Program-made: the position numbers and the translations under genes | Part shown: in pieces, positions 1 through 64,000 of the stretch | How the letters are laid out: each line of letters begins with the position of its first letter | Numbering within the stretch: position 1 is the stretch's first letter | Notes under the pieces: generated by a model | The model's input: the letters and a program-made list of their open reading frames with translations, nothing else | What the model was told of the DNA's origin: nothing | Databases searched by the model: none | From: Gemmatimonadota bacterium | GTDB lineage: Bacteria; Latescibacterota; UBA2968; UBA8231 | Direction of reading: 5' to 3' | Assembly: GCA_028875345.1 (NCBI GenBank) | Contig: JAPPEG010000101.1 | Location: 79 to 64,078, forward strand | Length of the DNA stretch: 64,000 bases

Positions 1-8828: not shown

Positions 8829-11800
8829 TTACGACGACTTCTTGGGCCGTTGTATCCCATACTTGCGCATCCGATAGCGCAGCGTCTGTGCACTCATGCC
8901 CAACAAGCGAGCAGCACCCCTTTCGCCAGAAACTACCCAATTCGTCCGCTGCAGCGCCTCGACAATTCGCTGCTTCTCATCCTCGTCCTCATCCTCCTGT
9001 TCAACCGGCGACTCAGATGCGGGCCGCGACTCCGCCGCTCCCGCCGACAGCACATCTATCACCTTGATGCGCTTTCCCTCACACACAATCACCGCCCGCT
9101 GCATCCGATGCGCCAACTCCCGCACATTCCCCGGCCAAGCGTGCGCCTGCAAATATTCCATAACCTCATCACTCAACGTCGGCTCTGGACGCTTAAACCG
9201 CTGGGCATACTGACGCACAAAATGCGCCGCCAACACCGGAATGTCCTCCCGCCGCTCCCGTAGCGGCGGCACCACCAGCGGAAACACGGTCAAACGGTAG
9301 TACAGATCCGCTCGGAACGTCCCTTCCCGAACCGCCCGTTGCAAATCGTGGTTGGTCGCCGCAATGATCCGCACATCCACCAAGATCGACGCCTTACCCC
9401 CGACGCGCGTCAGGCGATCTTCCTCTAGGACATTCAGCAACACCCGTTGGGCTTCCAACGGCAAGTCGCCGATCTCATCGAGGAACAGCGTGCCCCCATG
9501 CGCCCGTTCAAAAAAGCCTATTCGCTGCTCAATCGCGTTCGTAAAGGCCCCCTCCTCGTGGCCGAACAGTTCGCTTTCGACAAGCCCAAGGGGCAGTGCG
9601 CCGCAATTGACGGCGATGAAGGCTTGCTCGCGGCGCATGCTCATGGTGTGGATGGTTCGGGCGAGCAAGCCCTTGCCCACGCCGGTCTCACCCAACACCA
9701 ACACCCCCGTGTTCGTCGCGGCCACCTGCTCCACCCTTTTCAGGAGTTGGGCCATGACCGGATTTTGGCTGAGTATATGCGGAGTCCGTCGCTTGTCTGG
9801 GTCATCGGCGACCACCCGCACCTCCAAGCTAGCCACCTCCGACTCCAACCCATCCTGATCTTGAGTCTTCACCTCAAAGCGATATTCACCGGCCGGCACG
9901 CCTCGGTACGACACCTTATTGTCGAGCGAAGGCGCACTCCACTCGGCTGCCGGACCATAGCCGACCAGCCGATAACGGTAGCGCATCGGCGCTACCGCAA
10001 TTCCGAAACGGATGCCCTGGAAATGAATCACTATCTCATCCGTGCCCTCTATATAGGACGCGGCTTGGGACGACTCCACAAGGCGCCCCTCCACAACCGG
10101 ACGGATCACGATACCTAGCGGTCCATTGCGAGGCTGGTACGCGACCAACCCCACCTTCGTCCCAAACCACAGCCGACCTTGGCTGTCGCACAGAATCGCT
10201 TCAATCGTGTTCATTGGTGCTGATTTTCCCAGACGGATGGGGTGAAAGGTCCGGCCATCGTAATTCAAGACGCCCCCGCCGTTGGTCCCAATCCACAGCC
10301 TCCCCTGCCGGTCAACTCCCAACGCCAGAATCCCATTGGCCGAAAGCCCACCTTCCTCCACTGTAAACTGACGCACCTGCTTGGAGTGGAAGTCAAAAGC
10401 AAAAAGGCCCTGCGCCGTCCCCACCCAAAGCGTGCCCTCATGCTCGTACAAGACGTTCACATAAGAAACCGCTTCTAACCCGGCTATATCCAATGCCCGG
10501 AAAAGGCCAGCCTTATAAGAATACAACGCCGGCCTTTTTCCATGCGTACCGATCCAGAACACGCCTTCTTCATCCTGCAGCACGGCGCGGCAAGGGTAAG
10601 AAAACAACTCCTTGAATGCGGTGAAGCGATCTTCTTTAATCCATCCGAAGCGCCCTTCGGACGTACAGACGCTCATGCGCCCTATCCGGTCTATGAACAG
10701 CCCCGCGATTTCTTCGTGGCGGCCCTCGGCCACCTCGATCACTTGGGTTTCTTGGCCCGTTCCCTTGAAGACCTGTCCGTCGGGACCACCACTCCAGAGT
10801 TGCCCTTGTTGATCGACCACCAGCGCCGAGACCGCCCGACCCGTTGCCACCGGGCGAATCCGGGCGTCCTCCAAGCAGGCCAAACCGCCTGCCGTGCCAA
10901 TCCAGATCCGGCCCTCGCGGTCTTCTGCCAAACACCGAACCTCCCGGTCGGGCAACCCATCGGCTTCCGCGTAGCGCTGGACGCGGACTGGATCGCAAAA
11001 AACCAGCCCACCACCCCATAGTCCTATCCAGATGTTCCCCTCGCGATCCTCATAGGTCAGGCGCGTGTCCGCAAAGGGGAACCACGGCAAGCCGACCGAA
11101 AACGAACGCCAGTCCTGCCCATCGTACACCAGCACGCCCTTGCGAGCCACCCACAGCCAGCCCCGCTCGTCCAAGCGCACATCCCGCATTCCGTGCCGCA
11201 CTACCTCCCCGTCTTCAAGCTCGCTCCCCACATCAATTAAGTCGAACTGCTGTTGCTGTGGATCGTAGCGGCCGATCACAGCTTCGCTGCCTATGTAATG
11301 GAAGGCAATCCACAGATAGCCAGCGGCGTCGCCAGCGAACTTCCAAGTCCAATGCCCTTTGCCGGATCCCACGCGGAAGTCCATGCTCATGCGCCGACCA
11401 TCCAAGCTAATAACGCCCCACTTCAACGTCGCCAGCCACGTCGTCCCCACCGCGTCGGTGGCCATATCGTACACCTGCCCGATAGGCCGATCCCCAATCG
11501 CCGTCAAGAACTCGACGACCCGCCCCTTGGAAAACCAGCCAACCCCGTTGCCGGTCAGAATCCGCATCGTGCCGTCCGACTGCTTCTGCAAGCCCAAGAT
11601 GTCGTTGCAGGGCAGGCCGTCCTCAATGGTATATACCTGAAAACTCCGTCCGTCGTAGGCGGCTAGCCCGCCGCCGAGCGTCCCAAAGAGCAACCGCCCA
11701 TCCTCGTCCTCGGCGATGGCCATCACCGTCAGGTGGGGAATCCCGTCCACTCGGCCAAAGGTATCAAAACGAGTCCCGTCGAATCGACTGATCCCACCAT

Positions 11801-11957
11801 CGGCGGTGGCGATCCAGAGTAGCCCTTGGCGGTCTTGGTAGATTGCTTCTACCTGCATCCCGGCCAACCCATCAGCAACGGTGTACCGATGCCCTAGTAC
11901 ATGCTCCAAGGACTTCTTATGTTTTGGGATTTCTGAGACTTCGCTCCCGTCGTCCAT
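8829..11957 (-). CDS. sigma54 activator with N-terminal two-component-regulator beta-propeller (Reg_prop) repeats and Y_Y_Y domain
   Basis: Repeated YxxxDGL / EDxEGxxWIGT motifs, YRYRLVG...Y...PAGEYRFEV (YYY), then GETGVGK, GAFTNA, DEIGD and HTH. Confidence 0.93.
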   Translation of the reverse strand: MDDGSEVSEIPKHKKSLEHVLGHRYTVADGLAGMQVEAIYQDRQGLLWIATADGGISRFDGTRFDTFGRVDGIPHLTVMAIAEDEDGRLLFGTLGGGLAAYDGRSFQVYTIEDGLPCNDILGLQKQSDGTMRILTGNGVGWFSKGRVVEFLTAIGDRPIGQVYDMATDAVGTTWLATLKWGVISLDGRRMSMDFRVGSGKGHWTWKFAGDAAGYLWIAFHYIGSEAVIGRYDPQQQQFDLIDVGSELEDGEVVRHGMRDVRLDERGWLWVARKGVLVYDGQDWRSFSVGLPWFPFADTRLTYEDREGNIWIGLWGGGLVFCDPVRVQRYAEADGLPDREVRCLAEDREGRIWIGTAGGLACLEDARIRPVATGRAVSALVVDQQGQLWSGGPDGQVFKGTGQETQVIEVAEGRHEEIAGLFIDRIGRMSVCTSEGRFGWIKEDRFTAFKELFSYPCRAVLQDEEGVFWIGTHGKRPALYSYKAGLFRALDIAGLEAVSYVNVLYEHEGTLWVGTAQGLFAFDFHSKQVRQFTVEEGGLSANGILALGVDRQGRLWIGTNGGGVLNYDGRTFHPIRLGKSAPMNTIEAILCDSQGRLWFGTKVGLVAYQPRNGPLGIVIRPVVEGRLVESSQAASYIEGTDEIVIHFQGIRFGIAVAPMRYRYRLVGYGPAAEWSAPSLDNKVSYRGVPAGEYRFEVKTQDQDGLESEVASLEVRVVADDPDKRRTPHILSQNPVMAQLLKRVEQVAATNTGVLVLGETGVGKGLLARTIHTMSMRREQAFIAVNCGALPLGLVESELFGHEEGAFTNAIEQRIGFFERAHGGTLFLDEIGDLPLEAQRVLLNVLEEDRLTRVGGKASILVDVRIIAATNHDLQRAVREGTFRADLYYRLTVFPLVVPPLRERREDIPVLAAHFVRQYAQRFKRPEPTLSDEVMEYLQAHAWPGNVRELAHRMQRAVIVCEGKRIKVIDVLSAGAAESRPASESPVEQEDEDEDEKQRIVEALQRTNWVVSGERGAARLLGMSAQTLRYRMRKYGIQRPKKSS

Positions 11958-11992
11958 CCCTACCGGTCCTAATTTTAATTCACTAGTTTAAT

Positions 11993-12091
11993 TTAATGTG
12001 AGTTCGGGTTAAGCGACCTTTAAGCTGTATGGTGTGCAAACCTAAGTTTAGCCCAAAAGGAGTCCCTCGCCTTAACCCGAACTCACGTTAA
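11993..12091. mobile_element. MITE-like element (~99 bp) with 21-bp terminal inverted repeats
   Basis: Left TTAATGTGAGTTCGGGTTAAG; right CTTAACCCGAACTCACGTTAA (1 mismatch); no internal ORF. Confidence 0.75.
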
Positions 12092-12100
12092 CATGGGCTA

Positions 12101-12730
12101 CTACACCCGCTCGGCCTGGGGTTCGGCCAGTCCGTGAGTATGATCCCACAAATGCCCCCGCCGCTTCTGGCCTTCTAGCGTCGTTTCAAAGTACACCCCC
12201 TGCACTGGCTCGTGCACCAACGGCATATCGTGATGATGCCCCATGCCCGTGGCAAGGCAGTCGCCCGGCTTCATTTCGTACGCCTTGCCCTCAGAAACGG
12301 CGCGAGCCTGACCTTCCAAGATGACCCAATACTCGTCGCAGTCGTGAAAGTGGCTATCGAAATTGGTCCACTTCTCGTACGGGACCGAATCGCCCTTATC
12401 TTCGGGCTGGGGACTATTGTCCATGTTGAAGATGCCCGAGCCGCCCGTCTCCGCCCCCCAACGTCCGCAAAAGCGCACCAACATAGCCGCCTCTTCTACC
12501 TCCAACACCTCAAAAGAACCCGGCCCAGTCAAATCCAGATTGGCACCCGTGGCGGCTTCCACCTCCTCGGCACCCACCCGCAACCGACAACGTCCCCCTC
12601 CGACGATCAGCTTCTCCACCTCGCCGCGACGCGCAAAGCAGTGTTCATCGCCTGCGTCGAGCCGCACGACCTCAAAGTGCTCCAACTCGCACCAATCGGG
12701 GTACTGATCTTCACTTCTGAACATCGGCAT
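12101..12730 (-). CDS. Cupin domain protein
   Basis: FDSHFHDCDEYW ... GHHHD cupin metal-binding motifs. Confidence 0.85.
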   Translation of the reverse strand: MPMFRSEDQYPDWCELEHFEVVRLDAGDEHCFARRGEVEKLIVGGGRCRLRVGAEEVEAATGANLDLTGPGSFEVLEVEEAAMLVRFCGRWGAETGGSGIFNMDNSPQPEDKGDSVPYEKWTNFDSHFHDCDEYWVILEGQARAVSEGKAYEMKPGDCLATGMGHHHDMPLVHEPVQGVYFETTLEGQKRRGHLWDHTHGLAEPQAERV

Positions 12731-12863
12731 AACTTTCTTCCTTCTCTCCGTGTTTAAAAGGTTTTAGAATATCAGGACCCAGCAGATTTGCACAAATCAA
12801 CTGACACTGAAATGCACAAACCATGAACGTTGTAGAAACCCTTTTTCATCTGCTTCGGGATAT

Positions 12864-13595
12864 GTGATGGGTCAACGGGATTACAATGCTGTCGTCAGGC
12901 GTGCGGAAGCGGTGTCTGGTATTGATGTGCAGATATTGGGCGAGGTTGAAGGGTTGCCGATTTTGTGTGCGTCTGCTGGCAGGGGAGACGCGCCTGTTGT
13001 TTATATCAATGGAGGGACGCACGGCGATGAACCGGCTGGGGTAGAAGCCGCGCTCGCTTTTTTGGAAGGGGAGTGGGAGCGCTGGGCGGATAGAGTGCGT
13101 TTTGAAGTTATTCCGTGTTTGTGTCCGTGGAGCTATGCTCACAATGTCCGATTCAATGCACAGGGGGTGGATGTGAATTGGGCGTTTTTGCGCGATGATG
13201 TGCCCGAGATTGAGATTTTGAAGGGTTTTTTGGCGGGAAGAGTTTTTGCGGGTGTGATCGATTTGCACGAGGATTGGGAGAGTCCGGGATTTTATCTGTA
13301 CGAGATGTTTGGAGACCGGGGATCTCTGGGACGGGAGATGGTGAAGCGGGTGGCACGGGTTTGTCCGATTAACGAGAGTGCCGAGATTGAGGGCGAGGTT
13401 GCGGTCAATGGGGTGATTCATCCCAATATGGAGGTGGCAAGGCGGAAGTACGGGGAAGGCATACCTATCGCTTTGTTCCAGCGAGGCCATACGGGACATC
13501 TGGTGACGTCAGAAACCCCAACGGCACAGCCGATGGATGTGCGCGTTGCAGCGCATCTGGCAGCTATTGAGGTGATGGTGGAGGCTAATGTTTAA
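12864..13595 (+). CDS. M14-family metallocarboxypeptidase (succinylglutamate desuccinylase/aspartoacylase-like)
   Basis: GGTHGDEPAG, RFNAQGVDVN, IDLHED, TSETP motifs. Confidence 0.88.
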   Translation: MMGQRDYNAVVRRAEAVSGIDVQILGEVEGLPILCASAGRGDAPVVYINGGTHGDEPAGVEAALAFLEGEWERWADRVRFEVIPCLCPWSYAHNVRFNAQGVDVNWAFLRDDVPEIEILKGFLAGRVFAGVIDLHEDWESPGFYLYEMFGDRGSLGREMVKRVARVCPINESAEIEGEVAVNGVIHPNMEVARRKYGEGIPIALFQRGHTGHLVTSETPTAQPMDVRVAAHLAAIEVMVEANV

Positions 13596-13604
13596 ATCAA
13601 TTCG

Positions 13605-15524
13605 CTACATATGCGTCAGCACGCGCCCCTTTTCCGCAGTCAGCGCATAGATCGCACCCCATATCCCCGACACGGACACCTCGCCCAAAATCAATCCCAA
13701 AAAGAACGGCTTGGCGTTCTGGAACAGGCGCACGCCGCCAAAGCGCAGGATGACCAGCTTCAACAGCCAAGCAATCATTGCCGAGAACCAGATCTGACTC
13801 GTCAGCCAGCCCACGGCAATAGCAAAGCCGATCGGGTGAAAGGGCCACCAAAACCACCGGTGCTGCGCCCACATTAGAAAGCCCTCCACGGCCGCGCCGA
13901 TCCCCTTGAAGAGCCAGCCGCGCATATCGGCCTCGGGCATGTTGAGAATGGTCGGGCCGATATAAGGCCAGCCGTGGGCACCAGCCCAATTGATCAGCGA
14001 CAGATTAACCGCTCCATGGGTATAAGCCAGCTTCAAGGTCATGTAAGCCGCGGCCAAAAGGCTGCACACCAGAGCCAGCATCAGGCCCCAAAACAGTCGC
14101 GTCTTGGGGCCGGGAATCAACTCGGCGAGTTTGAGGCCATTGGCGCACGCGACCATCGGCGAAGTGCGCGATTCGCCCTGCCAGATAAAGGTGAAATTGA
14201 GGGCGACCAAGCCCTTGGCCCCGAGGACTGAAGTGCCTAAACCCGAAATGATAAAGTACGCCGGGACAATGGGGCTGCGGGCGGTGGCCACGCCGCCGGT
14301 AGCCACCACGCGCGCGACCAAGATGAAGAACAGCAAGCTGACGATGAGTAGAACCGGAAGCACCGCAATCGGCACCCCCGAACGCCAGAGCCACACGGCG
14401 ACGAAGAGCAGGCTGCCCAAAAAGCCGACAACGGCCGTGCGATAGCGGAGTACCTCCTCGCTGTCATCGACGCCACCGCGCGGGTCCCAGAGTTTGCGCC
14501 AGACCTCTTTGAGATGAGGGCGGGCAGTCCACAGGCCAAAGAGCACCAACACAATGACCGCGCCGGTAGCTTGATGGGTCAGGTCGGCCGGCTGCGAGTA
14601 CTCGTACGCGCTCAAGCGCTCGGTGCTGGCAATGCCGAGCGTCTTGAAGACCCCTTCCTCCACCTTGGAGAACACGTAGAAGAACCAGATGCTAAACGTG
14701 ATCTCGAGATTGACCAAGTAGAAGAAGCCGACCCAAGCCAAGTTGAGTGCAACCGGCAAGTGCAAGGTATGGTTGAAGAAAGAAAAACTGCCACTGGGGC
14801 GGTATACAGGCACGATTGGGAAGTAGTGGTTGAGGGCGTTGAGACTGAGCAGGATGCAGGGCACGGCAAACCCCAGCCACATCCGCTGATCCTTAAAGAA
14901 AGGAGCCACGCGCATCTGGGCATCCTTCTCAATCATATTCTGCGGCAGCTGAACCATCGGATAGGTCAGCCGCTCGTGCTCCGACCACTGGCGGTGGAGG
15001 ATGGCGCTCATGCAGATCAACATGAAGCTCATGGCCACGATCAACGCCAGCCAGTAGGCCATCGGTTCCACCCAGACGCCCCACGGGATGGACTCACCCT
15101 TCGGTAGGCCCTCGTAGTAATTCTTGATCGCCTCGAAGTCCTGCGGCGCAATCCACGAAGGGATAAAGTCGTAGAACAGCTCGGCGTAGTCGTTTTCCGG
15201 GGTGGCGTAGTAGAAGGGATAGACGATGGTGCCAATGAGGAAGAACATAAGGCCCCAAGTCGGCACCGTGACCGCCATCATCAACATGCAGTAAATCAGC
15301 ACCAGATCGGCTTTGGCCAGGGCGAAATGGCGGCCGAGCAGAGCCACAAATCCATTGACGGCAAAGGTCAGGACAAAAAAGAGAAAGAGCGCACCCGGCG
15401 AAGAAGGATTGAAGCCGACCCAGTAGTAATTGAACACGACCCCGTACGGCGCGAGCAGGCCCACCGCTAGGGAAAGGGCAATGCCGGTTAGCAGTCCCTT
15501 GATGCTGAAAAGCGATTTGGGCAT
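13605..15524 (-). CDS. Multi-pass membrane protein, DUF6785/DUF6784 (OPT-like putative peptide transporter)
   Basis: Many TM segments; RQWSEHERLTYPMVQLP and WWPFHPIGF motifs typical of this family. Confidence 0.8.
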   Translation of the reverse strand: MPKSLFSIKGLLTGIALSLAVGLLAPYGVVFNYYWVGFNPSSPGALFLFFVLTFAVNGFVALLGRHFALAKADLVLIYCMLMMAVTVPTWGLMFFLIGTIVYPFYYATPENDYAELFYDFIPSWIAPQDFEAIKNYYEGLPKGESIPWGVWVEPMAYWLALIVAMSFMLICMSAILHRQWSEHERLTYPMVQLPQNMIEKDAQMRVAPFFKDQRMWLGFAVPCILLSLNALNHYFPIVPVYRPSGSFSFFNHTLHLPVALNLAWVGFFYLVNLEITFSIWFFYVFSKVEEGVFKTLGIASTERLSAYEYSQPADLTHQATGAVIVLVLFGLWTARPHLKEVWRKLWDPRGGVDDSEEVLRYRTAVVGFLGSLLFVAVWLWRSGVPIAVLPVLLIVSLLFFILVARVVATGGVATARSPIVPAYFIISGLGTSVLGAKGLVALNFTFIWQGESRTSPMVACANGLKLAELIPGPKTRLFWGLMLALVCSLLAAAYMTLKLAYTHGAVNLSLINWAGAHGWPYIGPTILNMPEADMRGWLFKGIGAAVEGFLMWAQHRWFWWPFHPIGFAIAVGWLTSQIWFSAMIAWLLKLVILRFGGVRLFQNAKPFFLGLILGEVSVSGIWGAIYALTAEKGRVLTHM

Positions 15525-15553
15525 GTGTGGGCCGACGAGTTCCGTCGATGATC

Positions 15554-16339
15554 CTACCCAGCGGCCGAGGCGGCCAAAAGCCCCCCATCCACCGGCAGGG
15601 ACGCCCCGGTGATGCAGCCGGCAGCCGGCGAGCAGAGGAAGACCACAGCCCGGCCAATGTCTTCGGGGGTTCCTGGACGACGCAGGGGAACTATGTCGTG
15701 GAGTCGTTCTTCGATAATGCCCAATGCCGGAGGCGGTTCATTGAAGACGTGATCGGTGTCCATGTATCCGGGCATGATGGCGTTGCAGCGGATGCCGTGT
15801 TCGCCCAAGTCAACGGCCATGCTTTCGGTCAGGCGCAAGACGCCGGCTTTGGCGGCCCCGTACGCCGTGTCGGTCTTCCACGCCCGGCGTCCGTGCACCG
15901 AAGAGGTGCTGACGATGGCCCCTCCGTCGCCCTGCGCCACCATGGCGCGCGCCGCTTGCTGCGAGCACAGAAAAAAACCCTTGAGGCCCACGTCGAGATT
16001 TTGGTCCCAATTCTCCTCGCTGAGTTCGAGGAAGGGCTCGCCCTTACCGCCGTAGGGGTTGTTGACCAAGATGTCAATGCGGCCGAACCGTTCGAGAAAC
16101 GCCGCAAACATCGCCTCGACTTGGGCGCTATCAGAAATATCGCCTTGAAAAAACTCGGCCTCGCGGCCCATGGCACGGATCAGGTCCAGGGTTTTGCCGG
16201 CATCGTCGTCCTCGTGCAGGTCGTTGATCCCCACGTCGCAGCCAGCCTCGGCTAAAGCTAGGGCAATGCCGCGGCCAATGCGGCGCTTGCCGCCGGTGAC
16301 GAAGGCTTTCTTTCCGCTTAGCAAATATCGATCGGACAT
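15554..16339 (-). CDS. SDR family oxidoreductase
   Basis: TGGKRRIG, YGAAK catalytic motif, LPVDGG C-terminus. Confidence 0.92.
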   Translation of the reverse strand: MSDRYLLSGKKAFVTGGKRRIGRGIALALAEAGCDVGINDLHEDDDAGKTLDLIRAMGREAEFFQGDISDSAQVEAMFAAFLERFGRIDILVNNPYGGKGEPFLELSEENWDQNLDVGLKGFFLCSQQAARAMVAQGDGGAIVSTSSVHGRRAWKTDTAYGAAKAGVLRLTESMAVDLGEHGIRCNAIMPGYMDTDHVFNEPPPALGIIEERLHDIVPLRRPGTPEDIGRAVVFLCSPAAGCITGASLPVDGGLLAASAAG

Positions 16340-16354
16340 GGTGTAGCTCCTTAT

Positions 16355-17089
16355 CTAAACGATCTCGGGGTGTTCGTGAATAGAGGGGGTAGCCATGATG
16401 CGCTTTTGGCGTTCGGTTAGCTCGCCGTACTCTTCGAGGTTGTAAAACTCCTTGGCCCACGTCGAGTACCCGGGACTGTATTTGTAGAGCAACGTGCGGC
16501 GCTGGTGCTCGGCGCGCCACGGCATGGTACCGTGGATGAGAGCCTCGGTAAAGAACAACGCATCCCCGGCCTTGGCCGTCGGTTGAACCACGTAATGCGC
16601 GTCGCGCTCAAAGTGCCTGACGTCTTGGGGCAGGTTGCGGGGGTAATTGGTCTTGTGACTGCCCGGCACACAGGCAAAACCGCCGTCGCCCTCATTGGCA
16701 TCGGCGAGAAAAAAGGTCACCACGCTCAGGCCATTGCGCATTTGGCCGTCGCGGTAGCTGAACCAGTGGTCGGTATCTTGGCTCGGGCCACCGTGGAGAC
16801 CGCCACGGGTGTCGCCGCGATCCATGATGATGGCGTAGTCGTGGTCGATGCGGACCTTGGGTCCGATGAGTTCGACCAAGTAGGGCAAGATTTTGGGGTG
16901 GTCGATCAGATTTTTGGTAGCCTGACCCCAGCTACTGACCTTGTTCAGGTCGTTGCGGGGATGATTGTCCCAGCCGTCGATGTACCGGTCCATCAGCGCG
17001 TTGAGATCGTCCAGTTCCTGCGAGCTGAGGACGTCTTTGATGACCAGATAGCCCTCCAAGTCAAAGACAAATTTTTCTTCTTCGGTCAT
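16355..17089 (-). CDS. Phytanoyl-CoA dioxygenase (PhyH) family Fe(II)/2OG enzyme, HxG variant
   Basis: Start MTEEEKFVFDLEGYL (ATG 17089, AGGAG SD); GLHGG, VPGSHK, HGTMPW...RR. Confidence 0.88.
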   Translation of the reverse strand: MTEEEKFVFDLEGYLVIKDVLSSQELDDLNALMDRYIDGWDNHPRNDLNKVSSWGQATKNLIDHPKILPYLVELIGPKVRIDHDYAIIMDRGDTRGGLHGGPSQDTDHWFSYRDGQMRNGLSVVTFFLADANEGDGGFACVPGSHKTNYPRNLPQDVRHFERDAHYVVQPTAKAGDALFFTEALIHGTMPWRAEHQRRTLLYKYSPGYSTWAKEFYNLEEYGELTERQKRIMATPSIHEHPEIV

Positions 17090-17102
17090 GGCGTGCTCCT
17101 TT

Positions 17103-18647
17103 TTATTCCGCGTAGATGTCCTGCATCTGATAGGCGTCGAGCGAGACCAGTTCGGCGCTCTGGCCCTGTGCGCGCAGCGAGACCCCAACGCTGTCGGCGC
17201 GGTAGGGATAGACTCGTGCGGCCACGCATTGCTGGCCGTTGGCAAAGACCTCGACAACGCTCTTATCGACAAAAATCCGCAGCTTGAGCGTCTCGCCCGG
17301 AGTGAGGATGACCGGAGCGGTTTCTGGAGCGCGGGAGAGCACGTCGGGCGCAACAGAAGAATACGAGGTGTCGAGCGAGATCAGACTCTGGTGGTGGTCG
17401 CTGCCAAAGACGCGGTTGCGGAAGCCCCGATTTTTAAAAAAGGCAATGCGCGTGTACTCTTCCTTGCCGGGAGCGCGCAGGACATTGAGCTCGACCATGG
17501 GCGCGTCTTGCGGATCGATTTCAGCGACGATTTCCACGGCGTTGCCTTGGACTGAATCGAGGACGAGCTCTTCGTTGGCGGCGAGGGTAGTTTTGCCGAC
17601 GCGCTGATGGTCCCGCCGGAGCGACTCGAGGTCGCCGGCCGGCTCCATGGCCAGATCGTCGCCGACGACGGTCAGCCGGCGGGGCAAGGTCATAATCTGG
17701 TTCCAATTCTTGGTCGGTTTGCCGGGGTTCATGTTGAAGATGACCAAGACGCCGCCTTGGCCGTCGGGAGTCGCCGAAGGGGCGTGGACGCCCGAGGGCG
17801 AGGCCGCGCCAAAGTTGAATTTGGCCCCGTAGGTCACGACGAACTTGTCGCGCTCGGTGTCGTAGTCGCCGAGCAGGTACTGACCACCGCTTCTATGGCT
17901 GAAGAAAAGGAGGATGTGGCGGTCGCCGATCGGCCAGAAATAGGGACAGGCCCCGTCGTCGCCGACTAGCGTGTACCCGTCGTCCTCCGCGAAGGGATGG
18001 AGGTACTCCCAGTGTTCGAGATCGCTCGACCTGAAGAGGAAGTTGGCGCGCACGGGCTTGCCGGCCGGGCCTTCGGGTTTGGTGCCCGCCGACAGCGAGT
18101 AGTACGCGTCGCCCTGCTTCCAGATGCAGGGATCGAAGACTCGGTAGGGCGCGTCGGCGCGAATGGGGATCACGGCCTTGTTGGCGACCTTTTCCCAGTT
18201 GAGCAACAGCGGATCCGAAGAAGTGGCGACCATGTTGCCGACCTCAGTGCCGTGATACATGGCAATGACGCGGTCTTCCTCGACTAGCGCAGCACCCGAA
18301 AAACAGCAGCGCTCCGGGTTCGGATAAATGCAGTACGGCAGGTCGCGCCAGTGGACGAGATCGTCGCTGATGGCGTGGCCCCAGTGCTGGCGGGTATCCT
18401 CCGGTGGATAGGCTTGGTAGAAGAGATGGTAGCGGCCCTGCCAGAAGCACAGTCCGTTGGGGTCGTTGAGATTGGCTTCGGGATTGATGTAGTGGTAGAT
18501 GGGGCGGTGTGGGTCTCCGGCGTACGAGCGGCGCGCTTCAAGCAGGCGCTGCATCAGCGGATTGGTGGCCAGTGATTCCTCTTGTTCGGCCAAGGTGTCG
18601 GGGAAGGTGTAGTAGGGGACCTTTGACGTGTAGTCAGGCGCGGACAT
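17103..18647 (-). CDS. GH32 family glycoside hydrolase-like protein
   Basis: NDPNG, HWGHAIS, FSG, FDP motifs and C-terminal DKSVVEVF; the EC motif appears as AC. Confidence 0.88.
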   Translation of the reverse strand: MSAPDYTSKVPYYTFPDTLAEQEESLATNPLMQRLLEARRSYAGDPHRPIYHYINPEANLNDPNGLCFWQGRYHLFYQAYPPEDTRQHWGHAISDDLVHWRDLPYCIYPNPERCCFSGAALVEEDRVIAMYHGTEVGNMVATSSDPLLLNWEKVANKAVIPIRADAPYRVFDPCIWKQGDAYYSLSAGTKPEGPAGKPVRANFLFRSSDLEHWEYLHPFAEDDGYTLVGDDGACPYFWPIGDRHILLFFSHRSGGQYLLGDYDTERDKFVVTYGAKFNFGAASPSGVHAPSATPDGQGGVLVIFNMNPGKPTKNWNQIMTLPRRLTVVGDDLAMEPAGDLESLRRDHQRVGKTTLAANEELVLDSVQGNAVEIVAEIDPQDAPMVELNVLRAPGKEEYTRIAFFKNRGFRNRVFGSDHHQSLISLDTSYSSVAPDVLSRAPETAPVILTPGETLKLRIFVDKSVVEVFANGQQCVAARVYPYRADSVGVSLRAQGQSAELVSLDAYQMQDIYAE

Positions 18648-18717
18648 GATCTTAGTTCTCCGTCGTTAAGGGTTGGATGATCGAATTAGGTCTATGCAAT
18701 GCACAATTTCATGTCGC

Positions 18718-21600
18718 CTAATCAAGTCTACTCTCTTGTGGCCTGCAATCCGCCGCTGCGAGATCGACCCGGCCGTTTGGATGCTTGAACCGCGTACTTT
18801 TGGAAGCAAGTATACTATCAGCCACCTCGACCAGACCATTGTAAGCCTCATGGCGACTTTTTCTGTCAAAGCTAGGCACCGGCGCGGATGTAACTTGGGA
18901 CATTAGCCACTCGGCGAGGAATGGTGGATTCTCTGAAACCTTTCCCTTAGTGGTAGCAAATAGTGGGACGAACTCCTCAGTCAACGCCTTCCCTTGGTCG
19001 TTCTGCCAGCGTAGCTTAAATGCGGCAAGTACCCCTCGCTCTCCCACAGTCGATACGACCGAGGCGTACAGACCATCAAATGGTTGTGATTGTGCCAACT
19101 CAATCAAATGCTGAAAAAACTTCGTCTCAAAATCGAGTAATACGACATTATTTTGAAGTCGATGTGCAAGCCGTCGATTCGTTGTAACTCTCACTACCGT
19201 TCGTCGACCAAACTCAGGAAACTTGCCTTGCATGTCTTTGGGTAGGCGGATTTCCAAAACTTCGCCATCGTATAGAGTTGCTTGCAGGTCAATGTCAGTG
19301 ATCGGCAACACCTTGCGAATGAACAGATCGACGTGTTGCATAGTGAAGCCAATGGTGCCCCCTAAAGCATTCGGGTCGTAACCTGCAACGTAAGTAAAAA
19401 CTTCATCCTGCAATTTTTTAGCCTCTTGAGCCCGTTTCAGTGCTTTGTCGATATCTTCTTGTGTGCGTTTAATGTTCATATCCGTTGCCGATCTCAGAAT
19501 TGAGGATAGATCCATATTTTCCAAAATTTCGCCTAAAATTTCGGCATCAAGTCTTTCATTGTACTCCTCGCCTACAGGTGCCATGTCCTGTACGATGTTG
19601 GTTATCCGTTGAAGCATCAAATCAATCGCAGAGTTATCGAAACTGTCGCGAGCGTGTAGATTAAAGACAACGACTTTTTTCTTTTGACCATAGCGGTATA
19701 ATCGGCCAATACGCTGGACCAATCGAGACGGATTCCATGGCAAATCGTAATTTACCATCACGTAACACGACTCATGTAGATTGATGCCCTCGCCGCCAGC
19801 TTCCGTTGAAACCATAAATTGTGCCGACTCGTTGAAGGCACTAATGGCCTCCAGTTTCTCATCCAATCCCATTGAGCCATTTAGCAGCTCGATTTCGCCT
19901 ACTTCGGGAAACTGATCCTCAAGTGCTTCCTTAAGGTAGATTTGCGTTCCCCGGTATTCCGTAAAGACCAAGAGTTTCTCGCCTTTCTCAACAAGCGGTG
20001 CAACGACTTCATTGAGAAACATTTGTAGCTTTTCGTCGTTCTGATACACGGCCTTTGCTGCCTCAAGCAAGCCTTCGATCATTTCCCCTTCGTGAGCGAA
20101 AAATTCCTTAGCCCCAGTGCTCGATATACTCATTGCAAGATCGTCTTGATCATCTCCGCCCTCGGATAGATCGTCTAGCGTCAATTCCCTCTCTAGACCA
20201 TCCTCTTTGTATTCATTCAACTCGCCAGATAATTTTTCTAGCCGCAACTGGAGGGAGCGTTCGATGGCTGCAATGCTAGATGAGGCGAGTTTTCGGTATG
20301 TTGTCATAACGAAGCCGATGGCACGACCGGTACTTCCTCCCTTTTCCCCCGATCTATAACCGTGTCGCAGATACTCGTCTAGTAATTTCTGGAATTTGAG
20401 CGTTTCCCTTGATGGCCTTACCGGGATCCGATGTATATCTTGTCCTTTGAAAATGAACTGACCATCGGCATCAGTAACCTCGCTTTTGCGATTTCTTAAG
20501 ATCAGGTCACTCACTATTTCTGGATTGAATCTAAGTGTGTGTATCTGCCGTCTAAGATCAGGCCGTACGAGCTCCAATATCGATATAAACCGGTCTACAT
20601 AACCTTGATGAGGGGTACCACTTAAAAGAAAAAAACCATCGGACATCGGCCGTAGCATTTCTGCCAATTTATAGCGATCCGCTCGCTCGCCACTGGCATG
20701 CCGAGTGAGCTTGTGACCCTCGTCGAATACAACGATGTCCCATCCACCAGCCTGCCGAAATACCTCCATGTGATTTTCCCGTTTGGCAAGGTCAATGGAG
20801 GCAATTACATGGTCGTAGCGTTTCCAGTGTTCATGATCGTGAATACTGAAATCACGTCCGTATATCATAAACTCTTGGTCAAACTTGTGCTTGAGTTCGT
20901 CTTGCCATTGTCGAGTTAGACCAGCCGGTGAAACTACCAGCACACGACGTGCTTGCCCTTTGCGCTTGAGAGCTGCAAGAAGCAATCCAACCTCGATGGT
21001 TTTGCCTAGTCCGACATCATCGGCAATTAACCAGTTGTAGTTTCCAGAACTCAGAATCCGATGAACGAGCTGAATCTGATGCGGTAGCGGATCGACGTCT
21101 AAACGATCTAGCGAACCAGTCAGATGGTTCCAGTTTTCGAGTGCGTGTGCCAAGAGACGAAGACGGAATCTTTCGGCGTGGTCTTCGACGCTCGTTTCGG
21201 TACGCTCGTAACGCATTTTCACTGTCTTGATTCGACGTAGATTCTCGTATGGTAACCAAACCGAACTGCCGTCTTCATCGAATTGCACAAGGCACTGATC
21301 GCGTTGGGCTAGTTTGCGTTGGCCGATGATCGTCCCTCGTCCTAGAGGCTTGCGCGTTGCCGAAATCGGTACATCCTGAACGGCCCATCCTCTTTGGAAA
21401 CCAGACTCTAAGTCGCCAATGTCTAGCCACTCTTGCCAAGAGCGGTTAGGTGTCCACCAAGTAACCTTAACCTTTAGAGAGCCTACTTTTCGATCCACTA
21501 CTTGTCCCAACGGCTCTTTATTACCGCGCCGTTGGACCCAACAATCTTCGACCGGAATTAAAACGTCTATTGTCATCGTCGTTTTCCTTTTCCTCGCCAT
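18718..21600 (-). CDS. SNF2-family helicase/ATPase (RapA/DrmD-like architecture); start may be ATG 21576
   Basis: PLPHQ, LIADDVGLGKT, DEGH, SGTPHQG, STEAGGEGINL, YDLPWNP, QRIGRLYRYGQ; lower GC than the flanks. Confidence 0.93.
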   Translation of the reverse strand: MARKRKTTMTIDVLIPVEDCWVQRRGNKEPLGQVVDRKVGSLKVKVTWWTPNRSWQEWLDIGDLESGFQRGWAVQDVPISATRKPLGRGTIIGQRKLAQRDQCLVQFDEDGSSVWLPYENLRRIKTVKMRYERTETSVEDHAERFRLRLLAHALENWNHLTGSLDRLDVDPLPHQIQLVHRILSSGNYNWLIADDVGLGKTIEVGLLLAALKRKGQARRVLVVSPAGLTRQWQDELKHKFDQEFMIYGRDFSIHDHEHWKRYDHVIASIDLAKRENHMEVFRQAGGWDIVVFDEGHKLTRHASGERADRYKLAEMLRPMSDGFFLLSGTPHQGYVDRFISILELVRPDLRRQIHTLRFNPEIVSDLILRNRKSEVTDADGQFIFKGQDIHRIPVRPSRETLKFQKLLDEYLRHGYRSGEKGGSTGRAIGFVMTTYRKLASSSIAAIERSLQLRLEKLSGELNEYKEDGLERELTLDDLSEGGDDQDDLAMSISSTGAKEFFAHEGEMIEGLLEAAKAVYQNDEKLQMFLNEVVAPLVEKGEKLLVFTEYRGTQIYLKEALEDQFPEVGEIELLNGSMGLDEKLEAISAFNESAQFMVSTEAGGEGINLHESCYVMVNYDLPWNPSRLVQRIGRLYRYGQKKKVVVFNLHARDSFDNSAIDLMLQRITNIVQDMAPVGEEYNERLDAEILGEILENMDLSSILRSATDMNIKRTQEDIDKALKRAQEAKKLQDEVFTYVAGYDPNALGGTIGFTMQHVDLFIRKVLPITDIDLQATLYDGEVLEIRLPKDMQGKFPEFGRRTVVRVTTNRRLAHRLQNNVVLLDFETKFFQHLIELAQSQPFDGLYASVVSTVGERGVLAAFKLRWQNDQGKALTEEFVPLFATTKGKVSENPPFLAEWLMSQVTSAPVPSFDRKSRHEAYNGLVEVADSILASKSTRFKHPNGRVDLAAADCRPQESRLD

Positions 21601-22793
21601 AGGTCTATTTGTGGAACTGAGTGGGCCGCAGTCGCAGTAGTACGCTCAAACGCATCGGGCCTTTTCTCACATTGCCCCCGCTGACTCAAGCCATAGTCCA
21701 AAAGTTCGGTATCGAGATTTTGTATTTTCACGTCGATATAGGAGGAGAAACTCATGTAGTAATCATGGGAGGACCAAGGCGGCAACCTCAGCCATTCGTC
21801 GAGCCAATCGTCATCGATCATCATTTCTGGGGGGTAATCCTTCCGCTCCAGACACACGCGATGTGCAACAACCCACGTAAAAGCCGTCGCGCCGTTGGAA
21901 AGCCGTCTGACTCTGTACCTCCGAGAATAACGTCCTTTCCACCAGTCCATTCGCTGTCTCCAGATACTCCGTAACTCCACCATCGCCTTCAGGGTCTCAA
22001 AATCCAGTCCATCCGATGCTATTCTTTTTATTGCTTGAAAAGTACTTGAATGAGAATAGTCCGGATGGTCAAATAAATCTGTCAAATAGGTCAGAGCTAT
22101 CTCCTGATCATCGCGGCCCGTCAGATAGAGTAAACTCGTTATGTCCGCTGCCTTATCACGGGCGCGCCGAATCGACGGCCCTTCTTCTTCAGCTTCAGTC
22201 TCCCATAGCTTCTGCTGAGCATCCCCATCAAATTCGGGGATGTCGTCGAAGAGGAGGTCTGAATCCTCGTGTGCCGAATCATCAGAATCACTGTATTCAA
22301 ATCCATCGTCTTCTGTCTCATAGAGCAGACCAGCATCAAGCCAATCTTGGTCTGACGAAAAACTATCATCATCCGCCGACTCCATTGTCTCAACATCGGC
22401 ACAGAGCATGTCCTCTGTCGCCTTTTCAAGGGCATTCCTATCCTCCTTGTCTTCAGACACCATCGGAGTGGTGCTATCCACCGTGGACGCTCGTTCTGTT
22501 TCGATTTTGTCTTCGCTTGTGAGTGTATCTTGTGGCTCATCAGACTCTAACGAGCTCGTTTCGTCAGGTGCAAAATCACGGACACTGCCCTCCGCAGGTA
22601 CGCTCTTGGGTCCATCCAGCGTACTGAGCCCGCTCTCCACGCTTTTTTCTTTCTTTAGCCCTATATTTTCGTCTGATCCCGTCGTGTCTTCGGGATCCCA
22701 CGGATCGAAGACTTTTTCGTCCTCTACCTCAGTTCGATGATGATCCGACGCCTCCCAGTATGAATTGGGAGAGGGAATAGGAGGGGACTTCAT
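21573..22793 (-). CDS. Hypothetical protein with long acidic N-terminal region and Trp-rich folded C-terminal domain
   Basis: ORF 21573..22796, likely start ATG 22793; its stop overlaps the helicase start region; same lower-GC island. Confidence 0.7.
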   Translation of the reverse strand: MKSPPIPSPNSYWEASDHHRTEVEDEKVFDPWDPEDTTGSDENIGLKKEKSVESGLSTLDGPKSVPAEGSVRDFAPDETSSLESDEPQDTLTSEDKIETERASTVDSTTPMVSEDKEDRNALEKATEDMLCADVETMESADDDSFSSDQDWLDAGLLYETEDDGFEYSDSDDSAHEDSDLLFDDIPEFDGDAQQKLWETEAEEEGPSIRRARDKAADITSLLYLTGRDDQEIALTYLTDLFDHPDYSHSSTFQAIKRIASDGLDFETLKAMVELRSIWRQRMDWWKGRYSRRYRVRRLSNGATAFTWVVAHRVCLERKDYPPEMMIDDDWLDEWLRLPPWSSHDYYMSFSSYIDVKIQNLDTELLDYGLSQRGQCEKRPDAFERTTATAAHSVPQIDLWRGKGKRR

Positions 22794-22888
22794 CAATTCA
22801 GTAGGTTAGCAGCCAAGGCCGCTGCCTGTTCCAGGGTAGGGTCGGATACGTTAGGGACCTTTGATATGTAAGCGGATGATGAGATCAT
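22793..22888 (-). CDS. Small ORF (31 aa) translationally coupled to the acidic protein
   Basis: GGAGG SD; MISSSAYISKVPNVSDPTLEQAAALAANLLN*; TGATG overlap with ATG 22793. Confidence 0.4.
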   Translation of the reverse strand: MISSSAYISKVPNVSDPTLEQAAALAANLLN

Positions 22889-23060
22889 GGGATGAGCCTC
22901 CAGTTCGATAAATGGTCGTTAGCGCGGCGAGAAAGTATAGGTCTTACGCGGGCGTCAATCCAGTCTTGAGCAGAAGACAACGCGCCGCTGCCTGTGCAGT
23001 ACGGTTTGACAATCACCGTGCGAATACGCTCTATTCCCTTTAATTACATTCCAACAAGTC

Positions 23061-24038
23061 ATGCGCATAGACTGCCAGACCCATATTTTCCCCGTCGAGT
23101 ACGCGGAAGTTTTGACCCAAAACCCCGAGTGGCCGCAAACCGTGCTAGAAGCCGACCAGTTCGTTCTCACCTATAAAGATGCTCAGACATTTGTCATGGG
23201 GCGGGAGGCTTACGGAGTCGAGCGCAAGCTGAGTGCCATGGACGCAGCCAGCATTGACATCAGCGCCCTCAGCGTGAATATGCCCGGGCCGGAAAACCTC
23301 GCACCAGAGCTAGCGGTGCCCGCCGCCCGCGCTGGCAACGACGCTTTGGCCGAAGCTGTGGCACAGCATCCAGGCCGCTTCGTCGGCTTGGCCTGCTTGC
23401 CTTGGCAGAACACTGAGGATGCGCTGGCGGAGTTGGAGCGCGCCGTCGGCACCCTCGGCCACCGAGGGGTGATGCTCTATTCGCACATTGTGGGCGTCGA
23501 GGTGGACGACGTGGCGTTGGATCCGCTGTATCGGCGCATCGCCGAGTTGGGCGTCCCGGTCGTCCTGCATCCGAGCGTGCCACCTTGGGGCGAGGCCATC
23601 AAGCACCACTCCATGATCCCCATGGCAGGTTTGATGGTGCATCAGAGTTTTGCCACCTTGCAGTTGATTTTGGGCGGCGTCCTCGAACGCCATCCCCAGC
23701 TCAAGGTCGTGCAGCCGCACTGCGGAGGTGTGTTGCCGTATCTGTGGGGACGCGTCGAGCATCAGACCGAGACCTTGCGCCGAGGCCGGGCGCAGATCAG
23801 CCAACCTGTCGGCAGGTACTATAAACGAGTTTATTTAGACGTGGTTTCCCCGTGGCCGCCAGCACTGAAGCTCGCTTATGAGTTTGCCGGCAGCGACCGG
23901 CTGCTCTTTGCCAGCGACCATCCGTGGGTGGAGATCGACGTGTTGAGTCGGCTGGTGGAGGACATGGACATTCCCGCCGAGGACAAAGACGCCATCTTCG
24001 GGCGTAATGCCTGTGCGTTGTTCGGAATCGGCGGCTAA
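23061..24038 (+). CDS. Amidohydrolase family protein (Amidohydro_2, decarboxylase/hydrolase-like)
   Basis: IDCQTH, VLHP, PHCGG, LFASDHP, NACALF. Confidence 0.9.
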   Translation: MRIDCQTHIFPVEYAEVLTQNPEWPQTVLEADQFVLTYKDAQTFVMGREAYGVERKLSAMDAASIDISALSVNMPGPENLAPELAVPAARAGNDALAEAVAQHPGRFVGLACLPWQNTEDALAELERAVGTLGHRGVMLYSHIVGVEVDDVALDPLYRRIAELGVPVVLHPSVPPWGEAIKHHSMIPMAGLMVHQSFATLQLILGGVLERHPQLKVVQPHCGGVLPYLWGRVEHQTETLRRGRAQISQPVGRYYKRVYLDVVSPWPPALKLAYEFAGSDRLLFASDHPWVEIDVLSRLVEDMDIPAEDKDAIFGRNACALFGIGG

Positions 24039-24069
24039 TCGCGCAATCGCAAAAAGGAGCAAAACTTCT

Positions 24070-24732
24070 ATGGTCAAACCCGAAGTACTAGCAGCCTTTA
24101 AGGAATTCGACTCGCCGACGATTTTCAACGCCATCGTGTTAAAGTGCGGCCTGCCCAACGAAGAGTACACCGACCACCGGATTCGCTACCTGCTACCGGA
24201 ATTGGGACCAGTCATCGGCTATGCAGTGACCGCGGAAGTAACGACCAACGACCCGGACTCCGTAGCAGTCCCTTGGGACGGGTACTACGAGGCAATCGAC
24301 GCCACGGAGGGACCCGTGTTCGCGGTAATGAAGGACGTGGACTCGCGTCCCGGACGCGGAGCCAGTTTTGGCGACGGCATGGCACGGCTGCACCAGCGGC
24401 TAGGCGCGGTGGGAGCCGTTGTCGATGGAACAGTGCGCGACTTGGAGGGGATCCGCCGGGTCGGGCTGCCGATCTTCGCTTGGGGGACGGTGCCAGGGCA
24501 CGGCGTATTCAACGCGACGCGAGTCAACGCGCCAATTACCGTAGGGTCGGTGCGGATTCGGCCGGGAGACCTGATCTTTGGCGACGGCGACGGCTGCGTG
24601 CGCATCCCGCTGGAGCACGCCGAGGAAGTGTTGGAATTGGCCGCAGAAGTGCGGGACAAGGAAGCCGAGATTTTTGCGCTGTACGATTCAGACGACTTTT
24701 CCCTCGCCAAGTGGCGAGAGTCGCGCCGGTAG
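24070..24732 (+). CDS. RraA/HMG-aldolase family protein
   Basis: AAGGAG SD, GYAVT, FGDGM, DGTVRD, PGDLIFGDGDG. Confidence 0.9.
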   Translation: MVKPEVLAAFKEFDSPTIFNAIVLKCGLPNEEYTDHRIRYLLPELGPVIGYAVTAEVTTNDPDSVAVPWDGYYEAIDATEGPVFAVMKDVDSRPGRGASFGDGMARLHQRLGAVGAVVDGTVRDLEGIRRVGLPIFAWGTVPGHGVFNATRVNAPITVGSVRIRPGDLIFGDGDGCVRIPLEHAEEVLELAAEVRDKEAEIFALYDSDDFSLAKWRESRR

Positions 24733-24753
24733 GGGCAACCTTGTAGGTTGCCC
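24729..24753 (+). repeat. REP-like element (GTAG plus hairpin)
   Basis: GTAG-GGGCAACC-TTGTA-GGTTGCCC overlapping the RraA stop codon. Confidence 0.6.
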
Positions 24754-24778
24754 TCATCGCCGCCCAAAGGAGGACACT

Positions 24779-25654
24779 ATGGAGACCACCACGGTAAAAA
24801 TTGATCCCAAAGAAGAAATCGGCTTTATGACGGTCGATGAGACTGATTTTGCCGCTTTCTCCTTAAGCCAGCAGATCCGCCATCTCGAAATGGAGGGCTA
24901 CGTGCTCATGCCAGACGTGCTTGACGCCGAGCACATTGCAGCGCTAAAGGCCGAGCTAAAAGACCTGCCGATGGGACAAAAGGACTACAGCGAGGCTCAA
25001 ACCTTCCACCACGAGCCCCAATGCGCGAGCCGGTTGGTAGCCGAGTTGATCGGCTATCCGCCGATCGCGGAATTCCTCAAAGCGCTCATGGGGCCGGACA
25101 TCGTCTTCACGCACGGGCTTTTTACCCGCACCCTCTCCGGCTCGCCGGGCATTTCAATGCACACCGACGGCCAGCCATTCGGCTCGTCGATCTTTGGCTT
25201 CGAAGGCTCTTCGCCGCGCCTTTTGCGGGTGCTCTACTACCTCGACGACCTGTCGCCCGAGCGCGCGCCCTTCCGGCTCATCCCGCGCTCCCATCTCTCG
25301 TTCCACGCCCAAGCCAACCCGTACGTGCGCTATGTCTCGCACCCGCAGGAAATCACGCTCTGTGCCAAGGCCGGTTCGGTAGTAATGATCCCCGCCCTCC
25401 TCTTCCACGGCACCCATCCCAACAGGGACTTGGCCCCTCGGGAACTGATCCAGTTCGGCTACCGGCCAGCTTGGGCGGGGCCAGTTCAGCCGATGGACGA
25501 GTGGGATTCGGAATGGGTGGAAAACGCGCCGGCCGTGGCCAAACCTTTTCTCCAAAGCCGCAACACCACCGGCAAGGAGTGGAAACAAGTCCACAAACCC
25601 CAGGGCATGCAGCACGACGCACCGGGCATCAATCCAGACCGCTGGGGGGACTAA
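24779..25654 (+). CDS. Phytanoyl-CoA dioxygenase family protein (canonical HxD)
   Basis: AGGAGG SD, MHTDG, IPRSH, FHGTHPN..R. Confidence 0.88.
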   Translation: METTTVKIDPKEEIGFMTVDETDFAAFSLSQQIRHLEMEGYVLMPDVLDAEHIAALKAELKDLPMGQKDYSEAQTFHHEPQCASRLVAELIGYPPIAEFLKALMGPDIVFTHGLFTRTLSGSPGISMHTDGQPFGSSIFGFEGSSPRLLRVLYYLDDLSPERAPFRLIPRSHLSFHAQANPYVRYVSHPQEITLCAKAGSVVMIPALLFHGTHPNRDLAPRELIQFGYRPAWAGPVQPMDEWDSEWVENAPAVAKPFLQSRNTTGKEWKQVHKPQGMQHDAPGINPDRWGD

Positions 25655-25656
25655 TC

Positions 25657-26394
25657 GTGAAACTAGCTGAACTCACTTGGCCCGATCTAGAGCAGGTATC
25701 CAGAGACGACACGGTAGTCGTATATCCCATCGCGGCATTTGAGCAGCACGGGCCGCATCTGCCGTTTATAACGGACACCGCCGAGGTCGCCGCCATCGTC
25801 GATCGCCTCGACGCGGAAATTCCCGATCAGGTCCTCTGTCTCCCGGCGCAATGGCTGGGCTACTCTCCGCACCACCTGCGGTTTAAGGGCACGATAACAG
25901 CCCGATCAGAGACCCACATCAACATGATCGTCGATACCGTCAGCAGCATGGTCCACGCCGACTTCGACAAAATCCTCATCGTCAACGGCCACGGCGGCAA
26001 CGTTCCCAATATGAACGTCTCCCTCCAGCGCCTGATGGAGAAGTGCCCCGACGCGAGAATCTATGGAACCTCTTGGTTTGCCTACGACGAGCTAGGCGAG
26101 ATCAGAGAGGCGGGGCCCCACGGTTGGGGGCACGCGGGCGAGATGGAAACTTCGCTGATGATGGCCCTGCATCCCGAGTGGGTCAAAGCAGATCGCCTGC
26201 AAAAGGACGGCCATCCGCCGCAATCCGAGCGCGCCGGCCAAGTCTCCCGCTACCGCTGGATCCACCAATCGACCGACCAAGGCACCTACGGCGATCCCAC
26301 TTATGGGTCTGCCGAAAAAGGAGAGCGCTTCATCAGCGCTGCAGTCGAGGTGTTGGTCCGCATCGTCGAGGACATAAGGAAAGGTCACTTGTAA
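25657..26394 (+). CDS. Creatininase/creatinine amidohydrolase family protein
   Basis: GTG start; EQHGPHLP..TD, NGHGGN, HAGEMETS. Confidence 0.92.
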   Translation: MKLAELTWPDLEQVSRDDTVVVYPIAAFEQHGPHLPFITDTAEVAAIVDRLDAEIPDQVLCLPAQWLGYSPHHLRFKGTITARSETHINMIVDTVSSMVHADFDKILIVNGHGGNVPNMNVSLQRLMEKCPDARIYGTSWFAYDELGEIREAGPHGWGHAGEMETSLMMALHPEWVKADRLQKDGHPPQSERAGQVSRYRWIHQSTDQGTYGDPTYGSAEKGERFISAAVEVLVRIVEDIRKGHL

Positions 26395-26468
26395 GTCCGT
26401 GAATACAACTTGCCCGGCCAGCACCAAATTGCGACCGTAAGGCTAGCTTTTTTAGAGGAGGACGTCCC

Positions 26469-27482
26469 ATGGAAATGACAAAAAACCAGCGCAAAATAAA
26501 CTGGTATCGGTGTCCCCTGCCGCGCGAGACGCTCGCTGCGCTCAACCAGCGCAGCGACTTTTGGGGGTTACTGCAAACGCTGGGGCATTTGGGTCTGCTG
26601 GCGGCGACGGGCGCAGGGGCTTGGTACGCGGCGGAGCACTTGGCCCTGCCGTGGCTGCTGCTGATCCTCTTTTTCCACGGCACGTTCTACGCCTTTTTGC
26701 TCAACGGCTTCCACGAATTGTGTCACTCCACAGTCTTCAAGAGCAAGTTCCTCAACTACTTCTTCCTGCGCGTGTTCAGCTTTCTCGGCGGGTATAACCA
26801 CATCCACTTCTGGACCAGTCACGCCGAGCACCACAAGTACACTCTACACCCGCCCGACGATCTCGAAGTGGTCCTGCCGGCCCGATTGCGATTCGTGGAT
26901 TTTCTCAAGAGTGCCATTGTAAATCCGTGGGGCTTGTACGCCCGCTACAAGGCGACTTGGCGGCGGGCACGCGGGAAATTAGAGGGCGAATGGGAGCTGG
27001 CGATCTTCCCCGAGTCGGACCCAGACAAGCGGCGACGGCTCATCCGCTGGGATCGCTTCTTGCTGGTGGGGCACGCCCTAATCGTAGTAGTATCCTTGTA
27101 CTTCGGCCTGTGGATGGTGCCAGTGCTCGTTACGCTCGCGCCTTTTTACGGCGGCTGGTTGCTGTTTCTGTGCAACAACACCCAGCACATCGGCTTGCAG
27201 GACGACGTGCCGGACTTCCGGCTCTGCACCCGCACGGTCATCTTGAATCCGTTCTTCCGCTTCCTCTACTGGCACATGAACTACCACATCGAACACCACA
27301 TGTACGCCGGCGTGCCGTGCTACCGGCTCGGCAAGCTGCACGCGGCCATCAAAAGCGACCTCCCGCACTGTCCGCAGGGATTGTATGCAGCGTGGACGGA
27401 GATCGCCGCCATCCTCGAACGACAAAAGGCCGAGCCAGACTACGAATACGTGCCGGAATTGCCCACGCCCGTCGCGGCTTGA
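26469..27482 (+). CDS. Fatty acid desaturase family protein
   Basis: His boxes HELCH, HAEHH, HIEHH. Confidence 0.9.
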   Translation: MEMTKNQRKINWYRCPLPRETLAALNQRSDFWGLLQTLGHLGLLAATGAGAWYAAEHLALPWLLLILFFHGTFYAFLLNGFHELCHSTVFKSKFLNYFFLRVFSFLGGYNHIHFWTSHAEHHKYTLHPPDDLEVVLPARLRFVDFLKSAIVNPWGLYARYKATWRRARGKLEGEWELAIFPESDPDKRRRLIRWDRFLLVGHALIVVVSLYFGLWMVPVLVTLAPFYGGWLLFLCNNTQHIGLQDDVPDFRLCTRTVILNPFFRFLYWHMNYHIEHHMYAGVPCYRLGKLHAAIKSDLPHCPQGLYAAWTEIAAILERQKAEPDYEYVPELPTPVAA

Positions 27483-28166
27483 TCACCACTGCTGCCCCAG
27501 CGGCGTCAGCACCAGTTCATCGACATTGACCCCGCGCGGCTGCGCCAGCACAAAGCACACAGCGTCGGCAACCTCATCGCGGCTCAAGCGACAACGCCGG
27601 CCGCCTTCATCCAACGACACCGGATTGGGGCTAGCCACTGAGCCTAAGGTGATTAAGCCGACGTGGACTCCCTGCTCCGCTGCCTCCCAGCGCAAACTCT
27701 CGCACAGCCCACGCACCGCAGACTCAACCGCCGCGTAGAGCACCGGCGGCCGCGCGCGGATCAACCCCTGCAAGCCGTTGATATGCAGCATCCGTCCGCC
27801 GCTTTGCATTAGCATCGGCAGGGCGGCGCGCGTAATCTGCAACGCGCCGCTTACATCCGTATCGACAAAGGCGCGCAGGTCCTCGTAGCTGACCTCGGCA
27901 AGCGGCCCCTCCACCCAAGTGCCGGCCGCATTGACCAGCGCGTCGAGACTCCCAAACGCCTCCACCGACTCCCGCACCGCAGCTTCGCAATCCGCAACAA
28001 TCCCCACATCGCCCGGCACCGCTACCGCGCCGTCCAACTCAACGGCGAGAGCCTGCACCCTCTCCACACGCCGCGCCATCAGCGCAACTCGGTGCCCAGC
28101 CGCAGCTAGCCGTCGAGCGATGGTCTCACCAATGCCAGAACTGGCACCTGTAATAAGTGCATTCAC
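27483..28166 (-). CDS. SDR family oxidoreductase (atypical catalytic YxxxE)
   Basis: TGASSGIG, NAAG; YAAVE in place of YxxxK. Confidence 0.85.
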   Translation of the reverse strand: MNALITGASSGIGETIARRLAAAGHRVALMARRVERVQALAVELDGAVAVPGDVGIVADCEAAVRESVEAFGSLDALVNAAGTWVEGPLAEVSYEDLRAFVDTDVSGALQITRAALPMLMQSGGRMLHINGLQGLIRARPPVLYAAVESAVRGLCESLRWEAAEQGVHVGLITLGSVASPNPVSLDEGGRRCRLSRDEVADAVCFVLAQPRGVNVDELVLTPLGQQW

Positions 28167-28190
28167 TGCGAGGTATCTCCTGATAATCTG

Positions 28191-28484
28191 TCAACCATTC
28201 AGATAAATATATATGGTCTCCGTCGCCTGACGAGACTCGACGTGCCGCTTCAAATCGGCCCATCGCTCGAAGCCATATTCGCGGGCAATGACCAGTTGGG
28301 CGTTTCTCAAGGAGAACTTGGTTTGAAAAATCTCGTCGTCCGTCCGCTCGGACAAATGCGACAAGGTTTGCCTGAGCCGCTGCGCGCTGGCGGGATCAGC
28401 GGATCGGTGGCCCTTCAGCAGGCTTTTGGCTTGCTTCTTGAGTTGCTCTAGGTTGGGATTGGGCGGAAGCGCAGCCGGGGACAT
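28191..28484 (-). CDS. Stand-alone small helical domain protein (97 aa) of the 'LEQLKKQAK...AQLVIAREYGF.W' family, usually an N-terminal module of ankyrin-repeat and other proteins
   Basis: GAAAGGAG SD and ATG 28484; LPPNPNLEQLKKQAKSLL...LRNAQLVIAREYGFERWADLKRHVE. Confidence 0.8.
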   Translation of the reverse strand: MSPAALPPNPNLEQLKKQAKSLLKGHRSADPASAQRLRQTLSHLSERTDDEIFQTKFSLRNAQLVIAREYGFERWADLKRHVESRQATETIYIYLNG

Positions 28485-28510
28485 ACACACTCCTTTCGCA
28501 GTGCCTGACG

Positions 28511-29521
28511 CTACTCTTCTATACTCCGGGGAATCGGCAAGTTCGCGAGCAACTGGGTAATTTTCCAATCCCCTGACCTGCGACTCAATCCCCAAAATAC
28601 ATATCGCTTCATACTGTGGATCGCCGAGCCTTTTTCGTGGGAGACAGAGACCGTCTCCTCGGTCAAGGCCAAGGCTGTCAACCCGTTTTCACCTAGATTG
28701 GTGTAAATCACGCGCCGATCGATGGTATAGTTCGCATACGTCAATCGCTTTTTCAGCCAAGCCTCAAATTCCTCGGCGTCGCTGAATGCAATGCGCCACT
28801 TAGTTCGGTCCATCAGGTGATAGGCGTCGTAGGCGACGAAGTCCTCATCAACGGCCGCCACTATGGCCCCGATGTCTTTGTTTTGCCAAGCCTCGGCTTC
28901 TCGCTCCAATATGGCCGCGATGTACGTCGCGCTCGCCGCGGAAGCAGGTGCTATAGCCGTGGTATCTGCGATATTTTGGAAGACGCTGGCGGCGAGCCAT
29001 TGGTCATCGTCTTTGGTAAAGGTCCACAGGCGATACATGTCGAGGGACTGGCTAGTACCGCTTTGCCTATCGATGACCAAACCAGAGTCCTGAGTAGCGA
29101 CGATGGCTTTGTCGTTGCGGGCGAGAATAAACAACACCGTGCGGTTGAGATCGTAGCGCCGATGCTCGAAATCAGCGGCTAAGGCTCGAGCTAAGACCGC
29201 TCGGTTTTCGCGGAGCACGGTCCACCCTCGTGGATCCGCCGAATGATGCCCTTCATAGACGACGGCATGATCGGCATAGGCTTGGATGGCTACGTCTGCA
29301 TTTCCCCGACGGTGGCCGGATTTTTCAGTGCTCAAAACCTGGCGGATCAAGACCGTCTCGGGCGTTTCCGCAGCCCAGGCGATACTCCCTAAAAAATTCA
29401 GTGCGACGAGGTAGGCGATGAATCGGTTTTTTCTTACTGCCGCTCCGTTCTCTGCGGAGGCGGAGATGAAACGGGTGAGGATAGGGCTTGCAGCAGGATG
29501 AATCCGAGAATATCGCTGCAT
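28511..29521 (-). CDS. Exported protein with two NTF2-like (SnoaL/DUF4440) domains
   Basis: Signal-like RKNRFIAYLVALNFLGSIAWAA; two repeats ending WTFTKDDDQW and WGLSRRSGDWKI. Confidence 0.75.
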   Translation of the reverse strand: MQRYSRIHPAASPILTRFISASAENGAAVRKNRFIAYLVALNFLGSIAWAAETPETVLIRQVLSTEKSGHRRGNADVAIQAYADHAVVYEGHHSADPRGWTVLRENRAVLARALAADFEHRRYDLNRTVLFILARNDKAIVATQDSGLVIDRQSGTSQSLDMYRLWTFTKDDDQWLAASVFQNIADTTAIAPASAASATYIAAILEREAEAWQNKDIGAIVAAVDEDFVAYDAYHLMDRTKWRIAFSDAEEFEAWLKKRLTYANYTIDRRVIYTNLGENGLTALALTEETVSVSHEKGSAIHSMKRYVFWGLSRRSGDWKITQLLANLPIPRSIEE

Positions 29522-29647
29522 GTGATCTCCCTTCGTTGCGCCTGATGTCCGCGTAGATCAGGCAGAAAAGAGTACACAGCAGGAGATATTCCGAGAGAGG
29601 TGGGCTTGGCCCTTTTGGCGGACTAGGGGGCTCCCTTAAAGCACCTA
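29522..29647 (-). ncRNA. Candidate structured cis-regulatory leader RNA with pseudoknot and SD-sequestering stem
   Basis: Minus strand: AGGUG/CACCU closing helix; hairpins AGGG/CCCU and GGGC/GCCC; junction GUCCGC complementary to GCGGAC in the loop of hairpin GCCUGAU/AUCAGGC; CUCUUUUC pairs with the SD GAAGGGAG. Confidence 0.65.
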
Positions 29648-29653
29648 TTCCGC

Positions 29654-29682
29654 AATCAAAAAGAGCAGTACAACCATGTCAA
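29654..29682 (-). promoter_or_regulatory. sigma70-type promoter for the leader RNA
   Basis: Perfect TTGACA (29682-29677), 17-bp spacer, weak -10 (TTGATT); predicts a start near 29648, the 5' end of the structure. Confidence 0.5.
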
Positions 29683-29707
29683 GAATACTTTTCGGTGCGA
29701 CAGAAAC

Positions 29708-30697
29708 TTAGATAAATCTAGACGTGATTTGCCCCACGGGGGCCTCGCCCCGAGCGTAGCGGTCGAGATTGTCCGCAGCCAGACGCGCTCGCTTGCGCGA
29801 GGTGCCGTCGGTCGAACCAGCGGTGTGGGGCATGACAAACACATTGGGCAATTGGAAAACAGGGGCCGTAGCGTCGGGCGGCTCCTGAGCGAACACATCG
29901 AGCCCGGCCCCACTCAAGCGACCGTCCACGAGCGCTTGGTAAAGAGCGTCCTCATCGACGAGCGCCCCTCGCGCCACGTTGATCAAGCACGCGGTTTCCT
30001 TCATCAGGCCGATGCGCCGCGCGTCAATGGTATGCCGGGTCTCCGGCGTCAGGTGCAGGTGCAGCGACAGGTAGTCGCTCTCGGCCACCACGCGGTCGAC
30101 GTCCTCGGGTCCGCCGAGAAATTCGGGCTGGATCTCGGCGAGGATTTCCTCTTCAATGGGGCGGATGTCGATGGCCAAGATCCGCAGGCCAAAGGGCTTG
30201 GCTCGGCGCGCCAAATCTTGGGCGCTCGCACCAAAACCGATCAGGCCGAGCGTCAGGCCCTCCAACTCGACACCCGTAGGCACGTACATCTTGCGAGCGT
30301 CGAAATTCCGCCGCGCCTCTCCGTAGCGGTGGGCGTGCATGAGGATGAACATCATCGCACTCTGAGCCAACGCCACGCTGCTGAGCTGCCCAGGGCAATG
30401 GGCTAGCAACAATCCAGTACTGAGAATTCCCTCGACATCGACGTGGTCGAGGCCGGTAGTCTGGACCTGGAGGAATTTGACGCCAGCGTCGGTTGCAGCG
30501 GCCAGCAGGTCCGGACTGATATTGCCCCCTAAATCGACGATAGCTTCAATGCCCGCCATTTGCGGCGCGGCTGGCTGGGTGCGGTCGAAGACGCGGAGAT
30601 TGTGTCGGGCACTTACGGCCTCAATCACGTCGGTCGTCCAAGGCGAGGCAATTGCGGCGACCGGGTGGGGCAGAAAGAGAACCTCAAGCCGTCGCAT
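29708..30697 (-). CDS. D-isomer-specific 2-hydroxyacid dehydrogenase
   Basis: GLIGFGAS, INVARG, GLDVFAQEP, PHTAG. Confidence 0.92.
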   Translation of the reverse strand: MRRLEVLFLPHPVAAIASPWTTDVIEAVSARHNLRVFDRTQPAAPQMAGIEAIVDLGGNISPDLLAAATDAGVKFLQVQTTGLDHVDVEGILSTGLLLAHCPGQLSSVALAQSAMMFILMHAHRYGEARRNFDARKMYVPTGVELEGLTLGLIGFGASAQDLARRAKPFGLRILAIDIRPIEEEILAEIQPEFLGGPEDVDRVVAESDYLSLHLHLTPETRHTIDARRIGLMKETACLINVARGALVDEDALYQALVDGRLSGAGLDVFAQEPPDATAPVFQLPNVFVMPHTAGSTDGTSRKRARLAADNLDRYARGEAPVGQITSRFI

Positions 30698-30700
30698 GCG

Positions 30701-31477
30701 CTAGTACCCCAAGTCGGCGCGGACACGCGCCATCTGTTCGCAGCCAGCCGCGAGAAACGGCTCATCGCCGCCAGCGAGAATCAGCGAGAAGCCGTCGTCC
30801 ATGGCGCGTTGGATTGACTGCGGGTCGCTAGCCGGGCGATAGACCCCAATACCGGCGGGCTTGCCAGCGCGGCGAGCGGCCGCGGCGAGCTCGGCCTGGG
30901 CGTCTTGGAAAACAGACCCCTCGTAGTCAAAGGGCACCCCCAGCGAGATCGACAGATCGACCGGGCCGATGACGAACGTATCGACGCCCTCGACGGCGAG
31001 GATTTCGTCGATATTGGCGACCGCCTCGGCCGTTTCAATCAGCGCGATGAATATCACCAAGTCGTTTATCTCCGCGAAGTACTCGTCAGTGCGCAACCCG
31101 TACTGGGCCGCCCGATGCGGTCCAAAACCGCGAATGCCAACCGGAGGATAGCGGCAGGCGCGCGCGCCTTCTGCGGCTTGGTCAGCGGTGTTGACGAACG
31201 GGGCGAGGATGCCCAGTGCGCCCATGTCGAGGTAGAGGCGGATCTGCTCCTCGTCGATGCGCGGCAGGCGGACGATGGGCATGGCTGGGGTATTGCCGAT
31301 GGCCTGCAATTGCGCCTGGATGCCAGTGGGGGTCTGCGGCGCGTGTTCCGAGTCGATGACGAGAAAGTCAAAGCCCGAGTGGCCGCAGAGTTCGGCAATG
31401 GCCGGAGAGCCAAAGCGGAGCTGGGTACCAAAAGCGGGCCTTCCCGCGGCGAATTGGTCTTTGATGCGGTTGTGCAT
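30701..31477 (-). CDS. HpcH/HpaI aldolase family protein
   Basis: IDSEHAP, LDMGA, RYPPVGIRG, IGPVDLS; likely start ATG 31477. Confidence 0.92.
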   Translation of the reverse strand: MHNRIKDQFAAGRPAFGTQLRFGSPAIAELCGHSGFDFLVIDSEHAPQTPTGIQAQLQAIGNTPAMPIVRLPRIDEEQIRLYLDMGALGILAPFVNTADQAAEGARACRYPPVGIRGFGPHRAAQYGLRTDEYFAEINDLVIFIALIETAEAVANIDEILAVEGVDTFVIGPVDLSISLGVPFDYEGSVFQDAQAELAAAARRAGKPAGIGVYRPASDPQSIQRAMDDGFSLILAGGDEPFLAAGCEQMARVRADLGY

Positions 31478-31485
31478 GTAGTCTC

Positions 31486-33381
31486 CTAACTCCACGGCAG
31501 GGCGTACGAGGGCTTATTGACGAAGCGCTCCATCCCCAAGTCGAGCCGAATCGCCGATCCAGGCTGAAGACAGACGGTGAAGTGTCGGTCCTGTACGGCG
31601 ACCGTTTTGTCCTCCAGTTGCCCCTGAACGTTCTGCTGATATTGGGTGGCGTGTGAGTGTCCCGCACCGGCTTCCTCAGCCGAGAGGGGCCGTCGCTGCT
31701 GGTAGGCAACGCGAGTGAAGCTGTGCTCGCCAAAAGCGCCGGCCTGCACCAAGACCTCGCGCTCTTCCGTCGGGTGCAGGTTGACCAAGTGCAGAACGGC
31801 CCGCTCGTCTGCCAGCGATTCCACCAAGGCGGCCACGTCTAGCGGCAAGCCCGGTCGGCGGCGTTGCGGGTCGAAGTAGCGCAGGCGGGCCATGAGCAGG
31901 CCGCCATTGTACATGAAGAGCGGGGCTCCCATCGTCAGTTGCACCAAGCCCTCGACAGTGATGGGATTGCGCACTTGCAGATACCAGTCGCCGTAGGTAG
32001 CAGGATCTTGCTGGTCGTCGCGCATGAAGGCCAAGCGCTGATATACTTGCGCGTGGTTGTGCCGCAGGATATCCACCGGGTACTCCAGGTATTCGCCTTC
32101 AAGATACGCGGTCCAAGCCGCTTCGTGGCCGCCGCCGTGCTTGGAAGAGTGCGAGCTTACCTGCCGCCAATTGTCGCTGTCGTGGTTGCGCTGCTGTTGG
32201 AGCCGCGCCATGTCCTCTTGCTGCATGCTCATGCACCAGAGGTGGGTCGTGGGATGGGCCTGCATGGGACTGTACCCGTCCCAGCCTTTGTCGTGGTAGA
32301 AGTGCGGCGCGTATAGCGTCTGTCCCCGCATTTCCCCCTGCTGCATCAGCACGTCGATTTGCGAGCGCGGAAAGTCCATGTAGCGCAAGTCGCCGGAGAG
32401 CAACGCCGCGTTTTCCGCGGCCGCAATGCAGGCGTCGCTCAGGTGGTGCCAGCCGTGCGGCCACGTCCAGCCGTAGTACCCGCCGTACCACTTGCCGTCG
32501 ATGTATTCGCCGATCTGCCCCGACAGGCCGACGTTGTCGGGTAGGATGCCGTTGTTTTGCCGGGTGCGCTCGATCCACGCGTTGGTGTATTCCTCGACCC
32601 AAGCTCGGTACTTGTCGTCGCCGCTGCACAGATAGGCGTTGGTCACCATGCTGGTAGCGGCGAGGTTGCAGGCCACATCGCCGCGGCTCATGCGCTCGAC
32701 GAGGGTTTGGCCCATCTTCTCTTCCATGCCTGGCTTTTGCAAATCCTCGACTGTCTCAATGCCGGGAATGTCGTGAAAGGGCAAGGGCCAAGGTTTCCAC
32801 TGGGCGTAGCGATAGACCGTGTAGTGCTTTTCGAAGTTGCGGTGTGCTGGTCCCATACTGCCGTTGTGGGCGCAGCGGATGAGCTTTTTCTCCGCGTCGT
32901 AATTGGGGGCCTCGGGGTCTTCGTTGAGATAAAAGCCCGCATAGCGCTTGGCGCGCTCGACGTTCTTTTTAGTTGGATCAGCGAGACATAGCAAATAGAA
33001 AAACAAGTATCCCTCGCCTTGGTGCATCCAGTCGTACCCTTGCTCGTATTCTTTGACGACCATGGGGTGGCCGTGGCCGGTGTCGTAGCGGGTGAACTGT
33101 CGGGTGATGCCCTCCCAAGTGCGGTGGGAATATTCGAGCACGTGCTCGCCGCCACCCATCAAGTAAAAAAGCGGCCAGTTGTGGAAGCTCTCGTACGCAT
33201 CGTCGAGGCCGTCGATGCTGCTAAAGTCCTCTGTGGGCGGCCACAGCACCGAGCCGTCCGGGCGCACGTAGCGCTCCATGAGCGGATGGACGGACGCGTC
33301 CATCAGGTCGATTAGGCTGCGTTCGAGAACGGCCCATTGGGGCGGCTCGACAAACGGTATGTTCCCTTCAACTCTTACCAC
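31486..33381 (-). CDS. Conserved hypothetical protein (possible (alpha/alpha)-barrel lyase or glycosidase-like)
   Basis: GTG 33381 with GAGGAG SD; DDAYESFHNW, YDWMHQGEG, PDNVG...WYGGYYGWTWPHG, RRRPGLP motifs; coding-like composition. Confidence 0.75.
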   Translation of the reverse strand: MVRVEGNIPFVEPPQWAVLERSLIDLMDASVHPLMERYVRPDGSVLWPPTEDFSSIDGLDDAYESFHNWPLFYLMGGGEHVLEYSHRTWEGITRQFTRYDTGHGHPMVVKEYEQGYDWMHQGEGYLFFYLLCLADPTKKNVERAKRYAGFYLNEDPEAPNYDAEKKLIRCAHNGSMGPAHRNFEKHYTVYRYAQWKPWPLPFHDIPGIETVEDLQKPGMEEKMGQTLVERMSRGDVACNLAATSMVTNAYLCSGDDKYRAWVEEYTNAWIERTRQNNGILPDNVGLSGQIGEYIDGKWYGGYYGWTWPHGWHHLSDACIAAAENAALLSGDLRYMDFPRSQIDVLMQQGEMRGQTLYAPHFYHDKGWDGYSPMQAHPTTHLWCMSMQQEDMARLQQQRNHDSDNWRQVSSHSSKHGGGHEAAWTAYLEGEYLEYPVDILRHNHAQVYQRLAFMRDDQQDPATYGDWYLQVRNPITVEGLVQLTMGAPLFMYNGGLLMARLRYFDPQRRRPGLPLDVAALVESLADERAVLHLVNLHPTEEREVLVQAGAFGEHSFTRVAYQQRRPLSAEEAGAGHSHATQYQQNVQGQLEDKTVAVQDRHFTVCLQPGSAIRLDLGMERFVNKPSYALPWS

Positions 33382-33391
33382 TTTAGTCTCC

Positions 33392-35095
33392 TCATGTGTT
33401 GCGGACGAGGGCCTCCACCTGCGCGCGGAAGACCTCGATTTGCGCCGCGTATTCGTGGCGCAATTGGATGATGAATTGCCCAAAGAGCCGCTCCTGCTTT
33501 TGGCGGCGCACCAATGCTCGAGCGCGGCGCTCGGCCTGTGCAAAAGGCCTCGGTGCGGCGTTGATCGTCGAATCGAGCAAGCGGAAAATGGCGTAGTACG
33601 GGCCACTGATCGGTTCGGAGCTTAGCACCTCAGCGGTCGCGACCTCCAAGGCAATCGGACCGATGAATGCGCCGATTTTTTGCCCTTGTGCCGCCTCAAA
33701 GAGCGGGACGAACTGTTGCTTCTCCCAAGGATGCAGGTGAAACTCGCCCTGATTGGCTTTGCCGCGCCGGCGCAGGGTGTGCTCGGCGGCCAGCGCGCCC
33801 AAGTCGCCGCCGCGTTCCACTTCCTCGCGCAGCGCCAGCGCCTCCTCCTCGGTGCGAACTAAAATTTCCTGCACGCCGATCGATTCGAGGGGACGGAAAA
33901 GGTTGGAGTGGCGGTCGTAGAACTCACGGGCTTCTTCGCGGCTGGCAAAGACGCCATCGACCACGTCCCGGCGCATGGCCACCAGCAGGTTCGATAGCTG
34001 CCGCTCTTGGAACCAAGCGACCACTGCTTCTTCGCGGTCAACGCCCGCCGTGTACGCGCCGGCCAACAGCAGCGCGCGCGGCTCGACGATGTCTCGGACG
34101 AACCAGTCGAACTGCTCGGGCGCGTCCTCTGGAAAGCCAACGCCTAGCTCGCGAGCAAAATCGAGCAGATCGCCAATGGTAAATGTGCCGCTCTCGTGTT
34201 CATAGATCGGCTGCTCGCGCTCCTCCGCAGAAAACGCCTTGGCACCCTGCCCGATGCGGCCGCGCACGCGCTCCAAGGCTTGGTCGTGAACCACAAAGTC
34301 GAGTTCCTGCCGCAAGCGGGCCGACAGCGCCTGTACGGCCGGCGGCAGCTTCTCCTTGAGCAGCTCGGCCTCGATGACCGACTGCACGACCGAGAGCTTG
34401 ACCGGCACTTCGGCTGTCACCTCGTACACGCCGAACTGGTCGTTAAAGAGCACCGGCTCCGAGAACTGGCCCGGTGCCAGCGGAAAGACCTTCTCCTGCA
34501 AGATGCGTGGGTACAGCTCGTCCTTGATCAGGTAGCGGCCCCCCTCTAGCTGGGTCGCGTCGAGCAAGTTGTGGCTGGCCCATACGTCGAAATCGTCACC
34601 GCCCTCCAAGGCCGCCTTGATTGCTCGCGCCTCTCCTACTGTGGCAACTACGATGCGCCGCACCTGCACGGCGCGGTCGCGGCCCGTCTCTCGCTGATGG
34701 GCCAGCATCTCCTCTTGTGTGTGGACGATCTTGTCGTACACCTCCAACTGCAAAAAGCGCCGCAAGACGCGGTCGTTATGCAGCTTGTCCATCTTGCGGC
34801 GGAAGTCGGCGCGCTGGTCGAGGCCCCGCTTCTTGGCCTCCAGGACCATGAGCTCCTTGTCGATTATGGTCTGCAAGTAGTCGAAATAGGCGTCAGCACC
34901 CGTCTTTTTACTCCGCAGATCGGGGTGTAGCCTTTCTTCAAACTCCAGCAATTGAGGGGCGTCGATTTCCACCTCGCCGACTCGGGCCACCACCAAGTCC
35001 TCGGTGGGGGTGCCGCAGCTCCAGCAAACGAGGAGCCACAGCCAATATACCGCGTGCTTCGCTCTACTCACTAAGCCCTGCTTGTACTGTGACAA
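33392..35095 (-). CDS. Parvulin-type peptidyl-prolyl isomerase/chaperone lipoprotein with two PpiC domains (start may be GTG 35071)
   Basis: Lipobox-like VCWSC, VVARVG, VRRIVV / VQEILV, FSEPV, GPI; PrsA/SurA-like layout. Confidence 0.82.
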   Translation of the reverse strand: MSQYKQGLVSRAKHAVYWLWLLVCWSCGTPTEDLVVARVGEVEIDAPQLLEFEERLHPDLRSKKTGADAYFDYLQTIIDKELMVLEAKKRGLDQRADFRRKMDKLHNDRVLRRFLQLEVYDKIVHTQEEMLAHQRETGRDRAVQVRRIVVATVGEARAIKAALEGGDDFDVWASHNLLDATQLEGGRYLIKDELYPRILQEKVFPLAPGQFSEPVLFNDQFGVYEVTAEVPVKLSVVQSVIEAELLKEKLPPAVQALSARLRQELDFVVHDQALERVRGRIGQGAKAFSAEEREQPIYEHESGTFTIGDLLDFARELGVGFPEDAPEQFDWFVRDIVEPRALLLAGAYTAGVDREEAVVAWFQERQLSNLLVAMRRDVVDGVFASREEAREFYDRHSNLFRPLESIGVQEILVRTEEEALALREEVERGGDLGALAAEHTLRRRGKANQGEFHLHPWEKQQFVPLFEAAQGQKIGAFIGPIALEVATAEVLSSEPISGPYYAIFRLLDSTINAAPRPFAQAERRARALVRRQKQERLFGQFIIQLRHEYAAQIEVFRAQVEALVRNT

Positions 35096-37922
35096 AGGTC
35101 AATCCACTGGTTTCGGTGCGGGCCTTCTCCTCCGCGAGCTCTATCCGCCGCTTGTCAATGCGCAGCCCCACTTGGGACATGAGCTTATAGCCCAAGTACG
35201 AGGTCGTATTGGATAATTGCACGGCAAAGGACGTCTCGTTGTAATCCCCGGTGGTATCACCTGCATTGACGGTGGCCTCGTCCACGACCATGTCGCGGAA
35301 ACGCAAGTACTCCGTGCCGAACTGTACGACCGAGCGCTTCATAAAGGGCACCTTTACCAATACCGAGGCCAGCGCGCTCCAATCGCGCCGCTCGGCCGTG
35401 GGGGTGCCTAGCTGCCGCTCGATATTGAACGGAGTGTCGTCCATGAACAACTCGTGCTTGAGGCGCGGCAGCGCGGTTATGCGGCCCAGATGCACCGGGT
35501 ACTCGGCCTTGTTGATCAGCCCAAAGCGCCGCGCATTGCGCTGCAAGAGGCGGCCAGCGCGGTCAACGGCATCCTCACGCCGTTGCTGCATGAATTCATA
35601 CAGCAGCTTGCTCTCGCTCTGGAGGCCATCGCGGCCGCGGCGCTCAGCGCCTATCCACAGCTTGTTGACCAAGGCGTCGCCCATGCCCAGCGGGTCGCGG
35701 ATGGCGGTCATGCCGCCGGGGGAATTGCTCGGGCGGCCCAGTACGGGGCGCAGTTGGATCCACTGCACCAAGTCTTCGGCGATCTCATCGGCAGCCCACT
35801 TGAACGAATTATACGCCGTCAGCGTGCCCAACCCGGCAAAGCTCTGTTCGTACGCCAGCAGGGCATAGTACGTGCGGTTGCGCGCACCCGTCGTCGGCTT
35901 GTGCTCCCACACCTGCCCAGTCGTCAGCTTGAGTTCAGGTCGGAGTTCCGCACTTAAATAGGCGTTGTACCCGCGCCGGTCGCGCTTATAGGGGTAATCG
36001 GGCTCGTCGTCGTTTTCAAAGCGGTCGCCCCAGCCATTGTTGTTCAAATCGAGGGCAAAGAGATACTCGGGCCGATCGACATTGTAGCGGAGAAAAGGCT
36101 CTTCGTAGTCGGGCAAGAAATTGGGACGCTCGCGCAGATCGTTTTGATTGAAGTCGGAAATGAAGTCGTTGTTCTCGTCGAGGCCCGGGAAGACCGCGTC
36201 GTCGGCAAAACCCTCAAAGGTGCGCGCGCGGCCCTGGCGCTGCTCACCGATGCGGCCGTCGTCAAAGCGGCGCTTTTGGTCGTTGATGCGGTCGTTGTCG
36301 TCGTTGTCATCGACAAAGTCGTACACGTGTCGCGACCGCGCTTCGTCGTCGTTGGACCAATCCACCCGACCGCCGCTATCGACAAAGCGCGGGCTCGTGT
36401 CGTACTCGGCGTCTAGGCCAAATGCCTCGCCAAAAAAGTAAAACGGCGCAAAGCGGCGCGAGACATTGAACATCCAGCCGAGGGCCGCGCGATCTCCGCC
36501 AATGCCCGAGGACGCCTTGTGCGTATCCCGAGTCCGCGTCGGGTACTGGGTGAACTGGTGGTTGACGTTGAATTCGCCGTACACGCGGAAACCAGCCCAA
36601 TCGTCGGCCTGGAGCGTCAGCCCAGCTACCTGCGTCGCCGTCGGCAGTCCGTAGTCAAAGACCACCGTCCGCTGGTTGGAGTTGTCCCAGACGTTGCCCT
36701 CGGCCCGGGCGACCGTGCGAAACTGCGGCTGCTCGCCGCTGGGACTGTTGTCGGTCTGGCGGTTGGACGTAACCTCTACCTTGTAGTCGTTGCCCAACAC
36801 CAAGCGGAAGCGCACCCGGCTGATTTGGTTGACCAAGTCCGCGCTCGGCACTACGGATTCTAGGTCCATAACCGCCGGATCGTCGTCGGAAAACACGTAT
36901 TCGAGCAAGATCTGGCTCGCCTCGCCCCGCCCTTCGGCCGTCAGAAAACCGCCCCGCTCGATTCCACCGACGATGCGCGGCGCAAAGCCAATCTCGCTGC
37001 CAATCAGCAGGGTGTCGCGGTCGCCGATCCGCGTCTCAATCTCAATATCGCTGCCAAAAAGCACGGCTCCACCGCCCTCGTCTTCGGGCGAATCGTCGGT
37101 CAGCCGCACCACGATGCGGTCGATGCGACCGTCTAGCTGGCCACTCGTCAGCTTGCCCTTGAGCGGGTGGCCCTCAAAGCGGTCGGAGGCCGTCCGGCCG
37201 TTGTGCGCGTTGAGAAAAGTGCCGCCGATCCGCGTCGTAGCGCCCAAGTCCAAGACCACGCGCCCGCCGATGAGGTTGGTGAAATTGTCCTCTGTCACGG
37301 GAAAGGGATCCGTGCGGAACAGCGGCAGGTTGATCCGCGACATGAGCACGGTGGCCGTCAGGCGGTCGGCCGCGTAGTTGAACATAACTCCGTTGTACGC
37401 GGTCTTGCGAAAGGTCATGGGCGTCAGCATGGCGAAAATTTCGTCGCCGATGAGCACCGAGAAGTAGTGCTGGCCCTTGGTGTCGCCGGCAATGACCAAG
37501 TTGCGGAACCACGAGCCGTATTGGCCAGCCTGCAAAATGCCCGAACCACCCGATCCGGTCGGCTGGACCTGACGCCAGTCGTAGATCAACCAGCCCTTGT
37601 TCAAGAAGCGCCCGTAGAGGTCGTAGAAGTACCCGCCCTCCAATCCCGGGTCGAGATAGCGCCGGTATGGGTCCCGCGCGTAGTTGGTGTAGGCCCACTG
37701 TCGGCGGTACTCGCCGGCGATTTCCTGCGGCAGATACCACTTCTGCAACGAGGGATAGACAGCCTCCATGCGCAGTCCGGTGCCGGCCGAATAGTAGATC
37801 GGCTGGCCCGTTTCGATGCGGCCCAAACGGCTGCCGTAATCCTCGCGCTGGGCGTCGAGCGGCGCGGCCCCAAGCAGGGCGACCCAACAGAGAGCGCCGA
37901 CGCGGCGCAAACTGGCGTTCAT
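35064..37922 (-). CDS. Large exported/outer-membrane protein (952 aa) with Asp-rich Ca-binding-like motifs and C-terminal beta-strand region
   Basis: Signal peptide, DDNDDND and DENNDFISDFNQND motifs, alternating-residue C-terminus TFVTVQAGL; paralog of 37927-40683. Confidence 0.78.
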   Translation of the reverse strand: MNASLRRVGALCWVALLGAAPLDAQREDYGSRLGRIETGQPIYYSAGTGLRMEAVYPSLQKWYLPQEIAGEYRRQWAYTNYARDPYRRYLDPGLEGGYFYDLYGRFLNKGWLIYDWRQVQPTGSGGSGILQAGQYGSWFRNLVIAGDTKGQHYFSVLIGDEIFAMLTPMTFRKTAYNGVMFNYAADRLTATVLMSRINLPLFRTDPFPVTEDNFTNLIGGRVVLDLGATTRIGGTFLNAHNGRTASDRFEGHPLKGKLTSGQLDGRIDRIVVRLTDDSPEDEGGGAVLFGSDIEIETRIGDRDTLLIGSEIGFAPRIVGGIERGGFLTAEGRGEASQILLEYVFSDDDPAVMDLESVVPSADLVNQISRVRFRLVLGNDYKVEVTSNRQTDNSPSGEQPQFRTVARAEGNVWDNSNQRTVVFDYGLPTATQVAGLTLQADDWAGFRVYGEFNVNHQFTQYPTRTRDTHKASSGIGGDRAALGWMFNVSRRFAPFYFFGEAFGLDAEYDTSPRFVDSGGRVDWSNDDEARSRHVYDFVDDNDDNDRINDQKRRFDDGRIGEQRQGRARTFEGFADDAVFPGLDENNDFISDFNQNDLRERPNFLPDYEEPFLRYNVDRPEYLFALDLNNNGWGDRFENDDEPDYPYKRDRRGYNAYLSAELRPELKLTTGQVWEHKPTTGARNRTYYALLAYEQSFAGLGTLTAYNSFKWAADEIAEDLVQWIQLRPVLGRPSNSPGGMTAIRDPLGMGDALVNKLWIGAERRGRDGLQSESKLLYEFMQQRREDAVDRAGRLLQRNARRFGLINKAEYPVHLGRITALPRLKHELFMDDTPFNIERQLGTPTAERRDWSALASVLVKVPFMKRSVVQFGTEYLRFRDMVVDEATVNAGDTTGDYNETSFAVQLSNTTSYLGYKLMSQVGLRIDKRRIELAEEKARTETSGLTFVTVQAGLSE

Positions 37923-37926
37923 GCCG

Positions 37927-40683
37927 CTACTCCAGCCCCGCGTACACGGTTATGAAGCTGGTGCTAAAGGCGCTGACTTCGTTGGTCCGCTCCAAGTCTT
38001 CGCTGCCAATAATTACCCGCTCCTCCCACAAGCGCGTATAACTAAAGCCAAACTGCGTTGTCAGCCGGTAGCCCAAGTAGGACCCGGCGCTGGACCATTG
38101 CAGGGCCAACACCAAGTTGCGGAAATCGCCCGTAGGCCCAGCCGGACCGTTGGCGAGTTGCTCATCCTCGTCGAGGACCAAGTCCCGGAACAGGGAAAAC
38201 TCAACGCCCGTTTCTACCAGCGACTGGCTCAATAGCGGATGGCTCAGCAGCACGATGCCCGTGCCGACCCACTCTTTGCGGTCCTCAGCGCGCGCTTCGA
38301 GCGCAGTTTGGTTTAGATACTCGCTCTTGACCTTGGGCTGCAACTTGAAGCCAGCCAAGCCGAAGGTGTAATCCGCTTTGTTGATCAACCCAACCAAGTG
38401 GCTGCCTTGGTTGAGCGCCGGGCCTTTGACGCGGCTTTTGAACGCGCTGCCTTGCTGCCAAAAGCGTTCGTACTTGAACTTGTTGATCGCATTTAGGTTG
38501 TCGAGTGGCTGGTAGTCGAGCTGTAAATAGGTCGTGTTGATCCACGTATCCCGCGCCGGCAGAATGTCGCGCACCAGCGCGAGCGAGTTGACTTCGAGGT
38601 GCGGCGTCATCTCGCGCCGGTCGTCGGCAATATCGTCTTCCACGCGCCGCAGCATCTCAAAGGCCCGCACCCGGCCCCAAGTGAAGTCGCGGTCGTAGGT
38701 CAGCAGGCCATACTCAGCGCGGTTGCGCCCGTCGGAGGCTAGGCTCTTTTCATTCAGCCTACCCAACGTCAGCCGCGTGTGCGGGTCGAGGAAAATGCCG
38801 GCGTACAGGTTGTAGCCCCGGCGATCGACCTTGTAGGGGTAGTCGGGCAAGTCGTCGTTTTCAAAGCGGTCGATCCAACCATTGTTGTTCAGGTCGATGC
38901 CGAACAAAAATTCCGGGCGATCGGCCGCATAGCGGAAGAAGGGTTCTTCGTAATCTGGGATGCGGTTGTTGAGGATGCGGTTGTCGTTTTGGTTGAAGTC
39001 GGAGACAAAGTCGTTGTTCTCGTCCCACCCCGGAAAGACGGCCACATCGCCGCCGCCCTGCGAGAAGCGGAACCAATCGGCCGAGCGGTCTTGGTCGTCG
39101 TTGTCGTCAACCAACTCGTACAGGGACGTGCGCGGATTGTCGTAGGTAATGTCCCCGCCGTCATCGACGATAAACGAGCTCGTCGAGTAATCCGGGTCCA
39201 TGCTGTATGCCTCGCCGAAAAAGTAAAACGGCGCGGCCACCTTTGAGGCGTTGACCATCCAAGCCTCAGCGTCGCGGGCGTGCGTGGCCAGCGAGAGATC
39301 GGCTGCTTGGCGCGCCGGGTTGGGGTATTGACTGTACGCGCGGCTGACGTCGAATTCCGCGTATAGGTCCACGCCCTTGATATCCGTGGCTTCTACAGTG
39401 AAGCCGTAGATCAAGCGGGACGACGGCAAGCCGTAGTCAAAGACGACCCGCTGCTGGTTGGAATTGTCCTGCACATTGCCCTCGGCGCTGAGGATGTCGA
39501 ACAACGCCGGGGACTGATCTTCAATGTCTTGGCCCGTCAGCGGCAAGACCGGCAGCACACGGCTGCCCGTCTGCCGGTCGGACCAAACTTGCACCTTATA
39601 GTCATTGGCCAAGACTAAGTCGAATTGCACGGCGACGAGCTCCGAGGGACGCGGCCCGGTGTAGGCGATATCCGTGAAGTCGTAGTTGATGACGATCTTC
39701 TCGTCGCCGTCGGCCGCTAAGGCCCCTTCCTTGGGTGCCCCGCCCGAGACCACGGGCCACCGCGCCGGATCGGAGACCACGTCGCGGAGCCTAAACTGCT
39801 CGCGCTCCCCCGTCTCTGGATCCTCGCTCGTCAAGAGGATGTCGTGCGAAAACAAGGTCGCCCCGCCCCGACCGTCCTCGGGCGAGTCGTCGCTGAGGAC
39901 TAGGGCAAGGCCCGAGACCGGCAGGCTGCCCTGATTGGCCGCGAGAGTGCCGACGAAGGGATTGCGCTCAAACGCGTCGGCCACTGTGGTGGAGTTGCGC
40001 GCATTGACTAAATTGGCCCCCACGGCCACGAAATCGCCGATCTGCACCACGGCGCGGCCAGCCATCAGGTTGGTGGCATTGGTGATGCCAGTGGGGGCAC
40101 TGGGCGTGCTGCCGATGACCGGGCGGCTCACCCGCGAAAAGAGCAGGGTGCCCTCGTATTTGTCCGCAGCAAAGTCCATCTGCACGCCGCTGAAGGCCGG
40201 CTTGGAGAAGGTGAGCGGGGTCAGGGTCGTGCGGATTCGATCGCCCACTGTGATTGCATAGTAGAACTGCCCCTGCGAGTCCGAGCTAATGGTGACCGCG
40301 TTGAACCAGTTGTTAAAGCGCGGATCCTTGAAGATGGACGAACCAAATTGCACGGGCTGGTTCTGGGTCCAGTCGTAGATGAGCCAGCCGCGCGTCAAGT
40401 AGTTGCCGTACAGGTCGTAAAACGGAGAGCCTTCAATCGTGGTGCTGACGTAGCGCTCGTACGCGTCGCGCGCGTAGTTGGTGTACTGCCACTGCTGCCA
40501 ACCGTAATCGGCAAACAACTCCTGCGGCACGTACCAGCGCTTGATCGTTGGATCCAAGGCGTCGAAGAGCACGCCCGGCCCCCGAGGCTCATAGGTGATG
40601 TCCGCACCCCAGCGCCGGCCTTGGGCGTGGGCACTTAGCGCCGCGACGAGCAAGGCGGCGAGTATCCACCGTAGGTCTCGCAT
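37927..40683 (-). CDS. Large exported/outer-membrane protein (918 aa), paralog of the adjacent gene
   Basis: Signal peptide; shared WY.PQE..WxYTNYARD, FYDLYG, GWLIYDW, DLNNNGW.DRFEND; C-terminus FITVYAGLE. Confidence 0.78.
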   Translation of the reverse strand: MRDLRWILAALLVAALSAHAQGRRWGADITYEPRGPGVLFDALDPTIKRWYVPQELFADYGWQQWQYTNYARDAYERYVSTTIEGSPFYDLYGNYLTRGWLIYDWTQNQPVQFGSSIFKDPRFNNWFNAVTISSDSQGQFYYAITVGDRIRTTLTPLTFSKPAFSGVQMDFAADKYEGTLLFSRVSRPVIGSTPSAPTGITNATNLMAGRAVVQIGDFVAVGANLVNARNSTTVADAFERNPFVGTLAANQGSLPVSGLALVLSDDSPEDGRGGATLFSHDILLTSEDPETGEREQFRLRDVVSDPARWPVVSGGAPKEGALAADGDEKIVINYDFTDIAYTGPRPSELVAVQFDLVLANDYKVQVWSDRQTGSRVLPVLPLTGQDIEDQSPALFDILSAEGNVQDNSNQQRVVFDYGLPSSRLIYGFTVEATDIKGVDLYAEFDVSRAYSQYPNPARQAADLSLATHARDAEAWMVNASKVAAPFYFFGEAYSMDPDYSTSSFIVDDGGDITYDNPRTSLYELVDDNDDQDRSADWFRFSQGGGDVAVFPGWDENNDFVSDFNQNDNRILNNRIPDYEEPFFRYAADRPEFLFGIDLNNNGWIDRFENDDLPDYPYKVDRRGYNLYAGIFLDPHTRLTLGRLNEKSLASDGRNRAEYGLLTYDRDFTWGRVRAFEMLRRVEDDIADDRREMTPHLEVNSLALVRDILPARDTWINTTYLQLDYQPLDNLNAINKFKYERFWQQGSAFKSRVKGPALNQGSHLVGLINKADYTFGLAGFKLQPKVKSEYLNQTALEARAEDRKEWVGTGIVLLSHPLLSQSLVETGVEFSLFRDLVLDEDEQLANGPAGPTGDFRNLVLALQWSSAGSYLGYRLTTQFGFSYTRLWEERVIIGSEDLERTNEVSAFSTSFITVYAGLE

Positions 40684-40697
40684 TAGACCCTCCCTAA

Positions 40698-42863
40698 TTA
40701 GTACGCTAATTCGATAGCTCTAACCGCGCTTTCGCCGCCTGTATCGCTGGCTAGCGTTACGCGCACTAAGTAAATGCCCGGCGGCAGCGCGGCCCCGTTC
40801 GCATCCGCGCCGTCCCAAGGCATGGCGTACGAGCCGCCGCCCTGGAGGCCGGAAAATAGTTGGCGCACCCGGCGTCCGGCCAAATCGACGATGTCCACAT
40901 CAACCGGGGACGGGCTGACCAAACGGCTCAGATCGTAGTACACCTGCGTCGCGTCGTTGACTCCATCGCCATTGGGGCTGAAGGGCCGGGGGTCGGCGCG
41001 CACGTTGATCAGCAGGGCGCTGCCGCCGGCTAGCGGCACATCCACCGAAAGGCCCCGGTTCGTCTCTGTGCCAACCGCCACAATATCGTCGTCGCCGGGA
41101 GCCAGCGCGGCCACGTTGCCAGCGACGACCTCCTGCCCCACATCCCCCTCGGCGCTGTTGAAGGCAAAACCGGCAAACTTGGTACCGTAGCGCAACACGC
41201 GGCTGCGAAAGCGAATTTTTAGCTGGGCCGTCCGTCCGGTCGCCAGCTCGCTTTCGGCAATGAGGGGGAAGCGCACGCGAAAGCGGCGCGCATCGACTGA
41301 CTCAATGGCAAAGCGTCCGGTCTCGTCAGTAGCTGGCAGCGCGGCAAGATCGGCCATTGAAAAGTCCGCGGTCTCGACCTGCCCATCGGCATCGACGACT
41401 TCAATGGACTCAATAACCTCTACTCGCACCGGCGTAGCGATCTCAAAACCATCAAAGCCCGTATCTACGCCTGGCCGAATGGAAGTCGGCATCACCGCAT
41501 AGACGAAATCCACCGGCTTACCCAAATCGACTTGACGCGGAAAGATCTCGCCGAGAATCTGCGCAGCCGGCGGCGGCGAGGCCACGGTAAAGGCCAGCGG
41601 GCCGATGCCTGTGGCCGCCTCCAAATCCTCGCTGAGAAAGTCGATGCGAAACTGGATGTATCGCCTCGGCCCAGGCGATACAATCGGCACGCCCAATTGG
41701 CTATCCTCGATCTCTGCCTCGGTCAACTGGGTCCCCAATTCGTAGGGCGAGGACCACGGGCTCCAAGCGTCTAGGTCGGCGACCACATTGCCCCGCTCGG
41801 CACCCAAGCCCTTGTAGTCGTCCGACGACAGCGAGATGGCGTTGCGCTCCTCCAGCGGCAGCGCGCCAAAGAGCACACGCGCACGCGCTAAGTCGGCTTG
41901 GTCGAGATTGACCTCGCCGTCCTCAGTCGCAACCGTGGCGTTCTTTTGCCACGGCACCTCGACTTGGACCCCCTCGAAGAAGAAGCGCCGGGTATAGACC
42001 AAGGGAGTGTCGTCCAAGCCGGTGCGGGTGCGCACGCGTGCGTTGGCGAAACCAGCCGGGCCGACGCTTTCTTCCACCCAGCGAATGGTCCCCCACAAGC
42101 CCAAATCTGGGCCGAGGTCGAATATGTTGGATATGTATTCGGCCGTGGGCACGAAGCCCGTGCCAAAGACGCGGAACTCGGCAATCTCAAAACCGTTGCT
42201 GGTGCGCGACTGCAAGCGGATGAAGCGCACAAATTGCGGGGGAATGCTCAGATCGACTAGCGCGTCTTGGTTGGCAGCATTCAACCGAAACGAGCGCCAT
42301 TCCGGGCCGCCCGCGCCTTGCGTCTCCTCGCTGCCGTCGTTGAAAAACAGCTCGTAGCCGCGGATGAAGTCCTCTTGGAACGGGTCTGCGGGAAAATCCG
42401 GGTGGCCATTGCGCGGGAAGAACTGGACGCGATTGACCCCAAAGCGCGCGCCTAGGTCGAAGTCCATGGCCATGCCGCGGATGACGGCCACGTTCTTGCG
42501 CTCCAAGGCCGTTGCGCCGTCGCCGTCGATCATCGTCTCTAGCTGCGACTCAATGCCTGCTTCGAGGACCGTCGGCGAGGTGACCGAACCGCCGCGCCCG
42601 AGTATGCCGAGCGCTAGATTGGTTCCCTCGACGACGTTCTGCGGAAAAATCCAACCCTCCCGACCCTCGGGATCGAAATCGATCACGCCACCCGGGGTGT
42701 TCCCGCTCTCGACCGCTCTGGCCCCGGTCGGGAAAATCGCCTGTATCTGGCCGCCGCCGTCTTGCCACGACGATCCGCTCGCGCCGCCGATGGCAATGCT
42801 CCGCGTCTCGGCCGTGCCTTGCAGTGCCGCTAACAACAGCAGCGCGGTCGGCAACCAGTACAT
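40698..42863 (-). CDS. Secreted protein with discoidin-like region and C-terminal FlgD-Ig / type-B-CTD-like domain
   Basis: Start MYWLPTALLLLAAL (ATG 42863, GGGAGG SD); FSPNGDGVND...DLAGRRVR...WDG...PPGIYL. Confidence 0.8.
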   Translation of the reverse strand: MYWLPTALLLLAALQGTAETRSIAIGGASGSSWQDGGGQIQAIFPTGARAVESGNTPGGVIDFDPEGREGWIFPQNVVEGTNLALGILGRGGSVTSPTVLEAGIESQLETMIDGDGATALERKNVAVIRGMAMDFDLGARFGVNRVQFFPRNGHPDFPADPFQEDFIRGYELFFNDGSEETQGAGGPEWRSFRLNAANQDALVDLSIPPQFVRFIRLQSRTSNGFEIAEFRVFGTGFVPTAEYISNIFDLGPDLGLWGTIRWVEESVGPAGFANARVRTRTGLDDTPLVYTRRFFFEGVQVEVPWQKNATVATEDGEVNLDQADLARARVLFGALPLEERNAISLSSDDYKGLGAERGNVVADLDAWSPWSSPYELGTQLTEAEIEDSQLGVPIVSPGPRRYIQFRIDFLSEDLEAATGIGPLAFTVASPPPAAQILGEIFPRQVDLGKPVDFVYAVMPTSIRPGVDTGFDGFEIATPVRVEVIESIEVVDADGQVETADFSMADLAALPATDETGRFAIESVDARRFRVRFPLIAESELATGRTAQLKIRFRSRVLRYGTKFAGFAFNSAEGDVGQEVVAGNVAALAPGDDDIVAVGTETNRGLSVDVPLAGGSALLINVRADPRPFSPNGDGVNDATQVYYDLSRLVSPSPVDVDIVDLAGRRVRQLFSGLQGGGSYAMPWDGADANGAALPPGIYLVRVTLASDTGGESAVRAIELAY

Positions 42864-42874
42864 TGCAACCTCCC

Positions 42875-45367
42875 TCAATACACCACGTGAACGAGGCGGT
42901 GCCGCGCGGTGCGCTCCACGCGCGAGTCGTCGTTGGGCACCACTTCTACCTCTAGCAGATACAGTCCGGGGGCGACCAACGCGCCGGATTGATCCTCGCA
43001 CGACCAGCGCAGGGCGTACTCACCGCTGATCAAGGGCCGCGTCTCCTGCCAGTGCCGCACCATCCGGCCGGCTAGGTCGTAAATCCGCACGTGGAGCGGC
43101 TGGGTGCCAGTCAGCTTAGTGACCGCGAATGAGAACGCCAACTCGTCGTTGATCCCGTCCCCATTCGGCGTCGCAACCCCACTGCCAATGCTCAAGTCGC
43201 CCAGCACGTGGCGGCCGCCTTCTGGGCCTACCAACAGCATCCCCTGCCCGGTCGCCAACTCCGTTGCATCCGCTGGATCAACCCGCTGCCAAGAGTCCTC
43301 AAGGGCCGAATGCCCCAACGACGCCTTGAACACGGCACCGGGCAAGTAGAGGGCGGTGGCGAATTGAACCTCAATCAGATCGGCTGCCGACGGGGCGACG
43401 ACCTCGCTCAACCGCACCCACAAAGAGTCTGGGGCAGTCGCCACTACTTCTGCTGAGGCCACCAGTTCCGCACTGTCCCATTGGGCCTCGCGCCCCAGCC
43501 GCAGGCCCCGGAACTCCAGTACCATGTTATCCGGTGCCCTTATCTGCACCTCGTCAAACCCCGCGCTTTGAGCAGCAAACCTTGGTTTGATGAAAAGCGA
43601 AAGCTCCTGCTCCTTGCCCAATGCGCCCACCACACCGGGTTCGATCTCGCCTAAAAGCTGGTTGGCCAGCGGCTCGACGAAGTTGAGCCGAATGGAGCGC
43701 AGCTCGGCCGCGCGCTGCGGGTCGTCCGAGACCAAGCGGGCCTTGAGTTCCAGAAATTGGCGCGGGCTCGGAGAAGTAATCGCCGCGCCCGACGCCTCGT
43801 AGGGCAAGCTCCACGCGCTCCAGTCGCCTCCAGGGACTTCCGTCGTGTCGACCGGCCCCTTGCTGAAAAAGCCCAAGCCTGCGTATGCCTCGGCCGACAC
43901 TTCGGCACCGCCGCTGTTGAAATAGCGATACTCTTCGACCAGCTCGCTGCCCGTGCGCGTCTGAATTTCGATAAAGGTTCCCAAGTCGGTGTCGCCATCC
44001 CACTCAACCGAGACCAAGTTTTTCGAGCCGCCCAAGCGGATGAGCGGCGAAACCAACTCGACTTCCGGCTGGAATCCCTCGCCGTAGAACTGCACCTCGC
44101 GCGGCTTGAACTGACCGCCTCCCCAGAACAAAATTCGCGCATAGCGCGTCCGCGTCGGCGCGAACGTATCCACGTCGTACACGTCTCCGGTATAGTGGCC
44201 AGACGTGGCGCGATTGCGATGCGAGGCCTGCGTCGTCCACACCAGCGAGCCGTCCGCAGCCAGCGAGCCGTCCGAAGTCTGCAAGTCGTAATTGGGGAAG
44301 CGGCTGCGCTGGCGGTCGTAGTAAATCTGGTGTCGGTCGATCCAGAAGGAAGAGCCTAAGTCGAAGAATAATTCCCGTATCTCGTCGGTGCTGGTAAAGG
44401 CCAAGGATGTCTCAAAGATGCCGTCGAAGAAGGCGGTCGCGGGCGCGTTGTCCAAGAAGGTGAGCAGTGCGACGCCTCTGCGCTCCACCAAGCCCAGCGA
44501 GATGTTTTCCCCGAGCGTCTGGACCTCCAGCTCGGCCAACCGCGGCCGCTCGCGGCGGTAGCGGCGGATCTCACCGCGCAACGCAGAGTCAACCACCTCG
44601 TACGTAGCCTCACTCACCTGCACTTGGCCCGCGCCGGCCTTTTTGTAAAAATCCACTGCGCCTTGATCCGCAGCCGCTAGCTGGTCGTATTGTTCAGCCG
44701 ATACCTCGGCGGCTCGCGTGCTATCCGTGTCGGTGATCGTCATGCGCACGAAGCGGATGTAGTCGCTCACCATGCGCCCTTCTCTGTCAAGGCGCGAGGG
44801 GCTCAGCTCGATTTCAAATTCTCGCTGGTCCTTGTTCGACTTCAAGGTGCGAAATACTTGGTTGAATCTGCGCTGACCTTTTGTGACCTCGGCTCCGTCC
44901 GAGGTCAAAACCACGAATTGCAGGAAAGGGTCGCCTAGCTCCTCGCCGACGAATGTGAGCCGGATATGGGTGGCTGCTACCAGCCGCCCCAAATCGACCT
45001 CAAACCACCATTGGCGCACTGGGCTCGCCGGATCGGGTTCCCAATAGGTGCTCAAGTCCCCGTCGAGAAGGTGGGCCAAATCCGCGGCCCGAGTGCCCGC
45101 AGTGAGGGCGTCGCGCAGGGTCGCGTCCTCCGAACCCTTGCCGCGCTTGATAAACGCCCCGATGTCTGACGTTGCCAGTATGTTCTTGGGCACGAAGTGA
45201 GGACGCACGGCCCCGGTCTCGTCGATGTCGAGCGTACCGCCGGGAAAAGTCCACTGCTGCCAGTGCGCCTGCCGCTCGACGACGACCCTGTTCCCGGCGA
45301 TGGTATGGCCCTGTCCCCAGGCGGCGACAACGCCCAACACACTCAGTAACAACGCAGCATTCAACAT
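42875..45367 (-). CDS. Secreted protein with discoidin-like region and C-terminal FlgD-Ig / type-B-CTD-like domain
   Basis: Signal peptide; DGDLSTYW, TPNGDGIND, YDLAGRMVR, APGLYL. Confidence 0.82.
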   Translation of the reverse strand: MLNAALLLSVLGVVAAWGQGHTIAGNRVVVERQAHWQQWTFPGGTLDIDETGAVRPHFVPKNILATSDIGAFIKRGKGSEDATLRDALTAGTRAADLAHLLDGDLSTYWEPDPASPVRQWWFEVDLGRLVAATHIRLTFVGEELGDPFLQFVVLTSDGAEVTKGQRRFNQVFRTLKSNKDQREFEIELSPSRLDREGRMVSDYIRFVRMTITDTDSTRAAEVSAEQYDQLAAADQGAVDFYKKAGAGQVQVSEATYEVVDSALRGEIRRYRRERPRLAELEVQTLGENISLGLVERRGVALLTFLDNAPATAFFDGIFETSLAFTSTDEIRELFFDLGSSFWIDRHQIYYDRQRSRFPNYDLQTSDGSLAADGSLVWTTQASHRNRATSGHYTGDVYDVDTFAPTRTRYARILFWGGGQFKPREVQFYGEGFQPEVELVSPLIRLGGSKNLVSVEWDGDTDLGTFIEIQTRTGSELVEEYRYFNSGGAEVSAEAYAGLGFFSKGPVDTTEVPGGDWSAWSLPYEASGAAITSPSPRQFLELKARLVSDDPQRAAELRSIRLNFVEPLANQLLGEIEPGVVGALGKEQELSLFIKPRFAAQSAGFDEVQIRAPDNMVLEFRGLRLGREAQWDSAELVASAEVVATAPDSLWVRLSEVVAPSAADLIEVQFATALYLPGAVFKASLGHSALEDSWQRVDPADATELATGQGMLLVGPEGGRHVLGDLSIGSGVATPNGDGINDELAFSFAVTKLTGTQPLHVRIYDLAGRMVRHWQETRPLISGEYALRWSCEDQSGALVAPGLYLLEVEVVPNDDSRVERTARHRLVHVVY

Positions 45368-45379
45368 GGCCCCTGCTCC

Positions 45380-47329
45380 TCAATAGGCGACGGCAATGGG
45401 CCGCATTTGCACTTGGCGCTGTCCGCCGCTCTCGACCTCGACTTGGCAGATGTACAGACCGGGGGCCACCTGCTGGCCGGCCTCGTCTCGCCCGTCCCAC
45501 TGATGCGGATGTCGGCCCGCGCCATCGACGTCTGCGTACACGCGCCGCACCAAGCGGCCGCTCAAATCCCGCACCAGCACCTCCACCGGCACCGGCTCGG
45601 TCACCTTGAGCAGTTCGTAGGCAATCTCCACTTGGTCGTTGATCTGGTCGCCGTTGGGCGTAAACGCCTCGGTGCTCAGCGACACAGCGCCTAAGACCTT
45701 ATCGTCTAGGGTCATCGCCTGCACCAAAAGTTGGTTGCCATCTACCAATTCGTTGGCCTCGCCAGCAGCCACGATCTGCCCGATCTCCCCCGGCGCGGTG
45801 CTGTCGATCACCCGGCCTTCAAAAATTGCGCCAAAGCGGAAAATTTCCGCGCGCACATCCACTTCGAGCAATTCGCCGCTGCGCTCGACATCCAGCCGTG
45901 GGAAACCCAAAACTACGCCCGCATCCTCGGCCACGGCGCTGAAATCCGCCACGGGTTCACCACTGAGGCGCACGGCCTCCACGCCGACGATCCGGCCGCC
46001 GACCAAGCGCAGGTCCAAACCGTCAAACCCTTGGTCGGCGGGTTCAATCGTCGGGCGCACTGCATAGGTGAACGTGCGTTCCTCAGCCACAGCCGCTTGC
46101 CAAGGATCGATCTCGCCGACTAAGCCGGTCACCAAGCGCGGGGAAGCGGCGAATTCGAGATAGCCGAGCTGGCCGCCGGCTTGGCCGAAGGAACTAAATG
46201 CTATCCTGAACTGCACATAGCGGTGAGAGCGCGTCGCCCGCAGCGCCACGCCCGCGCTGTCGGCGAATTCGTACGGCGACGACCACAACTCCCATTGGGC
46301 GGTGTCGTCGGTGATGGCTCCGCGCATGATCGGCCCCAAGCGGCCATAGGTTTTGCGGGTCAGCAGCTTGCCGTCCTCGCCGAAGGGCACCTGCTCGTCG
46401 CCGCGGAAGGTATTGCGCCAGTACACCAGCGGCGTCTCGTCGCCGCCGGCGCGGGAGCGAATCTCCACTTGCGCCCCTTCGTCCTGCCGCCCTCCCCAGC
46501 GCACCCAGCCCAAATTGGCGAATTCGCCTATATCGAGAACATTGGACTGGTACGAGGCCGAGCCTTGGAAACCGCCGCCGTACACCTCCAACTCAGCCAG
46601 GTCCCATATCTTATCTTGGGGCATTACGTGAATCATCAAATAGCGGATCGGCGTTCCGTCTAGCTCGATGTCGAGTTGCGGATTTTTGTTTTCCAAAATT
46701 TCCGCGACCACCTTTAGCTCAATGCCCTTCTTGCTGTCGGCCTCTCTCAACGACCGATTGAGCGCACTCGCTCCAACGAATTCAATCTGATCAACGCCGC
46801 CCCCGGCATCGGTCTGCGCGGCGACGATGACGTGGGCGACAGAGCGTTCGCTGCCCACCTTTGGGACGAAGCGGACCAACCGCGTCGCAAAGTCGCCGCC
46901 GAGATCAAAGAAAAGAGCCGTGCCGCGGAAGGTATGGGCGTGTTCCCTCGGACGGGTCTCCAAGAAAAACGTCGTCGGGTCCCCGTCGATCACCAAGCTC
47001 AACTCGTCGCCGACATCTTCAAAACCATTGTACGCGCCGTGCTGAAAATTGCCGCTGACCCCGCTCAAGGTCGTCGCCATATTATCGCCCTCGTTGTAGA
47101 AGAACGGCGTGATCTGCTCGGTGAGCGCGAGCCCAAAGCTCTCGCCGCCGAGATCTTTATCTAAGTCGGCCCAGCTCAACTGGCGAAATTCAGCACCGGC
47201 GTCCACCTCGGCCGGAGGCGGCAAGCTCTCGCCGCCGATGCGATAGATGACCAAGGCCGAGCTTGGCTGGACGCCGAGCAAAGCCAACAAGGCCGCGATG
47301 AGCCACGTCGTGCGCTGCAATTTTTTCAT
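45380..47329 (-). CDS. Secreted protein with discoidin-like region and C-terminal FlgD-Ig / type-B-CTD-like domain
   Basis: Signal peptide; FTPNGDQIND, DLSGRLVR, WDGRDE, APGLY. Confidence 0.82.
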   Translation of the reverse strand: MKKLQRTTWLIAALLALLGVQPSSALVIYRIGGESLPPPAEVDAGAEFRQLSWADLDKDLGGESFGLALTEQITPFFYNEGDNMATTLSGVSGNFQHGAYNGFEDVGDELSLVIDGDPTTFFLETRPREHAHTFRGTALFFDLGGDFATRLVRFVPKVGSERSVAHVIVAAQTDAGGGVDQIEFVGASALNRSLREADSKKGIELKVVAEILENKNPQLDIELDGTPIRYLMIHVMPQDKIWDLAELEVYGGGFQGSASYQSNVLDIGEFANLGWVRWGGRQDEGAQVEIRSRAGGDETPLVYWRNTFRGDEQVPFGEDGKLLTRKTYGRLGPIMRGAITDDTAQWELWSSPYEFADSAGVALRATRSHRYVQFRIAFSSFGQAGGQLGYLEFAASPRLVTGLVGEIDPWQAAVAEERTFTYAVRPTIEPADQGFDGLDLRLVGGRIVGVEAVRLSGEPVADFSAVAEDAGVVLGFPRLDVERSGELLEVDVRAEIFRFGAIFEGRVIDSTAPGEIGQIVAAGEANELVDGNQLLVQAMTLDDKVLGAVSLSTEAFTPNGDQINDQVEIAYELLKVTEPVPVEVLVRDLSGRLVRRVYADVDGAGRHPHQWDGRDEAGQQVAPGLYICQVEVESGGQRQVQMRPIAVAY

Positions 47330-47342
47330 AACGGCACCTCCA

Positions 47343-47374
47343 AGAAGAAGAGGGGATGGGACTAGCCCATCCCC
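47343..47374 (-). terminator. Hairpin/terminator after the SWGRIK protein gene
   Basis: Minus strand GGGGATGGG-CTAGT-CCCATCCCC followed by TCTTCTTCTT. Confidence 0.6.
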
Positions 47375-47404
47375 CCTCGTTCTTGCATCCTAAATACTGC
47401 CTGC

Positions 47405-48355
47405 TTACTGGACGTAGGCAGACTTGATGCGACCCCAGCTATTCTCCTCGACCGCGCTCTCGATCGCACTGAAATCGACGCGCGGATCAAGGGGTGCCAG
47501 CAGGAAATCCGTGGCCGAAGCCGTGGTTTTCCACACGTCGGTGGCACCCGAAAGAGACCACTGGCCGGAGTGCTCGGCATCCTGACCAACGCCGCCGTCG
47601 GCACCGGCTACATCGCTGTCGAAGACCGCCCAGCCCAAGCCGGTGATATCGCCCTCGTTGTAGTCGTGGATGACGCTGCCTTCCGGGTCGTTGAAGAGAA
47701 AGTCGTCCCAAGCTTGGCGCCGCACCTCGATAAAGGCCGTGGCCTCGCCGCCACCGATTTCGCCGTCCAAGCGGAAGCCGTGGTCGGCGTAGGGCAGCTC
47801 GTCGTGCCACTGCGCTTGGGTCATCCAAAACCACGACCAACTCTCCTGGCCGTCGGGACCGAGATTCGGGAAGCGGGTGTGGTAGGACTGCGACCAGCGG
47901 CCTTGGGCCAAGGCGCGCTCTTCCTCGTTCTCTATGTCGGCGGTCCCGAAGCGCATCTGATCGCCGCTGTGGTCTCCATCGACGTGCATTTCCCAGCTAT
48001 CGTCGCCGCCGGCCACGCCGCCTTGGGCGTCGCGGTCGTAGAAGTCGTCAAAGCGCTCCATCATGAAATAGAGACTGTTGGTCGATTCGCTCCAGCCGAC
48101 GATAGAGCGGAAGTTCAAGTCGCCGAAATCGGCCGGCTTTTCGCCGTTGAACTCGGTGTGCTCGGCAAAGGAAATCAAGTAGTCCTCGGGCACGATCGAC
48201 CATTCGGACAGATCGCCGTCCAGCGTTGGCTCAAGGCCCGCCGGCCACTGGAAAGCCGTGCGCACAGCGCCCTCGGGCACGTGCGCCGTAGCCGGAGCGA
48301 CGACGGCCACGCACAGGGCCAGTGCGAGCAAAACAGTGATTTTTTTCAAAACCAT
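47405..48355 (-). CDS. Secreted acidic protein, CBM9/DOMON-like sugar-binding fold likely, with C-terminal SWGRIK motif
   Basis: Signal peptide, PTLDGDLSEW, VGWS...LYF...DD, DGDHSG; ends SAVEENSWGRIKSAYVQ. Confidence 0.75.
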   Translation of the reverse strand: MVLKKITVLLALALCVAVVAPATAHVPEGAVRTAFQWPAGLEPTLDGDLSEWSIVPEDYLISFAEHTEFNGEKPADFGDLNFRSIVGWSESTNSLYFMMERFDDFYDRDAQGGVAGGDDSWEMHVDGDHSGDQMRFGTADIENEEERALAQGRWSQSYHTRFPNLGPDGQESWSWFWMTQAQWHDELPYADHGFRLDGEIGGGEATAFIEVRRQAWDDFLFNDPEGSVIHDYNEGDITGLGWAVFDSDVAGADGGVGQDAEHSGQWSLSGATDVWKTTASATDFLLAPLDPRVDFSAIESAVEENSWGRIKSAYVQ

Positions 48356-48474
48356 CCTCCTTGGTTTTAGTTAAAACGCCCGCTACAGTGGGGCATATTA
48401 GGAGCTTATTATAAAACAAACGCTTCCGTTTTACTACTCTTACTTCGGCAATACCCTCCTTTCTCGGTTGTAAC

Positions 48475-49998
48475 CTATTGCGGTGTTTGCAAATGCTCAA
48501 TGCGGCTCTGAGCCGCCGCTAGCACCTTCTCGTCGCCGCGCCAGTGCCGGACGAAGGCCCCGTACGCGAGGCGCGCTGCCGCGGCCTCGCCCTGTTTTTC
48601 GTAGGCTTGGCCCAGCGCGTAGTGGGAGCGCGCATGAGTGGAATCGCGCCGCACGACCTCCTCGAACTGGGCGATGGCCTCCGCCAAGGACTCGCGCCGG
48701 GCCAAAGCCATGCCCAATCCGTAGTACGCATCGCTCAGCTCAGCGTCGCAGGCGAGGGCGGCCCGATAGGCGCTGATGGCTTTTTCCAAGTCGCCCTGCA
48801 GGGCATGCACATTGCCCAAGGCATTGTGTGCCTTGGCGTAGCAGGCGTCGATGTCCAAGGCGCGGGCAAACGCGGCCTCGGCCTCGGCCCACCGCTGCTT
48901 TTGCGCGTGGGCAAAGCCCATGGTAAAGTGCGCTTCGGGCGCGCGCCGGCCACGCGGCTCGTGTGCAGCAATTTTGCCAGCCAAGTGCGCGGCGCGCTCG
49001 ACATCGCCCTGCCGCAGGTGGATTTGCACCACTGCGGCCAGCGCGTCAACGTGCTCGGGCTCGCGGCTGAGCACTTCCTTGTACGTGCTCAGCGCATCTG
49101 CGTATTGCCCTAGGCGCATCTGCGCTCGGCCCAGCGCCAACCGCGCCTCCACATCGCCGGGCTCCCTCTCCAGCACCTTTTCCAAGGTCTCTTCCCGCTC
49201 TGACAAGTCGAGCAGGCCCTCTAGGCGCGCGAGCATGGCTTCGGCTTCGTCGTAGCGGCCTTGGGCCGAGTACAAATTCGCCAAGTCGTGGTACGCCTCG
49301 CCGTAGTTGGCGTCGAGCGCCACGGCCCGGTTGAGCGCCTGCGCGGCCTCATCGTACCGCTTCTCGTTCAGGTAGAGCCGTCCCATGTCCCGCCATATCT
49401 CTTTGCGCTTTGGTGCCAACTCGGCCGCTTCCACCAAAACCTCTTCCGCGCGCGCATTGCGGCCCTGCCGGCTATAGAGCAAGGCTAGGGCTTGCCGCGC
49501 TTCCACGTCTTTTGGCGCGATGTAAAGCGCCCTCAGCAGGGCTTCTTCGGCGCGCTCGTATTGCCCCTGCTCCTTGTGCAAAAAGGCCAACAAGCGATAC
49601 GAGCTAGGCGATTGAGGGTCAAAGCGCAGCGCGGTTTCCGCCGCCTTTACGGCCTGCGGGTAGCGGCCTGCTTCGAGGTGGGCGATGGCCAAGTTGTGAT
49701 AGGAGGGAATGTACGTCGAATCCAGCGCAATGGCCCGCGCAAAGTGCTCGGCCGCCGCCGTGCTCTTGCGCTGCAAATGCGCCAAGCCTAAGTAGAAGTG
49801 CGCGTCGCGGGACAGCGAATCGCGGCTCACAGCCTCTTGGTACACGTCCACTGCTTGGTCATACTGCCCCTGATCCAAATAAGCCCTTCCCACTGCGAGC
49901 AGTGAATTGTCCGCTGGCGGCTCCTGCCGCACTTCGCCGCATCCTCCGATTGAGAGGAGGGCGAGTACGGCAATGCAATCCACGGGCGAGCGAGGCAT
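48475..49998 (-). CDS. Tetratricopeptide-repeat lipoprotein
   Basis: Lipobox-like IGGC; ~12 TPR repeats (AHFYLG, AYHDLA, AHNALG). Confidence 0.9.
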   Translation of the reverse strand: MPRSPVDCIAVLALLSIGGCGEVRQEPPADNSLLAVGRAYLDQGQYDQAVDVYQEAVSRDSLSRDAHFYLGLAHLQRKSTAAAEHFARAIALDSTYIPSYHNLAIAHLEAGRYPQAVKAAETALRFDPQSPSSYRLLAFLHKEQGQYERAEEALLRALYIAPKDVEARQALALLYSRQGRNARAEEVLVEAAELAPKRKEIWRDMGRLYLNEKRYDEAAQALNRAVALDANYGEAYHDLANLYSAQGRYDEAEAMLARLEGLLDLSEREETLEKVLEREPGDVEARLALGRAQMRLGQYADALSTYKEVLSREPEHVDALAAVVQIHLRQGDVERAAHLAGKIAAHEPRGRRAPEAHFTMGFAHAQKQRWAEAEAAFARALDIDACYAKAHNALGNVHALQGDLEKAISAYRAALACDAELSDAYYGLGMALARRESLAEAIAQFEEVVRRDSTHARSHYALGQAYEKQGEAAAARLAYGAFVRHWRGDEKVLAAAQSRIEHLQTPQ

Positions 49999-50096
49999 GT
50001 CGTAGATTCTCTCCGGAACCAGAACGGCGACTAAAAATGTTGCAAGTGCTTGTTGTTAAAGTAATTATAGATTAAAATTTTGGATATCATATATAT

Positions 50097-51278
50097 ATGT
50101 ATTTAAAACCTAAGTCAAGAAATAAAGTGTTCCGCAGGTTGGCGTTTTTCGCACTCTGTCTGCTCTCTGTAGGCTGCGACCCCCCGCCCCCACAACCCCA
50201 AGCGGACGCTGCGTATCACGTCTATCCAGGCGACGACATCCAAGCGGCTCTCGAAGCAGCAGCCCGCGACTCAATCCACAAGACCGTCAAAGTCCACGCA
50301 GGGACCTACCGGCCGCAGCAACCTAGCCAAGCAATGCTCTTCTTCGCGGCCCGCCACGACGGCATCGCGCTTGAAGCGGTGGGGCGTGTGGTCCTGACGG
50401 CCGCTCACCCCGAGCAAGCCGACCCCGACGCGGCGAGTTATCCGGCCATCGTCAACCACGTGGTCTTTTTCGGCGACGGCATCTCCCGGCGCACCGTCCT
50501 ACGCGGTTTCACCATCACCGGTGCCAACAACTTTGCCAGCCGCAGCGAAGGCCCCGAGCCAATCCAGCCGGATTCCTCCAACGGCGTGCGCTGGGAAAAG
50601 GGGCTGTTTTTCTACGCCGACGGCGGCGGCATCAAGGTATTTGGCCGTTCCTATCCAACCCTCGAAGGGTTAGAACTCCACGACAACTACGCCAGCCCCT
50701 GCGGCGGCGGCATCTCCATCGAGCATCGGGGATTCGACGCCGAGGCCGTGCTGATCAAAGACTCCGTCTTCCGCAACAATAGCTGCCAAATCACCGGCGC
50801 GGCCGTCGATGTGCTGCCCGGCAGCGCGGCCGTACTCGACAACTGCCTCTTCGTCGGCAATGTCGCCAATCTCGGTCCCGACTACGTGGGCCGCCGTGGC
50901 GGCGTCGAATACAACAAGGCCCACGGCTCAGGTGCGTTGACAGTCTTTCCCGGCGCGCGCGTCGAAGTGCGCAACTGCACCTTCACGGACAACTGGAACG
51001 GCATTGACGACAAAGGGCGCGGTAGTTCATACCGCAATACCATCTTCTGGATGAACGTGCGCGGCGGCGGCATCGCCCCCGGCAGCCGCTACGAAGTCGA
51101 TCTGCTCGACAGCCGCCGCTTCAGCGGCTGCTTTATCCGCGGCCAAATCGACGACCTGCGCGGCACCTTGGACCCAGAGCGCAATGTACTCCAAGCACCC
51201 GACCCGCAATTCGACGAGCACTACCGACCCCAAACCCCTGCTTATGCTGGAGTGGGCTACCAGCCGCCGGAGGAATAG
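50097..51278 (+). CDS. Right-handed parallel beta-helix (pectin-lyase-like) lipoprotein (start may be GTG 50127)
   Basis: SVGC lipobox, DIQAAL..A, VHAGTY, GFTITG, GGGI, NCLFVGN, NCTFTDN. Confidence 0.82.
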   Translation: MYLKPKSRNKVFRRLAFFALCLLSVGCDPPPPQPQADAAYHVYPGDDIQAALEAAARDSIHKTVKVHAGTYRPQQPSQAMLFFAARHDGIALEAVGRVVLTAAHPEQADPDAASYPAIVNHVVFFGDGISRRTVLRGFTITGANNFASRSEGPEPIQPDSSNGVRWEKGLFFYADGGGIKVFGRSYPTLEGLELHDNYASPCGGGISIEHRGFDAEAVLIKDSVFRNNSCQITGAAVDVLPGSAAVLDNCLFVGNVANLGPDYVGRRGGVEYNKAHGSGALTVFPGARVEVRNCTFTDNWNGIDDKGRGSSYRNTIFWMNVRGGGIAPGSRYEVDLLDSRRFSGCFIRGQIDDLRGTLDPERNVLQAPDPQFDEHYRPQTPAYAGVGYQPPEE

Positions 51279-51293
51279 GTTATCATTCCACCT

Positions 51294-53501
51294 ATGCTAA
51301 AACTGCTCTCAACTCTCGCCGTCCTCTCACTGGCGTCATCGCATCATGCCGGGGCACAGGGTACCGCTGCTATCCGCCAACAGCGGCTCGAACTAGACCG
51401 CACGGTCTGGTCCGACGAGCGGCGCGCCCAGCAGTACGAGACCGTCTTTGTCGCCTTATGGGACCGACTGCGCGCTGCCCAAGAAGCGCGGCCGGTGCTG
51501 GCCGCTTTTCCCTTTGATCAACTGCTACTCGGCTCTCCACAGGATAGCATCAAGCACGACTGGGACATCGTCGAAACGCACTATGGCGACCCGCCGCGCA
51601 CGCTCGATCACGGGCAGTGGTCGGCCTTGCTCAAACAATGGGAAAATGAGGGTTTCGTTCTCGAACAATCCGAATGGCACCACAAGCAATTCATCCCGAC
51701 CAAGGACGGCCCGGTCCGCTCTTTAATAGACCTGAAACTGCACATCAAAAACCACAATAAACGTCTAATCGTCAGCGGCGATCTATCCGTCACCTGGAGC
51801 GAGCAACAAAACGAGGCCGGACACTATATCCCCGCCATCATCGCCGCCGCGAATCTGACCCTGACCGAACGCCGAGGCACACCCACTTTTACCTCTTCAG
51901 CCGTCTTGGCAGACGACACCGCGCTCTCGCCCCTCATCGCCGCCGACCTCGACGGCGACGGTCTCGACGACTTGCTCGCACTCGGAGCCAACCTACTCTA
52001 CCGCAACCAAGGCGGACGCTTTGCGCCCGAGCCGCTTTTGGCCTATCCACCTCCGGTCGGTCGCATCGAAGTGGCGCTCTTGGCCGATTTTACCGGCGAT
52101 GGCGCGCCCGATCTAATCGTCGGCGGCCCCGGGCAACTGCTGGGCCTCTACGAGGGCGGCAAGAGCTTCGACCAACCCGGCTTGGCCATTGCAACGCGGC
52201 CCCTGCAATACCCCGAAGCCATGAGCGCGGGCGACATAGACGGCGACGGCGACCTCGACCTGTGGGTCGGCCAGTACCGGCTGCCCTACCGCGAGGGCCA
52301 GATGCCCACGCCGTACTACGATGCCAACGACGGCTATCCCGCTTACCTGCTGAGCAACGACGGCAACGGGCGCTTCACCGACATCACGGCCCGCGCGGGC
52401 CTCGAAGCCAAGCGCAAGCGGCGCACCTACAGCGGCTCCTTGGCCGATCTCGACGGCGACGACGACCTCGACCTATTGGTCGTCAGCGACTTCGCCGGCA
52501 TCGACCTATACTACAACGATGGCACCGGAACCTTTGCCGACGTCACCTCCCGCACCGTCAGCGAGGCATCGACCTTTGGCATGTCCCACGTCTTTGGCGA
52601 CTACAACGGCGACGATCGCCTCGACATGTACGTAGTAGGCATGAGTTCGACCACGGCGCGCCGCCTCGACTACCTCAATCTCGGCCGCGAAGAGTACCCC
52701 GAGCACCACCAACAGCGCCGAGCCATGGGCTTTGGCAACCGGCTTTACCTCGGGCGCGAAGACGCCCAGTTCAGCATCGCCCCAAGCACGGAGCAAGTAG
52801 CGCGCACCGGGTGGTCTTGGGGCGTGGCCTCCGCGGACTTCGACAACGATGGCGACGACGAAATCTACGTGGCCAACGGCCATCTCAGCGGCGAAACCGC
52901 CCAGGACTACTGCACCACCTTCTGGACGCACGACATCTACACCGGCGGCTCGGAACCCGACCCGCAAATAGCCGCATTTTTCGACGAGGCGATTGCGGAG
53001 TGGCACAACGCGGGCATCTCGTGGAACGGCTTTGAACACAACAAGCTCTATCTGAGCGGAGAGGGCCGCTCCTTTGTCGAGATCGGCTATCTGATGGGCG
53101 TGGCTTTTGAATTCGATGCGCGCACCGTGCTCGACATGGACATCGACGCCGACGGCCGCATGGACCTATTAGTCAGCGAGTGGTCCGGTACCCCGCGCCG
53201 CGAGCGAGTCCACGTCTTGCGCAATGTCTGGCCCGGCGACAACAACTGGCTCGGCGTGCGCCTCCAAGGCGCGGCCGGCGTTTCTCCCATCGGCGCACGT
53301 ATCACCCTGCGCTCGTCCCAAGGCACCAAGACGCAGTGGGTCTATACCGGCGAATCCTTCGACGCCCAACGCTCACCCACCCGCCTTTTCGGCTTGGGCC
53401 CAGTCGAACAAGTCGAACAAGTCGAAGTACAGTGGCCCGATGGGCAGGTCACTATCCTATCCAATCCAGAGCTAAACAGCTACCACGAACTGACGCCCTA
53501 G
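51294..53501 (+). CDS. CRTAC1-family protein (FG-GAP repeats and ASPIC/UnbV)
   Basis: DxDGDGDxD repeats; C-terminal GARI...LFGLG...VEVQWPDG. Confidence 0.9.
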   Translation: MLKLLSTLAVLSLASSHHAGAQGTAAIRQQRLELDRTVWSDERRAQQYETVFVALWDRLRAAQEARPVLAAFPFDQLLLGSPQDSIKHDWDIVETHYGDPPRTLDHGQWSALLKQWENEGFVLEQSEWHHKQFIPTKDGPVRSLIDLKLHIKNHNKRLIVSGDLSVTWSEQQNEAGHYIPAIIAAANLTLTERRGTPTFTSSAVLADDTALSPLIAADLDGDGLDDLLALGANLLYRNQGGRFAPEPLLAYPPPVGRIEVALLADFTGDGAPDLIVGGPGQLLGLYEGGKSFDQPGLAIATRPLQYPEAMSAGDIDGDGDLDLWVGQYRLPYREGQMPTPYYDANDGYPAYLLSNDGNGRFTDITARAGLEAKRKRRTYSGSLADLDGDDDLDLLVVSDFAGIDLYYNDGTGTFADVTSRTVSEASTFGMSHVFGDYNGDDRLDMYVVGMSSTTARRLDYLNLGREEYPEHHQQRRAMGFGNRLYLGREDAQFSIAPSTEQVARTGWSWGVASADFDNDGDDEIYVANGHLSGETAQDYCTTFWTHDIYTGGSEPDPQIAAFFDEAIAEWHNAGISWNGFEHNKLYLSGEGRSFVEIGYLMGVAFEFDARTVLDMDIDADGRMDLLVSEWSGTPRRERVHVLRNVWPGDNNWLGVRLQGAAGVSPIGARITLRSSQGTKTQWVYTGESFDAQRSPTRLFGLGPVEQVEQVEVQWPDGQVTILSNPELNSYHELTP

Positions 53502-53652
53502 CAAAGGCTGGGGATGGTCTTACACAACAATGCTTGCTATTTACCAAGACACGGCTTATCGCCTAGTCAATAGCAGCCTGCAGGGAGGCCCTATCGGGTG
53601 CGACCTATGCGTGGGACCTAATCAGCGGCTAACTACCAACCACATGGTGCTA

Positions 53653-54585
53653 TTAGATGTTCTGAAGAGGGGAAGATTTTCCACTAAGACGGTTCATATG
53701 TTCCGCTAAATCTGAAATATGACCGTGCAATGTGCGTAATTCATCGACTGAATCAACCATAGATTCAAACTCGGAACCATCGCTGTACGTCACCTGATAC
53801 AAATAACTTTCTGTGGGATCATCCATCGAAAAAGTAGGATTCTCCAGAAACTCCGTCGCCGCCATGATTACTTCAAAAACGACAGGTGCGGAGTCCTGTC
53901 TCAAAACGAGGCGGATTTGCTGAGGAAGAGCACTAAGTTTAGAGCGGACTCGATCTGTATATGAGTCCACAGTGGCTTTGCCCAGTAATTCAACAAGAGA
54001 ACGAGCGACATCGTCTTTTTTTTCTTTTGAAAAATTTGCTTCAAACTCGAGAACTATTTGTTCTTTATGACTTTCGTCTATTTTGTCTGGATAGTCGACG
54101 ATCAGATCATTTTCGGCAAAGGCAGCGACGACTTTCTTTTTAGGTACGTAGAACAAGTCTATTCCATGACTCAAGACTAGCTCTCTAGCCGGTTTTGTAA
54201 AATCTCCTACTGCTAAAATGCCTAAAAAACGTGCTGTAGGATATGTGATGCGCATTGGCCTCAGTTTTCCACTGTCGTCGCGGGCTTTATCTTTGGAGTG
54301 TCGCGCACCACGCCGCCAGAAACATTCGACAAAAGCCACGGGAACCCCCCGCTCTTCATCGCTCCCACCTAATTCGAGGACAAAATCATAATCTACCACG
54401 TTGCCATCTATGTCTCGCCAGATGACTTTTTCCCCACCACGCGAAGGGCGTGATACGAAACGGTTGTCTAAGTAAAGTTCTAGCTCATCCGCTACTTGGC
54501 GAAGCAGAGGCAACGAGAAATACTGTTCGGACCAGTCTCCGACTAACTGACCGAGTTTGTGTCCGGATGAAGCTCGTACCGCCAT
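53653..54585 (-). CDS. Putative type II restriction endonuclease
   Basis: Directly downstream of a DNA methyltransferase in a lower-GC island; DYDFVLE...AFVECFWRRGARHSKDK is a PD-(D/E)xK-like core. Confidence 0.65.
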   Translation of the reverse strand: MAVRASSGHKLGQLVGDWSEQYFSLPLLRQVADELELYLDNRFVSRPSRGGEKVIWRDIDGNVVDYDFVLELGGSDEERGVPVAFVECFWRRGARHSKDKARDDSGKLRPMRITYPTARFLGILAVGDFTKPARELVLSHGIDLFYVPKKKVVAAFAENDLIVDYPDKIDESHKEQIVLEFEANFSKEKKDDVARSLVELLGKATVDSYTDRVRSKLSALPQQIRLVLRQDSAPVVFEVIMAATEFLENPTFSMDDPTESYLYQVTYSDGSEFESMVDSVDELRTLHGHISDLAEHMNRLSGKSSPLQNI

Positions 54586-54597
54586 AGTCTACTCTAA

Positions 54598-55893
54598 TTA
54601 CCCTCTCACCCACAATCGCCCTTCGTGCAAGGGCACTCTGTGTTTTCTATTTTTCCATTTCACATTTCGATCCCGCAATTTTTCAAAATGGAAGCATTTG
54701 AAACCGGCTGCGACCGCCAGTTGACCAAGCCATTGATCAATGGGCACATATACTCCGTATGGTGCCGAATCTCCGACGATAAAACACGCCGTTGCTCCTT
54801 CCCGACAAATTCGCCTCAATTCGTGCCAAACCTTGGCCATATCGACAAAATAGGCAGCTATCATAGTATGATAATGTTTTTTTCCACCGTGCAGCAGACG
54901 TTCTTCTGATAATTTGTTGCACACTTTCGCCAACTCGGTGACAATAGGCTCAATAGCCTTTTCACTCAACAAATCATTCAGTTCCAATTTTTCTTTTGAC
55001 GCATGCTGAGAAGACGATCTTATTAGGTACTTCCTCACTGACTCATGAAGATCTCCCCAAGAAGAAATTTCCTTCCAAAAGGACATTTCAAATCGAGTCG
55101 CATCCGCGTAGTCGTAATTGTTGGCATAAGGAGGTGAGGTAATGATCAAATCTACACTCCTGTCTTGCACCTGCGGAAAATCCCTCGCGTCTCCGCATAG
55201 CAAGTTGGCCTGGGAACAGTCTACCTTTCGCTGATATTCCTCCATATCGGCACTCATAAGGGCGATTTGATTTGCGAAAGCGACAAAGGGCTCGGTAGTA
55301 GACTTTTTTCTTTTATTGGGGAGGATATACTGCCATTGCGCCGTACCGGCTGAAGAAGATGGGCGCAGAATTGCCGTGAGAGCCAACCAAACCAGTTTAG
55401 CAGCGGAACTTCCATCGTCGATAGCTTGCCAACTGCTCTTCAATCTGTCTAAACTATTTAGCGTATTTTCGTCGAAGCACTTATAAATTAGCTGCGGATA
55501 TTTGATCGAAGACTTCTTCCCTTTGTGTGCTCTCTCCATCATTTCGTTACCTTTGTCGCGTAGTTGGGTAGCGGAAGTATGCCATAGCAATTTGCTAGCG
55601 GCGATCCGTGCGACAAAAGGATGGGCCTCTACTCCCCAACTAGGTATCCCCATGCCATCAGCTACCAATAAAGTAGTACCTGAGCCAGCAAAAGGATCAC
55701 ATATAGCCACTTCGCCCTTCTCAGCTATATGATCGGCTAGCACACTTTCTACCCACTGCGCAGAAAAACCGGCTGAATATTTGAACCACCGGTGGATAGG
55801 CAGTTTCATATTATCTACAAACGTGCCAGATCGTTCGTTTTTTTCTACGGTGGAAGTGGACCGCAAATCGGGAAAAAGGGGTAGTGTAGTCAT
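54598..55893 (-). CDS. DNA methyltransferase, probably N4-cytosine (motif I before SPPY)
   Basis: HRWFKYSAGFS, DPFAGSGTT, ITSPPYANNYDY; lower GC. Confidence 0.9.
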   Translation of the reverse strand: MTTLPLFPDLRSTSTVEKNERSGTFVDNMKLPIHRWFKYSAGFSAQWVESVLADHIAEKGEVAICDPFAGSGTTLLVADGMGIPSWGVEAHPFVARIAASKLLWHTSATQLRDKGNEMMERAHKGKKSSIKYPQLIYKCFDENTLNSLDRLKSSWQAIDDGSSAAKLVWLALTAILRPSSSAGTAQWQYILPNKRKKSTTEPFVAFANQIALMSADMEEYQRKVDCSQANLLCGDARDFPQVQDRSVDLIITSPPYANNYDYADATRFEMSFWKEISSWGDLHESVRKYLIRSSSQHASKEKLELNDLLSEKAIEPIVTELAKVCNKLSEERLLHGGKKHYHTMIAAYFVDMAKVWHELRRICREGATACFIVGDSAPYGVYVPIDQWLGQLAVAAGFKCFHFEKLRDRNVKWKNRKHRVPLHEGRLWVRG

Positions 55894-56198
55894 TTATTTT
55901 GTTATATGGAAGCAAATTTTATGCCCATGTATCATTGCCGAGTAGTATAGATCGAGATATGAATGATGTTTATGCTACTGTTTCTAAAAGCTGGGATGTT
56001 ACCTATACTACACAGGAGTGTTTCCCAGAGGACAAATCATAAACGAAGCCTAATCACGCACTACTCGCAAGTGGGCTCTAGGGCTACGACGAAAGTAGGC
56101 GCTATCGCTCTGCAAATCAAGAACACGCCACCTGAACCTGCTTCCACTCGGCTAGGCTTTCTGGCGATTGCTATAAGAAATGCAAGATAAAGATCCCT

Positions 56199-58094
56199 AT
56201 GCGCTACGCTACCCGCTTTAACGGCATCCCCTTGTCCGTTACCCTCGCAGCGGACCCGGCGTTGGACGACCGGCAACTCGACGCCCCCGGCACCTATGCG
56301 GATGACCACTACGAGTTCTCCTGCACCCAAACGCCGCTCAGCTCCAAAAGTCTGCTGCTAAAATTGCAATTGCGCCGGGTAGATGGCAGCCCATTCAAAG
56401 TCACCACATTCAAAGCAGAAGCCGCAGTCCCCGGCCTAGACCTGCACCGCGTCTTCGTGCCCGTGCTGCACGAGGCCATCGGCAAGCGCGACCTGATCAG
56501 CCTACCATGGGGCGTCGAGGAGCGCACCTTTACTTCTTGGTCCTTCCCCTTCGTCGCCGCGCTAAACCGCTTTGACCAGAACCGCTTCTGCATGGGCTTT
56601 ATGGATCACGTCCATGCGGCGGATACCCGTCATAGCTGCTACGACGAAGACGCCAACATGTCCTTGCAGCGCCTCTTCGATCCCGCCCCCCGCGAGACGA
56701 GCGTCTGGGAAGAAACGCTCTACCTGTCCTGCGAGGACCGCCCCGTCTTCGACGAGGTGCGCGCCTTCTCGCGTGCCTACGACGAGCTGCACCAGGTCGC
56801 CCTGCCGCCAGCGCCGCCCTCGGTGTGGGAGCCGGTCTGGTGCTCCTGGTACGGCATCAAAAACGATGTCGATGCCGACTATATCCGCTCTATGGTGCCC
56901 CTGCTCAAAGAATGGGGCATTGGCAGTATCATCGTCGATGCGGGCTGGTTCAAAGGCGACGGCTTCGACCCCAACACCGGCCACTACATTCCCGACACAA
57001 GCAAATTCCCCGACCTCAAGGGCCTCGTCGCAGAGGTTCAGTCTCAGGGCTTGACCATCCTGCTGTGGTGCGCGCCGCTGTTCAACATCAGCGAGCTGGC
57101 CGACGTGCCCTTCATACAAAAGCACCGATTCCAAGCCGCAGGCTCCGACGAAGCGAACAACTTCCTCTGTCCCCGCTGCCCCGCGGTGCGCCAATACGCT
57201 TGGCGCACGGTCAAACACCTGATGCAGACCTACGGCTGCAACGGCCTCAAAATCGACTTCATCGACCCACTGCGAGACCGCGCCAGCCTGCCCTGCATCG
57301 CCGACCACGAGCACGATATCGCCGACTACGGCGAGGCCGTGTACGACTTGCTCCAAGGCATCTACCGTGTCGCCACGCAAGTGCGCGCCGACGCCCTGCT
57401 CGAATACCGCATGAACTACTCGACTCTCGTCACCCGGCCCTTTGCCACCAGCCACCGCGCCCAAGACGCACCCTTCGACCCCGACCACATCCGCCGCATG
57501 TGTACTCGGCTCAAAAGCTATATCCTCAACCCGGAAGCCGGCCGCGAGGGCAACGTGGCCGTACACACGGACCCAGCCTATTGGCTACCCGAGGAAAGCC
57601 CCGCAAACGTCGCCCGCTTTATGGCCAGCCTCATCACAAGTGCCGTGCCCATGCTCTCGATGGACCTGCGCGCTTTGCCCCCAGAGCACCAGCGCATCAC
57701 CCGCGCTTGGCTCGCCTTTTACCGCCAGCACCGCGACTTGTTGCTCTTCGGCCACCAGCAACTCCTCAGCGCCGATTCGCACCACTCGCTCTTCTCCGTG
57801 CATCTCGGTGGCGAAGCCCTCTGGGGCGCTTTCACTCCCACCTTCCCCGGCGTACTCACAGTACCATCGGAGAATGTCCGCCGTATGTGGATCCTCAACG
57901 GCGGTGCCCAAGAGCGCCTCTATACCCGTCTAGAAGGCGTCGAAGGCGAATGCCTCCAAGTCCAGGTTTACGACCGTGGGCTAGAAAAGTCCGCTATCCT
58001 CAAATTACCAGTGGAAGACCGTACCGTTATCCTAGATCTTCCGGTGGAAATCGGTGGTGCCCTTGAACTACAGTCAGGTAGTGAATGTCTCTAA
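56199..58094 (+). CDS. Alpha-galactosidase-like glycoside hydrolase (GH36/clan D)
   Basis: WCSWY, IVDAGWF, KFPDL, LKIDF nucleophile motif, R..D acid/base region. Confidence 0.85.
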   Translation: MRYATRFNGIPLSVTLAADPALDDRQLDAPGTYADDHYEFSCTQTPLSSKSLLLKLQLRRVDGSPFKVTTFKAEAAVPGLDLHRVFVPVLHEAIGKRDLISLPWGVEERTFTSWSFPFVAALNRFDQNRFCMGFMDHVHAADTRHSCYDEDANMSLQRLFDPAPRETSVWEETLYLSCEDRPVFDEVRAFSRAYDELHQVALPPAPPSVWEPVWCSWYGIKNDVDADYIRSMVPLLKEWGIGSIIVDAGWFKGDGFDPNTGHYIPDTSKFPDLKGLVAEVQSQGLTILLWCAPLFNISELADVPFIQKHRFQAAGSDEANNFLCPRCPAVRQYAWRTVKHLMQTYGCNGLKIDFIDPLRDRASLPCIADHEHDIADYGEAVYDLLQGIYRVATQVRADALLEYRMNYSTLVTRPFATSHRAQDAPFDPDHIRRMCTRLKSYILNPEAGREGNVAVHTDPAYWLPEESPANVARFMASLITSAVPMLSMDLRALPPEHQRITRAWLAFYRQHRDLLLFGHQQLLSADSHHSLFSVHLGGEALWGAFTPTFPGVLTVPSENVRRMWILNGGAQERLYTRLEGVEGECLQVQVYDRGLEKSAILKLPVEDRTVILDLPVEIGGALELQSGSECL

Positions 58095-60001
58095 TTCTAA
58101 CTCTCTTGTTTTTGTCGGCGGCGATCCAAGTCGGAGCAACCGATTCGCCCACTGATGTCGGCGTCCCCCCGGAAGTACTGGATCCCCCTTGGCTGGAGAC
58201 CCGTCGCCAAGCCCAAGTAGCCGCGGCCGCAGGCTATGCGGTCTTCTGCGATTTCAGCTTCGCCGACCGCCAGCCCACCAGCGGCATCGCCTTCTACCAC
58301 CGCATCGTCGATGACTCGGGGCGGCACTACCGGCCCAATCACTACGACCACGGCAATGGAATTGCCTTAGCGGATGTCGATGGCGACGGGCGCACGGACC
58401 TTTACTTCGTCAACCAAACCGGGCCAAACGGGCTGTGGCACAACATGGGCGACGGCCAATTCGCCGACATCACCGCGCAGGGCGGCGTGGCACTCGCAGA
58501 CCGCATCGGTGTGACCGCTTCCTTCGCCGACCTAGACAACGACGGAGCACCCGACCTGTACGTCACCAACGTGCGCGTGGGCAATGTCCTCTTTCGCAAC
58601 CAAGGCGACGGGCGCTTTGCGGATATCTCGCAAGCGTCTGGTCTCGGTCACCAAGGGCATTCTTCGGCGGCCCTCTTCTTCGACTACGACCGCGACGGAC
58701 AACTCGACCTCTTTTTGACCAATGTTGGTCAGTACACCGAGCGCGGCGACCCAATCGCGGTTATCGGCTTTGCGCCCGAAGAACAACCAGAGCATTACTA
58801 CTACGTCGGCTTCAAAGACGCCTTTGCCGGACACCTCAAGCCCGAGCGCACCGAGCAAAGTCTGCTCTTCCGCAATCTGGGCGACAATCGCTTTGTCGAT
58901 GTGACCGAGGAGGTTGGAATCAAGGCCGCTGGTTGGTCCGGCGACGCCATGCCGCTAGACGCCAACGAAGACGGTTGGCCCGACCTGTACGTGCTCAACA
59001 TGCAGGGGCACGATCAATACTACGAAAACGACCAAGGCCAGCGCTTTATCGACAAGAGCCTAGCAGTCTTCCCGCGCACACCGTGGGGGGCCATGTCGGC
59101 CCAGATCCTCGACTTTGACAACGACGGCCACCAAGACCTCTACATCACCGACATGCACTCGGACATGAGCGAGGACATTGGGCCGGAGCGCGAAAAGCTC
59201 AAGTCGCGCATGCAGTGGACCGAGAGCTTTCTCCGCTCGGGCGGGCGCAGCATCTACGGCAACGCCTTCTACCACCGCCAAACCGACGGCACGTACGCCG
59301 AGGTCTCCGACTCCATCGGCGCAGAAAACTACTGGCCTTGGGGGCTGAGCGCGGGCGACCTCAACGCCGACGGGTACGAAGATGTCTTTATCACCGCCAG
59401 CATGAACTACGCCTTCCGTTACGCAGTCAACTCCCTGCTGCTCAACGACCGGGGCAAGGGCTTCCTCGACGCTGAATTTGCCCTTGGTGTCGAGCCTCGG
59501 CGCGAGGGACACACGGCCATGCCGTGGTTTGCCTTAGATTGCGCGGGGGAATATGCAACCCATCCCGACTGCGAGGGGCGCAACGGCCCGCACGTCTTCT
59601 GGGGTGCGCTGGGATCGCGCGCGTCGGCCCTCGCCGACCTAGACGACGACGGCGACCTAGACATCGTCACCAATGAATTCAATGCGCCGCCGCTGCTGTT
59701 AATCAGCGATCTGAGCGACCAAAAAGCGGATCTCAACTTTCTCAAGCTCCGCCTGATCGGCACCCGCTCCAACCGCGATGGCCTCGGCGCAGTGATCAGC
59801 GTCCATACCCATACCCAAACCTACACCCGAGTACACGACGGCAAGTCCGGCTATCTCTCGCAAAGCCTTTTGCCGCTCTACTTCGGACTCGGGCCAACCA
59901 ACACCGTCGAGCGCATCGAAGTGCAGTGGCCTTCTGGCACCGCGCAGACCGTCGCCGGTCCCATCGACAGCAACCAACTCGTCGAAATCAAGGAGCAGTA
60001 G
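58085..60001 (+). CDS. CRTAC1-family protein (FG-GAP repeats and ASPIC/UnbV)
   Basis: GNGIALADVDGDG, SNRDGLGA, GYLSQS..LYFGLG, VQWPSG. Confidence 0.9.
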   Translation: MSLILTLLFLSAAIQVGATDSPTDVGVPPEVLDPPWLETRRQAQVAAAAGYAVFCDFSFADRQPTSGIAFYHRIVDDSGRHYRPNHYDHGNGIALADVDGDGRTDLYFVNQTGPNGLWHNMGDGQFADITAQGGVALADRIGVTASFADLDNDGAPDLYVTNVRVGNVLFRNQGDGRFADISQASGLGHQGHSSAALFFDYDRDGQLDLFLTNVGQYTERGDPIAVIGFAPEEQPEHYYYVGFKDAFAGHLKPERTEQSLLFRNLGDNRFVDVTEEVGIKAAGWSGDAMPLDANEDGWPDLYVLNMQGHDQYYENDQGQRFIDKSLAVFPRTPWGAMSAQILDFDNDGHQDLYITDMHSDMSEDIGPEREKLKSRMQWTESFLRSGGRSIYGNAFYHRQTDGTYAEVSDSIGAENYWPWGLSAGDLNADGYEDVFITASMNYAFRYAVNSLLLNDRGKGFLDAEFALGVEPRREGHTAMPWFALDCAGEYATHPDCEGRNGPHVFWGALGSRASALADLDDDGDLDIVTNEFNAPPLLLISDLSDQKADLNFLKLRLIGTRSNRDGLGAVISVHTHTQTYTRVHDGKSGYLSQSLLPLYFGLGPTNTVERIEVQWPSGTAQTVAGPIDSNQLVEIKEQ

Positions 60002-62501
60002 CGCGTCCGCGCAGTTGTTTGAGGCCGCGCAGTGCGCCGCGCTCTCCGGGGTCTATTTCCCGCGCCCGCGCAAAGTCCGCTGCCGCTCGCTCCCCATCCT
60101 TTTCGAGCAGGGCAATCGTCCCGAGCACAGTGTGCCGCCGGGCGGCCAAGCGCCGTTCGAGTGTTTCGACAATCTCCGTGGGAATGTCTGCCGAGAGGTA
60201 CGGTCGCGGATTGACGACTAAGTGCTCGACCAAGCTCTTGAGCGCAGGTAAGCCGCCGCTGGTGCCACGGCGACGGCGGTCGGTAAAGCTGATGTAGGGG
60301 CGGTCGTCCGTATTGATCGGCCCGCTGCCCGCGTAGGCGGCTAGCTCCTTTTCGCCCAAGACCAAGGCGCTCAAAAAAGAGGGCGAATCGCCCAAATCCA
60401 CCGAGCGCAAATTCGCCCGTACCTCCGGCTGCCCTAGCGTGCGTTCAAGCGCCGCGTAGTCTATGTGCAGTGCGCCCGGCGTGCCCAATAGGATCGAGTA
60501 CTGGTGGGTCAGCCACAGCGAAGCGTGCGGATACACGGCCCGAAAGGTCCGCAGAATCATCTTGTAGTCCTCCACCGACAGCCCGTGCAGCGGCAGCCAC
60601 TGCGCGACTAGCCCGTCCGGGCCGACGCGGCCGCGGCAGAGCCGGTAGAACTCCTCCGTATAAAGCACCCAGCTATCGGCCGTGCCCGGATGTGTGGCGT
60701 CGCAGATGATGGCGTCGTATTGACGCTGTGTGCGCAGCACGTGGTTGCGGCCGTCTTCAGCGACCAGTTCGATGGGGGCTTGGTCGAGGCGCGTGGCGAT
60801 CTGGCGGTTGTAGCGGGCAAAATAGGGCGCAGCGCGCGGGACGCCCGGCACCAACTCGGCGCAATCGAGTCGCTCCGGCTGGTGCAATTCGGCTGCGGAC
60901 AGGGTGATGCCGCCGCCAAAAGCAATGACCAGCACTTCGGCTGGATCGGGGTGCAAAACCAGCGGCAAGTGCCCCAGCAGGCGGAAGGTCTGCAGTGAGG
61001 CATAGTCAGTGGGAACCTCGCCACCGCCGTTGACCTTGAGGATTCGCACGCCGTCCTGTTTCTGGTGGACCGAAACCGTGGCGCCAGTTCCCTCGTCCCA
61101 GTAGAGCAAACGGCTTTTTGGCTCAGACCAATGGAACAGCTCGACGAAGAGACCAGCCGGTAAAAGCAGCATCAGGACCAACCCCAACGCCAAGCCGCCG
61201 ACCGTGCGCACGGCCTTTCTGCGCAACTCCGCCGCCGGGTCCAGCGCCAAAATCACCGCGCCGATGGCGATATTGACCCACGCCAACACCTGGATGCTCC
61301 GATAGGTGCCCAGCAAAGGCAGCAGCACAAACCCGGCGACCAGTGCACCGGCAATGGCTCCCAGCGTATTGGCGGCGTACACCGTGCCGACACCGCGCCC
61401 TAGCTGCTCAATACGCGGGATGCACACCTTGGCCGCAATCGGAAAGAGCAGTCCCATCAGCAGTGTCGCCGGGAGCATTACGACGAACGCGACGACGAAC
61501 AGCTTGGACAGATGACCCTCCCACGAGAGCGCACCGCCCCATGCCTCAACGATATAGGGTATGCTGCCAAAGGCGGCAATCGAGCTTAGGCCGCACAGCC
61601 CAATGAGCAATTCCACCGCGCCAAACGCGGCCAGCGGCGTGCGCCAGCGATCGATCAAGCGCGCCCCAAGCGCGGCCCCACCGGCCAATCCCAGCAGGAA
61701 GGCGACGAGGATCGTACTCAGGGTTTGGGCGGTGGCACTTTGTAGGAGCATTGCCAAAAGCCGCGTCCACAGCACCTCGTAGCCGAGGGCCACAAACCCC
61801 GAGAGCGCAAATCCCCCCAGGACCAACCGGCCCTCTAACGTGGTGGGCACCGCATCCCGTCCTACGCCCGTCTGCTCCTGCTGGCCATCGCGGCTCCAGC
61901 GATAGGCGACCAAGGCGATGATCAGGTTGCCCGCCGCCGCCGCGTACGTAGTGCCGCTGACACCCAGATATTCGAGCGCGAAAAAGGCCGCCACCGCACA
62001 TCCTGTGGCCGCGCCCAGGGTATTGGCCGCATACAGGCGTCCCATGTCCCCGCCGACTCGCTCCAAGCGGTGCGCCACAGCCTTGCTCAGCGTCGGCAGG
62101 GTGGCACCCATGAGGGTAGTCGGCACCAGCAGCAGCGCGAACGCGAGCACCAAGCGGACGAGCACAAAGGCCCCGTCTATACCTTGCAAAGAGCCGTATA
62201 GCGCCGTGTACACCTCGTCTAAACCCGCAAGCAAAAGCGGGAATATCAAAGCGAAGACGCCGATGCCCAGTTCCAACAGCGCGTAGAGCCGCAGACCGTT
62301 GCCTCGGCGATCGGCTACCCGTCCGCACCAATAGCTACCCAAAGCGAGACCGGCCATAAAGGCGGCCAAGACAATGCTGACGGCAAAGGTGCTGACGCCG
62401 AATACCGGCATCAACATGCGCACCCAGACGACCTGATAGACGAGGGAGCAGGCCCCGGAAAAAAAGAACAGGACCAGCAGGGCTAGGGGGATTTTGCTCA
62501 A
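59988..62501 (-). CDS. Fused MFS-like membrane / spermidine-synthase-like protein with C-terminal TPR
   Basis: FSGACSLVYQVVW, LYAANTLGA (two copies), VLVIAFGGG, EDGRN, LYTEEFY, NTDDRP. Confidence 0.9.
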   Translation of the reverse strand: MSKIPLALLVLFFFSGACSLVYQVVWVRMLMPVFGVSTFAVSIVLAAFMAGLALGSYWCGRVADRRGNGLRLYALLELGIGVFALIFPLLLAGLDEVYTALYGSLQGIDGAFVLVRLVLAFALLLVPTTLMGATLPTLSKAVAHRLERVGGDMGRLYAANTLGAATGCAVAAFFALEYLGVSGTTYAAAAGNLIIALVAYRWSRDGQQEQTGVGRDAVPTTLEGRLVLGGFALSGFVALGYEVLWTRLLAMLLQSATAQTLSTILVAFLLGLAGGAALGARLIDRWRTPLAAFGAVELLIGLCGLSSIAAFGSIPYIVEAWGGALSWEGHLSKLFVVAFVVMLPATLLMGLLFPIAAKVCIPRIEQLGRGVGTVYAANTLGAIAGALVAGFVLLPLLGTYRSIQVLAWVNIAIGAVILALDPAAELRRKAVRTVGGLALGLVLMLLLPAGLFVELFHWSEPKSRLLYWDEGTGATVSVHQKQDGVRILKVNGGGEVPTDYASLQTFRLLGHLPLVLHPDPAEVLVIAFGGGITLSAAELHQPERLDCAELVPGVPRAAPYFARYNRQIATRLDQAPIELVAEDGRNHVLRTQRQYDAIICDATHPGTADSWVLYTEEFYRLCRGRVGPDGLVAQWLPLHGLSVEDYKMILRTFRAVYPHASLWLTHQYSILLGTPGALHIDYAALERTLGQPEVRANLRSVDLGDSPSFLSALVLGEKELAAYAGSGPINTDDRPYISFTDRRRRGTSGGLPALKSLVEHLVVNPRPYLSADIPTEIVETLERRLAARRHTVLGTIALLEKDGERAAADFARAREIDPGERGALRGLKQLRGRATAP

Positions 62502-62547
62502 GGCCGATCCTTTATGTAAAACGCGACCCGATTAATCGCAACAATCG

Positions 62548-62940
62548 CTATCCGGCGTTTTCAATCGGCTGGTGGAAGTAGTAGCAAAGCCCGTCAGGGG
62601 CGACTACAAAGAAAACCTGGTATTTCTTTCCATCGAGCTCGTCCACGCGCCAATTGCCCGTCTCGACCCCATTCGCCTCTATCTCGTCGCGGGCCTTGTG
62701 GATGTCATTCACCAAAATAGCCGCGCCTTCTTGGCTGGCATCGCCGCCATTGACCGCAAACCCGATCTGCACACCATCGCGTTCGAGAATGACCGTCGGC
62801 ACGGGGTCATCGCGCCTTTCGACCTCCACGAGTCCAAAGGCCGCGTCGTACCACTTTGCGGTTTGATCGAGGTCTTCCACCGGCAAGGCGAGGACGTCCT
62901 CGGCATACGGAAAAGCAGCTTCGTATAGTTTCTCTGTCAC
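62548..62940 (-). CDS. VOC/glyoxalase family protein
   Basis: Likely GTG 62940 with GGAGG SD; LPVEDL...WY..FG, FFVVAPDG. Confidence 0.85.
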   Translation of the reverse strand: MTEKLYEAAFPYAEDVLALPVEDLDQTAKWYDAAFGLVEVERRDDPVPTVILERDGVQIGFAVNGGDASQEGAAILVNDIHKARDEIEANGVETGNWRVDELDGKKYQVFFVVAPDGLCYYFHQPIENAG

Positions 62941-63225
62941 GTCTTGTTCCTCCGACAATAAAAAAGTAAAACGGAATTCTTCCAAAACGATTATTCGATG
63001 AGAATTATTGTTACCACGTGGGCTACAGCAAGAAAAATAGTTACAGCTCAATAAAAAAATCCGTAATCTGCCGTACAATTTGGATAAAAGCGACTATCGC
63101 GGGCTATGTAACTAGCACTCGACGAGAGCCGGCCAATGATCGGAAAAACGCTTGACAGAAGGGCGGGAGGTCGAGATTGTTGGCTACCTAATGGTACAGT
63201 CGCGAGCCATGAGAAGGAAAGAAAA

Positions 63226-63975
63226 ATGACTCAAGAAGAAACCTGGTACTTCCGCCACAATGGTTTCCACCGCGTAGCTCGTCCCCTGCCGGGAAAGCTG
63301 GTGGCTCGCCTGAACGCGGTCACGGACGAACAAATCGCGACCCTAGCGGAGCCTGTCGTGTGGGAAACCAGCACCACCTCGCGCACGCCCGAGGACGTGC
63401 GTCGCCTGTCGAAAATCCTAGCGCGTGATCCAGTGTATCTCGAAGCAGCGACCCATCCGATCGTACTCAATGCTCTCGCAGGCGTACTCGGCGACAACAT
63501 CGAACTGCTGACCAACAAGCACAACCACATCATGGTGCGGCCACCCAACTCGGCCCCGGTGCCGTGGCACGCCGGAGAGGAATTGTACGAGCCGACCTTG
63601 ATCACGGCACTCATTTATTTAGAGGAATCGACCATCGACAACGGCTGTGTGCACCTCGTCCCGGGTAGTCATTTGCGGCCCTTTGCAAAGCCGCGCCGCC
63701 CCAGAGGCGACTTCCGGCGCAACCCGCTATACCAGCGCTCGCTGCCCGTGCCCATGCCAGCAGGTGGCGTGCTGCTATTCAACGACTGCTGCTTCCACGG
63801 AGCCGACGTCAACCACAGCAATGGCTCGCGGCGCAGCATGACCCTTGGCTATCGCGCGCACGACTCGCACGACGTATTGAAGGACGATCCAGAAAAAATC
63901 CTCGTGCGCGGCGAACGCACCTATACCGGCCATCCCCATCCATTCCCCAACCCGAAGAAAGGGAAGAATCAGTGA
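63226..63975 (+). CDS. Phytanoyl-CoA dioxygenase family protein, HxG variant
   Basis: ATG 63226 with AAGGA SD; PWHAG, YLEEST..NG, VPGSH, FHGA..N...RR. Confidence 0.88.
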   Translation: MTQEETWYFRHNGFHRVARPLPGKLVARLNAVTDEQIATLAEPVVWETSTTSRTPEDVRRLSKILARDPVYLEAATHPIVLNALAGVLGDNIELLTNKHNHIMVRPPNSAPVPWHAGEELYEPTLITALIYLEESTIDNGCVHLVPGSHLRPFAKPRRPRGDFRRNPLYQRSLPVPMPAGGVLLFNDCCFHGADVNHSNGSRRSMTLGYRAHDSHDVLKDDPEKILVRGERTYTGHPHPFPNPKKGKNQ

Positions 63976-64000
63976 CTACTTGGGAAGAAAACATCCAGCA
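63972..64000 (+). CDS. Probable start of the next gene (partial)
   Basis: GTGA overlap with the previous stop, preceded by AAGGGAAG; reads MTTWEENIQ to the window edge. Confidence 0.45.

Follow-up and report, generated by a model that had tools for sequence, protein, structure and literature searches.

A pseudoknotted leader RNA adjoining genes for one small N-terminal domain: a candidate for autogenous translational control

What does a folded RNA at the head of a short gene string do, and why should it accompany one small protein domain? The question is raised by the minus strand at positions 28,191 to 29,682 of the window, a stretch of 64,000 nucleotides of DNA from a Gemmatimonadota bacterium. 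A first-pass annotation had described there a leader folded as a junction with two short hairpins, a pseudoknot and a masked Shine-Dalgarno (SD) sequence, with a gene for a 97-aa basic helical domain in the same transcription unit. All of its coordinates proved correct on re-reading the sequence, and the 97-aa ORF is indeed part of the same gene string as the leader. The leader belongs to a large family of structured RNAs acting in cis that has so far gone uncatalogued, and the two readings offered earlier, that the domain binds this RNA or that the RNA is an undescribed riboswitch travelling with the domain, remain the two leading explanations. The features of the locus are collected in Table 1.

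Table 1. Features of the leader RNA and its genes, in window positions
Feature	Positions	Strand	Remarks
-35 box TTGACA	29677-29682	minus	sequence reading; leader's own promoter
-10-like TTGATT	29654-29659	minus	sequence reading; spacing to -35 box 17 nt
Leader RNA	about 29648-29522	minus	about 125 nt, ending at AUG 29521
P1 hairpin	29630-29642	minus	GCUU (29642-29639) / GAGC (29633-29630); AAGG in loop; minimum-energy fold and family
PK1 5' strand AGG, within P1 loop	29634-29636	minus	partner CCU 29600-29598
PK2 5' strand GUCCGC	29618-29623	minus	partner GCGGAC 29552-29547
P2 hairpin GGGC-CAA-GCCC	29602-29612	minus	family covariation
PK1 3' strand CCU, one base past P2	29598-29600	minus	alignment-free test and family covariation
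Linker, 5' domain to expression platform	29573-29597	minus	unaligned; length and sequence vary among relatives
P4 5' strand, anti-SD CUCUUUUC	29565-29572	minus	pairs with SD strand
P3 hairpin GCCUGAU...AUCAGGC	29540-29563	minus	arms 29563-29557 / 29546-29540; loop holds GCGGAC (PK2 3' strand, 29552-29547)
P4 3' strand, Shine-Dalgarno GAAGGGAG	29527-29534	minus	5 nt upstream of AUG
First gene behind leader, 336 aa	28511-29521	minus	N-terminal segment hydrophobic; two halves weakly SnoaL/DUF4440-like
Spacer, 26 nt	28485-28510	minus	keeps only SD end of second leader copy
Stand-alone domain gene 'LEQLKKQAK...AREYGFERW', 97 aa	28191-28484	minus	ORF reading

The fold consists of six helices, P1, P2, P3, P4 (anti-SD with SD), PK1 and PK2. 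In the 5' domain the P1 loop pairs with the bases directly after P2 to form PK1, which has only 3 bp in the window and 4-7 bp in many relatives. Beyond the variable linker, P4 of the 3' platform pairs a pyrimidine tract with the SD and is capped by P3, the loop of which (..GCGGAC..) pairs back as PK2 to GUCCGC(G) between P1 and P2. In the family alignment the SD sits in P4 and is linked to the core through P3 and PK2; in the predicted fold PK2 thus ties the ribosome-binding site into one compact structure. Another pairing in the minimum-energy fold, GCGGA (29653-29649) with UCCGC, was rejected, with 42.1% paired in the family; this GCGGA probably lies upstream of the transcript start.

The TTGACA promoter reported earlier, of the sigma-70 type, was found again, with TTGATT following after 17 nt, but the pair is absent from the output of a consensus promoter scan because TTGATT lacks an A at position 2. 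The TTGACA box is invariant among five genus copies, and the position of the two boxes predicts a transcript start near 29648-29645. Across the family the promoter boxes are positionally fixed immediately 5' of P1: among TTGACA-like hexamers (at least five of six matches) in the 70 nt 5' of the leader of 92 members, 59 of 79 end 35-29 nt before P1, and for -10-like hexamers the figure is 53 of 114, ending at 11-6 nt. Contigs from RNA libraries (four runs, one study) cover the leader and span its junction with the ORF, which lends weak support. The leader contig ends at 29633-29636 in all four runs, and 29662-29760 is uncovered; these ends fit a start near 29648-29645 and, as contigs from a single study, are no evidence of a 5' end. 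Contig depth is higher over the leader, a quantity unusable for ranking parts of a gene. The leader contains no AUG before 29521 that could open an upstream ORF. No U-tract terminator was found after P3/P4 in the window, and any control would therefore act on translation. The leader probably controls the amount of protein made from the domain genes; when fully folded, it would keep the SD paired and translation low.

Whether this architecture is conserved in the family was read from 92 aligned members, the alignments coming from models that contained neither PK1 nor PK2. A structure model made by RNAalifold from eight genus sequences (R1) was partly wrong in P1 and was dropped for a curated model (R2). 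Over the six helices 94.4% of cells are paired, against 36-48.5% with partners slid, and compensatory (two-sided) changes occur in 24 of 32 pairs. Five pairing measures were reached by none of 500 shuffles of the 92 sequences, and the outcome on 81 sequences was similar. The GUCCGC/GCGGAC pseudoknot (PK2), proposed earlier on exact complementarity, is paired in 96.6% of cells with compensatory changes in four of seven pairs, relatives carrying GUCUGCG/CGCAGAC, GUUCGC/GCGAAC or AUCCGC/GCGGAU. The masking of the SD, CUCUUUUC facing GAAGGGAG, likewise covaries (93.7% paired; six of seven pairs compensatory), and the GCCUGAU/AUCAGGC hairpin, P3, is paired in 98.7% of cells across the 92 relatives (three of five pairs compensatory, with UA to CG in 28 sequences). 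P2, the second small hairpin of the annotation, is paired in 100% of cells, and three of its four pairs are compensatory, GC to AU in 23-28 sequences. P1 is paired in 87.5%, again with three of four pairs compensatory, and occurs in two registers or classes, GCGC..GCGC and GCUC..GAGC.

The helix that had been thought to close the junction, AGGUG (29646-29642) with CACCU (29602-29598), did not survive. It is 55.3% paired, no better than shuffled or slid controls (483 of 500 shuffles reach its percent paired), and was rejected; CCU... of its 3' half pairs instead with the P1 loop, as PK1. The latter is 91.9% paired with all four pairs compensatory, and in an alignment-free test cognate partners formed 4.43 bp against 3.74 for non-cognate ones, a value reached in none of 5000 permutations.

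The covariation bears on whether the element is a cis-regulator at all. A self-cleaving ribozyme, a trans-acting small RNA, or a DNA recombination or operator site marking a mobile 'N-terminal cassette' might be considered, as the family is multi-copy, with degraded RNA copies in one genome, as the two PK2 strands read as a palindrome-like GUCCGCGGAC, and as the ribozyme option had been raised in the annotation. What covariation keeps, however, is RNA pairing rather than DNA sequence, and the element holds a fixed strand and a fixed distance to the AUG with the SD inside it. The loci examined showed neither repeats nor mobile-element genes, and nothing points to a ribozyme, no ribozyme or other family being matched in Rfam. 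These alternatives are already disfavoured, and we regard them as very improbable.

Rfam 15 at gathering scores gave no match over the whole window. At permissive E-values the leader itself gave chance-level matches only, with E 0.67 and 6.4, neither of them on the strand of the leader, and 20 family loci from other phyla gave none at E<=0.1; no characterised Rfam 15 family, then, matches this RNA. Nothing on the leader RNA or the domain was found in the literature searched, which for the motif surveys PMC5737381 and PMC11109978 was the main text; these texts mention neither ankyrin nor Acidobacteria.

The partner of this RNA is evident from its distribution. The RNA was found at 71 of 72 non-orthologous domain loci, where its 3' end meets the start codon of the domain gene; with model R2 it is present in 91 of 92 sources. 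This bears out the suggestion in the annotation that similar leaders lie 5' of such genes in other phyla. The 72 loci spread over about ten phylum-level groups, as taken from record titles, and one of them is from an isolate genome. The sole locus missed by the models (L107) has a shortened, divergent upstream region and was counted as a miss; this region retains GUCUGC...GCAGAC and a P3/P4-like end. At another locus (L049) a 96-aa ORF intervenes between leader and domain. In the genus of the window the domain follows within 1.5 kb for 38 of 41 RNA hits, for 28 of these exactly at the AUG of the model, and in the genome of the window four RNA copies and four domain genes lie at the same four places. 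Five genomes of other groups gave eight RNA hits, all abutting a domain start, and RNA at eight of nine domain places. RNA and domain are thus essentially one-to-one in six whole genomes, where all 12 RNA copies adjoin a domain gene; this is co-occurrence only. A genome may hold up to 16 copies, and their cores are near-identical.

The domain, about 85 residues long, was found by its profile in 9,962 cluster representatives at E<=0.001 and, with few exceptions among the best 150 library hits, starts at residue 1. The AF2 model of the 97-aa protein has five helices (pLDDT 88.3). Family models gave sub-threshold scores for this protein: DUF7553 at 19.9 bits (cut-off 27) and DUF6381 at 17.6 bits (cut-off 26.6) in Pfam, and only 15 bits to a TrmB model (cut-off 402) in NCBIfam; PADLOC gave no match. 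One member shows a weak alignment of its domain to the N-terminal part of Pfam Glyoxalase_8 (19.8 bits, cut-off 23.7). The best match of the profile among PDB sequences has E 0.076, and an ESM Atlas search returned unnamed 'hypothetical protein' clusters only. Foldseek with the AF2 model gave no match at E<=0.001 (best E 0.93), and VIA-align against 48,161 chains gave a best Z of 3.8 (rmsd 5.8 over 63 residues); neither detected a likeness of the predicted domain to an RNA-binding fold. The domain is mildly basic, with a mean net charge of +3.2, invariant K16 and K20, and conserved R36, R38 and R68. Some members are acidic, with net charges down to -7, which counts against RNA binding.

The C-terminal parts that follow the domain are unrelated to one another. 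A family scan of 32 downstream proteins identified ankyrin, SAICAR_synt (PurC), BFN_dom (a nuclease domain) with Clp_N, FliG_N/C, Peptidase_S9, LON_substr_bdg, AAA_lid, DUF6624 and PcfJ, and some proteins have no recognised family. These unrelated C-termini count against a ligand linked to a pathway, and it is from co-occurrence alone that we infer that the domain may bind the RNA. Autogenous translational control by the encoded domain is tentatively our best reading of these sequences. The factor that stabilises the fold would be the N-terminal domain itself, leader and domain together forming a portable dosage-control cassette.

Such a pair might also be kept together by position alone. Since the end of the leader coincides with the start of the domain, physical linkage could carry both through duplications, and the leader could then be ligand-independent, co-inherited with the N-terminal coding segment merely as one contiguous, duplicating unit and serving as a constitutive translational damper, an RNA thermometer, a 5'-end stabiliser or a ribosome stand-by site. 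Three observations suit this account: the leader by itself already has its SD paired at minimum energy, the predicted transcript has P1 at its 5' end, and SD-like motifs of the AAGG type recur both in the P1 loop and 5' of P2. Two pseudoknots and a near-invariant core over about ten phylum-level groups, however, far exceed what SD masking or end protection needs, and linkage alone should often have broken across such depth and so many architectures, which is not what the genomes examined show. We consider this account improbable.

The main rival to control by the domain, somewhat unlikely in our estimate, is an orphan riboswitch, in which the 5' domain with its two pseudoknots and the docked P3 loop would together bind a small molecule or an ion as its aptamer. 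The ligand would lock PK2 and the P3-P4 stack, leaving the SD paired and translation off, or alternatively would free the SD, and the domain would travel with the RNA since one signal would be sensed, or acted on, by the two of them. The architecture resembles that of a riboswitch, with a conserved, covarying core like that of an aptamer, a variable linker and a platform that sequesters the SD. The most conserved bases, GUCCGCGG-AAA-GG and GCGGAC, are located at a helix junction, as ligand pockets are; PK2 with the adjacent AAA/GG conservation is equally typical of a small-molecule pocket. Several copies per genome would make a regulon. Against this, the 32 downstream genes scanned have no pathway in common and share the N-terminal domain alone, the gene context suggests no candidate ligand, and riboswitch classes are not known to be tied almost one-to-one to a protein domain, as this RNA is in six genomes.

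The window itself adds a complication. The gene directly behind the leader encodes a SnoaL-like protein (Pfam SnoaL_2 at 24.8 bits, cut-off 27; DUF4440 at 17.6 bits) without the domain, and the 97-aa domain gene comes second. In pairwise alignment with a genus relative (L016), which holds both leader copies, about 200 nt are missing here, including a TTGACG promoter and the whole second fold. The domain gene would thus be second in the window because its own leader was deleted: the leader would have been duplicated before the SnoaL-like gene and the downstream copy then lost, so that one leader would now serve both genes. In the relative, too, the leader directly precedes a gene without the domain. 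These two cases count against control by the encoded domain, as do the ORF between leader and domain at L049 and the short PK1 of the window, and the copy in the window agrees with a riboswitch.

Control by the encoded domain meets a further difficulty in the near-identical cores of up to 16 copies per genome, as a diffusible binder would cross-regulate them all. The domain might instead act in cis while emerging from the ribosome. In this more specific form, unlikely in our view and of a kind undescribed before, the nascent domain would bind its own leader and lock the SD helix, each mRNA then yielding a set small number of proteins, whatever the C-terminal domain. Such an arrangement would account for the domain always at residue 1 and the RNA always ending at the start codon, for up to 16 near-identical copies coexisting without obvious cross-talk, and for the fusion of the pair to ankyrin, PurC, nuclease, protease-adaptor-like and other domains.

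If true, these results define a large, phylogenetically broad class of structured leader RNAs absent from Rfam 15, with an unusually clean genetic partner, one small domain without assigned function or fold. RNA biology would gain either a new class of orphan riboswitch or a new case of RNA-protein recognition. There would also be a first way into the function of a domain found at the head of thousands of proteins, among them the many ankyrin-repeat proteins that occur in sponge symbionts and soil bacteria. As a part for synthetic biology, a compact module of leader and tag that sets protein output independently of its cargo would be useful, and the structure is defined enough for pseudoknot-breaking and compensatory mutants to be designed directly.

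Three groups of known systems may be compared with this family. Autogenous protein-binding leaders include the long-range pseudoknot operator of E. coli L35-L20, the rpsO (S15) pseudoknot, the thrS operator and the cspA 5' UTR. Like these, the present leader is structured, its pseudoknot is predicted to involve or trap the ribosome-binding site and, in most loci, it precedes the gene of its presumed binder; as in the csp family, the same leader is common to paralogous genes. It differs from them in that the presumed binder is a domain without a recognised fold rather than a known RNA-binding protein, and in that the leader-domain pair occurs on many unrelated C-terminal domains, up to 16 per genome. 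Translational riboswitches with a bipartite pseudoknotted architecture, such as ZTP (pfl), preQ1-III and SAM-II, resemble it in their two sub-domains, variable linker, long-range pseudoknot, conserved core and SD sequestered in the platform. The leader matches none of their Rfam models, however, even at permissive E-values, and what its downstream genes share is a protein domain rather than a pathway. The Chlorobi-RRM motif, reportedly described by Weinberg et al. in 2010, is said to be an RNA defined by the protein domain encoded downstream. With this motif the family shares a conserved leader 5' of genes for one type of small domain, suggesting feedback by that domain; unlike it, the leader family described here spans many phyla, and its domain is not a recognised RNA-binding domain and stands at the N-terminus of multi-domain proteins.

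Comparison within the genus of the window and across phyla shows that the leader RNA is nearly exclusive to genes whose products begin with one helical domain, the domain of the 97-aa protein in the window. In a DNA search of relatives, the orthologous leader (92-98% identity) was found in 10 of 24 genus genomes, and diverged copies elsewhere, at 73-78% identity, directly precede genes whose product starts with this domain. The first covariance model (R1), made from eight leader sequences, gave 52 matches in 19 of 31 genus genomes, four of them in the window's own genome. The domain is encoded within 1.5 kb downstream in 38 of the 41 matches examined. Its start coincides exactly with the model's final AUG in 28 of these, lies within about 20 nt of it in six more, some of them degraded in appearance, and lies farther downstream in four, namely the window, its orthologue in the genus relative L016, L049 and the fragmented L034. 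The three matches without the domain comprise one truncated and two weak matches. L049 (positions 1-1640, from a genus genome) is a further exception of the operon type, with the leader followed by a 96-aa domain-less ORF and then by two tandem domain copies in one frame, at +311 and +578. L034, L035, L056, L061, L064 and L065, mostly from one genus genome with eight leader copies, have good leader scores followed by a fragmentary, shifted or partial domain frame, and look like decaying copies.

A scan by pattern and tblastn, with one genome per species, confirmed at least 499 places encoding the domain, and the best 80 of these were taken. Their titles include Latescibacterota, Dehalococcoidia/Chloroflexota, Poribacteria, many Acidobacteriota, Verrucomicrobiota, Planctomycetota, Polyangiaceae, Steroidobacteraceae, Dormiibacterota, Vulcanimicrobiota and others, which correspond to about ten phyla. 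The Latescibacterota records, two titled Gemmatimonadetes, are the window's nearest named relatives. Among these best 80, R1 located the RNA in 71 of 72 loci non-orthologous to the window, each time on the coding strand and with its 3' end at the start codon. The curated later model (R2) found it in 91 of 92 sources. The first-pass annotation had suggested such leaders before domain genes in other phyla, and this proved correct. In the window's genome four RNA copies and four domain genes occupy the same four places. Five whole genomes from other groups have eight RNA matches, every one of which adjoins a domain start, and nine domain places, of which one, a partial internal match, is without the RNA. 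These whole-genome counts indicate that the link is not an artefact of locus choice. Within the window's phylum the RNA occurs in 58 of the 151 genomes searched, with up to 16 copies per genome. A ligand-independent leader would owe this adjacency to retention by simple contiguity, an account we consider improbable.

The consensus was drawn from 81 and then 92 aligned members. From the 5' end it consists of P1, a short hairpin (GCGC..GCGC or GCUC..GAGC) with a ..AAGG/CAGG/AUGGG loop; a short joiner, GUCCGCG(G) and AAA; P2, a hairpin of 4-5 bp, followed by one base, CCU.. (the 3' strand of pseudoknot PK1) and a variable linker; a pyrimidine tract and hairpin P3 (GCCYG..CRGGC) with ..GCGGAC.. 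in its loop; and a purine-rich SD before the AUG. In the 92-sequence alignment 94.4% of cells are paired, a share that falls to 36.1-48.5% once the partners are displaced by 1-3 columns. Two-sided changes occur at 24 of 32 pairs, and none of 500 shuffles matched the observed value on any of five measures. The 81-sequence alignment (91.7% of cells paired) gave the same verdicts. By element, paired cells and compensatory pairs amount to 87.5% and 3 of 4 in P1, 100% and 3 of 4 in P2, 98.7% and 3 of 5 in P3, and 91.9% and 4 of 4 in PK1, which joins the P1 loop to the bases after P2. Two pairings proposed from the window alone hold across the family: the GUCCGC/GCGGAC pseudoknot (PK2; 96.6%, 4 of 7 pairs) and the masking of the SD by an anti-SD strand (P4; 93.7%, 6 of 7 pairs). 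The compensatory changes in PK2, in few sequences each, are GUCUGCG/CGCAGAC, GUUCGC/GCGAAC, AUCCGC/GCGGAU and GCUCGCG/CGCGGGC. Neither pseudoknot was part of the models used for alignment, so the support for them does not come from fitting. Without alignment, post-P2 bases form a mean PK1 run of 4.43 bp with their own P1 region and 3.74 bp with those of other sequences (4.13 and 3.07 bp with Watson-Crick pairs only), a mean reached by none of 5000 permutations, which ignore relatedness. In the window PK1 is reduced to AGG/CCU. The alignments show a conserved, compact fold that pairs the SD within P4 and, by way of P3 and PK2, couples P4 to the pseudoknotted 5' domain.

The closing helix AGGUG/CACCU of the first-pass annotation did not survive, being 55.3% paired across the family, no better than controls, and was dropped, as was the MFE pairing of the upstream GCGGA with UCCGC (42.1%, likewise at control level). 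The P1 loop repeatedly contains SD-like AAGG(G)AG motifs, which are also found within P2 or immediately 5' of it (window 29637-29631 and 29616-29610), and the CACCU after P2 is similar to the 16S 3' tail. These features hint that the anti-SD tract may have alternative partners or that the ribosome may bind in stand-by fashion. The sole locus missed by both models, L107, has a short and divergent upstream region in which P1/PK1 or the linker was not recognisable; positions 1380-1490 keep a compensated PK2 pair, GUCUGC...GCAGAC, and a P3/P4-like end.

Rfam 15 gave no match at gathering scores in the whole window, chance-level matches only on the leader, and none at E<=0.1 in 20 loci from other phyla, in agreement with the initial failure to match the RNA to a named riboswitch. 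The searchable literature yielded no description of this RNA. We rate it as a new class of leader RNA, defined by its partner, a promiscuous N-terminal domain.

Features of the leader locus in the window
Feature	Coordinates	Strand	Remarks
D-2-hydroxyacid dehydrogenase gene	29708-30697	minus	first in listed order
Intergenic region			186 nt, between the D-2-hydroxyacid dehydrogenase gene and the 336-aa ORF
TTGACA box	29682-29677	minus	read in sequence
TTGATT box	29659-29654	minus	17 nt beyond TTGACA
336-aa ORF	28511-29521	minus	weak SnoaL/DUF4440 likeness
Spacer	28485-28510	minus	26 nt, between the 336-aa SnoaL-like ORF and the 97-aa ORF
97-aa ORF	28191-28484	minus	LEQLKKQAK...AREYGFERW
Short-chain dehydrogenase gene	27483-28166	minus	after the 97-aa ORF

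Every coordinate in the first-pass annotation proved correct on re-reading. The placement of the two boxes predicts an RNA start near 29648-29645 and a leader of about 125 nt; the pair is absent from the output of a simple promoter scan because its -10 box lacks A at position 2. Across the 92 members, the 70 nt preceding P1 contain 79 TTGACA-like hexamers, 59 of which end 35-29 nt before P1, and 114 -10-like hexamers, 53 of which end 11-6 nt before it. In most lineages P1 therefore coincides with the predicted 5' end or lies only a few bases from it. Many long overlapping ORFs lie on both strands of the GC-rich stretch at 25021-27529 and elsewhere in the window, and are likely mostly spurious shadows of real genes.

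The window departs from the rule that a leader abuts the AUG of the domain. In L016 two copies of the leader occur: the first precedes the SnoaL-like gene, and the second, 78% identical, lies immediately upstream of the small domain gene. Alignment with L016 (3813-4025 compared) shows that about 200 nt, carrying the complete second copy with its own TTGACG promoter and whole fold, are missing at the window's spacer, where the SD end (AAGGAGTGTGTATG) is all that remains of that copy upstream of the 97-aa gene. The window's leader is thus probably a local duplicate now heading the SnoaL-like gene, with the stand-alone domain gene second and still behind a leader copy.

The domain, about 85 residues long, is modelled by AF2 as five helices (pLDDT 88.3, 37-sequence alignment). 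It falls below every curated threshold in Pfam, NCBIfam and PADLOC, and neither a PDB relative by sequence (best E 0.076) nor a convincing structural neighbour (Foldseek best E 0.93, VIA-wide best Z 3.8) was found. Its profile matches 9,962 representatives at E<=0.001 and 5,069 at E<=1e-10 among 1.84 billion; nearly all of the 150 best matches start at residue 1 or close to it. Many matched proteins have two or three tandem copies, so the domain is not merely a single-copy N-terminal tag. It is mildly basic (mean net charge +3.2, range -7 to +10), with K16 and K20 invariant and R36, R38 and R68 conserved. The regions C-terminal to it are mutually unrelated. Ankyrin repeats are commonest; others include SAICAR synthetase, a BFN nuclease domain with Clp_N, FliG_N or FliG_C, Peptidase_S9 with a beta-propeller, a LON substrate-binding domain, an AAA lid, DUF6624 and PcfJ, and some proteins have no recognised C-terminal family. 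At locus L084 (1483-2235, protein residues 9-88) positions 4-59 of the Glyoxalase_8 profile (PF20066) align weakly to the domain, which suggests that members with the domain joined to a glyoxalase fold are part of the Pfam seed. Four loci in records titled Chloroflexota (L117, L126, L134 and L094) encode full-length SAICAR synthetase (PurC; NCBIfam equivalog, 425.6 bits) with domain and leader, an arrangement that would place a core purine-biosynthesis enzyme under putative leader control.

No U-run was found after P3/P4 in the window leader, which makes translation the expected level of any control. In one sponge-metagenome study, contigs from four RNA-library runs cover the leader and bridge the leader-ORF junction, weakly indicating its presence in RNA libraries only. 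The folded state may limit initiation, and the domain may be the factor that stabilises this fold, giving autogenous control, to which we attach a little less than an even chance. A protein partner is favoured because the link is to a domain and not a pathway, the domain starts at residue 1 and the AUG junction is fixed. The main rival, an orphan riboswitch, draws on the aptamer-like core and on the domain-less gene directly behind one leader copy; it seems a doubtful, if serious, reading. Nothing counts for a ribozyme, an sRNA or a DNA site, any of which is very improbable. A bolder version of autogenous control, in which the domain would act in cis on the leader during translation, is unlikely, and under it the cross-talk problem of many copies per genome would vanish. 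In its putative mode of working the leader resembles known autoregulatory leaders and bipartite pseudoknotted translational riboswitches.

Follow-up and report, generated by a model that had tools for sequence, protein, structure and literature searches.

A probable leader stump between an NTF2-like gene and an N-domain gene, and the leader RNA family to which it points

Introduction

The ZTP (pfl motif) riboswitch is built of two conserved sub-domains that are separated by a variable linker and tied together by a pseudoknot, and it exerts control via the downstream sub-domain. The SAM-II and preQ1 classes are compact pseudoknotted translational riboswitches which hide the ribosome binding site. 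In the autogenous leaders of ribosomal-protein operons, a conserved structured RNA stands before the gene of one particular protein. Cis-regulatory RNAs in tandem or inside operons, along with decayed copies of them, are a general pattern.

Here we describe a leader RNA from a 64,000-nt stretch of DNA (contig JAPPEG010000101.1, positions 79 to 64,078; hereafter, the window) which resembles each of these systems in part. Like the ZTP riboswitch, the leader has two sub-domains with a variable linker, joined by a pseudoknot. Unlike it, the leader’s 3' sub-domain is itself the SD-sequestering hairpin, what its downstream genes have in common is a protein domain and not a pathway, and there is no sequence or model similarity between the two. 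As in the SAM-II and preQ1 classes, a pseudoknotted fold lies at the SD, and all of the examples seen appear to act there, none via a terminator; however, the leader is larger and two-part, and the regulated genes have no known common metabolic theme. As with the ribosomal-protein leaders, the RNA precedes the gene for one domain (here called the N-domain), which by analogy is the pattern to be expected if the product were to bind its leader, but the N-domain is fused to many C-terminal domains and there are several copies per genome. Lastly, a relative of the window’s genome, G018, carries two complete leaders where the window has one leader and a probable relic. This is similar to tandem cis-regulatory RNAs, except that the relic continues to provide the second gene with its ribosome binding site and the genes behind the two leaders were not the same.

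Results

Organization of the locus

The locus lies on the minus strand and comprises the following features:

29708..30697, minus strand: D-2-hydroxyacid dehydrogenase (HADH) gene, the upstream flank of the block (Pfam 2-Hacid_dh_C, E 4e-49)
29708..29717, minus strand: left direct repeat ATTTATCTAA, at the end and stop of the HADH gene (from comparison of occupied and empty alleles)
29654..29682, minus strand: promoter-like site of the leader, sigma-70-like, TTGACA at 29682-29677, a 17-nt spacer and TTGATT at 29659-29654 (read from the sequence)
29519-29648, minus strand: full leader, about 125 nt, predicted to be pseudoknotted and SD-sequestering
28511..29521, minus strand: NTF2/SnoaL-like gene, 336 aa, the first cistron behind the leader (ORF list)
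28513-28511, minus strand: stop codon TAG of the NTF2-like gene
28485..28510, minus strand: probable stump of a second leader, with TCAGGC at 28508-28503, the SD GGAG at 28493-28490 and the spacer (aligned to G018)
28191..28484, minus strand: stand-alone N-domain gene, 97 aa with five predicted helices, ATG at 28484-28482 (ORF)
28198..28208, minus strand: right direct repeat ATTTATCTGAA, inside the 3' end of the small gene (occupied against empty alleles)
27483..28166, minus strand: short-chain dehydrogenase (SDR) gene, the downstream flank of the block (Pfam adh_short, E 5e-36)

The HADH gene and the NTF2-like gene are separated by 186 nt, and at the other end the last codons of the N-domain gene overlap the right direct repeat. 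The NTF2-like protein is made up of two SnoaL/DUF4440-like halves and a hydrophobic N-terminal segment. Its Pfam scores all fall under the curated cut-offs, given here in parentheses: SnoaL_2 24.8 bits (27), SnoaL_3 17.7 (22), and DUF4440 17.6 (25.2). Orthologs were found in nine relatives at 87-93% identity, and G044 was added at the DNA and protein level. A consensus-based promoter scan did not flag the leader’s promoter-like site because the second hexamer lacks an A at position 2. TTGAC(A/G/T) is also found upstream of the paralogous leaders, at an equal distance from the RNA.

Structure of the leader RNA

When the window’s intergenic region was folded, a pyrimidine-rich strand was predicted to pair with the SD of the 336-aa gene. 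The predicted elements of the leader are as follows:

29598..29642, minus strand: 5' domain, about 45 nt, two hairpins and an internal pseudoknot (covariance model, 155.5 bits)
29642-29630, minus strand: P1 hairpin (custom parse, compensatory variants)
29636-29634 with 29600-29598, minus strand: pseudoknot 1, P1 loop AGG with CCU (custom parse, compensatory variants)
29623-29618, minus strand: GUCCGC of the 5' domain, one strand of pseudoknot 2
29612-29602, minus strand: P2 hairpin, 99.7% paired, three of four pairs changed on both sides
29573..29597, minus strand: variable linker between the leader domains, conserved neither in sequence nor in length (81-leader alignment)
29527..29572, minus strand: 3' hairpin, formed in the single-sequence fold
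29572-29565 with 29534-29527, minus strand: anti-SD with SD, 89.6% paired
29563-29559 with 29544-29540, minus strand: inner stem of the 3' hairpin, GCCUG with CAGGC, 94.8% paired
29552-29547 with GUCCGC, minus strand: pseudoknot 2, 3' hairpin loop GCGGAC, six bases, 99.2% paired

Pairs were counted in a MAFFT alignment of 81 distinct leaders for four helices, namely P2, anti-SD/SD, the inner stem, and GUCCGC/GCGGAC. Over the 81 leaders, 95.0% of cells are paired, compared to 36-54% when the partners are slid by one to three columns. Changes on both sides of a pair were found in 96 cells, against 34.3 +/- 4.4 in shuffles, and 0/500 shuffles reached that number; the leaders are related sequences, such that the shuffle control overstates significance and these figures should not be read as probabilities. 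One pair of pseudoknot 2 occurs as UA (72), AU (5), and CG (2), and the whole helix is found as GUCCGC/GCGGAC, GACCGC/GUGGUC, GCCCGC/GCGGGC, AUCCGC/GCGGAU, and GUUCAC/GUGAAC, the last of these in a Chloroflexota variant (L150) which lies outside the 81-leader alignment.

Because the model-based and MAFFT alignments put the 5' strand of P1 in inconsistent columns, P1 and pseudoknot 1 were parsed with a script of our own. This parse is descriptive, with no formal count, and it sets the stem boundary wrongly in some rows. According to it, the P1 hairpin covaries, and pseudoknot 1 is found as AGG/CCU, AGA/UCU (two lineages), AAG/CUU, GAG/CUC, GGG/CCC (several lineages), and CGG/CCG, with AGG/CCG as the single exception. 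Covariation thus supports four helices and two pseudoknots in the predicted structure of a conserved domain, and all of the supported pairings are mutually compatible. The putative expression platform overlaps the SD, as the anti-SD/SD helix is present and covaries.

We would also like to note that the purine-rich P1 loop of the window (AAGGGAG) is complementary to the anti-SD strand, which makes an open form with the strand held by the 5' domain conceivable.

Distribution of the leader and its association with the N-domain

We built a covariance model from eight leader sequences. In the window’s own genome, a BLAST search with the leader retrieved only itself, and the paralogous copies were found with the model: there are four matches, namely the window leader and one immediately in front of each of the three other N-domain genes. 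Within the genus, 44 matches were inspected, and in 35 of these an N-domain ORF follows at once (two of the ORFs are disrupted). The rest consist of two with an N-domain 280-310 nt further on, two of the NTF2 type (the window and the first leader of G018), two lacking an N-domain gene, two pieces with the 5' domain only, and one spurious match. In the sample of the window’s phylum, the leader is present in 54/151 genomes (E up to 1e-4), and a single genome has at most 11 copies.

The association was also followed from the side of the protein. From a species-level genome collection, 80 N-domain loci were gathered, 72 of which are outside of the window’s own genus or locus type. The covariance model placed a full-length leader ending at the start codon in 67/72, and of the other five, four have variant leaders seen by eye and one (L172) has the 3' hairpin only. 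Per their record titles, the loci come from about ten phyla: Latescibacterota, Poribacteria, Chloroflexota groups, Acidobacteriota groups, Verrucomicrobiota, Planctomycetota groups, Gemmatimonadota, Armatimonadota/Abditibacteriaceae, Myxococcales, and Aliifodinibius. When five other genomes were searched whole, 11/11 RNA matches preceded N-domain ORFs, and 11/14 N-domain loci had a match. The RNA is therefore found in front of genes for one domain. Weak model matches L063-L067 (E 0.04-0.5) lie inside conserved coding DNA and were discarded as spurious, as was the L062 match.

A search of the window against Rfam 15 at E up to 10 gave no family match to the leader at the gathering score, and 12 diverse leader loci gave none at E up to 1. 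The RF02169 match on the strand and at the place of the leader is at chance level (11.3 bits against a gathering score of 45, E 7.5). Full-text literature searches retrieved no description of this leader RNA, and term look-ups in PMC11109978 and PMC8632094 gave zero occurrences of the phylum names and of “ankyrin”. The leader is a widespread putative regulatory RNA that, by these searches, had apparently not been described before.

The N-domain is a helical domain of about 85 aa at the start of the products of leader-bearing genes, whatever comes after it. The parts C-terminal of it were assigned to Ank, FliG_C, PcfJ, or an AAA lid, or to nothing known, and this N-terminal domain is all that the downstream genes share. 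It belongs to no Pfam or NCBIfam family. An AlphaFold2 model of the 97-aa protein yields five helices with a pLDDT of 86.8. Foldseek retrieved no match to the domain in the PDB at E up to 0.001, and the best Z among 48,161 chains compared by VIA-align was 3.9, at which no family can be named or excluded. A search of the ESM Atlas and of 5.8 billion proteins retrieved only entries named “hypothetical protein”. The charge of the domain is mixed, as the pI is at least 9.1 in 6/10 N-domains and 4.7-7.9 in the others.

A probable stump of a second leader

The original prediction was that the 26 nt between the NTF2-like stop and the small-domain ATG are a variant of the leader’s 3' arm, able to pair with the same 5' strand. 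Both sequences read as quoted there, and the spacer matches the arm (29546-29519) at 18/28 bases. Among 4,881 start-like sites of the window’s own genome (an ATG with an SD-like motif and at least 60 open codons), four others also reach 18/28, and none score higher, so that by identity alone the assignment as a stump is borderline. The covariance model, run with filters off over 27000-31000, finds the leader and not the stump, since 26 nt are too short for it.

The comparison with relatives settles the matter. In all relatives having the ortholog and the same gene order, the spacer is 26-29 nt long, except in G018, where it is 219 nt. The extra 193 nt of G018 together with the shared 3' end make up a complete second leader (127.4 bits, E 2e-30). 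Its 5' domain, anti-SD strand, and loop are those of the first leader, whereas it differs in the linker, has a promoter-like site of its own, and carries an extension helix matched to its own spacer. The window spacer equals the 3' end of this second leader with two or three changes, and it is therefore a stump, whose homology with the leader’s 3' arm is established by way of G018. Both the linker and the upstream region of the second leader differ from those of leader 1, so it is an old copy and no recent conversion. The breakpoints fit one deletion that starts right behind the stop codon and ends right before the hairpin arm’s TTAGGC. In G019, G009, and G020, the upstream gene ends at a TAG inside the hairpin-arm remnant, which is its stop codon. 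The NTF2-like protein tree groups G018 weakly with G002 (81/82), which has the deletion, and the base of the tree is unresolved. Read literally, this grouping would call for two deletions or for recombination between lineages.

The hairpin-arm bases of the stump drift among relatives: the exact TCAGGC is limited to the window and G024, with CTAGGC in three relatives and TTAGGC in four relatives and in the full copy of G018. Thus, the expectation that TCAGGC would be conserved before the small gene did not hold for the exact motif, while CGAAAGGAGTGTGTATG is near-invariant in the alignment with relatives.

This pattern bears on whether the stump is part of a long-range switch, in which the upstream anti-SD strand would pair alternately with its own SD or with that of the small gene about 1 kb away and so silence two cistrons. 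By energy this is possible, as the leader’s 5' strand (29582-29557) is predicted to pair with its own arm at -23.7 kcal/mol and with the distal copy at a nearly equal -23.1 kcal/mol, and 10 genomes show no variation in the stump’s SD and spacer. As had been foreseen, the distal pairing also extends further when G-U pairs are allowed, but what this adds, UGUGUA, pairs by G-U wobbles throughout. Only the SD and spacer are fixed, and the hairpin-arm bases of the stump vary among close relatives, such that comparison lends the switch no support. The complementarity would be inherited from the lost second leader with no need for selection; the small gene in G018 has an anti-SD strand of its own; and a second locus of similar order, L090 (below), has no such stump. 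In addition, the proximal arm would be made 10 nt after the anti-SD strand, whereas more than 1,000 nt, including a translated ORF, would have to be transcribed before the distal arm appears. We consider such a switch unlikely.

The idea of an ancestral unit of leader and domain gene is supported, as leaders stand directly before N-domain genes elsewhere in the window’s genome and its genus, and across about ten phyla. The reading in which the NTF2-like gene was inserted into a single leader and split it, and the upstream 3' arm was later created or repaired, with the two-leader state of G018 being secondary, has slightly poorer prospects than the switch. The gene is indeed bracketed by a leader and a leader end, and the tree does not set G018 clearly outside of the others. 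However, the upstream leader is complete, its 3' arm, SD, and spacing being canonical for the family; no relative has the NTF2-like gene without the full upstream leader; and the promoter-like site, linker, and extension helix of the second leader in G018 cannot regrow from a 26-nt stump. Finally, a chance resemblance between two ribosome binding sites of one genome through a common GGAG, spacing, and ATG would allow for the four equally similar sites and for the model’s missing the stump, but is very improbable given that G018 has, at this very position, a full leader with whose 3' end the stump can be aligned base for base.

Presence and absence of the block

Between the HADH and SDR genes, the promoter, leader, NTF2-like gene, stump (or second leader), and small gene form a block of about 1.5 kb. 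Of 25 HADH loci, 10 have the block next to HADH, 8 have an empty site, and 7 fit neither description. An allele lacking the NTF2-like gene, with the leader joined directly to the small gene, had been anticipated; the eight genomes, all of the genus, do have an empty site, but it is the whole block that is absent and not the NTF2-like gene alone, as only 21-23 nt lie between HADH and SDR and the leader, the NTF2-like gene, and the small gene are all missing. In G018, 7 kb of other genes separate the block from HADH, and the SDR gene is truncated.

A direct repeat of 10/11 nt flanks the block (ATTTATCTAA and ATTTATCTGAA), and empty alleles read ...ATTTATCTGAAC... once. The right junction differs from a clean duplication by 14 versus 2 nt. 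With regard to a mobile cassette, the site is polymorphic and direct repeats flank the block, but there is no mobility gene of its own: no transposase, integrase, or recombinase was found in the block, which holds only the NTF2-like and N-domain genes. HADH identity to the window is 89-97% and is similar for occupied and empty alleles, so the difference is recent or was spread by recombination. The block may have been inserted, or it may have been lost in the empty alleles. A search of 1.2-1.5 kb on the flanks of the other 81 N-domain loci found no homologs of NTF2, HADH, or SDR.

A second gene behind a leader, and RNA-library contigs

A similar order was found in G016 (locus L090), where the leader is followed by a 96-aa FliG_C ORF (E 4.5e-16), after which comes an N-domain gene whose SD is plain and which has no stump. 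Taken together with the window, a gene between the leader and the domain gene has thus arisen at least twice.

Contigs from RNA libraries cover the leader and the NTF2-like gene and bridge the junction between the NTF2-like and small genes, and contigs of two RNA libraries join across 28183-29709, as in the empty allele. Being contigs, these data speak to presence and bridging only, and not to transcript ends or strand. Two 100%-identical contigs from one study end at 29635 and 29633, not far from where the 5' end would be expected (about 29647), which is at most a weak hint of where the leader begins.

Discussion

Taken whole, the explanation that best fits the locus is that the spacer is the stump of a second leader, that the leader belongs to a family tied to the N-domain, and that the block has the history set out below; we hold this to be likely. 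The ancestral unit would have been a leader directly before an N-domain gene. A state with two full leaders, such as that of G018, would have followed, in the order leader, NTF2-like gene, second leader, N-domain gene. In the window’s lineage, 193 nt of the second leader would then have been lost, comprising the promoter, 5' domain, linker, anti-SD strand, and loop. As a result, the NTF2-like gene would now be a leader-gated first cistron, and the N-domain gene would be co-transcribed with it, keeping a bare SD and having no anti-SD strand of its own. With all parts folded, the RNA would be compact, its 5' domain docked on the closing hairpin’s loop, and the SD would be closed, together with the start codon in some copies. 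The comparisons above show that the stump is homologous to the leader, that the fold covaries, that the RNA is coupled to the domain, and that empty and occupied alleles exist; the direction of events, the co-transcription, and the closure of translation by the fold are what we infer from them.

The strict tie between the RNA and the domain fits either a domain that binds its own leader or an RNA and a domain that answer to one ligand. A bolder proposal, that the leader is a phylum-spanning RNA class whose N-domain recognizes its own leader directly and closes the SD, is possible but, in our estimation, doubtful. If the domain does bind the leader, the two would constitute an autoregulatory module, portable and open to fusion with any effector, and the 97-aa protein would be a trans-acting regulator of all leader-bearing genes in the cell, including the NTF2-like gene.

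The stump itself would be ordinary genome history, but it exposes an RNA family and the pairing of RNA and domain. The alleles of the window, G018, and L090 may form a natural series of a foreign gene coming under a leader, from leader-domain, to leader-cargo-leader-domain, to leader-cargo-stump-domain. The RNA family is new to Rfam 15, and its strict pairing with a domain that has no family is a lead to the function of both.

Further leader and N-domain loci

The order of leader, cargo gene and N-domain gene seen in the window was found a second time in a relative's genome (L090, on contig C258 of G016), where a 96-aa ORF with a FliG_C domain is placed after a full leader and before the N-domain gene:

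1001-1123, minus strand: leader
709-999: FliG_C-domain ORF
from about 695: N-domain gene

At two other loci (L091 and L094), a single protein carries both the N-domain and FliG_C as a fusion.

Leader copies reach up to 11 per genome in some members of the window's phylum. One Poribacteria contig holds three N-domain genes inside 10 kb (L110, L123 and L126, at about 54-64 kb), each with one leader. The leader nearest to that of the window from outside the genus scores 69.6 bits and comes from a Dehalococcoidia record (L107). In this record and another from Dehalococcoidia (L113), the N-domain stands at the head of proteins of about 400 aa, the C-terminal sequence of which looks like Clp N-terminal repeats, as read from the translation and not as a Pfam result.

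Partial and disrupted copies

A 69-nt copy consisting of the leader 5' domain alone was found in two genomes (L060, G041:C80; L098, G011:C1:4051785-4051853). The sequence 3' of it is unrelated to the leader and is conserved in both genomes, and the copy looks like a leader truncated at the opposite end. N-domain ORFs behind leaders are frameshifted or truncated at L055, L088, L058 and L092, with the pieces of the N-domain in L055 being spread over three frames. These disrupted ORFs, mostly from the fragmented genome G016, are decaying copies or assembly errors.

An additional helix at the linker end

Each leader has an additional helix which pairs the end of the linker with the spacer or start codon. 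The window regions concerned are:

29573-29582: leader 1
28482-28490: 3' end of the stump of the second leader, with the small gene's start codon

In leader 1, GUG pairs with CAC, and in the full second leader of the relative G018 (L010), CAUAC pairs with GUAUG. Because each leader has such a helix, wobble pairing of the window's UGUGUA with the stump is possible.

Surroundings of the leader block

Upstream of a further leader copy, in G019:C336, lies a gene (L041, 1-1464) that is a paralog of a 706-aa gene in the window:

31486-33606: 706-aa gene, two genes upstream of the window's leader

Since these upstream genes are paralogous, the wider surroundings of the two leaders may be paralogous as well.

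In G018, HADH is separated from the leader block:

L204 (G018:C1:1609000-1621000), about 3700-10700: 7-kb separating stretch

This stretch, which starts at the same TTATCTAA junction, carries genes for a glycosyltransferase of family 2, an LPG_synthase_TM protein and an amine oxidase, along with unknowns, and the SDR gene at this locus is down to two fragments. The TTATCTAA junction looks like a hot spot of rearrangement.
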